DNA of 64,000 bases from positions 914,063 to 978,062 of the forward strand of contig NW_003314299.1 in assembly GCF_000143415.4 (NCBI RefSeq). Reading direction: 5' to 3'. This DNA comes from Selaginella moellendorffii (Eukaryota; Plantae; Lycopodiophyta). Positions 1 to 64,000 of this stretch are shown here, in pieces. Both the position numbers and the translations under genes were made by a program. Within the stretch, counting starts at the first letter, position 1, and each line of letters opens with the position of its first letter. The notes under the pieces are model-generated. The model ran no database searches. It saw nothing but the letters and a program-made list of their open reading frames with translations, and was not told the origin of the DNA.

Positions 1-99
1 CCTCATGTCTTCTCTTTGATCCAACATCCCTCTCCTTTTGTAGTTGCTTCCATTTTTGAAAATAAAAAAAACTCATTATAAATTATAAATGCATAAGAA

Positions 100-780
100 G
101 AGGGGAACAGGGTGTGGGCTCAGTGCAGGCCTCCCCCAAGCACCTTGGCCGGCCCGCGCCAAGGCCAACCGCCCGAGAACCTTGCCTTGGCGCTTGGAGG
201 AGGGCCGGTTCGCCAGCGAACCAGCCCACCTCCAAGCGCCAAGGGCGGCTTGCGGGCGGTTGGCCTTGGCGCTTGGACTTAGCTGGCTCGCGCCAAATGC
301 CCAGCGTGGGCATTTGGCACAAGCACTTGGCACCTTTTCCCAGCCAAGCGCCTTGGCCGGCCTGCGTGGACTTGGCCGGCCCAGGCAGAGTGCCCAGCCA
401 AATGCCCGGCCTGGGCACTTGGCAGCAGCGGTGCTGGGCAGCAGTGGCCCTAGGCAGCGCGGCGCTGGCGTGGCATGGCGTGGCATGGGCGGTTGGCACG
501 GCAGGGGCGGCATGGCAGGGCAGCAGTGGCACGGCAGCGGCGGCATGGCAGTGGCGGTGCTGGGCAGCGGCGGCACGGCAGCGGTGGCATGGCAGTGGCG
601 GTGCTGGGTAGGCAGCGCTGCGCTGGGCGTGGCATGGCAGTGGGCGGCGCTCGGCAGCCCTGGGCAGTGGCGGTGCTGAGCATGGCATGGTGTGCGCAGC
701 GTGGCGGCGCTGGGCATGGTGTGGGCGCGGGGGCGCTGGGCGCGGCGGCGCTGGGCGGGGAGGAGAGGGAGTGGAGGAGG
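100..780. repeat. GC-rich low-complexity region: inverted repeats (GCCAAGGCCAACCGCCC / GGGCGGTTGGCCTTGGC) followed by GGCA(T/G)-type tandem repeats; possibly the subterminal region of the adjacent MULE
   Basis: Repeats are directly visible. The overlapping ORFs in all frames are low-complexity Pro/Ala/Cys/Arg. Confidence 0.6.
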
Positions 781-848
781 AGAAAAAACTTACTCTTGGC
801 GGCATTCTGTTCCCGCAGTCACTCCCAATCTCCCGCGATACTTTCTGT

Positions 849-887
849 AAAACCCTAATGCCGGCGGCTGCCCTAACCCTAACCTAA
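849..887 (-). repeat. Short telomere-like (telo-box) repeats AAACCCTAA...CCCTAACCCTAACCTAA
   Basis: Matches the plant telomere unit CCCTAAA/CCCTAA. Confidence 0.6.
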
Positions 888-1611
888 CATTCATCACAGC
901 CGTTCATCATGGATGCAGTAAATCTTCATTGTACAATAAATAATAAATCTAGCACTGTACAATTTCTATTCCACCCTAGATTTGATCACGTGACAAAGTC
1001 CTTTTGAATTGTAATTTAATAATGGAGGTGTGCTCTAATATGACTATGTCATAATGTGAAATAATGTTACAGACGCATGTGTTGAATTGATCACAGTACG
1101 AAATTGTTAGAAAATATAAGATTATTAAATCGTAAGGTGTTATTTCCAAAGTAATGTATATAGATAATTTACTATAGGTGATAGATGGTAGTACAAAGAT
1201 GGAATATATTTAAATGAGTTCAGAAGAATGTGATGATTTCTAGCTTTAATGAAGTACTGAAAATATGTACAATATTTAATTTATTTGGCAACAATTGGTT
1301 GATGGTAGATCCTAGAATAAAATCATTCCTATCTTTCATATTATGGCACATGCTTGAGGTGATATTTCTTTCCGTTCTACCAAAAGTTAGTGCATATAAT
1401 AAATTTGAGTATGTTTTTGAATTCAATGTATATAGACTTTTAATATTGTACAACATAGTCCTATATACGTCATACAAAATTTATTATAACAACATTATTC
1501 GATGTTAGATCCTAGAATAAAATCGCCCTATCTTTTCACATAATGGCATAGCACATGTGAGGTGACATTTCGTTATAAAAGTTCAGAGTTCCAAAACCTA
1601 AAGGCAACAAA

Positions 1612-4600
1612 ATGGAGGGCTTCCTTTTGCATTACCAAGATCACCCACCGCTTTCTATCTCCCAGAGTCTTATTTCAGAAAGTTTTCTTTGCTGACGTTT
1701 CGATCTTTCTCTCGGTTCTATTTCATTGGAAGCTATGATTCGCAACAACATTGGTGTAGTTGAACGATCGGAGTTTCTTCTTTCGGGTGTAGGTGAAGGT
1801 GGACAACATTGGGATTTGCAACATTCCAAGTCGAAAAAAATTTGAGTTTTTGGATCTCCAATCAAAGTGCGAGGCTGTGATCTTGCTAAAGTGAATGTGA
1901 AGCAAGAGTCGGTCGTCATCATTTCTTCCTCTTCTAGTTCTAGTGGAGATGTTAGTCCAGTGCGAGCCAAGAATTTTCAAACTCCAACTTCACTGATATT
2001 CCAAGCTGTTTGCAATGCTTTCCAGTTTTCCCGCCTCTCTATCAATGTTCGTTCCTTTCTACATAGGCCTGTTAGCGAGCTCCTATCTACATACAATGGC
2101 AATATCATCTTTGAACTACCACCTCTTGTCAGCTCAAAACGAAAGGGGATGGAGACGAAGCAGGATGTCCACAACTGGTGCAAGATCAAGACCACACATT
2201 TCCAGCATTTCGAAGGCACAGTGTCCATGGTTCATTGTGGTGGGTATTTGGATTGTGTGAATAAAGCATGTAATCAAGAGTGCGGTAAAAACTCCATATT
2301 TTTTGAAGGATCTGCAACCAATCCTCCCCTCTGTGACACCATTGGTGTTGGATTCAAGTGTCGGTTTTGTAAGAATGCTCCATTGTGTCGTGCCATCTGC
2401 GGGGCCAAGATGTACTATTTTCTTCCATGGGATGGAGAGGTTGGTAGAGTTGCAATACATATTGGCATGCACACACATCCAATGCAGGAAGGGATACAAA
2501 GGAGTTCAGTCAACCATTTCAAAGATGCAGTGTAGATAGAGACTGTGAGAAACTCATCTGCAACTCCGAAGCATGTTCAGAAAACAGTGCTCAAGGATTT
2601 TATCGCAAATACTTTACTTGATCCGAACTACAAGAATACTCAATTGGATGAGGCTAGCTTGCAGGAGTTACTACGACATGTGCAACCTGCAACTAGCCTT
2701 AGGAGGTATGAAAATATTATTACATACTTTTCAATAATATCTCTCTTACATTTTGTTTTATTTAGGATAAAGTCTTGGATGTGTGAATCTCGAGAGGGGA
2801 AACTCTAATAAAAAATCGACTCAATCCTTGAACTAAAACGGACTTGTCCTTATGAGTTTATCCATGGGAGTTTATTTCCAGATCAAGTCATTAGTGAGCA
2901 AGAGCGCCCCTTCATTTTCAAAATGTCTACCATGGGCCCTGCCTCTGGTGTGGATCTTGTTTCCTGAATGGATATGTCTGGGTCGAGTGACCTTGCTAAT
3001 GCATGGGTACATTTTGACCATATGGAGCGGGTGGCAAGTTGGACAACCATGGGAGCTCATATGTATGATCCAAGGTAGTTTTTTTTCTCATTATCTTAAA
3101 ATGGTTTTAAACATTGCACTTTTCACAGGCTACGTTGTAACTTGACAATTGCAACGGCAGAGTTTAAAGTACAAGACTAGATGGCTCAAGAAATATTTTG
3201 GAAGTCCCTCTCCGACATTGTATTGAAGCGGACTGGTAAGCCTGCCAACTTTTGCGGTTTCATGGCAGATGGGGCTGGGGCTAATTGGAATGGTGTCCGG
3301 GCAGTCTTTGGGAATGGTCTACCCCTAGAAGGTTGTGAGAGGACATGTGAGTTCCATTGGGCTCAGAGCCTAAACCAACACTGCCACCTTATCAAGCCAG
3401 ATTTCCAATTAGCATTTAAGGAGTTGTGCAAACAATGGCAGGCTGCACCTTCTGAAGAAGAGCATGAGGCAAAAGCAAACGAGATCCAAATGTGGTGGCG
3501 TGAAGATGGCCATACTGATGTAAGTTGTCTACCACAACTTGAGTCGTGGTTAGGGTGGTGGGAAGTTAGAATGTTCCAATGGGGACATCACTCCTTTCAG
3601 GTTGATTTTTCTTTTTTTCCTCTCTTTTTATTGCTTTTTAATATCATCTTTTTATAAGGATCAACCACTTGAGGATCTTGCATACACCCCAACTGTGAAT
3701 CTCTCAGAGAGTAAACATTGGAGCTGGCGTTCCTCTGAGGCAGGGAAAGGGAAGATGAGTCTATATGAAGCATGTCTATCAGATTTGATATGCGCTGTAG
3801 AGCAGTCTTCAAAAGCCTTGGCATTTGAGGAAGGAAGATACATGGGAACAAGACCTTCGGTTGAGATGTTACACGATCGGATGAAGAAGAAAGTGACTCC
3901 ACCAGCACAAACAATGGCAACTGCAGTGAAGGAAGTGGTCCGTGGCACATCTATGGAGTACACTCCTCGGGCTTTTATTGGTGATATGAAGACTGTCCGC
4001 TCAAAGCGTCGATTTTCCTTTGCTGGTGAAGATGCTGGCACGGATCTTGGAGCAAAAAGCTCTCACAGACCTGATGTTGAGTATCATTCTACTCCAAGAC
4101 ATCGCCCCAGAACCGAACCACCTTAAGTGGCTAATGAAGAAAGTGCATCACAGTAGGTTGAAATTGCTTATCGTAGTGTGGAGCCGAAGCAATGGGCAAT
4201 CCGTCGAGTGCCAGCGAAATCAAATGTAAGGTGTGCGGGGATGCTTCCAAGGGGCAAGTGTTGGGCTTGGATCCGTGGTGATAAGTCTGCTTCTGTTCCA
4301 GCCCCATGTTTCCATGGGGAACGAAAGCAAGCAGGGTTTTCAAGATGGTGTTGGTTATATTGCTGCAACTCTGATGTCAACCATACAAAGCGGCTTGAAG
4401 ACACTATAGTGACTAAACCTGATGCAGTACCTAAAGAATGGCCAGTTGCTAATGGGGTTGCGCTCACCTCGGATGAGATTGAAAACCTTGAGAAATCTGG
4501 TTTCAATCTTGAGAGGAGAGTTGGAGATATGAGTGACAGAACCAAGACTATTCCTACAGAGATGCACAGGAGGCCAGCACGAAAAGGTAAGGCAGTTAAA

Positions 4601-4936
4601 TTTATTGGTACCGTCTCCAAGCAGAAGCAAGGTAAAATAAACTTAGCTCAAACACTTGAGTGTGAGATTCTCTCCACGAATTACATCACTGCGCTCGCAA
4701 AGGAGTACACAGTCAAAACAGAAGGTGGAGAGTACACAATTGCCATTCAAGACTTTTCTTCTTGCACATATCCAGACTTTACGAAGCGCGAGGAACATGG
4801 GAAGGCATATGCTCCTTGCAAGCATATGTACTACATCTTCATCAACATCTTGCACCAGGATCCTAAAGTGGATATTCATATACACCAAGCAAGCCTTACT
4901 ATTGCCGAGTTGCAGAAAACTTTTGGAGCTAATTAG
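1612..4936 (+). pseudogene. Mutator/MULE-superfamily DDE transposase with GCM-like zinc domain and C-terminal SWIM finger; spliced, with premature stops
   Basis: ATG at 1612 lies downstream of TATAAAA and is in frame with ORF 1867. GCM/WRKY-like Cys/His domain (HNW..CGGYLDC..C..CRFC..C..HIGMHTHP). Catalytic motifs WVHFDH (~3010), FMADGAGANW, CEFHW, NLSESKH. SWIM-like SSCTYPDF..CKH. GT-AG introns at 2706-2765, 3075-3129 and 3601-3658. Several in-frame TGA/TAG/TAA codons. Confidence 0.85.
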
Positions 4937-5565
4937 ATTTTCCAGCACTATCGATGTTTATTCTCTATCAATAATATAAACTAATTATACCTTATATAAT
5001 TAATAAAAATATTTTATTATTTCACTTTTCATTTCATATACTTGTGAGGTTCTTTTCGCAATACTACCCATAGTATTTGTGAGTCTCCATTTTTGTCTTT
5101 ACCTTCTCAAAAAATATTTCGTGATAGTCTTTCGGGTGTATGATGTTACAATGTATTGTGAGAGCATATGTACCATCACAGTTGTTTTTTTTTCCTTTCA
5201 AATGGTTATATGGCCTTATATAGAATCTTAATTCAAATTTAATAATTTAAAAATTCTGATGAACCTAACATTTACTAGCTAGAAAGCACAGAGTACAAAT
5301 TTAAAGAAGTGACAAGAATACTCTTTTTTCAAATATTTTATTTTATATTCTAACAAACATCTCTATTATTGCATGTAGTAAATATTTAAATGATTAGAAC
5401 AAGAAGTGTCCTTTAGAACATTTTTATCTATATAATATATAGAGAGTTATGAAATTATTAAGTTCGCCATAACTTTAAAATTTTAAAGTTTATAATGTTT
5501 GTACTAAATTACAATTGAAAATTGAGCTCAACTCGTGAGCTCAACTCTTCAACTCGTGAGCTCAA

Positions 5566-8500
5566 GTATGGTCCACGCTCGCACCTAAGGGATGAGCTGA
5601 GTAGGTTGAAGCAGACTAGAACTATTCAAGAGTATGTGAATGGATTTATGGCAAAGAGGATATTGGTCACGGATATGGGGGATATGGATGCGTTCCATGC
5701 CTTCATGTCGGGCTTGCAAACCTAGGTTCGCAGCGAAGTGATGTGTTAGAACCCGACTAATTACAAAGAAGCGTTAAATGTGGCTATCAAGGTGCATTTC
5801 AACGATAACCTGCGAAAGGGGAACACGACGGGATCAGGGTCCACGTTTAGCAAAGGGGCCAAACCAAGGGGAATATATAGCAAAGGGAAATTCAAGAAGA
5901 GTTTCTCTAAGAATGAGTCTTCGGGGTTCCGAAAAGGCAAATCCGGTGGCCAGCGAGCAAGTACGTGGGGGAGTCAAGCAAAACGAGACAAACCCATGGA
6001 TAAGAAGGTCAAGTCATTTAGCAGCGTGGGAAACAACGTATGCTACAACTATGGTGAAACGGAACACTTTTCGAGGGAATGTCCCTACCTGAAGAAGGCC
6101 AGAGCCAATATGGCCATTAAGTCGAGTGAAGTCCAAATTGAGATATGTGATCCAGTCCCTAACTCAAAGTTACTCATTATACAAGCAACTTTGGTAGAGA
6201 GTCGTTCGCGACATCTACTAGCCCTCCGAGGGAAGCTCGGAGGTAGCTTTATTAAGATCCTTATTGACACGGGTGCTTCGGATAATTTTGTGGTTGCAGA
6301 CACAGTTTGGCAAGCCAGACTAATGGTGCAGCGGCTGGGTGAACCAAGGACTATAGAGTTTGTTCAAGGTAGCCAAAGCATCGATGAGGTACTTCGACAA
6401 GCGAGAGTCGAAGTAGGAACTTGGAAAGTAGACATGGATTTCACCGTGTTGGACATGGCGGGATTTGACATGATCTTTGGGATGGATTGGTTCAATCAGT
6501 TCGTGGTAGCCTTGCATGGACAAGGTAGGAATTTTGTGGTACTGGCAAATGCCCAAGGAAGAAAATCCAGGGTGGAGGCTCAAGATCTAAAGGTAGGGCA
6601 ATGCAAGGCCAAAGATTCGTGCTTAAATCTGGTGTCCACAAGAGGACAACTCACTAAAGGGACAAAGGCTGCATTTTTGTGCTTACTTTCGGTGAGAAGT
6701 GACAAAAAGACAGGAACAGAAGAAGTACCTTTAGTGATATAGCAGGTGTTGGACCAATTCCAGGATACCATGCCGGAGGAGCTACCGGCGGGGTTGCCCC
6801 CCACACAACCAATAGAACATAAGATTGAGCTAGTCGAGGGTGCTGAGGTGGTGGTTCGCCCCTCCTATCGTTTGAACGAAAAAGAACTTGTGGAACTCAA
6901 GTGCCAACTAGAGGAGTTGGTGGACAAAGGGTATGTTAGGTTGAGCAAGTCGCCGTATGGGGTGCCGGTGCTATTTGTGAAAAAGAAATATGGATCTATG
7001 CGCATGTGCATAGACTACCAGTTGCTCAACAAATATACAAAGAAGAACAAGTACCCTTTGCCAAGGATTGAGGACCTATTCGATAGGTTGGGAAAGGCAA
7101 AATACTTCTCGAGGATTGACCTAAGGTCAGGATACTACCAAATCAGGGTAGCAAAGGAAGATGTCGAGAAGACAACCTGTTGAACAAGGTATGGGAGCTT
7201 TGAGTTTCTGGTGATGCCCTTCGGGGCTATACAATGCGCCGGTAACGTTTTCGGCGTTGATGAACCATATCTTTGTACCCTATTTGGATCACTTTGTGAT
7301 CGTCTATATTAACGACATCCTGATCTATAGCGAAATGCTAGAGGAGCATGCCAAACACTTGACGAAGGTGTTTAAGAAACTAAGGGAACACCAGTTGTAT
7401 GCTAAAGAGAGCAAATGTGACTTTGCTCAACAAAAGGTAAAGTTTATCGGGCATATGGTGGGCAAGGACGGGCTCAAGGTGGACCCTAAGAAGGTCCAAG
7501 CGATCCAGGATTGGGAGCGACCATCGAATGTACACAAGTTAAGAGCATTCTTGGGGCTATGCAACTATTATCGAAAGTTTATTAGACACTATTCGAGAGT
7601 AGCCTTGCCCTTAACGGACTAAACGGGAAAAGGGAAGATGGTATGGACAGCGGAATGCGAGGTGGCATTCGTCCACCTCAAGGGGAAGTTGAGGAAGGCT
7701 CCCATGTTGGTGTTACCAGACTTAGGTAAGGACTTTGAGGTAGAAACAGATGCTTCAGACTTTGCGTTGGGTGTAGTTTTGAAGCAAGATAACTATTTAG
7801 TAGCATTCTTCTCGAAGAAGTTGGACAAAGCTCAACAAAAGTGGCCTGCCTATGAGAAGGAATTGTTTGCGATGGTCAAGGCGCTCAAGGAGTGGCGACA
7901 CTACCTTGGGAGACACTTTAAGGTTTACACGGACAATGTGGCAACGAAACACTTCTTGTCACAGCCCGATCTGAGGGAAAAACAAGGTTGGTGGGCCAAT
8001 GCTTTGGCCGAGTTTAATTGCGAAATTCTGTACAAGCTTGGAAAGAGCAACATCGTGGCAGATGTGCTAAGTCAAAAAGCGAGCTTGAAGTTGGCGATAT
8101 CCAGCGTGACAGCAACTTTTTGGGATGATGTGCGGACCGCATACGAGAACGATGGTCTAGCACAAGAAGTGTTGCTGAGGAATCTAGAGGCACGGGAAGC
8201 TCACAAGAGAGGTGAGCTGCCAACGGAAGAGAAAACGGGCTATGCGGAACGCAACAGACTTATATATTACAAGTAAACGAGGGTGTATGTTCCAGAAGGG
8301 GAACTAAGGAAGGTAGCCTTAGAAGAGTGTCATGACGGACCTCTTGCGGGACACGGTGGAGTGCCCAAGACAATGGGCTTACTCAAGAAGAAGTACCACT
8401 GGCCAGATATGGGTAAGGACGTCCAAGACTATGTAAAGACATGTCTAATATGTCAGCAGGTCAAAGCCGTGACTAAGGCTAGTGGGGGCTTGTTACAAAG

Positions 8501-9715
8501 CATCCCAATTCCAGATCGTCCGTGGAAATGTCTTACGATGGACTTCATCAGAGACTCCCCCCAAGCGAGGGGTTCGATGCAATATTCGTGATGGTGGATC
8601 GATTTTCGAAGATGGCACATTTCATACCCACCACAACGGAAGTGGATGCGGAAGGTGTAGCGAAGCTATTCTTCAAACAAGTGGTTCGAGTGCGGGGAAG
8701 GCCGGAATAAATTATCTCAGATCAAGATAAGATCTTCACCAGTAGGTTCTAGAGGACACTCCTAGAACAGTATCGCACCAAGTTGAAATTCAGCACAGCC
8801 TATCACCCACAGACAGTTAGTGGGTATTAAGTCAAGATTGATGGCACTAACACTTCTTGACAGACGGACAAACGGAAAGGGTGAATAGGCAGCTGGAGGA
8901 TTATTTGTGATGCTATGTCTCGGGAGACCAGACCGATTGGGTAAGTCATTTGGGACTTGTGGAAATGTGTTATAACAACTCACCACATTCGAGCATCGGG
9001 GTGAGTCCATGGGAAGTCATCAATGGGCGAGCTATTGAAGGTCCTGTGGAACTCGGCGTGGCTGAGTATCATGGAGAGTTACCCGCAGTGGAGGCATTCA
9101 TGGCGGAAAGACTCAAAATTTGGAATCTAGTGAGGGATTCTTTGGAACGGGCTCAACAAAGGTAAACCAAGTACGCGAACCAAAAGCGCCGGGATGTAGA
9201 GTTCCAAGTTGGAGAGAAGGTGTGGTTGAACACCAAGAACCTCAGGCTACCAAGCGGGATCAATCGAAAGTTGACCAAAAGGTAAAAATGCATGTATTCC
9301 TATAAATGAATTGATCTTGAGTTCCTTAAGCAGATTCGCGGGGCCTTATGAGATTGAGGCTCGAATCAGTAAAGTGGGTTACCGTCTCCAACTTCCTCGA
9401 GAAATGGGGAAGATGCACCTCGTGTTCCATGTGAACTTACTCAAGCTGTATTTTGAGGATCCGCTTCACAAGGACCAAGTAAAACCCTTACCTAAGGTTA
9501 TCCAAGGGGAAGAGGAATACGAAGTCGAGGCCATCCTCAATGCGCGCAAGAGCAAGCGACAAAGACGCGAGGTGAGAGAGTTCCATGTGAAGTGGAAAGG
9601 ATTTCCACACTGCGAAGCAACATGGGAACCGAAGGAGAACCTAGCGAACGCGCAAGTTCTAGTGGAGGAATTTCTACAAGGTAGAACTCTATGTACTTAT
9701 GCAAAGTTCAATTAA
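5566..9715 (+). pseudogene. gag-pol polyprotein of the chromovirus, with stops, frameshifts and intron-like interruptions in integrase
   Basis: ORF fragments from 5522 to 9715 are in gypsy domain order. Insertions at ~8817-8863 and 9282-9333 split conserved integrase motifs. Confidence 0.9.
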
Positions 9716-9747
9716 AGTATCAATTTGTGAAGTTGAGCAATGGTATA

Positions 9748-11188
9748 TGTTGGGACCCGAAAGTGCACTGAAGGTAAGCTAATTAGCATGGGTTAGCTAG
9801 GTCGACCAAACATAGGGAACTATGCACAACTCCCCATGGGGATGTCGAATCCGTAGGCGTATTCTACGGAGGTTGGGTTTGAGTCCCAACCCCCTAGTAA
9901 AGCAAGGCTAGGTTCAAGTCTTAACCCCATACTAGGGTGTGGTGGGGTGAGAAGTATAGGGACACCTATATTCCGTTGTCATGGGCTCTTGGCCAGGGAG
10001 GCTAACTTAGGCACACCGCTAAGTGGGGGGATGCCCCCGGAGACATGGTTAACAAGTCGTAAGATTAAAAAGAGACACGTTTGATGTGGGCATCGAACTT
10101 CTTCTATGGGTGGTGGAGTTGTAAGAAACCAACTCGCCGAGGTGTCGTAGGCTAAAGGATCCCCGAAAGCATGACCAAAATGACAAAGAGTTCATTAGAT
10201 GGGACCGAGTCGAAGATCGAGTCCAAGACCGACTCTGAGACCGAGTTTGAGATAGAGTTCGGGATCGAGTCTGAAACCGAGTTCGAGACAGAGTCCGAGA
10301 TCCAAATCGGGTCCGAGACCGAGTCTTAGGTCGAGTCCGAAGTTGAGTCTGAGATCGGGTCTGAGATCGAGTCTAAGATCGAGTCCGAGACCGAGTCCGA
10401 GTACTAATACGGGTCAAGGGGTGAAAGCCCAAAGCGTGCGTCTCCCGGGGGGGGGGGGGGGGGTTCCCAAAGTATACTAGGGATAGTGACGGCCAAAAAC
10501 TAGTTTTGAAGGAACTCTCCAGGGGGGCTTCCAAACTGACTTGAGGTTGAAACTGGGACCCAGGGGCCTTGGGTGGGAGTGAGCATGGACTCCGCTGGGG
10601 CTGGAGGGGCCCCCCCAGGAAGTGCTCAAGAGCCGCTCCCACTCCCGGAAGGGAAACTGACTGTGGTGCTTTCGGCTTATGGGGAGGGGGGCCCCCCTTG
10701 AGGGCTTTATGGCTCATCGGTCCTCGCTCTTCCTAGGGGCTTGGGCCTTCCCTTTGGGATGGAAGTGGGGGGGTAGAGGTACCTATACTGAGCTGTTAGG
10801 CCACGGTGTTTCACCCTGGCGTCCCGAAGTAAGTGTTGCACCCAAGACTTGGGATTTAGAGGGTCCTATGATCAAGTCTTGTGGTACCAAGGGATGTTAA
10901 GAACTTGGAAGCTTGGTGTGCTTGGCCATTTGTGCTTGCGGGGAGTGTAGCTAAACCTTAAGTTCAGTCTAACCCGGGGAGGGGGATTGGGAGAGATTTG
11001 GGAATCCGTGGATGGATGGCTAACACTCTGTTGCTCGTACAGTGAGTAGCTGAAACCAAGTAGAACCAAGTAGGAGCTGGTACCATAGGCAGGAACCTTG
11101 GCGAAGGAACTTAGCAAAAACTAAGGCAGTGTTGGACGGATAGACAAGATAAGCTAGCTAATTGAAAAGGAAAAATTTATGGCTTACA
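9748..11188 (+). repeat. 3' LTR of the chromovirus (5' boundary approximate), containing GAGTCC/GAGACC hexamer arrays at ~10200-10405
   Basis: Ends GGCTTACA, like the reverse complement of solo LTR 24102-25954. Both share the hexamer array and the GGTGAAAGCCCAAAGCG motif. Confidence 0.65.
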
Positions 11189-12310
11189 CAGTGCATCATA
11201 CGGTGATTTGCTCAACCTAACATACCCTTTTTCCACCAACTCCTCAAGTTGGCATTTGACCTCCTCGAGTTCCTTTTTGTTCAACCGATAGGAAGAATGA
11301 ACCACTGCCTTAGCACCCTCGACTAGCTTGATCTTGTGTTCTATCAGTCGTTTAGAGGGTAACCCTGGCAATAGCTTCTGCAGCATGGTACCTTGGAATT
11401 TGTCCAACATCTGCTGGATCACTAAAGGCACTTTTTTGTTCCCATCTTTTTGTCACTCCTTATTGAGAGTAAGCACAAAAATGCTGCTTTGGTTCCTTTA
11501 GTGAGTTGTCTTCTCGTGGACATTAGGTTCAAGCAGGAGTTTTTGGCCTTATATTGCCCTACCTTTAGATCCTGGGCTTCCACCTTGGATCATTCTCCTT
11601 GGGCATTCGCCAGTACCACAAAGTTCCTACTTTGTCCATGTAGGGCTACCACGAACTAATTGAACCAATCCATCCTGAAGATTACATCAAATCCTGCCAT
11701 GTCTAATACGGTGAAATCCATATCTACCTTCCATGTCCCTACTTCAACTCTTGCTTGTCGAAGTACCTCATCGGTGCTTTGGCTACCTTGAACAAACTCT
11801 ATAGTCCTTGGTTCACCCAGCTGCTGCACCATTAATCTGGCAAGCCGGATTATGTTTGTAGCCACAAAATTATCCAAAGCACCCGTATCAATAAGGATCT
11901 TAACAAAGTTACCTCTAATCTTCCCTCGGAAGGTTAGTAGATTTCACGAACGACTTTCTACCAAAGTTGTTCGTGTAATGAGTAACTTTGAGCTAGAGAC
12001 TAGATCACGTACCTCAATTTAAATTTCACCCAACTTAATGGCCATATTGGCCCTAACATTCTTCAAGTATGGACATTCCCTCAAAAATGTCTTGCTTCAC
12101 CACAGTTGAAGCATACGTTGTTTCCCACACTACTAGTAGACTTGACCTTTTTATTTATCGATTTGTCTCTTTTCGTTTGACTCCTCCATGTGCTTGTTCA
12201 CTAGCCACTGGATTTACTTTTCCGGAACCCCAAGGACTTATTCTGAGATAAACTCTTCTTGAATTTCCCTTTGCTATATGTTCCCCTTGGTTTGGCCCCT
12301 TTGCTAAACG
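11189..12310 (-). pseudogene. Inverted fragment (gag end, protease, RT start) of a second copy of the same chromovirus family
   Basis: Reverse complement of ~5845-6960 (e.g. [34 protein letters not shown]). Confidence 0.9.
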
Positions 12311-12312
12311 CC

Positions 12313-14600
12313 CCTATTCTAAAGATTCCTACTTTGAAGTGTGTGAATGATGTGGAACACTTTTTGGGCAAGATGTAATATTTCAGTTGTTTTGTGGATT
12401 ATATTTTTGATCACACTAAACTATTGTGAGTGTTACTGAAGTCATCAATGTCATCTTTCATCTAGTTTCTGAATTGTGAGCGTGCATTCATGGATATCAA
12501 AGAGCTATTGATGACTCCTCTAGTTTTGGTATATCCTGAATAGACTCGACATTTTATTTTGCGTATGGATGCTTCTAATATTAATCTTGGAAGTGTGTTG
12601 ATTCAAGAAAGCCTAAGTGTGTCTGGTCAATGCTATCCTATTGTGTATATAAGTTGTATATTACAACTAACAGAAGTGAACTACTCCACAATAGAGAGGG
12701 AGTGTTTAGTAGTAGTCTAGGGTTTCAAGAAACTTCATCCATATTTACATGGTTCTCGAACGTTACTAGAAGGTGATCATAATGCCATTACTTCATTATT
12801 GAAGTGGGAGAACTTAGTTGGTCATACTATTTGGTGGGCTTTGAAGCTTTAGATATATGATTTTGATGTTATTCATCACCTAGAGAGTTTTATGGCTGAT
12901 GCTGATGCTCTTTCTCAAAATCCTCTTCCCTCTTCACTTTCTTCTCATGTTTCTAATGAGCTTGTTGTTCTAACATTTGTGAACTTTCTAAATGAGGATT
13001 TTGTGCCATCAGCGGTGGTTGTACTTAAAATTCAATGTCCACAAGATGCAAAGCAAGATCTACCTTCTTTTGATGAGGTTCACGAGGCTCAAAAGATTGA
13101 GCCATGGATTCAAAGGCTTCAAGATGGGTTTAAGAATCCTACATCATTTGCTGATGACTTGCCATTTTGGCATTTGCAATTTCAATATCGCTTTGAAGAC
13201 AGTCTTCTTTATTTTGAGGGGATAGATTCTGATGATCACTTATGGCTGGTGGTGCCCTCCATCTTTATTCTATGGTTTCTTCATGCCTACCATGATTTTC
13301 CTATTCTAGGTGGGGATATAGAACATTGTCATATGACTGAGAAGCTATACATGTCTTTCTATTGGCTAGAAATGTGACGTGATATTATATAGTATGTGTG
13401 TAGCTGCGTTTGGTGCCAAGCTAGTAATACTCCCCCTTATGCTACAGAAGGATGGTTGAAGTCAATTGCAATTTCCTGTTTATTTACATTTGTGGCATTT
13501 GATCTTGTGGGACCTTTTCCATGATCAACTACTGGCAATGAATATATTATTATTGTTTCTGACTATTTGACTCGTTGGGTGGAAATTGGTGCTCTTGCTA
13601 GTGCCTCTGCAACTACTGTTGAATACTTCCTCCTCAATTGAGTTGTGTTCCAGCATTTTTGTCTATAGCGGATTCTTTTGGATAATGATCCCACGTTTAT
13701 AACTGAGGCATTTCATATTTTGAAGTCTCAGCTAGGGATACACCACACTTTCACAAATGCTTATCATCCATAGTCAGATGGTTTGGTGGAACAGCTCGTT
13801 TGGACATTCAAAGGAATCATTGTGAAGTACATGAACTTTTAGTATTCGGATTAGGATGGTTATTTGCCATCTCTTCAGTATGCATATGTCACAGAGGAGC
13901 AAAGTTCTGTTAGTGTTTCACCATATAAACTTACATCCAATATTATCAATAGAGCTGGGTTGACCTTTGTGATTGCCATAAGCTGTCGATACTAGGTCGT
14001 GGGATCAGTATTTCACGAGTATTTTTCCACTTATCTGAGTAGAGTCTGCCGAACACTTAGGCCATGTACAATTGGGACAACAACAGTGTTACAACTCTTA
14101 TCATCATCCACCTTTGGAGTATAAAATGGATGACTTAATGTTAGTCCATTTTCCCTATTTTATATTATGTGGTTTATCTAAAGGGCTCTTTGCTCAGTGG
14201 AAAGGACCATATCAGGTGTTGTGGCAAGTTGAACCACAAGTTTATGAGGTTTGGCATGATGTTTAGTAGGCTGATCCTCCAGTAATTGTGCATGTACAAC
14301 AGTTGAAATACTTCATACAAAGGGATCAAGAACAATTGATGCCACCTATAAGTTTGCTGATGCCTCCTCCTAACGTTCCTCTAAATCCTAGCCCATCTAC
14401 AATAGAACCTTGATGACCTTCTATTATTTTGAGAGAAGGGAATGATATGAGGTTCAAGTGTATAGTTATGATGTTATATATTAATATTAGCATAGTTGGT
14501 AGCCATTAGATTAGTTTCAATCCAGACCACTTGCTCTTGTATATAAATTAGGGTTTATGGGCTAATTGATATGCACATTTTCTGTATTCCCTTTCCATAT
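12313..14600 (+). mobile_element. Highly degenerate Ty3/gypsy fragment (RNase H, integrase, PPT, start of 3' LTR) from a different family
   Basis: Motifs DASNINLGSVL, NYSTIERECL, FDLVGPFP, DYLTRWVE, AYHP*SDGLVE, WKGPY. Purine tract GAGAGAAGGGAA at ~14431. Confidence 0.8.
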
Positions 14601-14611
14601 TCCATACATTT

Positions 14612-15277
14612 AAGATTAAATTTATTTTAAAATTAAAGAAATGCTTAATTAACTCAGGTTAATTTCTACAGCTAAATTATTTCCAGGAGAAGAAAGAATG
14701 ACCAATTTTAGCTAGGACAACATTCACCTTCCTAGGGCATAGCAACACAAAGTTCAATGTTTACTTATTTACTATTTACACCATTTTATTAGCTGGAGAC
14801 TCATATAAGACTTTAGAGTCTAAATGTGAAAGGTTGTTCATAATCTTCTTTCCCAACTTCTCAAGCCCTAGACTAAGAAAAAAAATTGCAAGGAGCTCTC
14901 TCAAAGCTTTCATTATTGGCTGCCCCAAATCCATTTTCACATGTATCATCTTACTCCATATGTACTTTTAGAGCTTCACTATGTAGATTTTGAGGTAATA
15001 GTCTCTCTAGACTTCCAACTTGAGCATTCCTTGTATGGACTGCCTACACAACAAATTGATATAAACTTGGAGAGAGAGAAAATAAAAGAGATAATATATA
15101 GTGAGCAATGAAAATTCCCAGAATCCTTACTAGCAAATCACACCCTACCTTCATGCTAAACTTTGTTTTATGAAAACCTTAGGCAGGGATGACCACCACT
15201 CAAAAAAACTCCCTTAGCTCTCATTCTAAGGATTCACATCTTTAGCAGGACAAAAGTGTGAGGCAGCACCACTAATT
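14612..15277 (+). repeat. Direct duplicate of ~55124-56080
   Basis: Colinear matches (e.g. CTTTAGAGTCTA.ATGTGAAAG, CAAATCAC(A)CCCTACCTTCATG, GCAGCACCAC..TAATTG) with internal deletions. Confidence 0.85.
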
Positions 15278-15760
15278 GGTGCCAAATCTCTTGAGCCATC
15301 AGTTTCTTTGGATTTTCAAAGATATATTTTGACAATTGAAGAATGCAAATATCCAGTAACTAGTATGCAATGGCATCCCGAGGTATAGCTTTTCTCATTT
15401 TTCACCTCTTTGTTTTGATAATCTCTTGATTTTGCAAAAGAATGCTTTTGAATGCGGATATGAAGGAATACCTCACTCTCTGGATGCCATTCCAATTACA
15501 GTGTGCTGCAGCTTCTTTGTCAGGTAATTCTCTTCTTAAACAGGATAAACTCTCGACTGTTTGTCTGAGTAGCAAGGCTCTGAGTCAAGCCACACAGCTT
15601 CTTGGGAAGAAAAAGAGCAGCTATTGATCTACAACTATTTGCCAATCTATTCTGGACGAGACAGGTACTTACTGCCATCAAAATCTAAAATCGCTCAGAG
15701 CCTCTTTGTATTGTGCTTGTAGGAAGGGACACTTCGATCAATCTTACGTCTTATGGTGAA
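15277..15760 (+). pseudogene. GGH: Gamma-glutamyl hydrolase 3' exons, degenerate copy
   Basis: Motifs YPVTSMQWHPE, KNAFE..IPHS, LIYNY, GHFDQSYV. Inverted paralog of 63460-63943. 5' part missing. Confidence 0.85.
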
Positions 15761-16558
15761 GCAATCTCGTAATACAACTACTGTTATTTTAGCTGAGGTC
15801 TCTAATCCGAGGATGTGCACACTTTTCACAAGGGCAGAATACCCCATTGAATAATCTCAACTGGCTGCTCACTTGCAGCCAGGGAGGAAAAGTACGATAT
15901 TGCAAGTTGTAAGTAATCTGCCCTGGTAGGATGCTGAGAGGAGTTATTAGAGGTGATGGTTGTGGTACACAGAAAACAGCTTTCAGTTCTTCCATCTGAT
16001 GCTTTTCCAGAGCTATAGCTCTCCATGTGGAACCCATAGCTTTGTGAGTTCGCATCTAATTCTATTTATATTCCCTGGTCTTCACGCACTAGTTAAATTG
16101 ATTGCACCATTGGCAACTGTCCGATTGAGTTTAGTTCTTAGTAAGAAACTTATTGATAAACCCATGTGGCTAACGTGGTCTGTACAGTTCTGAAGAAACC
16201 TGTATACTACTTATGTGGGACAAAAAAGTCCTCCAGATTGTACTTGTTCAGTACGGGCTTGCCCTTAACCTCTTCATTAGGCCATTGCTTTCTTTCACGT
16301 GGGCCTTGGACTACGAAAGAGAATGTTCTTCTTTGTTCTGGAAAATAATCAGGATTGGCTCTTTAGCTCTCTGAGTCTAATCATGACTCAATTATTACAT
16401 TAAACACCTTTATTTAGATGATAATTAGTCCTTAACAGAACTCATGAAATACAAAACTAAATTCAAGATAAAAATATAAACACCTTTACCTTTAAGATTT
16501 CATTACAGTACAACTTTGCTATATATATTATGTTTTGTGTATGTTCCTATGCTCAACC

Positions 16559-16849
16559 ATGGCTAGTGTTGTGACAGTGTTGGGGTCTTGGATAGTCAAG
16601 CCCAAAACTCCAACTCCACAGCCCCAGATCCACAAGCTCTCCAATCTCGACTTCCACATCTCCTTTGAGAATTACACCAAGCAAGTCTACTATTCCTGTC
16701 ATCTAGCAGGGATGATCTTGTCACAAGCTTGAGAGCTTCATTGTCCAGAGTGCTTGTCCCATTTTATGTCTTGGTAGGGCAAGTGCATAGGGCAGAAGAT
16801 GGTCACAAGCTGGAGGTGGATTGCAATGACGCTGGTGTCTAGTTTGTGG
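16559..16849 (+). pseudogene. BAHD acyltransferase N-terminal fragment, truncated at an LTR junction
   Basis: MASVVTVLGSWIVKPKTPTP..KLSNLD..LEVDCNDAGV. Inverted paralog of 61565-61856. Frameshifted. Confidence 0.85.
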
Positions 16850-17703
16850 TGCTAGTATCAAGAACCCTTGTGATATTGAGCTTGGTCCTTCATAAATGAT
16901 AGCTTGCCACGTCTGCCAAACACTTTCGCTATTATGCCCTTTGTGTTAATCTCGTTCTGGTCCCAAATGCTATTTATGGAAAGTGTTTAGATTTGCTCAT
17001 TTAACATATTTACGGAATGTAAAGATTGTCTTAAACACAATGGTATTTGTCCCGTATCCAAATTCACAATTTAGGGACATTCCATATTTAGTAAGTTTTA
17101 AACTTGTCCTGATACTAAGGGAGGCTTGGGGTGAAAGCCCAAAGCCCAAAGGATGTGTGGCGGCAGGGGGGCGGGGGGCAAGATTCCAAATGTATAGTAG
17201 GGATAGTGGGTAGGTTGGGCATGGTTAACCAACCTTAAGAATAGTTTAGCTCTTGATTGCATGCCTGTCCTTGTTTTACGTTTGGCTTGGGTTTAAGCCC
17301 AAGTTTCACACCATACTAGTTGGTGGAGTACTTATATCCTTGCATTAGGCCACTGGTATGTTGAAATAGCATTAAACTCCATTTTGCATGCGAGTCCTAG
17401 TATTGGGATGTTGAATGCTCTAGGACTGTTTCAAGTCACTCCGTGCTCCTGTCCTTTCGCTCTTTGGGCTGTACACTCAAGAGTCATTTTGTGCTCTAGT
17501 GCCATCACTCCTTGGTCCCATACTTAGGAGTTTAACTTTATTCCTTCATTTAGTGGCTCAAGGCTTTGAAACTTAGATTCCACACCACTATCCTTTGGAC
17601 ACGTGGTATATAACACATGGCATATAGAGGCTTTAGGTTCCGCTTCGTGATTATCCTATGGTAAATTACTATAGGATAAATGGTGAAAACCACATGCACT
17701 ACA
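16850..17703 (+). repeat. 5' LTR of family A copy 1 (truncated)
   Basis: Homologous to 53423-54307 and to the reverse complements of 22744-23881 and 30671-31362. Confidence 0.85.
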
Positions 17704-18747
17704 TTTGGTATTAAAGAATACGTCTTAGCAAGTACTATCTAATGAGATTGGACAACTAGTTTTGTTGCATATATAGAGATGTAAACGATGATCTAAGTGG
17801 GTACACATTTGGGTGCAAAGGCTTCACAATCGTTCCTTGGATATCAAATTTGGTTACCTTTTGTATTAGATTATATGAGTTTTCATTTGGGCTCATAAGA
17901 TGGATTGAGATATTCCATTTGCACGAGTTTGCGCTTGGGCTCATGAATGAGACATATTAGCAACTTAAACATTTGAGTTGGCAAGATGGATTTGAGGTGT
18001 ACCATTTTGCATAAGTTTGCACTTGGGCTCATGAGTGAGGCACATTAGCAACTCAAGGTTATACTTTGAGTTAACAAAATTAATGTTATCCTATCATTGG
18101 TTCCATAAGTTGTTTTATGTACCATAGTTAAAAGTAAACCTGTTATAAGCAGCAAATGAGTGGATTCGTAGTTATTTAACACGGCACTAGTGGATCCTTC
18201 CTAAGCATGATTATAAATGGATCAATCAAGACTGTAGGAATTAATCTATTAGTTCAAGTAGTTATTGTCGTGCTCTCTTATAAAATTTTCTTGAATTGGA
18301 TTGAAGGCGTGCTAATGCAAGCTTGAGGTTTGGTCAAAGTAGAGTTTGAAAAGAGAGTCATTAGCGACGAAGGATTAAACACATAAATCATTTTCTTTTC
18401 TTGGAAAAGTGATTTACAACTTAGTATTAACTCATTACTCATGCTCACATCATGCAATTAAGAGTCCCTATCTTGATGCATATTATGTATAATGATCTTA
18501 CTAGTGGTGAGTTATGGGATGGATAGCGGAGAAACGCTAAACCATTTTGTCTAGGCTTGCTATTGAAAGTTTGGGTTACAATGCTTAATTATTTTCCGGA
18601 AAACTTTGTTATTACTCCTTGAGTAGCTTGGTGTTGGATTAGTTTTGAGTTTGGTTGGAAAAAGAGTGGCATGAGTTTGTTCGTGTTATGAACAAAAGTT
18701 AGTGGTGTAAACCAGTTTTGTAAATCTCTATTGGTGGAGTGTGGCAT

Positions 18748-18924
18748 TGTTAGAGTGTGGCCATTGAGAGAGAGAGGGAATATTTTGGTCCTTAGAATAT
18801 TCCCCATCTTCCTTGTATAAAACCCTTGCCCCACAAGGGCAAAGGGGGGGCATTTATGGAGAGCATTGAAGCATTTCTTATGTTTGAGTGAGTGTTGGGG
18901 GAGGTGCCCCTCCTTCCCCTAACA
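18748..18924 (+). repeat. 5' LTR of the Tat element
   Basis: TGTTAG...CTAACA, direct repeat of 49254-49439, followed by the PBS. Confidence 0.85.
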
Positions 18925-20236
18925 AATGGTGAACCTAGTGTAACATGCAACACTTTTTGAGGTGTCATTTCTTTCTTTTTCTTTTGGTCGCAAATTTTGG
19001 GAAGCAATTTCTTGTTAGTCTTATAATGGTTTTGTTTGATCTTAGGCGTGTTGGATAGGTTTAGATCTCCTCTTTCCAAAAAGGTATGACACTCATCAAG
19101 CCATGCAGTATTTGAAAAGATACAACATTTCTTGGCTCGGTTGGATGAACATTTTAGGGTTTTCATTTTCTTGCCTAGATCCTCGGCCTAATTTTTCAAA
19201 GTAATGCATTTGGGTTTGTAAATCTCGCCTAGATCTACAAGTAATGGTGATTCTTGGTGCTAGATTTGGGCAAATTGATGACATGCAAAAGGATTTCCTT
19301 CTCCAGCTAGATTAATTCATCTTTGTAGTAGGAATCTGTGCTTCTCCGGGCTTTGTTTTGAATGCCATTTGTTTCTAGAGGTGCTCTTGGTCCTAGGCTT
19401 TCCAAAAATACCAATGGTACCTTAGTATCAATCTACATCAGTGACATGCAATATTGATGTTCTGAGCTACCTCTTCTTGGATTTCAAGGAATATTGAGGT
19501 AGCTTCTTCACAAATTCTTGCGATAAAGGGTAGACAGAGCTGAGCCTTTTCCAACGAGCCCATCAACAGTCAAAATGGAGAAGAATCAAGACCAAAGGAC
19601 TCATTTTTCTCTTTTGGGCTAGGAGTTCCTTGGGAACGAAGCAATCTTTAGGAAGCAAGAGTAGGCATAGGAACAAGAACAAGAGCAAAAACAGGAGTTG
19701 GTGCAAGAGTAGGAGCAGATGCAAGGGTAAGAATTGGTGCTAGAGTAGACGTAGGAGTAGGAGCGAGAGTAGGGGGTTACTGATTACAGGTTACAGGTCC
19801 CCAGTTACTAGTTACTAGTTACTGGTTACTGGTTACTGGCTACTGCAAGAGGTCAGCGGTTACTCTATGGGTCAATGGTTATATGGGCTCCTTTCCATTT
19901 TCACCCTTATTTCTCTTCGTCATAGGCATTTTGGGCAACTTTGAGCAACTTGAGCATAAGTCTACAATCTTTTTGCTCCTATCAGCCCAGTTGCCTTGAC
20001 CAGGCATTTGCAATGTTCAGGGTATTTGATGCCAATACAAACTAGATGTGTGACAAATTGGCACCCTTTTACCATACCTCAAGGCCCTAAAGTACGGAGT
20101 AAACTTTTTAACATCTAAAGGCAACTTAGGTACAACACAGCACCTTCTCATGCCGAGTCCTTTTCATCCTCCACAGATTCCAGTGACTTAGTTCTACGAG
20201 CTATGGCGCAGCCACCTTTAGCTCAACCTTAGCTTC

Positions 20237-22743
20237 ATGTTTTGCAAAAGGGGAGTGATGTCTCAACCTTCTCAGGTGTTGGAACATTCTCCCAAACATC
20301 TTATATTAGTCTACACCATAAACATATACTACACCATAAACATGATCGTCAACAATGATCATATGTGCCATGACTTCTTGCAGCCTCTCGAAGGCAAAAT
20401 AGCAACTTGGGCAAATTCTCTCCTCCTAGAGGATTGTACAAACTTCCAGAAACTACTTACTTCTTTTAGAGAACATTTCATTAAAGAAAAACCCATAAAT
20501 CAGCTACTTGTCAACCTCTTTTCATTTTGGTAGGGTGCTTATGAGTCTGTTCCTGACTACATCACCTAGTTTCGAACATACTGGAAGCAATGTTGGGATC
20601 GCAGAGTGGTCCAAGATGAGCAACAAGGGATCATGGCATTCACAGCGGGTTTGCGTGGGAACTTGCAATGGAAACTTCTTAAGAAGACATTCAAGTCTTG
20701 CCGCGAGGCATTTTCATTTGCCACAAAGCTGGAAAGAGAGCTTCTTGTCAACCTGGGGATTACTAAAGTTGATTTCGACCAAGCCATCACCCTGTCAGAG
20801 TCATTGTGCAGCTGTTCACTTGTCCACACGAAAGTCTGTTGCTATTGAGTATACACCTCCGGCTATTGAGAACTTTGCCAATGAGATGCGGTAGTTGAAG
20901 GAGATCATTCTTCAGTAACAATTACACCATAACAAGCTCCTCCAAGAGCTGGTGGAGTCCAAGAAAGAGGCTGTTACAGCTCAAGAACGCAAATTTAAAT
21001 CCCGTTGGTGCACTCATTGCAAGACAAACACACACAACACACAGTGCTGCTTCAAGCTTCACCCAGAGCTTTGGCCTCCACCTTCTCAATATGTCCAACA
21101 CGTCCTTTGCTAACAATTCCACATCGTCTTGAGGTTCATAGACATATCAGGAGCAGTTGGAGCAATAGGCAATTGAAGTAACCCCTTCATCAAGCAAAGG
21201 CAAAGCACCAGCCTCATTGGTCAACATGATTTTGGTGGCCGAGGAACTCTATAGACAACAACAGCAAACCGCAACCACTCGAGCCCAAGCGAAGAAGGCA
21301 GCCGCTCAACCTGTCATAGATCCCCCGGCGTCAGTTGAGAGGGAATCTCTATTGGCACCAAATCTAGTGACACAGAGGGTGGCTTGTAAGCTCCCCTACA
21401 AGTCACTAGTCTCTTCTCCTTCTGAGATCTCACCATCAACTATTTCTGTTCCGGAGCTGGTTTTAACACTCCTATCACCTTTTCACTCCGAGACATGTTG
21501 TGTCTTGTCCTGGGATTTGGCCAATGCTTAGAGGAGTTTGCATGATCAAGAACACCAGAGAGCACTCTCAAGAGGACTCCTCAAGAGGTGCACATTGTCA
21601 ACATGACAAGATATGGTGGAGAGCCTGGTCCATTCTTCATCCCGATGCAGATTAGTACTTCCTCTTGTAAGATGGATGCTTTGGTTGACTCCGGTTCTGG
21701 AAGCAGCATTATCTCTCTTTCCCTTTTAGCCCAACCCTTTTAGCACAGCTATAAATCACTAAGAGCTCCTCTATTGTGCTCAAAACCTTCGGCAACCACA
21801 CTATTCCCCTAGCAAGCATTTGCTGTGGTGTCAAAGTCTCAGTGCAAGATATTATTTCTGAGGTAGATTTCCTTGTAGTTGACTACCAATGTCTTGGAAC
21901 GTCCTCTTTGAAGGATTCTATCATCCTTGGCTGCTCATGGCAAGTCACAGCCCATTACACCATTGACAGCGTGCAAGGCAAGATGGAAATTAGCAATGGA
22001 ACCCATAACACCACCTTTCTCAACAACCATGGTAGAGCTCTTTCTCAGCAAGCCCAAAAGGCTCAAACTAAAGTGGTCTCCACACCATACTTTCCTCCTA
22101 AGCTCATAGAGGTATTTCCCAAGTTGGCGGTGGAGTGGACCATTTATATGATAGATGCTTTCTCATACAATGCAATTGACATTGTTGGAGGTGAGTCAGA
22201 TAGCTCAAGACATCTCTCAGCCTCACTCTCTCTATTTGAGAGTAAGGTCAAGCCTCTAGCCACACCCTCTTTATTTGATGGCGGGGCTTATAGGGTATGG
22301 GCTCCCATATCCAGCTTTTTAGAGTGTTTCTCGATAGAGGAAGGGTTTCTTGGTTTGTTTCTTGCATGGGACCAACTCTCTCTTATGGATCTTGATGACA
22401 CAGTCACTCCAGACCATATCCATCTTTCACAGGACACAGCCGAACTCAAACCTCCTCAGCAACTATCTGAGACAAAGGATGACATCCAAACACACAATTG
22501 GTAGAAAGAATCAAGTAAATTAGACATATTGCATATGAGTTATAGCTCTTTGAGTTCAGAATTTCCTACTGTGGAGTTCCTGGTCCAAATCCAAGTGTAT
22601 TACATTGAAACTTTAGCACCAGACTTAGACTCGACTTCAGTGGAGGATCTTCCTTTACTTGCAGAGTACTTGGCTACAGTCTTCATATCAAACATTGAGC
22701 ACTTAGAGCATCAGAAGCAAAGAGAACAATAGACAAAGACTTT
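20237..22743 (+). pseudogene. Tat gag, zinc knuckle and protease (degenerate)
   Basis: Retrotransposon-gag-like helices (FQKLLTSFREHF; MAFTAGLR), CCHC knuckle, DSG protease and IILGCSW. Confidence 0.75.
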
Positions 22744-23881
22744 TGTAGTGCATGTGGTTTTGACCCTTTATCCTATGGTGATTTACCATAGGATAACACC
22801 ACAAAGAAGCACCTAAACCGTCTTTATGCCACGTGACACATGCCATGTGTCATATGCCACGTGTCCAAAGGACAGTGGAGCGGAACCCAAGGTTCAGGGC
22901 CTTGGGCCACTGAACGAAGGAATGGTGCCAAACTCTTAAGCATGGAGCCAAGGAGTGACGGAACCAGACCACAGAGCAACTCCTGAGCATACAGCCTAAG
23001 GAGCAAAGGGACAAGGGCCCAGAGTGACTTGGAACAGTCCTAGAGTAACCAGCATCCCAATGCCAAAACCAACACGCAAAACGGAGCCAAATGGAGTTTG
23101 GCGCTATTTCGGCATACCGGTGACCTAACGCGAGGACATGGGTACTCCACCAGCTAGCATGAAATGGAACTTGGACTTAGACCCAAGCCACACGCAAAAC
23201 AAGGACAAGCACGCAAGCGGGAGCTAGACTATACCTCAAGTTGGTCGGCCATGCCCGACCTACCCACTATCCCTACTATACATTTGGAACCCCCCCCCTT
23301 GAGGAACAACACGCTTTGGGTTTTCACCCCAAGCCTCCCTTAGTATCAGGAGTTAGTCTCTGGGATAAATTCGAAACTTACTAAATATGAAATGGCGCTA
23401 GATTGCGAATTTGGACATGGGATGAACACCATTGTGTTCAAGACAATCTCTACATTCCGTCTATATGCCAAATGAGAAAATTTGGATACTTTCCATAAAT
23501 AGCATTTGGGACCGAAATGAGACTAACACTAAAGGCATGATAGCGAGGGTGTTTAGCAGACACAGTAAGCTATCATCTAGCGAATATTGAAGGACGAAGC
23601 TCAATATCGCGGGGGTTCCCAAACACTAACAAGTGCAAGTCAACAATATGAGTTTCTTGTCACCGTGCCAAGTATGCTTGACTAAATGACAACGTAGGAT
23701 TTCCTTCCTTAGTGCCCTTTTGGTCTGTGCACATGTGATGACTAGTTTCTCAACTAGCTTAGGCAGAGACTGATAACGGGTTCAGCAATACCGACCTCCT
23801 GCCATCGTGGCAGTAAGGTAAGAGTGCTCGTAAGGACTAGCCAACAAGTAACTTTTGATACCCGAAGTCACATTCGCAACA
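22744..23881 (-). repeat. 3' LTR of family A copy 2 (~1.14 kb)
   Basis: TG...CA ends, adjacent PPT, closely similar to the split 5' LTR. Confidence 0.9.
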
Positions 23882-24101
23882 CTCTCCCCCCCTAGGGAAG
23901 ATCGACGTCCTCGTCGATGCATACTCGAGTCTAGAATACCGCCAAGGAAACAACTCCAAAAAAAGTTCACGGTATTCACACTATGTGAGAAATGCACCAA
24001 CTTAAATGAGTGAGGGGTAACCTCTTTGTCTAACGCGGATGCGCTACCAACTCAGACACTTTCCAGCTGTCGCCGACAAGGAAATGACCAACAAAGGCAG
24101 C

Positions 24102-25954
24102 TGTAAGCGACTAATTTTTCCATTCTACTTTAGTCACTTAACCACACCTCCGACCACTTGGAGGAGTCTCATTCACAACCTCCATAAGCCCAACTCAGGA
24201 CTTGGGGCTTGCTAGCCCCGAGAATGGCATCCATGCCACTCAACCTTAGCACTTGGTCCAAGTGCTCCATGTGTCCGATCCCATGATCGACACCCCAAGG
24301 TACCACCGACATATCGGCCCGTTACGCTAAGGCCATGCCCATTTACCTCGGTCACACTGGTGGTCCAACACCACCTACATTCCAATCCCGTCTCTCAAAG
24401 ACTGGGTCATCCATCCATGAGTGATCATCCCAGATCCACTCTTTAACATCCTTAGGATGCTTACAGGCATGGGGAATAGCCTTCCCCAATATCTCTGTTC
24501 CGGTCCCCACCAAGTCCCTTTCTGTCCTTGGCTGTGTTCGCCAACACTGCCACTGGATCGAGGCCCACCAGCCCGACCACTAAGTCCCACTATCCTCTAG
24601 GACTTCCTCACTGTGTGACTGTGTCCTTGGTCACTACCCCAGAGGACTGCTCCTCTTCCTTTCCACAGTCTGGGCCTTTGGGACAACATTTCGGAACACC
24701 GTGGCCTTACGCGAGCCACCTGGGTACTCTCCTCGCCTTCTGCCCTTGGGTGCTCTAGCCATGGGCTTAGAGTGGGTTCCGTTGAGCCACACCAGGTATC
24801 CAAGTAGGTAGTGCCACCCACACTTGGACTGGGAGCATCGGCCAGTCGATCTCCCGGGGGAACTAGAGCCGGCTCTTGAACACTTCACCAAGCTACCCCG
24901 CTTGTCGGTCCGTGTTCACTCTAGTCTTGGACTTCCCAGTGGGCAGCTCATCACCCAACACTGGGTCCGGCCTTCCTGGGCCAAACTGGCCTTTCCTGGC
25001 CAAACTGGCTCCACTGCAGTCCTCCCCCTACTATACTTTTGGAGCTCACCAAACCCCCCAGGGTCTGGGAGACGAACGCTTTGGGCTTTCACCCTCTCAG
25101 ACTCGAACTCGGACTCGGACTCGGACTCGGACTCGGACTCGGACTCGGACTCGGACTCGGACTCGGGCTCGGGCTCGGTCTCGGCCTCGGCCTCGGTCTC
25201 GGTCTCGGTCCCGATCTTCGTCTCGGTCTCGGTCTCGGTCTCGGTCCCGGTCTCGGTCTCGACTTCGGACTCCATCTCGGGTCCATCTCGGACTCCATCT
25301 CGGACTCCATCTCGGACTCCATCTCGGGTCCATCTCGGGTCCATCTCGGACTCCATCTCGGACTCCATTTCGGGTCCATCTCGGATCCACCTCGGACTCC
25401 ATCTCGGACTCCATCTCGGACTCCATCTCGGGTCCATCTCGGACTCCATCTCGGGTCCATCTCGGACTCCATCTCGGGTCCATCTCGGGTCCATCTCGGA
25501 CTCCATCTCGGACTCCATTTCGGGTCCATCTTGGGTCCACCTCGGACTCCATCTCGGACTCCATCTTGGACTCCATCTCGGGTCCATCTCGGACTCCATC
25601 TTGGGTCCATCTCGGACTCCATTTCGGGTCCATCTCGAACTCTATCTCGGACTCCACCTCGGACTCTAACTCAGGTCCTTCTCGGACTCCACTTCGGACT
25701 CCAACTCGAGTCCATCTCAGACACTTCCACGTGTCATGTGTTGGTCCTTTTGGGGTCCCTTTTTGGAGCCTCGCTTTTTGCTCGCTTCGTGCTCGTTCCT
25801 CGAGCACTTCGTTGGGAGTTCCACTCCCGCTCTTGACTTTTCAAGTCGGAGCTTTTGGTCCAAACGTGTTACGCTCGTTTGGCTCTCGCTTCGGCCACTA
25901 CCATGTGGCGCCCTTCCGGCTCCACTTTGGGGCCTAGGGATTTTGTGTCTCACA
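24102..25954 (-). mobile_element. Solo LTR related to the chromovirus LTR at 9748-11188
   Basis: TGTAAG...CTCACA ends, with a perfect 5-bp TSD GCAGC (24097-24101, 25955-25959). The insertion is absent from family A copy 1 at ~53205. Confidence 0.9.
25100..25720. repeat. Tandem hexamer/dodecamer array (CTCGGA)n, (CTCGGT)n, (CTCCATCTCGGA)n inside the solo LTR
   Basis: Directly visible; produces spurious open frames on both strands. Confidence 0.95.
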
Positions 25955-28900
25955 GCAGCCACCCTTGCTGCTCTAGGAGTCATCCAGCTTATAAAAGTGT
26001 GATACGCCCCTACCCGCAAGGATATAGAGAGAGAAGCCAGAGGCCCCAACCCTCATGAGCAAAGAAACTAAACCCGTCGGTAAGGTTTAGATAAACAGCT
26101 AGTTAGAGTTGTTTACACGGTCACACTCTGTTAATGAAATAAGGAACATCGACAGAGAGGCGGGTGATGTGACCAGTCGACAATAGCTACCCCATGACTA
26201 AAGATTTCACCATGCACACGAAGTGCCGAAGCTAGTCTGCCTATACTAACCCAAATTCAAAGATCAATAGACGGACAATATCAAAGTCAAAAACAATGAT
26301 ATCTTAGAGACTTAATTATCAATTAATATATCTTAGATTAGAACACCAAAGTATTCTAAGTAAGTTATCATCCGATAAACTAGTATTATATTATAGGAAC
26401 CACCAAGATCACTATAGTTGGAAAATATAGGATTCACTATCCAACAAAATGCAATAGCAAGTATATCATCAAGTAAACTCAATGATAAAGCTTAACTATC
26501 AAAGATTGCAACAGAATGCTAAACAACTTACAAAAGATAACTCAAAGAACACAAAATATCATTGACAAGCAAGCAAAATGCTCACAAATGTATCACTCAA
26601 AGGAAATAACATCATAATCTATCAGAACTAACTCAAGCAATAATCAACAGAATAGAATGAATGTAGTAAAATCAATAAACACTCATTCATGCCAACTATC
26701 ACAAAAGCCAATCTGAATAGATCTCGATCAATAATACTAAGGAACCAGAGTTGCTCAAACAAGCATCAGCAACATCCTATTGATGTTTCAAACCCAAGAG
26801 ACCAATCTAGAGCAAACCACAAAGAACATGTGGTATTGTGGAAAGCCAAAAGCCATCAAAGAGAACAACTAACTACCATGAAAGATCATCAATCATCCCA
26901 TTAAAAGAGATATGTAGAATCATTGTCAAAGAAGGAATCCACCATTTCGAAGAACAGTGAATCATTCTATATCAACAACAATCAAGAAAAACCTTTTTGA
27001 CAAGGATAATCAACTATCTTAGATGATAGTCAATCATCACCAATAATTGCTAGATGCAAGAGCCAACTTCAACATCGGAGCAATTGAGCTAAAATGCCTT
27101 CCTCAACAACTTCTAACAAATGGAATAATGAGTATGAAAAATCAAGGAACCAAAAGCTCGAAGAAGCCTATAGCTAAATCTTGCTTAATAATGATCACAA
27201 ACCTTGCATAAACTAACTTTAATGCTAAAGAAGAAATCATAGTACAACCCACAATATCCTCCTCAACACATCTATAGCCAAACTTCATAATGCCAAAGTT
27301 AATGAAGAGCACATTTGCATCAATCCAAAGCTAAGCACAATGAAGTTATACCTAACAAGTGATCACTAAACGATCCTCCATGAATCCATCTATAGCAAGA
27401 CGTAATTTACTTTATAATAAACACAAGAAGAATCATTAATGATTAATATATTCTAACTCAAATCCAACAAAGATTCAAACATTCCAATATCAATCACTAA
27501 CTCTTCGGCTTATAGAGTTAGCATAGTCTACAACTAAATCACTTTTCAAGGAAAAGCCAAAGCTCAACCTTTACTAAATAATCTCAACTAAAACACAACT
27601 AACTTAAACTTATCACTTGGTTCATTTGAACATCATATAGTTGCTAACTAGCACATGCACGAATGTTAATAACATAAAGCTACAGCCCAAGCATCAACAG
27701 TATTTGCATCGAGATTAATGAAACTCAATATCAATTCTACAAAGAGACATCTCATTTCACTTGAATCTCAATATCAATAATGTCAACAACAAGGCATCAC
27801 TTCAATGCCATCAACACCAGAACAAAGCTAGAAGAAAGCACGAGTGAATCACTACTCAAAGCTCTTTAGCAATCAAGCTAACTAAAGTCAAAGATACCTT
27901 AGTCAGTATCTGAGACCAATCCTCTAACAATACTCAGTTACAGATAACACTTCATCAAGGAGTGAATCACCATATCTAAGACTCAATAAAATCCAACACT
28001 ACAAACTAAATGCAACCAAATGATATCGACAGAAGTAGAGTCGACATGCTAACTCTAACAATACTCAATTACGATCCTCCGCAACACCATTCAGTAAAAT
28101 AAACCTATCATTGCTAAATCATCATCAAGCGAAGCAAGTGTTACAGTCTTTAACAAAATCTACAAGCAATCACTAGTTGCAAACAATACCACAAACACTA
28201 AATTCACATCATCGAGTTATATACTTGTCAAACATGAACATAATACCTTAGGTATAAGATAAAGGTTCATGGACAAACATAAACTAAATGACCATTCGAA
28301 TCCAACTCAACCGCAATAAGTTCACCAATATGTTCAGCCAATAGCTCTGAGCATGCATTGAAGAGGCTAGCTATACATGATTAACACTCAATAGAAACTA
28401 AAGTGAAGACCATGAGATGAACTCATATCGGTACACAACCTCTTTATCGACAAAGCTATAGTACGGTTACTAACATCTCAACCTTAAACAACTAAGTTGG
28501 ACATCACCATCCTCAGCCAAGGTGCAAAGCCATCAAGACCAAGTCAAGATCAGTGAGAATTCACTACTCTTATAGAGTCTAACAAAATGCAAAGTGCAAC
28601 TTGCCACCAAGCACAACGCTAGAAGAAAGACACAAAGATCACCTTTCTAGAAAAATGCAACAACCACTTTTCTACACCATCTCTAAACTCTATCCAACTT
28701 AATTGCCTTAGCCCCAAAAGTTAGCATCCCTTTTGGGTTCCATCATATAAATTACCTATTAAGATCTAAGCCAACCAAAGTCAACTTCAATCCTTTCACT
28801 AGTTTGTACTAGCTTACGAAAATGGAATGGTTTTCGAGCAAAATGATTAACAGATTAACCATTGGAAAAGCCTAAGAAAATTTGTGGAAAATTTTCTATC

Positions 28901-30670
28901 CTAGAGAAAGAATGACTTTCAGTCCAAGAATGCAAACTTTCAAGACTCAACCAACTTCTTCTACCTACTACTTCACATAAGTTCACTTTAACACCAATTC
29001 TCATGATCCATAGTATGCTTAAGCCTCGAACATCTTTTTGCCTAAACACTGACATCCGCAAAATGCAAAGTGAACATCTAAAGCTCGATCACGAAGACCA
29101 CATCTTCGGATATCCACATTGCACTAACACTCTTCTTCAACCACCTTTAAAATCCAATGTGAAGCCAAAACACTAACAAAAAAAATGACATAGAAAATCA
29201 AGGTTTAAGGAGAATCCCTTATCACTTAACACAACAATGTCATCTCCACCAACACAAGTGCTAGTGATGTCAATGTCTTAACTACACATTTTCTCCATCC
29301 AACAATTTACTCAAAGTGCTAACAGATCATCCGACAAGTTATTGCAAATGAATAGTACAACCCTTTTCCAACATCTTAATGGGCAAACTCCCTAGGAAAC
29401 AAAGTATAAGTTTAGCATAATGGACCACCATGAAGAATCCAGTCAAAGCTATTACAATGCTACTTTGTGCAAGTAAATTAGCTTCTCCATCAACCACTTT
29501 GGGGTTGATAATCTTTTAAACAAGCAATTTCATAAACACATTGCTCATTATCACATGGATATGATATAAGTATCACAATGTCTTAATCATCAATCAAGCA
29601 ACACCATAAGCAATGCCAATGTCATTACTTCAAAGGTTTATGTGAATATCAAATGTCAACTCAATTCGACAAAATGCAACATAAATGCCACATTCCACCA
29701 ATAGAGACTTACAACACCCAACACCACTAACTTTTGTTCACAACACTAACAAGCTCATGCCACTCTCTTTCCGACCAAACTCAAAACTAATCCAACACCA
29801 AATTACCCAAAGAACAATAGCAAAGTTCCTCGGAAAATAATTGAGCATTGCGACCCCAATCTTTAATAGCAAGCCTAGACAAAATAGTTTAGCACTTCAC
29901 CACTATCCATCCCACAACTCACCATTTGTAAGACCATTATAACCAATATGCATCAAGCTAGAGTCTCTCGATTGCATAATGTGAACATGAGCAATGAGTC
30001 ACACATCGTTGCAAATCATATCTCCAATGAGAGAAAATGATTTATGTGTTTGATCTTTCGTCCCTGACAACTCTCTTTTCGGTTTCATCTTTGACTAAAC
30101 CTCCAGCTTGCATTAGCACTACTTTCAGTCCAATCCAAGAAAAATTTATAAGAGAGCACGGCAACAATTACTTGAACCAATAGACTAATCCTTATAATCT
30201 TGATTGATCCACTTGTAATCATGCCTAGGAAGGATCCACTAGTGCCGTGCTAAATAGCTACGGATTAGCTTATTTGCCACTCACAACAAACCTAGGGAAG
30301 GTTTACTTTCACTTACAATACATAGAACAACTCATGAAACCACTGGAACAACTCATGGAACCATCGATAGGCTAACATTAATCCTGCCAACTCAAAGTGT
30401 AACCTTGAGTTGCTAATGTGCCTCACTCACGAGCCCAAGTGCAAACTTGTGTAAACAAAACATCTCAAATCCATCTTATGAGCCCAAGAGCAAGCTCACA
30501 TCATAAGGTACAACAAGGTAACCAAATCCATACCTAAGGAACAATTGCAAAACTTTTGCACCCAAACGTGAACCCACTTGGATTATCGTTTTCATCTCTA
30601 TGTATACAATGAGACTAATTGCCCAATCTCATTGTATAGTACTCACTAAGACTTATTATCTGATATTAAA

Positions 30671-31362
30671 TGTAGCGCACGTGGTTTTGACCCTTTATCC
30701 TATGGTGATTTACCATAGGATAACACCACGAAGCGGAACCTAAACCCTCTTTATGCCACATGACACATGCCATGTGTCATATGCCACATGTCCAAAGGAC
30801 AATGGAGCGGTTCAAGGCCTTGGGTCACTAAACAAAGGAACAGTGCCAAACTCCTAAGCATGGAGCCAAGGAGTGATGGAACCAGACCACAGAACAACTT
30901 TTAAGCATACAGCCCAAGGAGCAAAGGGACAGGGGCCTAGAGCGACTTGGAACAGTCCTAGAGTAACCAGCATCCCAATGCCAAGACCAGCATGCAAAAC
31001 GGAGCCAAATGGAGTTTGGCACTATTTCAGCATACCGGTGGCCTAACGCGAGGACATGGGTACTCCACCAGCTAGCATGGAATGGAACTTGGGCTTAGAC
31101 CCAAGCCGCACGCAAAACAAGGACAAGCACGCAAGCGGGAGCTAGACTATACCTCAAGTTAGTCGGCCATGCCCAACCTACCCACTATCCCTACTATACA
31201 TTTGGAACCCCCCACGACCTACGCCCCCCCCCCCCCCCCCCCTCTTAGGAACACATGCTCTGGGCTTTCACCCTAAGCCTCCTTTAGTATCAGGAGTTAG
31301 TCTCTGGCACAAGCTCAAAACTTATTAAATATGCAATGGTGTTAGATTGCGAATTTGGACAT
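30671..31362 (-). repeat. 5' LTR of family A copy 2, left part (interrupted by the DNA transposon)
   Basis: Matches 22744-23418 and resumes at 44074. Confidence 0.9.
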
Positions 31363-32808
31363 AAGCTCTATTTCGTTAAAGTGGGATTTATTCAGTAAAA
31401 TGGGACTAGGTACAAATTTTCAAGTATTTGAAAATGACGTGAAATTATATGTTTTTTGTCCAGGGGCTAGACATATCTGGGGCATGGTGACTAGCGCGGT
31501 GATTTTGTGTCCAGACTGAGTCCATCTGGTTGTATAATAAATCTCATTGTCAAGGTGAACATGCTGAATCTGAAGCTAAAGAAGAGCGATGGCATGCGCG
31601 CACACACTATTTGTTTATTCATTGAGCGTGTGGTGAGCTTTCCAAGATGAACATCATTCCTATTAGCCAGACATATAACTTAATGGTGAGAACATTTAGA
31701 TATTATTCAATGTTATCTTTTTCTAACGAATCTAATTGTGAAGGTGTAGCAAGAGGCATTGCTAGTCTGGAGAAGTCATTTAACTCATTTGACCCTTAGT
31801 GTATTTTCATGAAACTAAATAACATTCATATTATTTACTAAGCGCTAGTGGACACCTCCTTTTTGGTACTCTCAGCGGTACTATCATCCTTCTTCGGGTC
31901 AGTTGTTTTGCTTTGGATTGTTGTCTCTGACGTTACTGGGGCGTTCTCGATAGTTGTTAATGTTGCCGTTTGTTCAGAAAAATGATCACCTGGAGTATAG
32001 TATGGGGAGTTTGGAAGACTTATATATTCTACATCTTCACCTATCTCCTTCTCCGTCTCCTTTTCTGCCTCACTTACAGATTTTGTGCTTGCTATGAGAA
32101 CGCTCTTCACCCTAAAATATGGAGTTCATTGTGTTATAAAAGGAAACCAACACATACGCTGCAAGGGAATGATGGTACATAAAGCACGTAAACCCACAAT
32201 ATGGGTTTATGTGCCATTAATATGGGCCACACGCCATATTATTAGATTTATGCACATGTGATTGGTAAATGCATATGTCACATCATCTTTGTTTTACCTC
32301 ACACACTATATCAGGCTTAATGAACCATATCACATGTGCGCACATGCTATATATATGGAGAAGTATTATGCAAGGATAGAAAAATTCAATGCATGATTGT
32401 GGAGAGCAATGGCATGAAGCCACATGCTAAATAACATTTTAGAGAAAGAATTAAAATAAAAACATGCAAACAGTACTGAGTGGACCAAGACTTAGAAGTG
32501 CACAATTGAATGAGGTATTTCTAATAAATATTTCACTCACCTCATATAGGAATGGCTACCACTCTCAAATGGCGTATCACCTCATGCCATCACCTCGCAA
32601 TTTGTTATAACAATCCGATGAATTTATATTCGGCTTGTTCACCTTGAACTTTAAGTAAGATTTGCTAGAACAACTAAGAATTTATACTTGTTATTTGTAT
32701 CATCTCACCTAGGAATGGCGTAAGGCCACATGCCATCACGCCTCCTCTGATTCAGATTCGGATTGTTCACCTTGAAATAAAATACATTAGAAACTTAGTA
32801 AAGGAATA

Positions 32809-35634
32809 TTAATGAATCTCACCTTGAACCCGGGTTATGAATGCTCTTGCTGCATCTCTTGCATGGTCTGGCAAGGTGATGGTGGCACTTTGCTTCCGCA
32901 TCCAACTATGCACAACATTATCCACCGATATGCTCATGCTGGGATCCTTTGGATTCAGCACCCATCTCTTTTCTAGGCAATCCTTCGTATATCCGGAACT
33001 TGGCTTGAACCACTCCATAGTTACATTGAAGGAGTTAGTTTCCGCGTCCTCCTCTACATCAGTGATGCAGCGCCCCACCCATATCATTTGTTTTTTATTA
33101 CTGGGTCTGACAAGCACAACCATTCCTTTGCAGACCTATACTGGATTGAATGCTGAATCCGGCTTCTTGTTCCTCGGCCCACAATAGTGATCCTCAACAT
33201 CGTTATCTGTCATTGCATTTCCAGAGGACATTGTTCCGCTACTATCTGGTGCTCTGGGTTCTGGCCAAAAGGACTCTTCCAATTCTTCATATACAACCGG
33301 CCCATTTTGGATAGCAGATATAATCTTCTCCCAGTATTTGAGCAAAGGCTTGCACCTCTGAAAATAGGATTCTCCACCAAACACCAACCCCCTCTTCCAG
33401 AAGGCAATATGCTGTCTAATCCCGGCCACTATACTTTCCTAGTCTTTGAGTCCATCCGGGTGCATGGGCCGTGGGGAACCCTGAGGAATCATAGGTTCCC
33501 TAGTTATGGGATCTCTCTTGAAGAGTTCAATGCTGTCCACTGGCAGCCACACTGTGTCCCATTCTCTCATCTTGTACCTCATCACTGGAGCACCGTCACG
33601 CATGCTGAAATGAAACTGAAGAGGCTTGGAGTGGCCAATCAGCGTTTCGGATCCGTCCCTGATGTAGCCTCTTACAAACCCCTTAAAGTCTGGAACCTCT
33701 GTCACAAGTGCAGCTTCAACAGTGCCTTTGATGCAATTTTGGAATTCATTGTAGAGTTGTGGGAGGGTGAGGACATTAGATCGCCGGAGGGACTCTGCCA
33801 GGTGACTAAACATGGCATCGACGTCTTCATGAGTGTGCCCAACCATGAGAAAGCCAAGTGTAACCGTTTCAAATATGCCTTTGGCAACAAGCATCGCCAA
33901 GTACGCGAAGATGTACATGTTTTTGTTCTCACTGCTAGCATTGTCTGTTTGGAGCAGAAGATGGGGTGGAAGGCCACATCGGCCGCAAGAACTTCCTTGA
34001 GATTCTGCTTCGTTTGGATGAGGCTGTGCATTCACCGGGCGACTAGCCTCGTCGGAATGGCATGAGGCCTCACGTGATAACCCTACAATCTGACGGCCAA
34101 CATATTCACTGGGATGGCATGGGGCCCCACACGATACTGCAAGCCTTTGCTCCTCCTCCAGCTGAACCCTGTATGGGGTTCGATTGACAAGGGCCTTATG
34201 CAAGGGTTGGCCGTTCAGCTCAGTCTACGCACTTTGCAGAGACCTTAAGTGTTTTGCTAGGGACGCAATCATCATGTTTACACCCCTGCCACCCCATAGA
34301 GGTACAAAGAAGTTCCCATAGTTCTGGGCACCATGCCCATGAGCGATTATGCCAAACAGAGACACAGGCAGCTGCATGGATGAAGAGATTGCCTTGGGGG
34401 TAGGATTGAGTCGAGGTAAGCATGTCTTTTTCTGGTCCATTTTGTCGTGGATGATGCAGAGGTAAGAGTCAGGTCTTTCCATGGAGAGAATCCTGTTATG
34501 ATAATATGCAGTCCTGCAGCTTCTTCGCTCGATGTTGTGGTCGAGCTGCCTTCTAACCAACGTCTCTCGCTCTTGAGCGATGCAAGAATTCTTTGACAAA
34601 GCCATTTTGATAGCAGTGCACTCGTCACACTTTGAAAAGCTGGAGTACTTTCCTATACTCACATCCCTGAACCTGTTGCTCCACAATCTACTAAATCTAG
34701 ATTGGCTCAGCTTCCTGTAGCCATTACTCTGGAGTTCCCGATTCACATCTTCCAATATGGCCCCCTTGGTATACATGGAAGGGAGAACTCGTTGGGTGTC
34801 TCAAGTTCCATCTTCCAAGAGGCGGGTTTTATGTGGTTGCTGCTCGCTACATGTCTCGACAAACCTCTTGAAGATTGCCTCTCCATATATAACATGACCC
34901 CTGGTTTTGTGAGTACTATCGTTCCCATGGACTGTTTGTTGAACCCTTTGTTCCTCGAACTCAGTTTTGATTCTGTAGAATGTGGTTCGAGGGACTCCAT
35001 AAATGATTCTCCATGCCTTCATGCAGACCAAACCCCTCTGGAAGACCATGCCCCCCACCTGATGTTCTGAAGCATCAACAGATGACCGTAATGCCTCATA
35101 CACAAAATTGCGAGCTGCCTTCCAGGACAATGTCTTGTATTTTGCTCTCTCCTCTTCAATAGCATCCCAATCAGCATGTTGACAGCACCTCCTCTTGCAA
35201 CAAGCAACTGTCGAGACCATTCGAACCTCTATCGCCATTTTCTGCCTTTTCAGTTCGTTGCTCAGATCCCTTTGGCTGCACTTTAGGAAGGTGTACTTTC
35301 TTTTCCCATGAAGAGATGTTCTGTCATCAGTTGTAGTGGTGTTTGATTGTGAATCCTTCACATTCTCAAACACTAAGTGCCTCAATTTCCACCGCACAAT
35401 GCTTCCAATAGTCAGACTGTTTTCTTCTGTGTCAACAACCTCTAAAATCGCAACTCCAATATCATCCCAGCCCAATTCTTGATTAGCAACCGCATCTCTT
35501 GGATCGATAATTGTGGCTAAGCCCTCAGCTACCACCTCCCTCTCGGGGTTGTTTAGAAACACCTTTGCCTGAATCCATGTAGCACGGTTCTTAAGATCCA
35601 CGGAGGGAACATGCGTCGCACTTGCGGAGGCCAT
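32809..35634 (-). pseudogene. Sola-like DDD transposase: a single reading frame of ~940 codons with four premature stops; probably small extra 3' exons to ~31840
   Basis: ORFs 34801-35634, 34225-34776, 33439-34203, 33136-33429 and 32809-33123 are all in one frame. Motifs FSKCDEC, CIIHDKMDQKK, LQTDNASSENKN, FLMVGHTHEDVDAMFS. Confidence 0.85.
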
Positions 35635-35996
35635 TCTGAAAGTGCAGAAAAGAAGTTAAGACCATACAAAAAATGATTGGAGAATGGCCTAAATCATAAC
35701 ATACCAAACAACCTCAATAGCATGAGGCCACATGCCATTATTCAAACATGCTATTGACACCCACGTGAAATTTCGCATTCACAAAATTGGCATGAGGCCT
35801 CATGCCATCTTGATATACACACAGCTGCAGGCAAGTAAAAACATACATGACAATACGCTAGCCATGAAATTGCAAGGGCCCAAGATGGCATGTGGCCTCA
35901 TGCCATTTCTAAATGTGGTCCTAAGCCATTCCATGGTGAACATACTAGGAAGCACAAGTGCCGAATATCAAGAGGAAGCGGTAGCCACACCAAAGA

Positions 35997-36180
35997 CAGT
36001 GCCGCTCGCAACACCGCAACTACTCGTAGCGCCGCTCGCAACACCGCAACTGCTCGTAGCGCCGCTCGCACAAACTGCCACTCGCATAAACTGCCGCTCG
36101 CAATGGTGCTCGCAATGCCGCAACCGCTCGTAGTGCCGCAACCGCTCGTAGACGCATAAACCACAGCTCACAACGCCGCT
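35997..36180. repeat. ~30-bp GC-rich tandem repeats (GCCGCTCGCAACACCGCAACT.CTCGTAGC) upstream of the transposase
   Basis: Directly visible. Confidence 0.85.
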
Positions 36181-36947
36181 TACACAAGCAGCGCTCACTG
36201 TGCTCAACGGAACCAAGAACACGGCGCACAAAAATGATAGACCTAGGAATGAGTTCGAGAATTCAAAAATAACACACGCTTGAACGTCACATCAAATCCT
36301 CTGACAAACCAGATCTTATGATTCCTCTGACAAATTTCAAACTGAGTAGCTTCTAGACTTTGCTGTCGGAGGTTGAACTTTGTCACATCATGTCCTTGCC
36401 TCGATCCAGCTGTGCCATGTCAGTGATTCGAACTTTGCCATGCCATGTTAGCGATCCGCGCCAAGATTATTCGCCGTGTAAAGGAATAATTATGCTGTGT
36501 GTGTACGTCCATTTATGGCAATATAAGGCCACACGCCATTCAAAGAATAATGCTAGTCGAGCATTTTTTGGTGCATTTTTGGGTTCAAAATTGCATGAGC
36601 CCACATGCTATAAAGTTTACCTGTACCAAAAATAGAAACAGCTTTATTTACTTGGGAATTTAAGTGGTTGAGGCATTTTTAAACTTACAAACACATGCCC
36701 TACTTACATTCCTTTGGTTGCTTAAAATTCAAAAATATTATAAACCTTTCTTTTTGCATTTTCAATGTTTTCAATTATGGTTTTTGATTTTCGCAGGACC
36801 AGCCTAGTAATCTATTTGCATCCCGTCATGTTTATAGCTAACTTTCGTTTGTCCCCTTCGCTAGCCTGAGATACATCTGCTCGGCATCTGCCTCTTATAG
36901 CATTTGCCCAGAAAGGGCATCTTTCTTCACGCAGCATTTGCCACATG

Positions 36948-36973
36948 TTTAGGGTTTAGGGTTTAGGGTTTAG
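36948..36973 (+). repeat. Interstitial plant telomere repeat (TTTAGGG)3TTTAG
   Basis: Exact Arabidopsis-type telomere units. Confidence 0.9.
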
Positions 36974-38012
36974 CAATTCAGTAGCTTGATAAACATACAA
37001 ATACAGAACTTGATGCAAAATCCTTTGATATGTCACAATGCCCCTAGGACCATAAACACATTTCAATAGAGAGGGTCCTTTCATTTCATAACTCCTTACG
37101 TAGATCTTGGTGAAACCAGAGTTAGTGAAGTTGGTTTCTTGTGATCCCGCATCTAATTGTGATGTCCCTTTGCAGTGTTGATGGAAAGGTCAATGCACAC
37201 CAAATTGTAGAATCTTGGAGCAAAATAACGGTCGGATCTATGGCAAATGCCCCTGAAACATTGTAAGGCTCGTATGGTCTCATGTGGTGTCCGATCGAGA
37301 TGCTTCTTTGCAAGGTCATCAAGAAGGACATTGTATACCATTCTTTATTTAGCTGAACATCTGGCATTTTTGGAAATACAAGATGCTTTGGAATATCCAA
37401 TCATGCATGGTATAAATATAGCGAGGGTATTAAATAATATCCCAATCATGATCTTTCTTTTGGATTTCGCGTGCATGCAGTCCGAGGAATGATGACGTTG
37501 CGGATTTCTTTTGGATTTCACGTGCATGCATGCGCGCGGCGATCCAGAAATTAATGGTGGCACCCAAGTCCGAGGAATGATGACGTTGTAGGATTACCAA
37601 CCATCGTGACATTTCGCGCGTGTGAGGTTAGGTTTTGCATCGTACTCGCGCTCACACACTCGCGCTCGCATCGCGCTCCCACTCGCAATCACGCTCACAT
37701 TCGCGCTCATCTACCTTCTCTACAGGTTTCTCGTGTGCATCGGCGTCCACTCGCGCTTGCATCACACTCACGCTCGCATCGCGCTCGTGTGCATCGGCGT
37801 CCACTTCAAGACACACCCAGTTTGTAACTTCGCCGCCAACTCCGCCGCCCACTCCGCCACCCACACGCAGCCCACTTGGCGTCCCGGGAGATTTCAGCGC
37901 CACTCTCCAACTATAAGTGGCAGAGTAGCCTTGCTGCTACGATCCGCTGCACACACAGTGCACATTCGCTAGCGAGTCCGGCCTCGATTGTCACGCCTCC
38001 ATTCGGCTTCAA

Positions 38013-41000
38013 ATGGTAAGTCTTTTAGGCCAAGTAGAAAATGGCATGAGGCCACATGCCATTCAGTAGCAACATTGGCATGCACCGATTGGGCTCTCGA
38101 GTGCAGTCCGGTTACAGATGGCATGTAGCCTCACGCCATCTTAGGATGCAGCCTCAAGACATCTGATGCAGTGGTGAATGGCGTGTGGCCTCACGTTATT
38201 TCCAGCTGCTAGCTTTTCATCTGTCAGCTCTAATTGTTGTGCATTTCTGAACAGGCGAGGAATTGCGTTCTTCTTCCAGCCACTGTCAATGTGGATGCAG
38301 AGAAGGGGGAGGAGCTCACCAGTTGGACTTTCGGGATGGAAGGCGAGGATCTGATGCTGTACAACATAGATGGTGGGAGAAAAGAATGCATGGGGATCCT
38401 CATCCAAGTGACAGACACTCCATGCAGTTCCATGCAAGAATATGGACTGGCACTTGTGGTAGAGACAGCATCCACCTTCAAGATCCACCTTGCACATCCT
38501 AGCGGCTTCCCGGAGGGGGGCAGCGGCTATGAGGAATTCCTAGAGGGAGCTAGGGAGAGGTTGTCCAGGAGGCCCACAATTTCAAAGACGCTGCGGGTCT
38601 ATAAAAATCACATGGAATCCACGGACCTCACCTATGGCGATGTTCAAAAACTATATTCCAACATTGAGCCGTTGAGAGTGCCTCCAGTTCGCGAAGCGAA
38701 GGGGAAGGGGGTCGATCTGGAAACTACCCCAAAGCAGAAAACGGTGGTCAAGCTCAAGCCGACGTCCGACTCTCCTGCTCCAAAAAAGAAGCTACTCGGT
38801 GATGCCATTGCCTCGGGTTCGAATACTACACCCACCAAAAAGAAGAGCCGCAAAGAGCAGAAAGAGCAAGAAGAGGCAGCAAAAATCGTCGCAGATAATA
38901 GTACTTGTTAATATTCCAACAAAGTATATACAATCAACGTGAGTCGTATCGACATCCAAAGCAAATACAACCACAGGCTAGTATCTGATGAGTGGGTGGA
39001 GAAACTGAAGCAGAAGATGCTGGCAAGTCCAGTAACACCCGACATCGCAGACATGATCCCCTACTACTGAACAATGAAGGGCAAGACGAGGTTTCCAGAC
39101 TTGATCAATAGGAAGGTGTTGGACGATCAGAACATCCGGTTCTATGCCGTCTCCGGGCAGCATTCTAGCTTGGCGATGCAACAGATAGTTGTGGATATTA
39201 TGGTGGGCGAGGAGGTGAAGAAAGTCTTCAAGACAAGAGTTGTCCACATGATAAAAGGCAACTCGCCCCTCAGATCTATCATATACATCTCCCACGCGCA
39301 GAATGTCAAGCAAGAAACGTGCTACAAATCGGGTCTGCATGAGACATTGGCACGAACAAGGAAGCTCTGGGTTCAACTGAAGAAGCCACAAAAACCAGGA
39401 CAAGGACGTGCACTAGCAACTAGCGCCTGGCAGGTAAGCCTCGTTGCATGTGGCATAGCATGTGGCCTCATGCCATTTCCATTGCAGGAATTCTCGAGTC
39501 TTCTCTCGAAAACACTGGGGGTCAATGACACACTCAGCATCCATAACATTCTACTCGCGACAAAAGTTGTTTTTGACAAATGGGTAGATGTGCTGAGGAG
39601 GTACCATGACGGGGAGTTGCTAAACTCAATGGGTGTGGAGGACGGCCGGAAGCCCAATGATTTGAAGCTCAATGCCTTGCGTTTCTCGCGGTCTCTAGAC
39701 GACGACGACCTTCTGACAGTGGCTAATGCTCTTCTACGTGGTGAGGTAGTCTTCAACAAGACCAAAATGACTCCTGGCCATATTGTGACATACAAGGACT
39801 TGTGCACGACTCTGAGAGCTCGTGCGCTATTGAAGGATTGGATCTTCGAGCAAGTGGCCGTGGAGAGGGTGAGCATCGACACCACGCAAGAGATGATGGA
39901 AGAGCTGGACTTGTCAAATGAAGACATCGACGAGTACGTGAAGGGGGCCCCCAAGTTCATCGATCTGCTGCGGGATGCCACGAAAAGTAAAGCTGAGAAG
40001 TTGGATCAGTATCCAAATTTCATTAAGAGGGATGTCGACCGCCGGCTTCAGAAACAGCTCGACCCCGCAGTAGAGGCCTATCGAGAACCTTACCGGGTAT
40101 ACGTGAATTCGGATGAGGATCAAAGGTGGAGGAGCATCGTTTCCCGCGGAGATGAGCAGGTCAAAAACATCTTTTGTGTGATGGACTCCACAAACAAGGA
40201 GATCACTCATGCAGACGAAGTCAGCTCCATCATTGACTTAATGGTGGGACTTGCGGAGGTGGAATCTTCAGTCCACTATATGATCTACGACTCCGAATCC
40301 TATCACAAGTTCTGGAAGGCCTTGAACGAGGTGATGGCTCAGTTGAAAGGCAAGGAGATGCGGGAGATCCATGGGATAATGGCTAAGAAGAAGATACCGA
40401 CGAATGTCCGCATCTTCACACTCGCCCTTGTTATTGGTCCTGTAGCAGAGTGGGACTGGAGTGACTTCCCAGCTTCGTTCGACAAGGCCGATCGAATTGA
40501 TCTGAGGGAGGTCAATTTACCCGTGCCTGAGGAACTGAAGACGGCTATGGAGCTTTCGAATCCAGAGAAAGCTCTAGGTGCAGCATGGGAAATGCTCAGC
40601 TGGGTCTTCAACACAATAGCGGGTGGGTCACCTGCTTCCGACTCCAAGGGCAAATGCGTTGTTGAGTACAATTGCGACGGACTATTCTTTCGAGCCGCAC
40701 TACTCAAGGGTGTCCCGTGTGTTGCGGTGACAAACTCCATTGAAGAGGTGACTTCAATGGAGCATATAATTACAGTTGCCAAAGAAAAACAGTATCTTCT
40801 CTGCGAACCTGGTGAGTACGCACTTTAAGTTTAAATGTTATCTCACAAGCTCTATATGCAGGAGTGTGGCCACCCCCAGATGCTGAAACGGCGTTAATAG
40901 CTACTGTTGAAGATACCCATGTTGGGCCGAGCTCACAATCTGCACAAGGTAAGGTCACGTGAGGCCTCACGCCATTTTGATTATAGATCGTTGTGAATAT

Positions 41001-43627
41001 TCAGACACGAGGACTGAAAAGCGCACTGGTGGCGCGTCGAAGAAGGACAAATAGACAAGCAATAGGAAAAAAGGAGGTACAAATTATATTTGCAATGGCG
41101 TGTGGTCTCATGCCATTCTTTGCAGGAGACACTTCTTCAAAGGCAAAACAGGCAAGCACCAGCCAAGCTCAAACTGACAGTGGTCATAAAAAGCGAAAGC
41201 ACGTTGGACAGTCGTCGGGATCAGAGGCGTTTGATTCGAAAAGGAAGAAGGGCAACGAAAAGATGAGAGGTAATGCCTCGCGGTTATGGCGTGTGTGCTC
41301 ATGCCATTCATTGCAGATCAAGGGCTGAGTGAAAGCAGCCAGTCACCACCTCCTGACTCAGATTCCTATGGCGGACTCCCCTTCCCCAATCTCAATGGAG
41401 AGGTACAATGGATAAGGGATGCTTTTCAAGTTAGGGCCACGTTTTTCTCATCTCGTCGTCTTCGAAGGGTGCAAGAACGTGCAGAAACCATGTTAAGACA
41501 GTCGGGTGAGGATACGGTCCTAGGTCACGCACTAAAACAGGCTATGGATGTCTTGTATTTTGAGATGGAGACTCAGCCAGATGATTTTCCCAAGATGGTC
41601 CTGGAAGAACAAGCCATCCAGCCTGAGCAGCCTATGGAAGAAATGCAGGAGAGGGATGAGGAGCCAGAGAAAGATAATGAGCAAGAAGAGCAGAAGGACG
41701 AAGAGGAGGACGAAGAAGAGGAGGACGAAGAGGACTTGGATGGTCCTCACAATGGTGACAATCACAATAACGACGACGACGATGATGACGACGATGGCCA
41801 GCCTGAGGTGGCCAAAGAGCAGCGGAGGAAGGTCATACAAGACAAACCATCAAGTAAATAATAGTACATCCATTCCTAACCTTTTACCATTTCTAACATT
41901 GTCCATGTAGGTCGCAGAGCAAATGGTAAGTAGAGATTATTCAGTTGAATTAAGATACAAACTCTAGCCTTTAGTGTCGAGGAAGGATAGTGCCAAGCAA
42001 GGGTCGAAACGTATGTCCAATCCTTCAGAATCAGCAGTGCGCCCAAGTGATATCGGTCCTAGTTCCTCAATAGCAGTTGATGGTAAATACAGTATAGTCG
42101 ATTCAATGTGCTAATGAGTTTGTTTTTAGTAGCCAGTAGGGAGGATACCATCTCAATCGAAGGGAAATATTTGGACATGCATATGGATCCGCCAGTGGAC
42201 TCTACTTGCCTGCAAGAGTCATCAGAGCTGGTGGAGGCTACTATCCATATCAACGCCAAGCAAGCTGACCACGCTCCACTTGATGCTGCCCATACCACTG
42301 AGTCAATCTTGTCCACGTATCCAACTGACGGTGACCAGGCGCCATTGGACCCACATGAGGCCGCCCCAGCCGCCAAGCCGGTCGAATCCTCATTTCCAAC
42401 GGACTCAACGTGTGCCCAATCGTCTGACTACGCGCCGTTGGAACCTCCCTACACCGCCCCTGCTGCCTGTTCGGTCATGTCCACTTTGCCAACGGAGGCA
42501 CCAGCTGAAATGGCATGTGATCACACACCATCGGAACCACCCCATGCCACTATTGAGCCAGTTGTACCAGAGTCTACAGCTGACATGGCATGTGCCCACA
42601 CGCCATCGGATGCGATTGACCCCACATTGCAGAGGAGAGTATTTCCGCCCTTCACGTTTCCTCGACCAAAACCCTCTCAACGACCATCGGGAGCACCATT
42701 CGCTAATATTGTAGATGGTAAAATTGACTTGTACCATTTTTTATGCTAACGCATTTCATTTCAGAGTCACGGCGAAGGTACTGTATCGTTTTTTATCTGA
42801 ACGGTGTCTTTTTCTCCCATGAGCGTGGCTCGTCCTCGAATGTCACTGCACCCTCCAAAGCCTGCGGTCGCAAGTTGGTCAAAAGAGACAGATTCACATT
42901 AATCACACAGGAGAAACTGCGGGATCTAATAATGACCATACGACACTTAAAACAGAAGGCCGGGTTCAATTTGCAATTGGGAGTTTGGACATCCATGATG
43001 CGCCACAATGCATTAACGTTGCTACAGATGATGCACGATCAGACGCGAGTAATATTACCATTTGACTTTCTCCTAACGCAGGAGGATTGCTTGACTATGG
43101 TCCATGTGAGGGGTAGCAAGCCCATCTTTGTCAAGCCAGAGGCTGTAGTGATGAACCGGACTGCTAGGTCAAGTGAAATCCTCATCATCAATGACTCGCC
43201 GATTAAAACTGCAGCGAACACGCACACATATGCAGTGCACCCCATCTCTTGCAGTATGGAAACTAGGGAGAAGAAACTGTATGTTCTGGGGGACCTTGCA
43301 AAACAGCTTGGAGCGATGGTGATAGAGAACCGGCCAGTCCAGGAGGTGGCTGCAGAAATCAACCAAATGGCAGATGGAACGGTATATTAGAAGCCATTTG
43401 ATCGGACAGACACCAGTCATCATTTATGGCATGTATATTGTCTAGCCAAGCACTATCCACATCTCCATAATCTACTCAACCGGATGGGTTCTTCGACCAC
43501 TGAACATGAGCGTGGACGTATTAGAGAAGAGATGGCATTACTATTGGGTTTAAATCCTGATAGTGTGGAGAGTGATGAAATTTCAAGATTATTGTATAGG
43601 CATTGGAGGCAAAAAATAACAGTCTGA
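38013..43627 (+). pseudogene. Multi-exon accessory gene(s): ParB/Srx-like domain, degenerate N6/N4-methyltransferase-like fold, acidic linker, FCP1/NIF-like HAD phosphatase domain
   Basis: ATG|GTAAG at 38013, intron to 38254. ORFs 38234 and 39074 are in frame across two stops. Introns at 39434-39487, 40812-40861, 40949-41004, 41077-41125, 41270-41316 and 42718-42764. Motifs INVSRIDI..HRLVSDEWVEKLKQKM..FYAVSGQHS; NPEK..MLSWVF..GKCVVEY..AALLKG..VAV; IVFYLNG..GVWTS..LIINDSPIK. Whether this is one gene or two is uncertain. Confidence 0.7.
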
Positions 43628-44073
43628 GATGGCATGTATTTATTTAAAAATGTAACTTATTATGGCATGGGGTTCAATGCCATTGTATTAATATTAAAAG
43701 ACAATTCTTTGAGAGGATTTGCATTATACTAGAAGTGTTACAGCATGTTATTGGAAGTCTACGAAATTGTTTTATTAATAAGGGGAAAGTAAAGATTGAA
43801 TGGGGACTTGGGCTCCACCTAGACTCGGAGCAACTGAGCCAATATTAAAAGGATGGAAAGAAATTGGACGACAATGACAAGGAGAAGAGAGAGGTGAAGC
43901 AGTGGCAGGGGGAGGAGAAGTGATTGAGTAGACATTTCCTTGTTTAAAATAAAATGGCATGTGCCTCAATGCAGTTGAATTTTGTTATATTTATATACTA
44001 TATAAAGGTTTGGAAACCTTATTTTACAAGTGGGATAATGACAATTCCCACTTTAACGAAATAGAGCTTACAT

Positions 44074-44537
44074 GGGATGAACACCATTGTGTTCAAGACA
44101 ATCTCTATATTCCATATATATGCCAAATGAGAAAATCTGGATACTTTCCATAAATAGCATTTAGGACCGAAATGAGATTAACACTAAGGGCATGATAGTG
44201 AGGGTGTTTGGTAAACACGGTAAGCTATCATCTAACGAATATTGAGGGACCAAGCTCAATATCGCGGGGGTTCCCAACACTAGCAAGTGCAAGTCAACAA
44301 CATGAGTTTCTCATCACCATGCCAAGTATGCTTGACTAAATGACAATGTAGGATTTCCTTCCTTAGTGCCCTTCCGGTCTAAGTGCACATATGATTACCA
44401 GTTTCTCAACTAACTTAGGCAGAGACTGATAACAGGTTCAGCAATACCGACCTCCTACCATCGTGGCAGTAAGGTAAGAGTGCCTATAAGGACTAGCCGA
44501 TAGGTAACTTTCGATACCCAAAATCACATTTGCGACA
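44074..44537 (-). repeat. 5' LTR of family A copy 2, right part
   Basis: Matches ~23419-23881; ends GCGACA followed by TSD CTTT. Confidence 0.9.
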
Positions 44538-44541
44538 CTTT

Positions 44542-47500
44542 AGATCCAATAGCAACATTCTTGCCTGACTTGCCAGAGATAAACTTGTAGAATGTGGTGT
44601 CCTCAACATCTTTATTCGAAAAAGAGGACACTCCTATGATTAGCTTATTTCGATGATGCTTTCTGCCCTAAAAACCAAGTTGCTAGCATTGGAGTTTGGA
44701 TGATTGTGCTAGCAACATCAGCTAATGGAGCAAAGTACTTGGTGGCTATCAGTGCTATGAAGTTGGCTATAGATCTCAACTTTAGGTGAGTCACTTTCAT
44801 TGGAGATGCACAACTCATCATACGCCAACTTACTGGAGAACACCAAGTCCGCAAAAAGAACCTGAAAGAGCTATGGCAGCGGGTGGTCAACTTGAAGGAT
44901 GAGTTCTCTCAGGTGACTTTTCAAAATGTCCCTCGTGAAGAAAACTTTTGGGTAGACAGGTTATCACATCAAGCAATCACCATGATGCGAAAGGCAAAAG
45001 GCACTCCTTACTCTTTGGTTTCCAAAGTTAGGGAGGAATTTAAGATAGATGAGCCCCTTGAGCCCAAGGTTTCTCCAGACTCCAGGGTTCATGCTGTTTT
45101 CCTAGGTGATGAAAGGGACCTGGTCTTTATCACCACATCGCTTGCTTCAACAAACGTAGCAAAGCTCTTGGATCTCCTTCACTGTTTCAAGGACATGTTT
45201 TCTTGGGACTACAACCAGCTTCTAGGAGTTCCCATGGACACAATTATGCATAGTATTGTGCTTTCAAAGTCAGCTAAACCAGTCCGTCAAAAGATGCGGC
45301 ATTTCAACCCGGTAGCTCACTCAGAGATGAAGTTAGAGATCGAGTGACTTCTGGCAGCCAGCTTTATTTACCCTTTGGAGAGCTCAGAGTGGGTGGCCAA
45401 CCTCATCCTTGCATGCAAGGCAAATGGAAAACTCTACCTCTGCATTGACTTTTGAGACTTGAACAAGGCAATTGCGAAAGATCACTTTCCGACTCCATTT
45501 ATCAATGCAATTGTGGATGAGATGGCTGGACACCGTTACTACTCTTTCATGGATGGCTTTTCAGGGTACAACCAGATCTTCATTCATCCCGATCATTGAG
45601 ATCTTATGCCCTTCCAGACACCTTGGGGCGTCTTCGCTTTCAACGTCCTCCTGTTTGGCTTGTGTAACGCCGATGCTACTTTTCAATGCTTTATGACCTA
45701 TACCTTTCATGACTTGATTGGAGGCACTTTGAGGGTGTATATGGATGATTTGTGCATGACCTCTGACTCCTTCGAGGACCACCTTGTGCACTTGGAGCAA
45801 ATCTTCACTCGCTGCTGACAACACAGGTTTTCATTGAACCTGGCAAACTGTAAATTCGGGGTGACTGAAGCCCGGTTGCTAGGCTTTGATGTCTCACAGG
45901 ATGGGATCAAGCCCCAGATAGCCAATACTTGGGAGATTCTGGATCGGAACCCACCAACCAACGTGAAGTAGCTTCACAACTTCCTCGGGCAAACGGGTTT
46001 CTTTCACTATTTCCTCCACAATTATGCTGCACATTCATGGCCTTTGATAGCTCTACTACAACACAACATTCCATTTGTCTGGGGTGAGTCCCAGCAACAA
46101 GCCTTTGAATCACTGAAGCAATCACTCTGCACGGCCTTGGTACTCCAACCACCAGAATGACAACTTCCTTTCGAAATTTACATCACGACGAGTATAGAAG
46201 CTTTTGGAGTATGCCTTTGCCAATGTTCATAGCCTGGCAAGCCACCACATGCAACATACTATGCCTCACATTCATTCAAGGAGACTAAGAAGAAGTACGT
46301 GGATGCGGAAAAAGAAGCAATGGCTATTGTTTACACTCTGGAGCGATTTCGTCACTTTCTTGCTCAAGCCTGTATCCATTTCCATGTCTATTTTAATGTG
46401 TTGACCTTTCTTTTATAGTGACCGGTTCACAATCCCCATACTTTATTTTGGATTGTGACTATCCAAGAGTTCTAGCCAACTTATCACATGTGGCGCAAGC
46501 GTGTGATGGATCTAAGCAAGTTCCTGGTTGTGGAAGCTACTTCCTTTGTGGTCCCAGCAGCATTACAAGACATTGCAATGTACTTGGATTCTGGTCAGTT
46601 CCCAGCAAATTCCTCACTAGTGCAACAAAAGGCATTGGAGATCCAAGCACGGTGGGTGCCTTCTTGACAGACACCTTTATAGGAGGACTTCTCAGGAAGT
46701 TTTGTTGTGGTGTGTGGGTGAACATGAGGTCCTTAAGCTCCTTCATGCTTTCCACTTGTGTGCAAGGCATTTCTTAGGATGGGTCACAGCACAACTCCTT
46801 TTGTGCCATGGCTACTTTTGGCTTCTGATTCACCAAGACAGCTTGGCCTATGCAAAGGCATATGAGCAATGCCAATGGTTTAAACTCCGGAGAAATGTTC
46901 CATGTCTTCCTTTCCAACTCATCACTTCTCCAAGTCCTTTTTTCCAGTAGGGACTTGACTTCGTCAGCCCAATCAACCCATTGAGCTCAAAAGGACAGTG
47001 ATACATCATCATGGCGACGGACTATTTCACAAAATGGGTTGAGGCAACCCCTCTGTGACAAGTAGATCAACAGTCTACAGCAAAGTTTATCTACAAGTAC
47101 ATTATTTGCTGATTCGGAGTTCTTGCCATTTCGATTTCCGATTGTGGCAGCAACTTCCTTGGACAGGTGATGCAGCATCTTCTCCAATGGCTGCAAGTCA
47201 AGCAAGTGAAGAGCAATAGTTATTATCCCAAGTGCAATGGCTAGGCTGAGTTCAGCAACAAGATATTGAAGACAGTCATCTCAAAGCTTGTGGAGGATCA
47301 CCCAAGGTGTTGGCACGAGCACTTGGTTATGGCTTTATGGGCCTTTCGAATGTCCTTCAAGAAATCCATCTCCATGACCCCATTCTCCCATATCTATGGG
47401 ACAGAGACTGTGCTTCCAATGGAGATCCAGGTGCCATCACTCTCACTTTCACTTTGATATGCAGCAGCGATGCCACTTAGCGATGAGGACAAGCTTCATG

Positions 47501-48030
47501 TATGTGACTTGGAGGTTCTTGCCTTGGAAGAACAGTGACGATCCACAACTGAACATCTCATTTGAGGCAAGTAAAAGATCAAGTTAGTCATTAATCACCA
47601 ACAGTCTACTAAACCATTCGAGGATGGCAATCTTGTTCTACTCAAGGAGTTTACGCCACCTTCGAAGTTCTCCCCTCGCTAGACCAGTGCATAGAGGTCA
47701 ACTTTCCCCTGGAGGAAGGAAAAAGCAAAGTTAGATGCTTGCCCCATGCATGCCTCGCATGCCTCACCTGTGGTGGATTATCGACAAGCTTGTATAGGCC
47801 GCCGGCATTCTTGCGTTCTCTCAAGGTATTTTCAGCCAAGGCAGCCAAGTTTGAGGCCACTCCAGCCGTCTTAGCAAAGACATGGTTGCTCTTGCTAGGA
47901 ATATACCCCTGCCATAGAAGCCAAAGTTGCTTGATGATTGCACTATGTAACATCCAGCGACACACCAAAGGTGGAGCATATGTGCTAGTTAATACTGATG
48001 GATGTGAGCTCCCACACGCTCACAACCACT
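44542..48030 (+). pseudogene. Tat pol continuation: aRH, RT, RNase H, integrase (degenerate)
   Basis: Motifs VPREEN, KPVRQKMR, CIDF*DLNKA, MDGFSGYNQI, VYMDD, GLDFVSPI, NG*AEFSNKILK, ALWAFRMSFK. Confidence 0.88.
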
Positions 48031-49253
48031 CTCACCCCATACAAACGGCAATGCAACTTGAACACGAAATCCAAGGCATGAGCCACAGTCCAATGGAGAA
48101 ACACCTCTGAAAGTAAGAAAAGGAGCCATGAAAGTAAAATGCAAGAAAGGAAGAAAAAGAAAAAGAAGAGAAGAGAAACACCTCACTAGATGAAGCATTT
48201 GAAGGTTCCTCACTTGGCTTAGTCTTTATTTTAAGTTCTTTGGCCCTTCCCTTACCATTAATACACCCCACACATTCCCCACACTCAGTCCATATCATCT
48301 ACACTCACAGTTTAATCACCAATCACTTCTAGTAACATTGCCAGACTTACCTCTAGATGCTTGTTTTACATCTTTCATTCTTTCATTATCATTCACATCT
48401 CCATTTGAGGTCATATTTACACCATACCATAGACATACATACGTGCACTAGCAGTAGAAGACACCACCTCATTTGGATGTGCCGTTTCCAAGATATCATT
48501 ACGACCATTTGTCGACAACACACTAGCTTTTCTAGAGCAACTTTCTTCCAACCGGGTGAACCTATTCACTCAAGGCACCTAGGTGGATCTTTAGGTGAGG
48601 TCATAGAAGCCGAAGCCACTTTCTTCTGCTCCAACACTCAGTGGACATATGCCACCTCTCTTTATTGGCAACCTAGCAACTATGCCATCCTTTTCAGCTG
48701 CTGTCTTCTTCAGTCTGACATATCAAACCATTGGCCTAACACTTTCAAAGATGGCCACCTTCTCAAAGTGCCACCACCATCTCAGCGCTCCACCATATCA
48801 CTCCATCTTTCATCATTTCCACACTTACCACCCTTGGGCAATGCATCCCCTCTTCTACCTCTCTTTCTTTCTTGAATTCAGCTAATCCTTGGACCATATC
48901 TGAAGTTATCATGAGGTTGCATTTACATATTACACTTTCCTAAGCCGATATCTAAGTATGGGTTAAGTTCTTTGGGTACTCACTCTTTTTTCCTCTATTT
49001 TTTCTCTTTTCACACTTTTTCTGCACTTTTCTATAACTTTAGGGTTCAGTCTGACTATAGGGTTTTCCACCAAGTTTTATTCCCTGTTTTCAAACTTTGC
49101 ACTTACCTCTTTTCTTTCCTTTTCCACTTTATTTTCTAGAGTTTTTACTATTTCATGCAGTTACCAGCACTTGGCATTAATAGCAGAGGTACACTCTACA
49201 CTCTTCAGAGGGTTCTCACGTGTCTGGAGCCAGTGCAATACACCGTGGTCGCA

Positions 49254-49439
49254 TGTTAAGGCGTGGCCATTGAGAGAGTGAGAGTGAGAGAGGGAATATT
49301 GTGGTCCTTAGAATATTCCCCATTTTCTTTGTATAAAACCCTTGCCCCACAAGGGCAAAGGGGGGGCATTTGTGGAGAGCATTGAAGCATTTCTTGTGTT
49401 TGAGCAAGCGTTGGGGGAGGCACCTCTCCTTCCCCAACA
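49254..49439 (+). repeat. 3' LTR of the Tat element
   Basis: Direct repeat of 18748-18924; followed by TSD ACAT. Confidence 0.85.
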
Positions 49440-52400
49440 ACATTTATATTGCATTTTATTGAATCAAGTTGACATTTGATATTCACATAAACCTTTGAAA
49501 TAATGACATTGCATTACTTGTGGGTTGCTCAATTGATGATCAAATTATTGTAATTTTATATCATATCCATGTCATAATAAACAATGTGTTTACAAAGTTG
49601 CTTGATTAAATGATGATCAACCCCCAAAGTGGTTGATAGTGAAGTTAGTCTATTTGCAAGTAGTAGTATTAGAGTAGCTTTGACTAAGTTCTTAATAGTG
49701 ATCCATTATGTTAAGTTTGAGTTGGTACCTTGTTTCCTTAAGGATTTGCCTATAAAGTGTTAAAAAGGGTTATAATATTCATTTGTTATGGTTTGCTAGT
49801 TTATCTGTTAGCACTTGGAGTATATGTAGTTGAGGCATTGATATCACTAATATTTGTGTTAGTGAAAGTGGCATTATAGTTGAGTGATAAGGAATTTTTC
49901 TTAAAACTTGATTTTTCATATCATTTTTTTTGTTAGTGTTTTGGCTTCACATTAAATTTTGAAGGTGATTAAAAAAAAGTGTTAATGCAATGTGGATATC
50001 CAAAGATATGGTCTTTGTGATTAAGCCTTAGATGTTCATTTAGCATTTTGCAAATGTCAATGTTGGATGTCAAAAATATAGGCATGATGTTCAATGCTTA
50101 GACATACTATTGGGTTATGAAAATTGGTGTTGAAGTAAATCTATATGAAGTTGTTAATAGAAGGAAGTTAGTTGAGTCTTGAAAGTTTATATTCCTAGAT
50201 TGAGAGTTATTCTTTCTCTAGGATGAAAATTTTCCACAAATTTTCTTAGGCATTCCAATGGTTAACATGTTGATCACTTTGCTCAAAAACCATTTCATTT
50301 TCATAAGTTAATACAAACTAATGAAAGGGTTGGAGTTGACTTTAGTTGGCTTAAACCTTAGTAAGTAGTTTGTATGATGCAATTTAAAAGGGATGTTGAC
50401 TTTGGGGTTAAAACAATTGTGTTAGTTAGAGTCTGGAGTTGGTGAAGAATAGTGGTAGTTACACTTTAAAAAAGTGACTCTTGTGCCTTTCTTCTGTAGT
50501 GCTATGCTAGGTGGTAAATTGCACTTTATATTTCATTAAACTCTATTAGAGTAATGAGCTCTCACTGATTTTAACTTAGTCTTAGTAGCTTTGTGCCTTA
50601 GTTGAGGATGGTAATATCCAACTTAGTTATTTGAGGTTGAGATGTTAATACTCATACTACAACTTTGTTTATAAAGAGGTTGTGTACTAATATGAATCCA
50701 TTTCATGGTCTTCACTTTAGTTTTGACTAAATGTTAATCATGCATAGCTAGCTTTTTCAAAGCATGCTTAAAGGTATTAATTAGATGTATTTGTGAGCTT
50801 ATTATGGTTGAGTTGGATTTGAGTGGTCATTTAGTTCATGCTTGTCCATGAACTTTTATCTCATACTTGGGGTATTATGTTCATGTTGGACAAGCATATG
50901 ACTTGATGACAACAATTGGTGTTTAGGTTTTATGAAGGCAAGTTGAAAAATGATTATTGGTTGCTTTGCGATTAGTGGTTGTTTATAGATTTTGTCAAAG
51001 ACTATTGACACTTATTTCGCTCAATGATGATTTAGCAGTGATAAACTTGCTTTACTAGATGGTGTTGTAGAGGATCGTATCATGACTTGCATGGTTTTTC
51101 CATGTTAGCATGTCAATTCCTTGGTCAATATCATTTGGTTATGTTTAGTCCATAGTGTTGGATTTCATGGAGTCTTGGATGTGATGATTCACTCCTTGAT
51201 GAAGTGTTGTCTATAACTGAGTAATGTTGAAAGGTTAGTCTCAAATATTAACTAAGGTATCTTTGACTTTAGTTAGCTTAGTTGCTAAAAACTTTTGAGT
51301 GGTGATTCAATTTTGCTTTCTTTTAGCTTTATTCTAGTGTTGATGGCATTGAAGTGATGTGTTGTTATTGACATTATTGATATTAAGATTCAAGTGAAAT
51401 AAGATGTCTTTCCATAGGGTTAATATTGAGTTTTATTAGTCTTGATATAGATAGTGTTGATGATTTGGCTATAGCTATGTGTTATTAACATTCATGCATT
51501 TACTAATTAGAAACTATATTGACATTTAAACAAATTAAGTGGCAAGTTAAGTTAGTTGTGTTTTAGATAAGATTGTTTAATAGGGGTTAAGCTTTAGCTT
51601 TTCCTTGAAAAGTGATTTAGCTATGGACTAAACTAGCTTTACGAGAGGAAGAGTTAGTGATCAATATTGAAGATGTTGGTTCCTTATTAAATTTGCATTT
51701 AAGATATATCGATTATTGATAAATTTTTTTGTGTGCCTGTTATGAAGTGAATTACGTTTTGCTATAGCTAGATTCATGGAGGATCGGTTTAATAATCATT
51801 TGTTGAGTATAGTTCCATTATGCTTGGTTTTTGTATTGATGTAAATATACTCTTCATTAACTTTGGCATTATGAAATTTAGTTTATGGATGTGTTGAGAA
51901 GTATATTATATTGTACTATGATTTCTTTCTTAGCAGTTTATTTATAAAGTTTATTTATACAAAATTTGTGATCATTATTAAGCAAGATTTAGCTATAAAC
52001 TTTTTTGAGCTTTTGATTTCTTAAGTTTTTATATTCATTGTTCCATTTGTTATATGTTATTGGGGAAAATATTTTTGGCTCATTAGCTTCAATGTTAAAG
52101 TTAACCTTCGCATCTAGTAATCATTGATAATGAATGATTATCATCTTGGGATAGTTGATTGTTTTCATTAAGAGATTTACTTGATTATTGTTGATATAGA
52201 ATGATTTACCATTCTTTAGAATGGTTGATTCTTTATTTGACAATAATTATACATTTTTTCATTGATGGGATGATTGATTATATTTTATGATAGTTAGTTG
52301 TTCTCTTTAATAGATTATGGCTTTTTGCATTATCACAAAATTTTTATAGTTTGTTCTAAATTGGTCTCTTAGGTTTGAGATGCTAATAAGATGTTGTTGA

Positions 52401-53422
52401 CACTTGCTTAAGCAACTTGAATTCCTTTGTATTGTTAACTAGAATCTATTTAGATTGGCTAATACGATAGTTGGCATGAATGAGTGTTTGTTGGTCTTGC
52501 AATATTCATTCTATTCTATTGATTATTATTACAGTTGGTTTTGATAAATTGAATGTTATTCCTTTGGGTTATACATTCGCGAGCATTTTGCTTATCTATC
52601 AATGATACTTTGCATTCTTTTAGTTGTCATTTGTAAGTTGTTTAATATACTATTTGCAATCTTTGATAGTTAAGTTTTCTCATTGAGTATCCTTGATAAT
52701 ACATTAACTATTGAATTTTGTTAGATAGTAAATCCTATGTTTTCTAACTATAGTGATCTTGGTGGTTCCTCTATGCTAATATGGGTTTATCAAATGATAA
52801 CTTATTTAGAATACTTTTGTGGATTTATTCACTAATAATTAAATTTCTAGGATATCATTGTTTTTGACTTTGATATTGTCCATCTATTGATCTTTGAGTT
52901 TGGGCCAATATAAGCAAACTAACTTTGGCACTTCATGTGGATAGTGAAATCTTTAGTCATAGGGTAACTATTATTGATTGGTCATATCACTCACTTCTTT
53001 TTCGATGTTTCTTATTTTGTTAAAAGGGCATGACCATGTAAACAACTCTAACTACCTGCTTATAATAGTCTATCTAAACCTTACTGATGGGTTTGGTTTT
53101 TTTGCTCATGAAGGTTGGGCCTCTGGATTCTCTCTCTATATCTCTATGGGTAGGAGTGTATCACATTTTTGTAAGCTAGGTGACATCAAGAATAGCAAAG
53201 GTGGATGACTTCATTGATCATTTCCTTATCAGTAACGGCCAGAAGGTGTCTGAGTTGGTAGTGCATCTACGTTAAATAAAAAGGTTATTTTAACTTATTT
53301 AAGTTGGTGCATTTCTCACATAGTATGCACATTGTGAACTTTTTATAAAGTAGTTTCCTTGGCGGTGTTCTAGATTGGAGTATGCATTAATAAGGACGTC
53401 AATCTTCCTTAAAGAGGGGAAG

Positions 53423-54307
53423 TGTTGTGAATGACTTTAGGTATCGAAAGTTACTTGCCAATTAGTCCTTTTGGATATTCTTTCCTTACTGCCATGATGG
53501 TAGGAAGTTAGTATTACTAGACCCATTATTAATTCCCACTTAAGCTAGTTAAGAAATTAATCAATGACTGTGCACTTAAATCGGATAAATATAAGGTTTC
53601 CTATAAACCTATATATTTCTTGTTGAGCATACTTGGCTTGGTTTAAGAAACTTCTATTTTGACACAATAGTGTTTATCCCATGTCCAAATTCGTAATTTA
53701 GGGACATTTTATATTTAGTAAGTTTTGAGCTTGTCCTAGAGACTAACTCCAGGTACTAAAGGAGGCTTAGGGTGAAATCCCAATGTGTGTGTTCCTTTGG
53801 GGGGGTTATAAAGGGTTTTAAATGTATAATAAAGATAGTGGATAGGTTAGGCATGGTTCACTAATGTAAGGGATAATTTAGCTTCTGCTTGTATGTTTGT
53901 CCTTGTTTTGTGTCCAACTTGGGTTTAAACCCAAGTTCCACATCATGCTAGTCAATGGAGTACCCATATCCTTGCATTAAGCCACCAGTATGCTGAAATA
54001 GTGCTAAACTCTATTTAGCTTTATTTTGCATGTTAGTTCTGGTTGTACTCCTATCCCTTCGCTCCTTGGGTTGTATGCTTAAGATCATTCCATGCTCCAG
54101 TGCCATTGCTCTTTGACTTTATGCTTAGGAGTTTAGCTTTGTTCCTTTATTTAGTGGCCCAATGCCCTGAAACTCCACTATCCTTTAAACTTGTGGCATG
54201 TGGCATATGGCATGTGACATATAGCATATAAAGGCTTTATGTTTTGCTTTGTGGTTATCCTATGGTAAATCACTATAGAATAAAAGGTGAAAACTATATG
54301 TGCTATA
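53423..54307 (+). repeat. 3' LTR of family A copy 1
   Basis: Starts TGTTGTGAATG after the PPT. Homologous to the other family A LTRs, with many C>T/G>A changes and an internal deletion. Confidence 0.85.
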
Positions 54308-56379
54308 TTATATCCCCTTTCAAATGTCTTTATTGACCATCAACTAATAACCCCTACTGAATCAAGAAGAATTACCTTTTAGAGATGTCAATATCTTCAT
54401 TAACAATAAATTAACAACTCTTTCAACTCTACTGAGCTAAGGGAAACCACTTTTCAAATATGTCAATGTCCTCATTCACCATCGACTAACAATCCCTATT
54501 TACAAATAGGAATTAGCACCTCTATTTCTGTATTAAATTAATCAATCCTGTACTCCTATGATAGATACTTTCTTCCATATAGATGCACTACAAGACATTT
54601 ATGGATGCTCAATACATATGATTTTAATTTTTATGTATAAAAATATACCATACTCAAGGGTATATTATATTTTAATTATCCACTAATCAATATGAATCAA
54701 ACCCATGCTATTTACTCGAATACCACATGTAGTACACCTTATTTCTCTCAACTAAAAAAGAGGCAATTGCTTGATTTCAATAACAATAACCCTTATTGGC
54801 TAGATCAAATGGTCCAAAAAGTTGAGTGTTAATGTCAGTTAACATATGCCTATGACATGTGTCACCTTCTTCTCTTGCCCAAGCAATTGGCAACCTCCCA
54901 CTATAGTATTATTCACTAAGACATGGTTAAAAAATAACCCTTTGATAGTTACCCTATAAGACAAATGCCATTGGTTGGATTTGACAGTCTAAAAAGTTTG
55001 GTAATTACTTCTTATGATTATAGATTTTTAGGCTAGTATTGCCCAATAAATTCTAGGACGATATGATGAAATTGTTTATTAATAAATTGTGTAAAATTAT
55101 TAATCAAATGCATATTATCAGAGATTAAATTTAATTTAAAAATAAATAAATGATTAATTAACTCAAGATAATTAGTAAAATCTACAGCAAAATTATTTCA
55201 GAACTTGGTTTATGACCAATTTGAGCTAGAACAATAAGAAAGTTTAGTGTTTACTTATTTACTATTTACACCACTTTACTAATTACACTATATTTATATA
55301 TACATATATAACTGTGCATTCACAGCAAATGCATAATAAAATATAGCACCCTATATGATTTCTCTAGGTTCACACTCTAGACAGTAACTGTTAAGAGGCT
55401 CTTAAGCTAGAGAACAAAAGTTTTTTGGGATATAATTTAATAATGATAGTGTACATTCTTTAAACACTTGAAAAAAGAGCACATAAAACTTTAGAGTCTA
55501 GATGTGAAAGCTTGTTCACAATTTTCTTTCCCAGTTTCCTAGGGCCTAGACTAAGAAAAAACAAATTACAAGGAGCTCTCTTGAAGCTCTTCATTATTGG
55601 TTGCCCCATATCTATCTTCACATTTATCATCTTTCTCCATATATACTTTTAGAACTTCACTGTGTAGATTTTCGGGTAATAGCCTCCCTAGACTTCTAAC
55701 TTTAAGCATTCCTTGTATAGATTGCCTACACAACAAATTGATATAAACTTGGAGAGAGAGAAAATAAAAAGAGATAATACATGTATTTTATCCAGCACCA
55801 AGTTTAATGGATATTGCAATGCCAGCATTTTTCTTTTTTGACAAATTACATGCTGCTGCACATGGAAAGGACAAACTGCGTATGTGAGAAAAAAAAACTA
55901 GTGAGAAACAAGAATTCCTAGAATCCTTACCAACAAATCACACCCTACCTTCATGTTAAACTTTGTTTAAAAACCCTAGGCATTAATGACCACCACTCAA
56001 GAAAACTCCCTTAACTCCCCATTCCAAGGATTTACATGTTTTAGGACAAAAGTGTGAGAGGCAGCACCACCACTAATTGATCATACTTTAGATGGATGAA
56101 CCTTAGAAGAAAAGCACTAAGATAGCTATTGCAGCCCAGCTATAGTAAAAGAGAATCTCTTGGAACCTTTGCAGCTGAAGGAGCTACCAACATAACCCAA
56201 CCTGTGTAAACTCTTTCATCACATCAAGAACAGGGAGATCTTACCTCACAAACCAATTCATCTACTTAACACACTCCATCTACGTTGACATCTTGAAACT
56301 ACAAAATCTCTAACTGCCACATTCCTACTCACTCTCACTGATCACACAAACACAAACCCATATGTGAGAGCAAACACTT

Positions 56380-56785
56380 GTCACATTTATGTCTTACCTT
56401 GCTTTGTTTAATAACAAACAAAGATGTTGTGATCCTTCTTGCAGATGATGGGCTTGTGTGTGTGTGTTTTGGAGCAACCACAATAACTTGAAAATAGTTG
56501 TGCACTTATTGGCAAGCAAAAAATCATCCTAATTTTTCCAAAAACCATGGAAACCAAGACATGTGGTTTAAAGGTTGGGGGAGCCTCCCAACCAACACAA
56601 GAGCAAGCACTTGTTATATTTGTGCTTTACCCTACTTTATCCAATAACAAACAAAGATGTTATGATCCTCTTTAGGCTTGTGTGTGTGTATTTTGGAGCA
56701 ACCACAACAACCTGAAAACAATCATGCACCTATTGGCAAGTAGAAGATCATCTTGATTTTTCCAAAAACCATGGAAATCAAGGTT
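56380..56785 (+). repeat. Local direct duplication of ~170 bp
   Basis: AATAACAAACAAAGATGTT...TTTTGGAGCAACCACAA...TCCAAAAACCATGGAAA occurs twice. Confidence 0.8.
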
Positions 56786-58559
56786 GGTCTAGACATGTTC
56801 CTAAACTCTTGGATCTCAAACAACTGCCATTGCAAAATGAAATCTTGATTAGGTCATAGAGAAACAAACCATATGTATAGCATTTTTATCTATTCTTGCA
56901 AGCTAAATTGTGCTAGTATTTCCAAACCATCACAACAATTTTCTCAAAACCATAGCTACTAACACTCTTCTAAACCTAGCCCAAACTAAAAATGGACTGC
57001 AGAGGGAGGTTAGGAAATTCTTATATATTGTGGACCACCAAAGGGTGGGTTAAATGTATAAAAATTCCAAAATATTCTATGCAGTACATAACTTAAATGA
57101 GTAAATACCTTTTTGGTATTAAAGTAAGATTATTTTTATAAAAGGGATAAAGATATAACAATCCAAAACACCTTTTTTCTCATGAAAATAAAAAAATGAT
57201 GAACCAAATACTTTGTAGTTTCTAATAGAAATTTAAACTTATACCAATGAAATAGAATGTGAAAAATTTTGCAAAATGGAAGCTGAGAGTGCATTGTGTA
57301 GTGCGACATAATGGATATGTCCAAGACATGCACATTGTCATGGGTGACCTAGTCACCACAACTCAGAGAAAAGCCACCCTCATAGCACAATTTAACATAA
57401 AGAAAAGAAAAAAAACAATTACCTTACCAGTACACACATTTTGCAAATTCTGTGGGAGGCAAGTTCTGACCTAAAGAAGTCTCCAAAGCAAAAACTTAAG
57501 CATGAGAAAGACTGAAAAAAGTTATTGAAAAAAGCTATTCGCACCTGCTTTTTATTTTTGAAATGTGTTAAATTTAAGTGAAAAATACATTCACACTATG
57601 TTTTAAAATAAAGTAAATTACTTTACATTAAAATTTAGGATATTTTTTAAAAACATTTTCATTCGCAAATAGTGCTAACTTTAACACAATGTTTTCACTT
57701 TTTAAAACATTTAGACCAAAGAAAATCAATTTTAAAAGATGGAGGGGGGGGGGGGGGGTTCTTTTAATCTTAAAATATTTTTAAAAGGAATCTCTAAGAT
57801 TCCCCAAAGATTCCAATCCCATGATTAGGGCATTTCAGTTTTTTGCTGTGAGCTAGGATTGCCGTGAGCTCAGGCATTGATGGCGGGGGAGCCGACAGCA
57901 ATCATCACCCTAGGGTTAGATCATGTTGGGGATTCAGTGGAGGAAGGAGGAGCAGCTGATTTTGGGAAGGAGGAGTTGTAGGGTTTGACGAGGAGATGGT
58001 GTGGGTTTGGGGCAGCGGCATCCAGCACAGAGGTGTTGCTCATGGAGTGAGGAGCAACTGTGGTGGAGGAGCATTTGGGGCTAGAGGACGGACACTAGGC
58101 CCAGCTGTCACTCGAGGAGGCAAGCTGCCTCGGGGCCGAGGCCATAGAGATGCTGAGCTCGCAAATCTTGGCCTCAATAAGGGCGGACCTAGAGCTGGAG
58201 CACAGGGAGCTATAGCATGGGGAACTAGAGCATGGGGAGCTGGATCCTTTCCCATGGCTTCTAGAACTCAATTGTTCTCTAAATTCTCTTCTACAACAAC
58301 CAGCAAGGTAAGCTTCATCCTGAGTTTAGCTGAAAGTTTCTAGGAGAGTGGTTTCGGGTTTAGGGTGGCAAAGCAAGTGACCTGGAGCAGGAGCAATCAC
58401 CAGGACAGCAGTACATGCAGCTATGGTTTCATAACTTGGAGGAGTAGGATGACATTGCCGTTGAACAAGAGGTGGAAGAAGATGATGGGGGTGATGAAGA
58501 GGAGGGTGATGATGACGAGGAAAGGGAGGTGGGTGTTCATGTCACGAAGAAACTGAAGA

Positions 58560-59300
58560 AGAAACATGGGGAAAACTGGGGGGATGATGAGATGGCTTCC
58601 TTCATTGACTTCAAACGGGAAGATCACCTTGAAAGATTGGGGTAGTGTGGGGCAGCAAGGAGATGACAATTACAGCAACTACTCGCTAAAAGAGGATTGT
58701 GAAGAAGATGCAAGCTGCTGGCATGCAATGGGACTGGAAGGCTTGTTGGACTTGCTGGAACAACCTTTGCAACGACTACAAGTGTATTTGTGATTTCCAG
58801 AGGAAAACTAGGAACCCCGACTACTTTAGCTTAAGCCATGAGGATGTGAGGTGGCTTATGCCAGTGAAGCTGAACTTGAAGGTGTTCCCAATAGAGTACT
58901 TCAACATCATGGATGAATTTTTGGCAAAGCAAGCATCAACATCTCCAACGTTTCTCTTGCTGATTTAGATGCTTTGGAGGAGGAAGCTCACGAGGAGGAT
59001 CCCACAGATGGTGTTGATCCTCCTGGAGATGCTACATAGGTGATAGGGAGTTCAGAGAAGCGGAACAACCCAAAGAAGGCCGAGAAAAGCATGAATACTT
59101 TGCTTGGTGAGGGGAATGCTCTCGTTGCTGCTCGAAATGAGTAGAATCTAGCATGGCAAAAGAAGAGCATTGTTTGCATGAAGGAGAATAGCCTAGTTGA
59201 GAAGGAAAAGGCTGCAGTTGCAATAGTTTTAGTTGGAGCCATCTCCAACCTTGCAAACTCCATCTCCAACTTCTTGAATGGGGCTGCATCCAGGAGTTAG
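58560..59300 (+). pseudogene. Harbinger Myb/SANT (trihelix-like) DNA-binding protein
   Basis: Trp-spaced trihelix pattern (WDWKACWTCWNNLCNDYK), preceded by an acidic stretch and followed by a coiled-coil-like tail. Frameshifted. Confidence 0.7.
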
Positions 59301-59569
59301 CTGTCTTGTTTTCAGGATTTTAGGGGGACGTTAATTATTAATATTAAACTAAACTATGTTTAAGCTATGATATTCTAGATTTCTTCTAACCTTTTTTCTT
59401 TTCGGGATCTTGCAATAGTTCAAACCGAGGAAATAGAACATGCTTCTAGGGAAAACCAGAGAGATGCTCAGGAAGAACGTGATTCTTTCAACAATCAGGC
59501 AGCAGTCATCGATGCCTTGTTGAGGAACAAGTAATCTTGCTTCTTTTACAAGTTTTGCTTCTCACCGTG

Positions 59570-60700
59570 GAGGCTTTTCAATCCATCATCAATGACAAAA
59601 CCCTGGTGGCACAAACTCTTCCAAACGAGGAGGAGGATGAAAACAAGCTTCGTCAAGTAGTCTTATCCAAGCGACTTGACACCAGTCTCTAGTGGGTGAA
59701 GCCATGGTGTATGACAACATGGAGTAAGTTCTTCATGGAGTTGTATGACCCCTGTTGATGAAAGCAGAAGCTAAGGATGGAGAAGATGACATGGCTTTAT
59801 GGCATTCTAGAGGCTGAAATCTGCAAGCAGGATATGAAGTTTGGGAGAGCGGTGCTAGTGGATGTTCGTCTTGTACAAGTTGTTCAAGAACACTAACTAC
59901 TCCGACCTGTCTGACAAGTTTGGGATTGGAGAAGCCATTGCACATGACATTGTGGTGCAGACAATTGCTGCAATCGTCAAGTGCCTCAGGTACAATATTC
60001 AATTCCTAGAGACAGCAGCAGAGGTTAGAGTTATGGCAGAAGATTTTCAACAAATCACCAAGACCCATCTCCCTAATGTGGCTGGGGCAATCGACTGTAC
60101 ACATTTCGAGATTATCCAACCAGTTGGCCCGGATGGTGAGGGCTACTTTGATCGAAAGCAGTGGTACTTAGTGATCTTGTAAGGGGTTTACGATGCTCAA
60201 AAATGGTTCTTGAGTATTGGCTGGCCAGGTAATTACTTTTAATTTTTTTCTTCTATATATCTAATTGGTTTATTTTTTTCCCCAGGGAGTGTTCATGATA
60301 TGAGGGTTTTTCGGAACTCTAAGCTATGCCACAAGATCCAAGCAAGGGAATTACTCACAATTCCTTAGAGTTTGCTTTTGATGAGTGGATTGAGCCATAC
60401 CTGGTGGGAGACAAGGGCTACCAGCTATAGTAGCACTTAATGATCCCTCACTTAGGTAAGTTGATTGTTTTTTTTTTTTCAATTATTCATTTGAAATAGG
60501 TTCCCGGTTGATGGTGACTGAGGCGGAGTACAACCAGCAACACTATCTGGCCCAGATTGTTATTGAACAAGCATTTGAACTCCTGAAAATGAAATTCAGA
60601 TGCAAGGATCAAGCTAAAGTATTTACTGAACATCATCAAAGGTTGTTGCATCTTCCACAACTTCTTGATTGATGTTGGTGAGACAAACATCAATGTTAAG
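59570..60700 (+). pseudogene. Harbinger/HARBI1-like DDE transposase
   Basis: Motifs YSDLSDKFGIG, PNVAGAIDCTH, YFDRK, GWPG|SVHD, YLVGDKGY, IEQAFELLK, CCIFHNF. Short introns; stops. Confidence 0.88.
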
Positions 60701-61211
60701 ATTAAAGCATGGGAGAGATACATTCAAGTCTTGAAGGAAGTAAAGATTTGTTAATATTACGGGGATCCTGTCGTGGCTGAGTGAAAACCATAAGAAGACT
60801 TGCATGGGCCAGAGGATGCATAGGAGGTCCAAGAAAACCTAACCAACTTCATATGATTGCATTGTCATAGAACTATGTGATTGCTATGTTCAAGTTTAAT
60901 ATTTGAAATTTGAAATTTAAAATTGAAATTTAGGGTTAGCATTTCAAATTTGATTTGAATTTGAAATTTTAAAATATTTTAAAACATGTTCGAATGTATT
61001 TTGAAGACATAGTCAGGTGTGAAGTCACTAGTGCTCTATGTCACTAAATTTTTACCACAAAAACCTTTGCAAGTGGGAATGAAAATGTTTTAAAATGTAT
61101 ACTTAAAGCTTAAAATAACTTAAAAACTACTCAAGTGTGAATGCAGCAGTCACAAAAATTAAAATACATGTTTTAAAATATTTTTATATAAAGCACAAGT
61201 GCGAATGGCTC

Positions 61212-61856
61212 ATCATTCACAAACATAAAAAATCGTGCCTAAACTGGAGACCTCAAAAGCGGCAGGCCTCAGTGGATTTTGGACCAAGCATTCACAAACG
61301 CAAAGAATGACGATCCATCCAGCATCACTTCGGCCGTTAAGATCCCCAATGCGATCCCACCACATTTGAACTTTGTCACCTATATTCAGGAATTCCATGA
61401 AATATTGAAGAATTAACTGCCATATCAAGAAACCTGCCTAATCTTTGAAGACCGGAGCAGTGTCTGGATCTGTGATGGCCACTTCCGAAGGATTGAGATG
61501 CTGCTCGATGGAGCAAGATGCCATGCTTTTCCAATCACTGAAGCTGGCATTGGGGGCACCCGCCTCCACAAACAAGATGCCAGCGTCATTGCAATCCACC
61601 TCCAGCTTGTGACCATCTTCCACCCTGCACACCTGCCCTGCCAAGACATAAAACGGGGCAAGCACTCTGGACAGCGAAGCTCTCAAGCTCGCAACAAGAT
61701 CATCCCTGCTAGATGGCGGAAAATAGTAGACTTGCTTGGTGTAATTCTCAAAGGAGATGTGGAAGTCGAGATTGGAGAGCTTGTGAATCTGGGGCTGTGG
61801 AGTCGGAGTTTCGGGCTTGACAGTCCAAGACCCAACACCATCACAACACTAGCCAT
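61212..61856 (-). pseudogene. BAHD acyltransferase 5' part (exon 1 and start of exon 2), truncated at the Harbinger TIR
   Basis: MASVVMVLGSWTVKP..LSNLD..LSRVLAPFYVLAG..VDCNDAG, then an intron, then VTKFKCGGIALG..EVMLDG..FVNAWS. Stops present. Confidence 0.88.
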
Positions 61857-62408
61857 ATAGGAACATACACAAATGTAATATATATATATATATATATATA
61901 TAACACAAAGGTTGTACAGTTATGAAATCTTATAGGTAAAGGTATTTATATTTATGGTTTTATCTTGAATTTAGTTTTGCATTTTCATTAGTTATATTAA
62001 TCATTTAAAAAATAGGGGTTTAAAGTAATAAATGATACGGGTTTGAAGCCGTGATTATACTGGCAGAGCTAAAGAGCCAATCCAGCTTTTCCTACATGCA
62101 TTCTTCCAGAACAAAGAAGAGCATTCTCTTTTGTAGTCCAAGGCCCACGCGAAAGAAACAAATGGCCTAATGAGGAGGTTAAGGGCAAGCCCATACTGAA
62201 CTAATACAATCTGGAGGACTTTTTTGTCCCACGTAGGTAGTATACAGGTTTCTTTAGAACTGTACAGACTACGTTAGCCACGTGGGTTTATCAATAAGAT
62301 TCTTACCAAGAACTAAACTCGATCGGACGGTTGCCAATGGTGCGATCAATTTAATTAGTGCGTGAAGACCAGGGAATATAAATAGAATTAGATGCGAACT
62401 CACAAAGC

Positions 62409-63161
62409 TATAGTGTGCAATTCGTAAAAGGGTGGAATTACAGCAGCGTATATCACTCACAATACAGTGTCTATGTGGCAGTTTTCTATTGGTTCAGCAT
62501 AAAACCCCACCCCATAAGGTAGAAAAACATTTCATTTACAATCGCTAAAACTCTTTCTACCTCTACTCCATCCTCGCAGTGGGTATCGATATATCAAACA
62601 ATGGGACAAACCCAACTCCTCCCCGAGGGCCATATAAATAAATATCCCCCATCCCCACTATGTTGCCTCTGTTTGGATCCCTCTCTCCCTCTCTCTTTTC
62701 ACTCGTTTGATCCCATCTATCCAGTTCTTCTGTTTGTGAATTGCCAATCTTGAAGTGGAGGACAATGTGTTTTTCGAGTAGCAGCAGCAACGGTCTTGCT
62801 CATCATGGCTTCTAGCTTTCACTCTTCTGGTCATCCATATCATGGGACTCTTTCTCTTGCATCAAGCCCGAAAGAGGTGACTTCCAAGCTCCACACAACT
62901 CCACAGTTGATTCACACGCTCATCCACCAGTGCCCCATGCTTGTCATCTGTGCAAGCTCTTGCTGCGTGAGCCCAAGCATAGCATAGGCCATTGCTATGG
63001 GCATGAAGCCCCATCTGTGGCATAAGGATTGGATATTTGTGAAATATTTTATGCTTGTGTTTTTTCCACACTCATATTACATGTGGACCAATAGCAGCCA
63101 AACACGTATTATGAGTGAAATACACTTGTAATTTCCACTCTTTTCCGAATTGCACGCCATA
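62409..63161. mobile_element. ~750-bp non-autonomous TIR element (MITE/Pack-like)
   Basis: ~60-bp imperfect terminal inverted repeats (GTGCAATTCG.AAAAG.GTGGAA.TTACA..GTAT.TCACTCA.AATAC). Absent from the paralogous site at ~16033. Confidence 0.75.
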
Positions 63162-63354
63162 CCCTTCCACATGGAGAGCTGTAGCTCTGGAAAAGCTGGA
63201 AGAACTAAAAGCTATTTCCCGTGTACCACAACCATCATCTAGCATCGAACCAGGGCAGATTATTTACAACTTTCGTACTCGTCCTCCCTGGCTGCAAGTA
63301 AACAGCCAGTTGAGCTTATCCAGTGGGATATTCTGCGGGGAGGATCAAATACAA

Positions 63355-63427
63355 TTCCGTTGACGGGATTTGAACTAGGGTCGCCTGGATGAAAGCCAGG
63401 CATCTGACCGGAATAGACGACAACGGA
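63355..63427 (-). tRNA. tRNA-Glu(UUC), probably a pseudogene
   Basis: Sequence TCCGTTGTCGTCTATTCCGGTCAGATGCCTGGCTTTCATCCAGGCGACCCTAGTTCAAATCCCGTCAACGGAA. Acceptor and anticodon stems are intact and the anticodon is TTC, but the T-stem is mispaired. Confidence 0.85.
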
Positions 63428-63465
63428 TTAGAGACCTCAGATAAAATAACAGTATTTGTATTATC

Positions 63466-64000
63466 AGACAGAAGACGTAAGATTGATCGAAGTGTCCCTT
63501 CCTACAAGCACAGTACAAAGAGGCTCTGAGCGATTTTAGATTTTGATGGGAGTAAGTACCCGTCTCGTCCAGAATACATTGGCGAATAGTTGTAGATCAA
63601 TAGCTGCTCTTCTTCTTCCCAAGAAGCTGTGTGGCTTGACTTCAGAGCCTCGCTACTCAGACAAACAGTCGACAGTTTATCCTGTCTAATGAGAACTGAC
63701 GAAGAAGCTCGCAGCGCTCTGTGTAATTCGAACGGCATCCGGAGAGTGAGGTATTCCTTCATATCCCCATTCGAAAGCATTCTTCTGCAAAATCGAGAGA
63801 ATATCTAAACAAAGAGGTGAAAAACGAGAAAAGCTCTACCTCGGGATGCCATTGCACACTAGTTACTGGATACTTGCGTCCTTCAATCCTCGAAATATAT
63901 ATCTGAAAATCCAAAGGAACTGATGGCTCAAGAGATTTGGCACCGAGAATTACCTTTCCATTCAGGTCAGGAGTTGTAGTTAGCACGTCGAAGAAATCTC
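63466..64000 (-). pseudogene. GGH: Gamma-glutamyl hydrolase (peptidase C26) 3' exons; the gene continues beyond the window; one splice donor and the stop codon appear damaged
   Basis: Exons DFFDVLTTTPDLNGK | IYISRIEGRKYPVTSVQWHPE | KNAFEWGYEGIPHSPDAVRITQ | EALKS..LIYNYSP | KGHFDQSYVF. Introns 63903-63953 and 63785-63839. The donor present in the left copy is deleted at ~63695. Confidence 0.85.

What the first reader, a model, noticed from the sequence alone, without database searches (positions are those of the whole stretch)
31589..43975. About 20 copies of a 22-bp palindrome ATGGCRTGWGGCCWCAYGCCAT, placed in introns and spacers
Copies start at 32409, 32569, 32715, 34057, 34114, 35717, 35787, 35885, 36590, 38041, 38118, 38178, 39455, 40954, 41095, 41286, 42510, 42585, 43662 and 43954, with weaker ones at 31589, 32329 and 36518. 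They are spread over the whole element rather than clustered at the ends. Four ~50-nt introns (39434, 40949, 41077, 41270) each hold one copy and the first intron holds three. The few exonic copies fall in low-complexity linkers. The CATG/CGTG/CACG variants are what CpG deamination of an ancestral ATGGCGTGWGGCCWCACGCCAT would give. This pattern suggests a selected, possibly methylation-sensitive site for a dimeric protein; an RNA hairpin affecting splicing is the alternative.
Basis: seen in the sequence. Interest (0 to 1): 0.85.

Follow-up and report, generated by a model that had tools for sequence, protein, structure and literature searches.

The report
Transposon studded with self-recognition palindromes
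A very abundant plant jumping gene carries 23 copies of one 22-letter mirror-image DNA word, mostly in its non-coding parts, which likely serve as landing sites for a protein the element makes itself to recognise and switch on its own copies; related elements each carry a different word of the same design.

Summary
In detail: all 23 listed copies are at the stated positions, all inside a 12.7-kb cut-and-paste transposon (31363-44069; 27-bp terminal repeats, ACAT target duplication), none in the other 51 kb. Only 4 of 23 are coding. The element is a dead copy of a high-copy Sola-type family with two divergent genes: a transposase, and a ~1,640-aa protein with a ParB-like start and an apparently inactive amino-methyltransferase domain. 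An RNA hairpin is unlikely: no compensatory changes, many copies lie outside introns, and 6 of 10 short introns lack one. New here: 29 of 34 related transposon loci with enough flank carry their own ~22-bp palindrome in several copies; about nine different words follow the transposase tree. Best reading: DNA sites for an element-encoded dimer, likely the ParB-like protein (parS-like), working like VANDAL/VANC anti-silencing; the transposase is the main rival. Binding is untested. The two-gene layout (Ectocarpus) and inverted-repeat arrays beside ParB genes (Bostrychia) are published, and this scan noted similar elements on other DNA. Verdict: new variant of a known kind.

The parts
31363..44069 (.). 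Whole DNA transposon, 12,707 bp, inserted in an LTR-retroelement-like repeat
   Evidence: Paralogous empty sites near 23415, 17055 and 53680; DNA contigs skip 12,711 bases with 4 letters fitting both sides
31359..31362 (+). Left target-site duplication ACAT
44070..44073 (+). Right target-site duplication ACAT
31363..31389 (+). Left terminal inverted repeat (27 bp, starts AAG); holds no palindrome copy
   Evidence: (I7)
44043..44069 (-). Right terminal inverted repeat; resembles the right end of family L006/L011/L013/L016
32735..35634 (-). Gene 1: Sola-type transposase (DUF7869), predicted exons 35634-32823 and 32770-32735; four in-frame stops in this copy
   Evidence: Pfam E 5e-42; 10 homologues, 28-38% apart from one near-identical; model
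38013..43627 (+). Gene 2: predicted 11 exons, about 1,640 aa; ParB-like stretch (by eye), helical domain, degenerate N6/N4-methyltransferase-like domain, acidic and Pro/Thr linkers, weak NIF/FCP1-like tail; four stops and a 1-base insertion near 42134 in this copy
31589..31610 (.). Palindrome, weak, 226 bp from left end
   Evidence: 19.7 bits
32329..32736 (.). Four palindromes 3' of the transposase (32329, 32409, 32569, 32715; the last overlaps its stop codon by 2 nt)
34057..34135 (.). Two palindromes (34057, 34114) in the variable insert of the transposase coding sequence
35717..35906 (.). Three palindromes (35717, 35787, 35885) just upstream of the transposase start, likely in a 5'-UTR intron
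   Evidence: acceptor-like site before the ATG; donor not verified
36518..36611 (.). Two palindromes (36518, 36590) in the spacer between the divergent genes
38041..38199 (.). Three palindromes (38041, 38118, 38178) in predicted intron 1 of gene 2 (38016-38254)
39455..39476 (.). Palindrome in 54-nt intron 39434-39487
40954..41307 (.). Three palindromes (40954, 41095, 41286) in introns 40949-41004, 41077-41125, 41270-41316; unchanged in other copies
42510..42606 (.). Two palindromes (42510, 42585) in a Pro/Thr-rich exon of gene 2
43662..43975 (.). Two palindromes (43662, 43954) 3' of gene 2, the last 94 bp from the right end

Best explanation
The 23 palindromes are family-specific DNA words inside a two-gene Sola-type transposon, and they are likely binding sites for a dimer of the element's own ParB-like accessory protein, which would use them, as bacterial ParB uses parS, to mark copies of its own family and keep or turn them on against host silencing. 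Shown: the element, its ends, the 23 sites, their avoidance of coding DNA, their constancy in other copies, and different words of the same design in related families. Inferred: that they act as DNA, that the binder is element-encoded and dimeric, that it is gene 2 and not the transposase, and that the outcome is anti-silencing. The methylase domain looks inactive here, so the protein would act by occupying DNA or recruiting host factors, not by methylating.
For: Sites confined to the element and depleted from coding DNA, p=4e-5. Two-fold symmetry with 8-bp arms and no covariation: complementary pairs equal the independence expectation at all ten pairs 1-10. Constant in other copies, 3 of 3 tested. 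29 of 34 non-redundant related loci with 1 kb or more upstream hold 3 or more copies of a family word; 5 of 246 sites lie in the transposase span; motif identity exceeds flank identity in 14 of 14 seed loci; the 14 foreign PWMs give 1 hit in the window and the window PWM gives no multi-copy hit in 80 loci. Words change between transposase clades, as expected for co-evolving protein-site pairs. Gene 2 homologues point to N6/N4-methyltransferase and ParB-methylase clusters. Published parallels: Ectocarpus Sola1-1_Ec32 ParB+methylase on the opposite strand (PMC12477816); inverted-repeat arrays beside ParB genes in red-algal Plavaka elements, a different transposase superfamily (10.1101/2025.02.11.637652); VANC motifs in introns and spacers of VANDAL (PMC5735166). 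9 of 23 sites lie within gene 2.
Against: No binding data. No tool called a ParB domain in the window's own protein; it rests on a by-eye motif and on cluster labels of a homologue's weak structure hits (TM 0.36-0.41). Gene 2 was not detected in any of 80 related loci although most carry palindromes, and L032, bounded by long inverted arms, shows motifs and a transposase but no second long ORF (no target duplication seen). Transposases can themselves activate their cognate copies (10.64898/2026.08.24.746577). PWM counts in relatives are partly circular and 16 of the tree rows belong to one clade.
Confidence: 0.5

Rival explanations
1. The transposase itself binds the palindromes, through a domain other than the one that reads the ends, to regulate its own gene or to help bring the ends together.
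For: The transposase is the only gene seen in all motif-bearing loci; clusters sit in or near its 5' leader in the window, L009 and L032; words track its tree; its N-terminus resembles a domain labelled PF26133 in 4 of 10 homologues, with a weak TNP1/EN/SPM hit in one; AtMu1 transposase activates cognate copies.
Against: The terminal repeats hold no half-site; published transposase and TnpA sites concentrate at the ends, these do not; the search for gene 2 in relatives is insensitive (best relatives 20-28% identical; many contigs short or truncated); L074/L076/L029 share a further conserved stretch beyond their motif cluster.
Confidence: 0.27
2. The copies are RNA hairpins that tune splicing or stability of the element's transcripts.
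For: 7 of 11 predicted coding-region introns' copies: three end 9-11 nt before the 3' splice site; best copies fold at -10 to -12 kcal/mol.
Against: No compensatory changes; several copies fold at only -1 to -4 kcal/mol on the sense strand; 6 of 10 short introns have none; copies lie in the intergenic spacer and coding DNA; no Rfam match.
Confidence: 0.07
3. The words are sites for a host transcription factor captured to drive germline expression.
For: Clusters flank both predicted promoters; transposons often carry host factor sites (introduction).
Against: About nine unrelated words of the same length and symmetry across families fit an element-encoded binder better; 0 sites in 51 kb of neighbouring DNA.
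Confidence: 0.08
4. The copies are neutral by-products of local duplications (intron-exon units, short tandem repeats).
For: Some copies sit in duplicated units (32569/32715, 42510/42585, three similar introns); several relatives hold the word in tandem repeats.
Against: Motif identity 0.74 vs flank 0.29 here and higher than flank in 14 of 14 relatives; copies dispersed over 12 kb in unrelated contexts.
Confidence: 0.05

Closest known systems
Sola1-1_Ec32 of Ectocarpus (PMC12477816; passages read; supplements closed)
   Same: Sola-type transposase with a ParB-like + N4C/N6A methyltransferase gene on the opposite strand, proposed to bind and modify its own element
   Different: No palindromes described (0 occurrences of 'palindrom' in the main text); here a land-plant-type element of 12.7 kb, a longer protein whose methylase lacks the catalytic motif, and 23 mapped sites
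Plavaka elements of Bostrychia, PAG3 (10.1101/2025.02.11.637652; one passage read)
   Same: ParB-like accessory gene with inverted-repeat arrays proposed as its binding sites
   Different: Different transposase superfamily; ParB fused to a 2OG oxygenase; arrays are tandem and beside the gene, here dispersed through introns, leaders and linkers of both genes
VANDAL/VANC of Arabidopsis (PMC5735166; passages read)
   Same: Family-specific motifs accumulated in introns, spacers and terminal non-coding DNA; motifs differ between families
   Different: Mutator superfamily; 8-9-bp non-palindromic motifs in tandem repeats; binding and demethylation shown experimentally; no sequence similarity of gene 2 to VANC seen in Pfam scans
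Spm TnpA and AtMu1 transposase (10.64898/2026.08.24.746577; parts 1-2 of 9 read)
   Same: Element-encoded proteins bind family-specific clustered motifs and activate cognate copies
   Different: Motifs are about 10 bp and concentrated at termini
Bacterial ParB/parS (recalled; summarised)
   Same: Dimeric protein on repeated inverted-repeat sites
   Different: No ParA partner seen; ParB fold, CTP binding and spreading not shown here

Membership tests
Sola superfamily (features recalled; defining paper not held) | 4-bp target-site duplication | tested here: met
   ACAT on both sides, single in three empty paralogues; joint
Sola superfamily | Terminal inverted repeats | tested here: met
   27 bp, one mismatch
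Sola superfamily | DDD-type transposase | tested here: met
   DUF7869 E 5e-42; conserved acidic motifs HDKMD, QxDN, GHTHExxD in alignment. That DUF7869 equals Sola is recalled, not from a call
Sola1 subgroup | Grouping with reference Sola1 transposases; AWWT target preference (recalled) | tested here: inconclusive
   No reference sequences held; ACAT does not fit AWWT; one insertion only
ParB-methylase accessory proteins (Sola1-1_Ec32 type) | Gene on opposite strand to the transposase | tested here: met
ParB-methylase accessory proteins | N6/N4-methyltransferase domain | tested here: inconclusive
   Only through homologues: P0034 PF01555 E 2e-4, under cutoff; P0030 structure hits, 1 of 10 rows meets the naming bar; motif I aligns weakly
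ParB-methylase accessory proteins | Catalytic (D/N/S)PP(Y/F/W) motif | tested here: not met
   Absent from the 852-aa read-through
ParB-methylase accessory proteins | ParB-like N-terminal domain | tested here: inconclusive
   By-eye motif (FYAVSGQHS, shared with P0034); no profile or fold hit; that part of the model is low confidence
VANC-type anti-silencing systems | Family-specific motifs in non-coding parts across the element | tested here: met
VANC-type anti-silencing systems | Mutator-type element encoding a VANC protein | tested here: not met
   Transposase is DUF7869, 4-bp duplication
VANC-type anti-silencing systems | Protein binds motifs and lowers methylation in trans | not testable with these tools
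   Needs EMSA/ChIP and methylomes
parS centromere sites | Bound by a ParB dimer that loads with CTP and spreads | not testable with these tools
   Bench test
Structured RNA element | Compensatory base changes | tested here: not met
   no Rfam match

The most novel reading that the evidence does not exclude
Plant Sola transposons run a eukaryotic parS/ParB system: a dimeric clamp with a dead methylase loads at dispersed 22-bp sites and spreads over the whole element to shield or reawaken it, reading TpG and methyl-CpG alike so that it finds silenced, deaminating copies; each family evolves its own word, giving a natural library of orthogonal protein-site pairs.
Probability: 0.2. Interest if true: 0.85.

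Novelty: new variant of a known kind. Interest (0 to 1): 0.58.

Why it matters
[quoted passage not shown] It suggests that sequence-specific self-recognition, shown for Mutator and Spm elements in Arabidopsis, arose again in Sola elements with long palindromes, possibly from bacterial parts. The family is very abundant in its genome, so such a system could help explain its expansion. Orthogonal 22-bp protein-site pairs could be useful for targeted epigenome tools.

Tried and rejected
No whole genome is held, so no genome-wide scan. No RNA holder listed; the one run guessed to be RNA gave unspliced contigs and may be DNA: no evidence either way on splicing. Exact motif in metagenome contigs: 0. 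Loose motif in prokaryotic genomes: 79 of 80 listed loci single, chance-like. Word-index protein searches for gene 2: none. Profile search gave 5 hits, one (P0031, a repeat protein) dropped as spurious. Structure prediction: single sequence pLDDT 32, 5-row alignment pLDDT 50; fold searches gave nothing clear; PDB sequence searches nothing relevant; Atlas held no window sequence and no usable hit for P0034 1-180. A look-alike between gene 2's N-terminus and a conserved stretch of L074/L076/L029 was not significant and is rejected. L009 cannot test 'transposase-only': its left part is replaced by unrelated DNA. A motif search for methylase signatures in the 80 loci was not run because the script machine was lost. 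Depth peaks over introns in run X2 were not used: contig depth cannot rank parts. and one search used wrong frames.
Full report
Observation. All 23 of 23 listed copies are at the stated coordinates. The consensus with up to 3 mismatches gives 17 matches, 0 in 100 shuffles. A PWM from the 20 main copies finds 23 sites at 12 bits or more between 31589 and 43975 and none in the other 51 kb; simulations of the element give mean 0.42 (circular for the training copies). A blind search for repeated palindromes gives 15 copies in the element and at most 3 in either flank. Copies agree at 0.74 in the motif and 0.29 in their flanks. The word has 8-bp arms and a 6-bp core whose outer positions are mostly A/A or T/T, so it is a quasi-palindrome.

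The element. Self-comparison of the window shows a host repeat split at 31362/44070, with three unsplit paralogues. They define a 12,707-bp insertion, 31363-44069, with 27-bp terminal inverted repeats and a 4-bp duplication ACAT; DNA contigs that skip 12,711 bases agree. The family is very abundant in two DNA runs of one sample (58,110 and 155,909 contigs laid; depth is no copy number), and this copy differs from the majority mainly by C-to-T and G-to-A changes. Gene 1 (minus strand) is a DUF7869 transposase, E 5e-42, with ten homologues; I call it Sola-type from recalled features, the defining paper not being held. Gene 2 (plus strand) has a predicted 11 exons: exons 1-9 give 1,156 codons with three stops, the last two exons 480 codons with one. 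Three tested stops read as sense codons in other copies (34227, 33441; 41052), so the family model is sound and this copy is dead. The 54-nt intron is independently backed by a gap in two homologues. No RNA confirms splicing.

Gene 2. A full profile search gave 5 hits, four plausible at 19-28% identity. One has a sub-cutoff N6/N4-methylase hit; another's predicted structure resembles N6/N4-methylase clusters, four of ten rows also carrying ParB or HTH labels, TM 0.36-0.41. The window's protein has a degenerate SAM-binding-like motif and no (D/N/S)PP(Y/F/W) motif, so it is likely inactive as a methylase. The ParB-like start rests on a by-eye motif; no tool confirmed it. The middle is a confidently predicted helical domain without a fold match.

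Placement. 4 of 23 sites are coding against 60% expected, p=4e-5. Seven lie in predicted introns of gene 2, two in its Pro/Thr linker, three in the likely leader intron of gene 1, two in the transposase's variable insert, two in the spacer, seven 3' of the genes. Six of ten short introns have none. The terminal repeats hold none.

DNA site or RNA hairpin. Complementary pairs equal the number expected from independent arms at pairs 1-10 (for example 12 vs 12.7 at 6/17, 8 vs 9.0 at 9/14); only the central pair, which cannot pair in a hairpin, exceeds it, 16 vs 12. Several copies barely fold. No Rfam match. Three copies do end 9-11 nt before a 3' splice site, which likely reflects duplication of an intron-exon unit; a sister subfamily has a further such intron. 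This favours sequence conservation on DNA.

Deamination. 31 of 46 half-sites are TpG-type, 15 CpG-type. In the three copies laid at 2% sensitivity neither type varies across the family; one site elsewhere is G in most copies. The element's CpG observed/expected is 0.68. Old deamination in the master lineage is plausible, but the TpG state is evidently tolerated. A binder indifferent to, or favouring, a methyl group there is an inference.

Relatives, the main new result. The transposase alignment fetched the best 80 of 249 confirmed metagenome loci. A blind search found repeated palindromes of 20-24 bp in many. With 14 PWMs built from them, 29 of 34 non-redundant loci with at least 1 kb upstream have 3 or more sites (55 non-redundant loci in all; seeds count circularly), 5 of 246 sites fall in the transposase span, motif identity exceeds flank identity in 14 of 14 seeds, and the 14 PWMs give one hit in the 64-kb window. 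The window's PWM gives single weak hits in 3 of 80 loci. About nine different words map to separate transposase clades on a quick tree of 56 rows (47 of 80 loci; two chosen loci dropped as too short; the window's branch is long and its place unsure). Kin share words by descent, so the tree shows turnover between clades, not co-evolution. One family's right end resembles the window's. Gene 2 was not detected in any of the 80 loci; the test is weak because gene 2 diverges fast and many loci are short, decayed or truncated. L032 looks like a 7.1-kb element with motifs and only a transposase, without a visible target duplication. This keeps the transposase as a serious candidate binder.

Mechanism. 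Shown: element, sites, placement, conservation, family specificity. Inferred: an element-encoded dimer binds them (about 0.75); the binder is gene 2 (0.5) or the transposase (0.27); the effect is self-recognition that counters silencing. I favour gene 2 because ParB-type proteins bind inverted repeats as dimers and because inverted-repeat arrays accompany ParB genes in an unrelated transposon superfamily, while known transposase and TnpA sites cluster at the ends.

What is known. PMC12477816 (passages) reports a Sola1 element with a ParB-methylase gene on the opposite strand and proposes self-binding; it does not mention palindromes. The Bostrychia preprint (one passage) reports inverted-repeat arrays beside ParB genes. 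PMC5735166 (passages) shows VANC binding family-specific motifs in introns and spacers. PMC4738411 and the Marchantia preprint (passages) describe other eukaryotic amino-methylases, none matching this setting; PMC5751038 (passages) gave only Sola distribution. Searches found no account of palindromes in Sola elements. This scan has noted ParB-methylase Sola elements with palindromes in other genomes (unreviewed notes, which pointed me back to PMC12477816); they read the methylase as active, which does not fit this family. One note from this genome calls the host a clubmoss (not tested); from the sequence I can say only plant-like.

Verdict. Real and well above chance; a new variant of a known kind; binder and effect untested. 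Interest 0.58.

Noticed in passing
   Followed up: partly
window 31838-32125, minus strand: A 95-codon Ser/Thr/Glu-rich open frame after an acceptor-like site, perhaps an alternative 3' exon of the transposase gene; a sister subfamily diverges at 31838 and has a palindrome there.
   Followed up: no
window 35808-35907: Sister-subfamily contigs link two palindromes through another short palindrome (loose ends).
   Followed up: no
window 36947-36972: Four telomere-type TTTAGGG repeats in the spacer between the two genes; similar runs in L032 and L074.
   Followed up: no
window 35998-36190 and 37640-37800: CpG-rich short tandem repeats at both likely transcription starts, mirror-placed around the spacer.
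   Followed up: no
window 42765-43387: Weak NIF/FCP1-like phosphatase-fold tail on gene 2 (E 0.018); run contigs of about 2.1 kb match 42717-42861 at 80%, perhaps another family.
   Followed up: no
window 10207-10482 and 25026-25722: GC-rich tandem repeats shared in inverted orientation between two host repeats; several nested LTR-like elements fill the rest of the window.
   Followed up: no
L074 5900-7200, L076 200-1400, L029 5400-6700: A conserved, decayed coding-like stretch beyond the motif cluster in three related loci; no family match.
   Followed up: partly
L001 524-1852: Eleven palindromes upstream of the transposase at roughly 140-bp spacing with diverged spacers.
   Followed up: no
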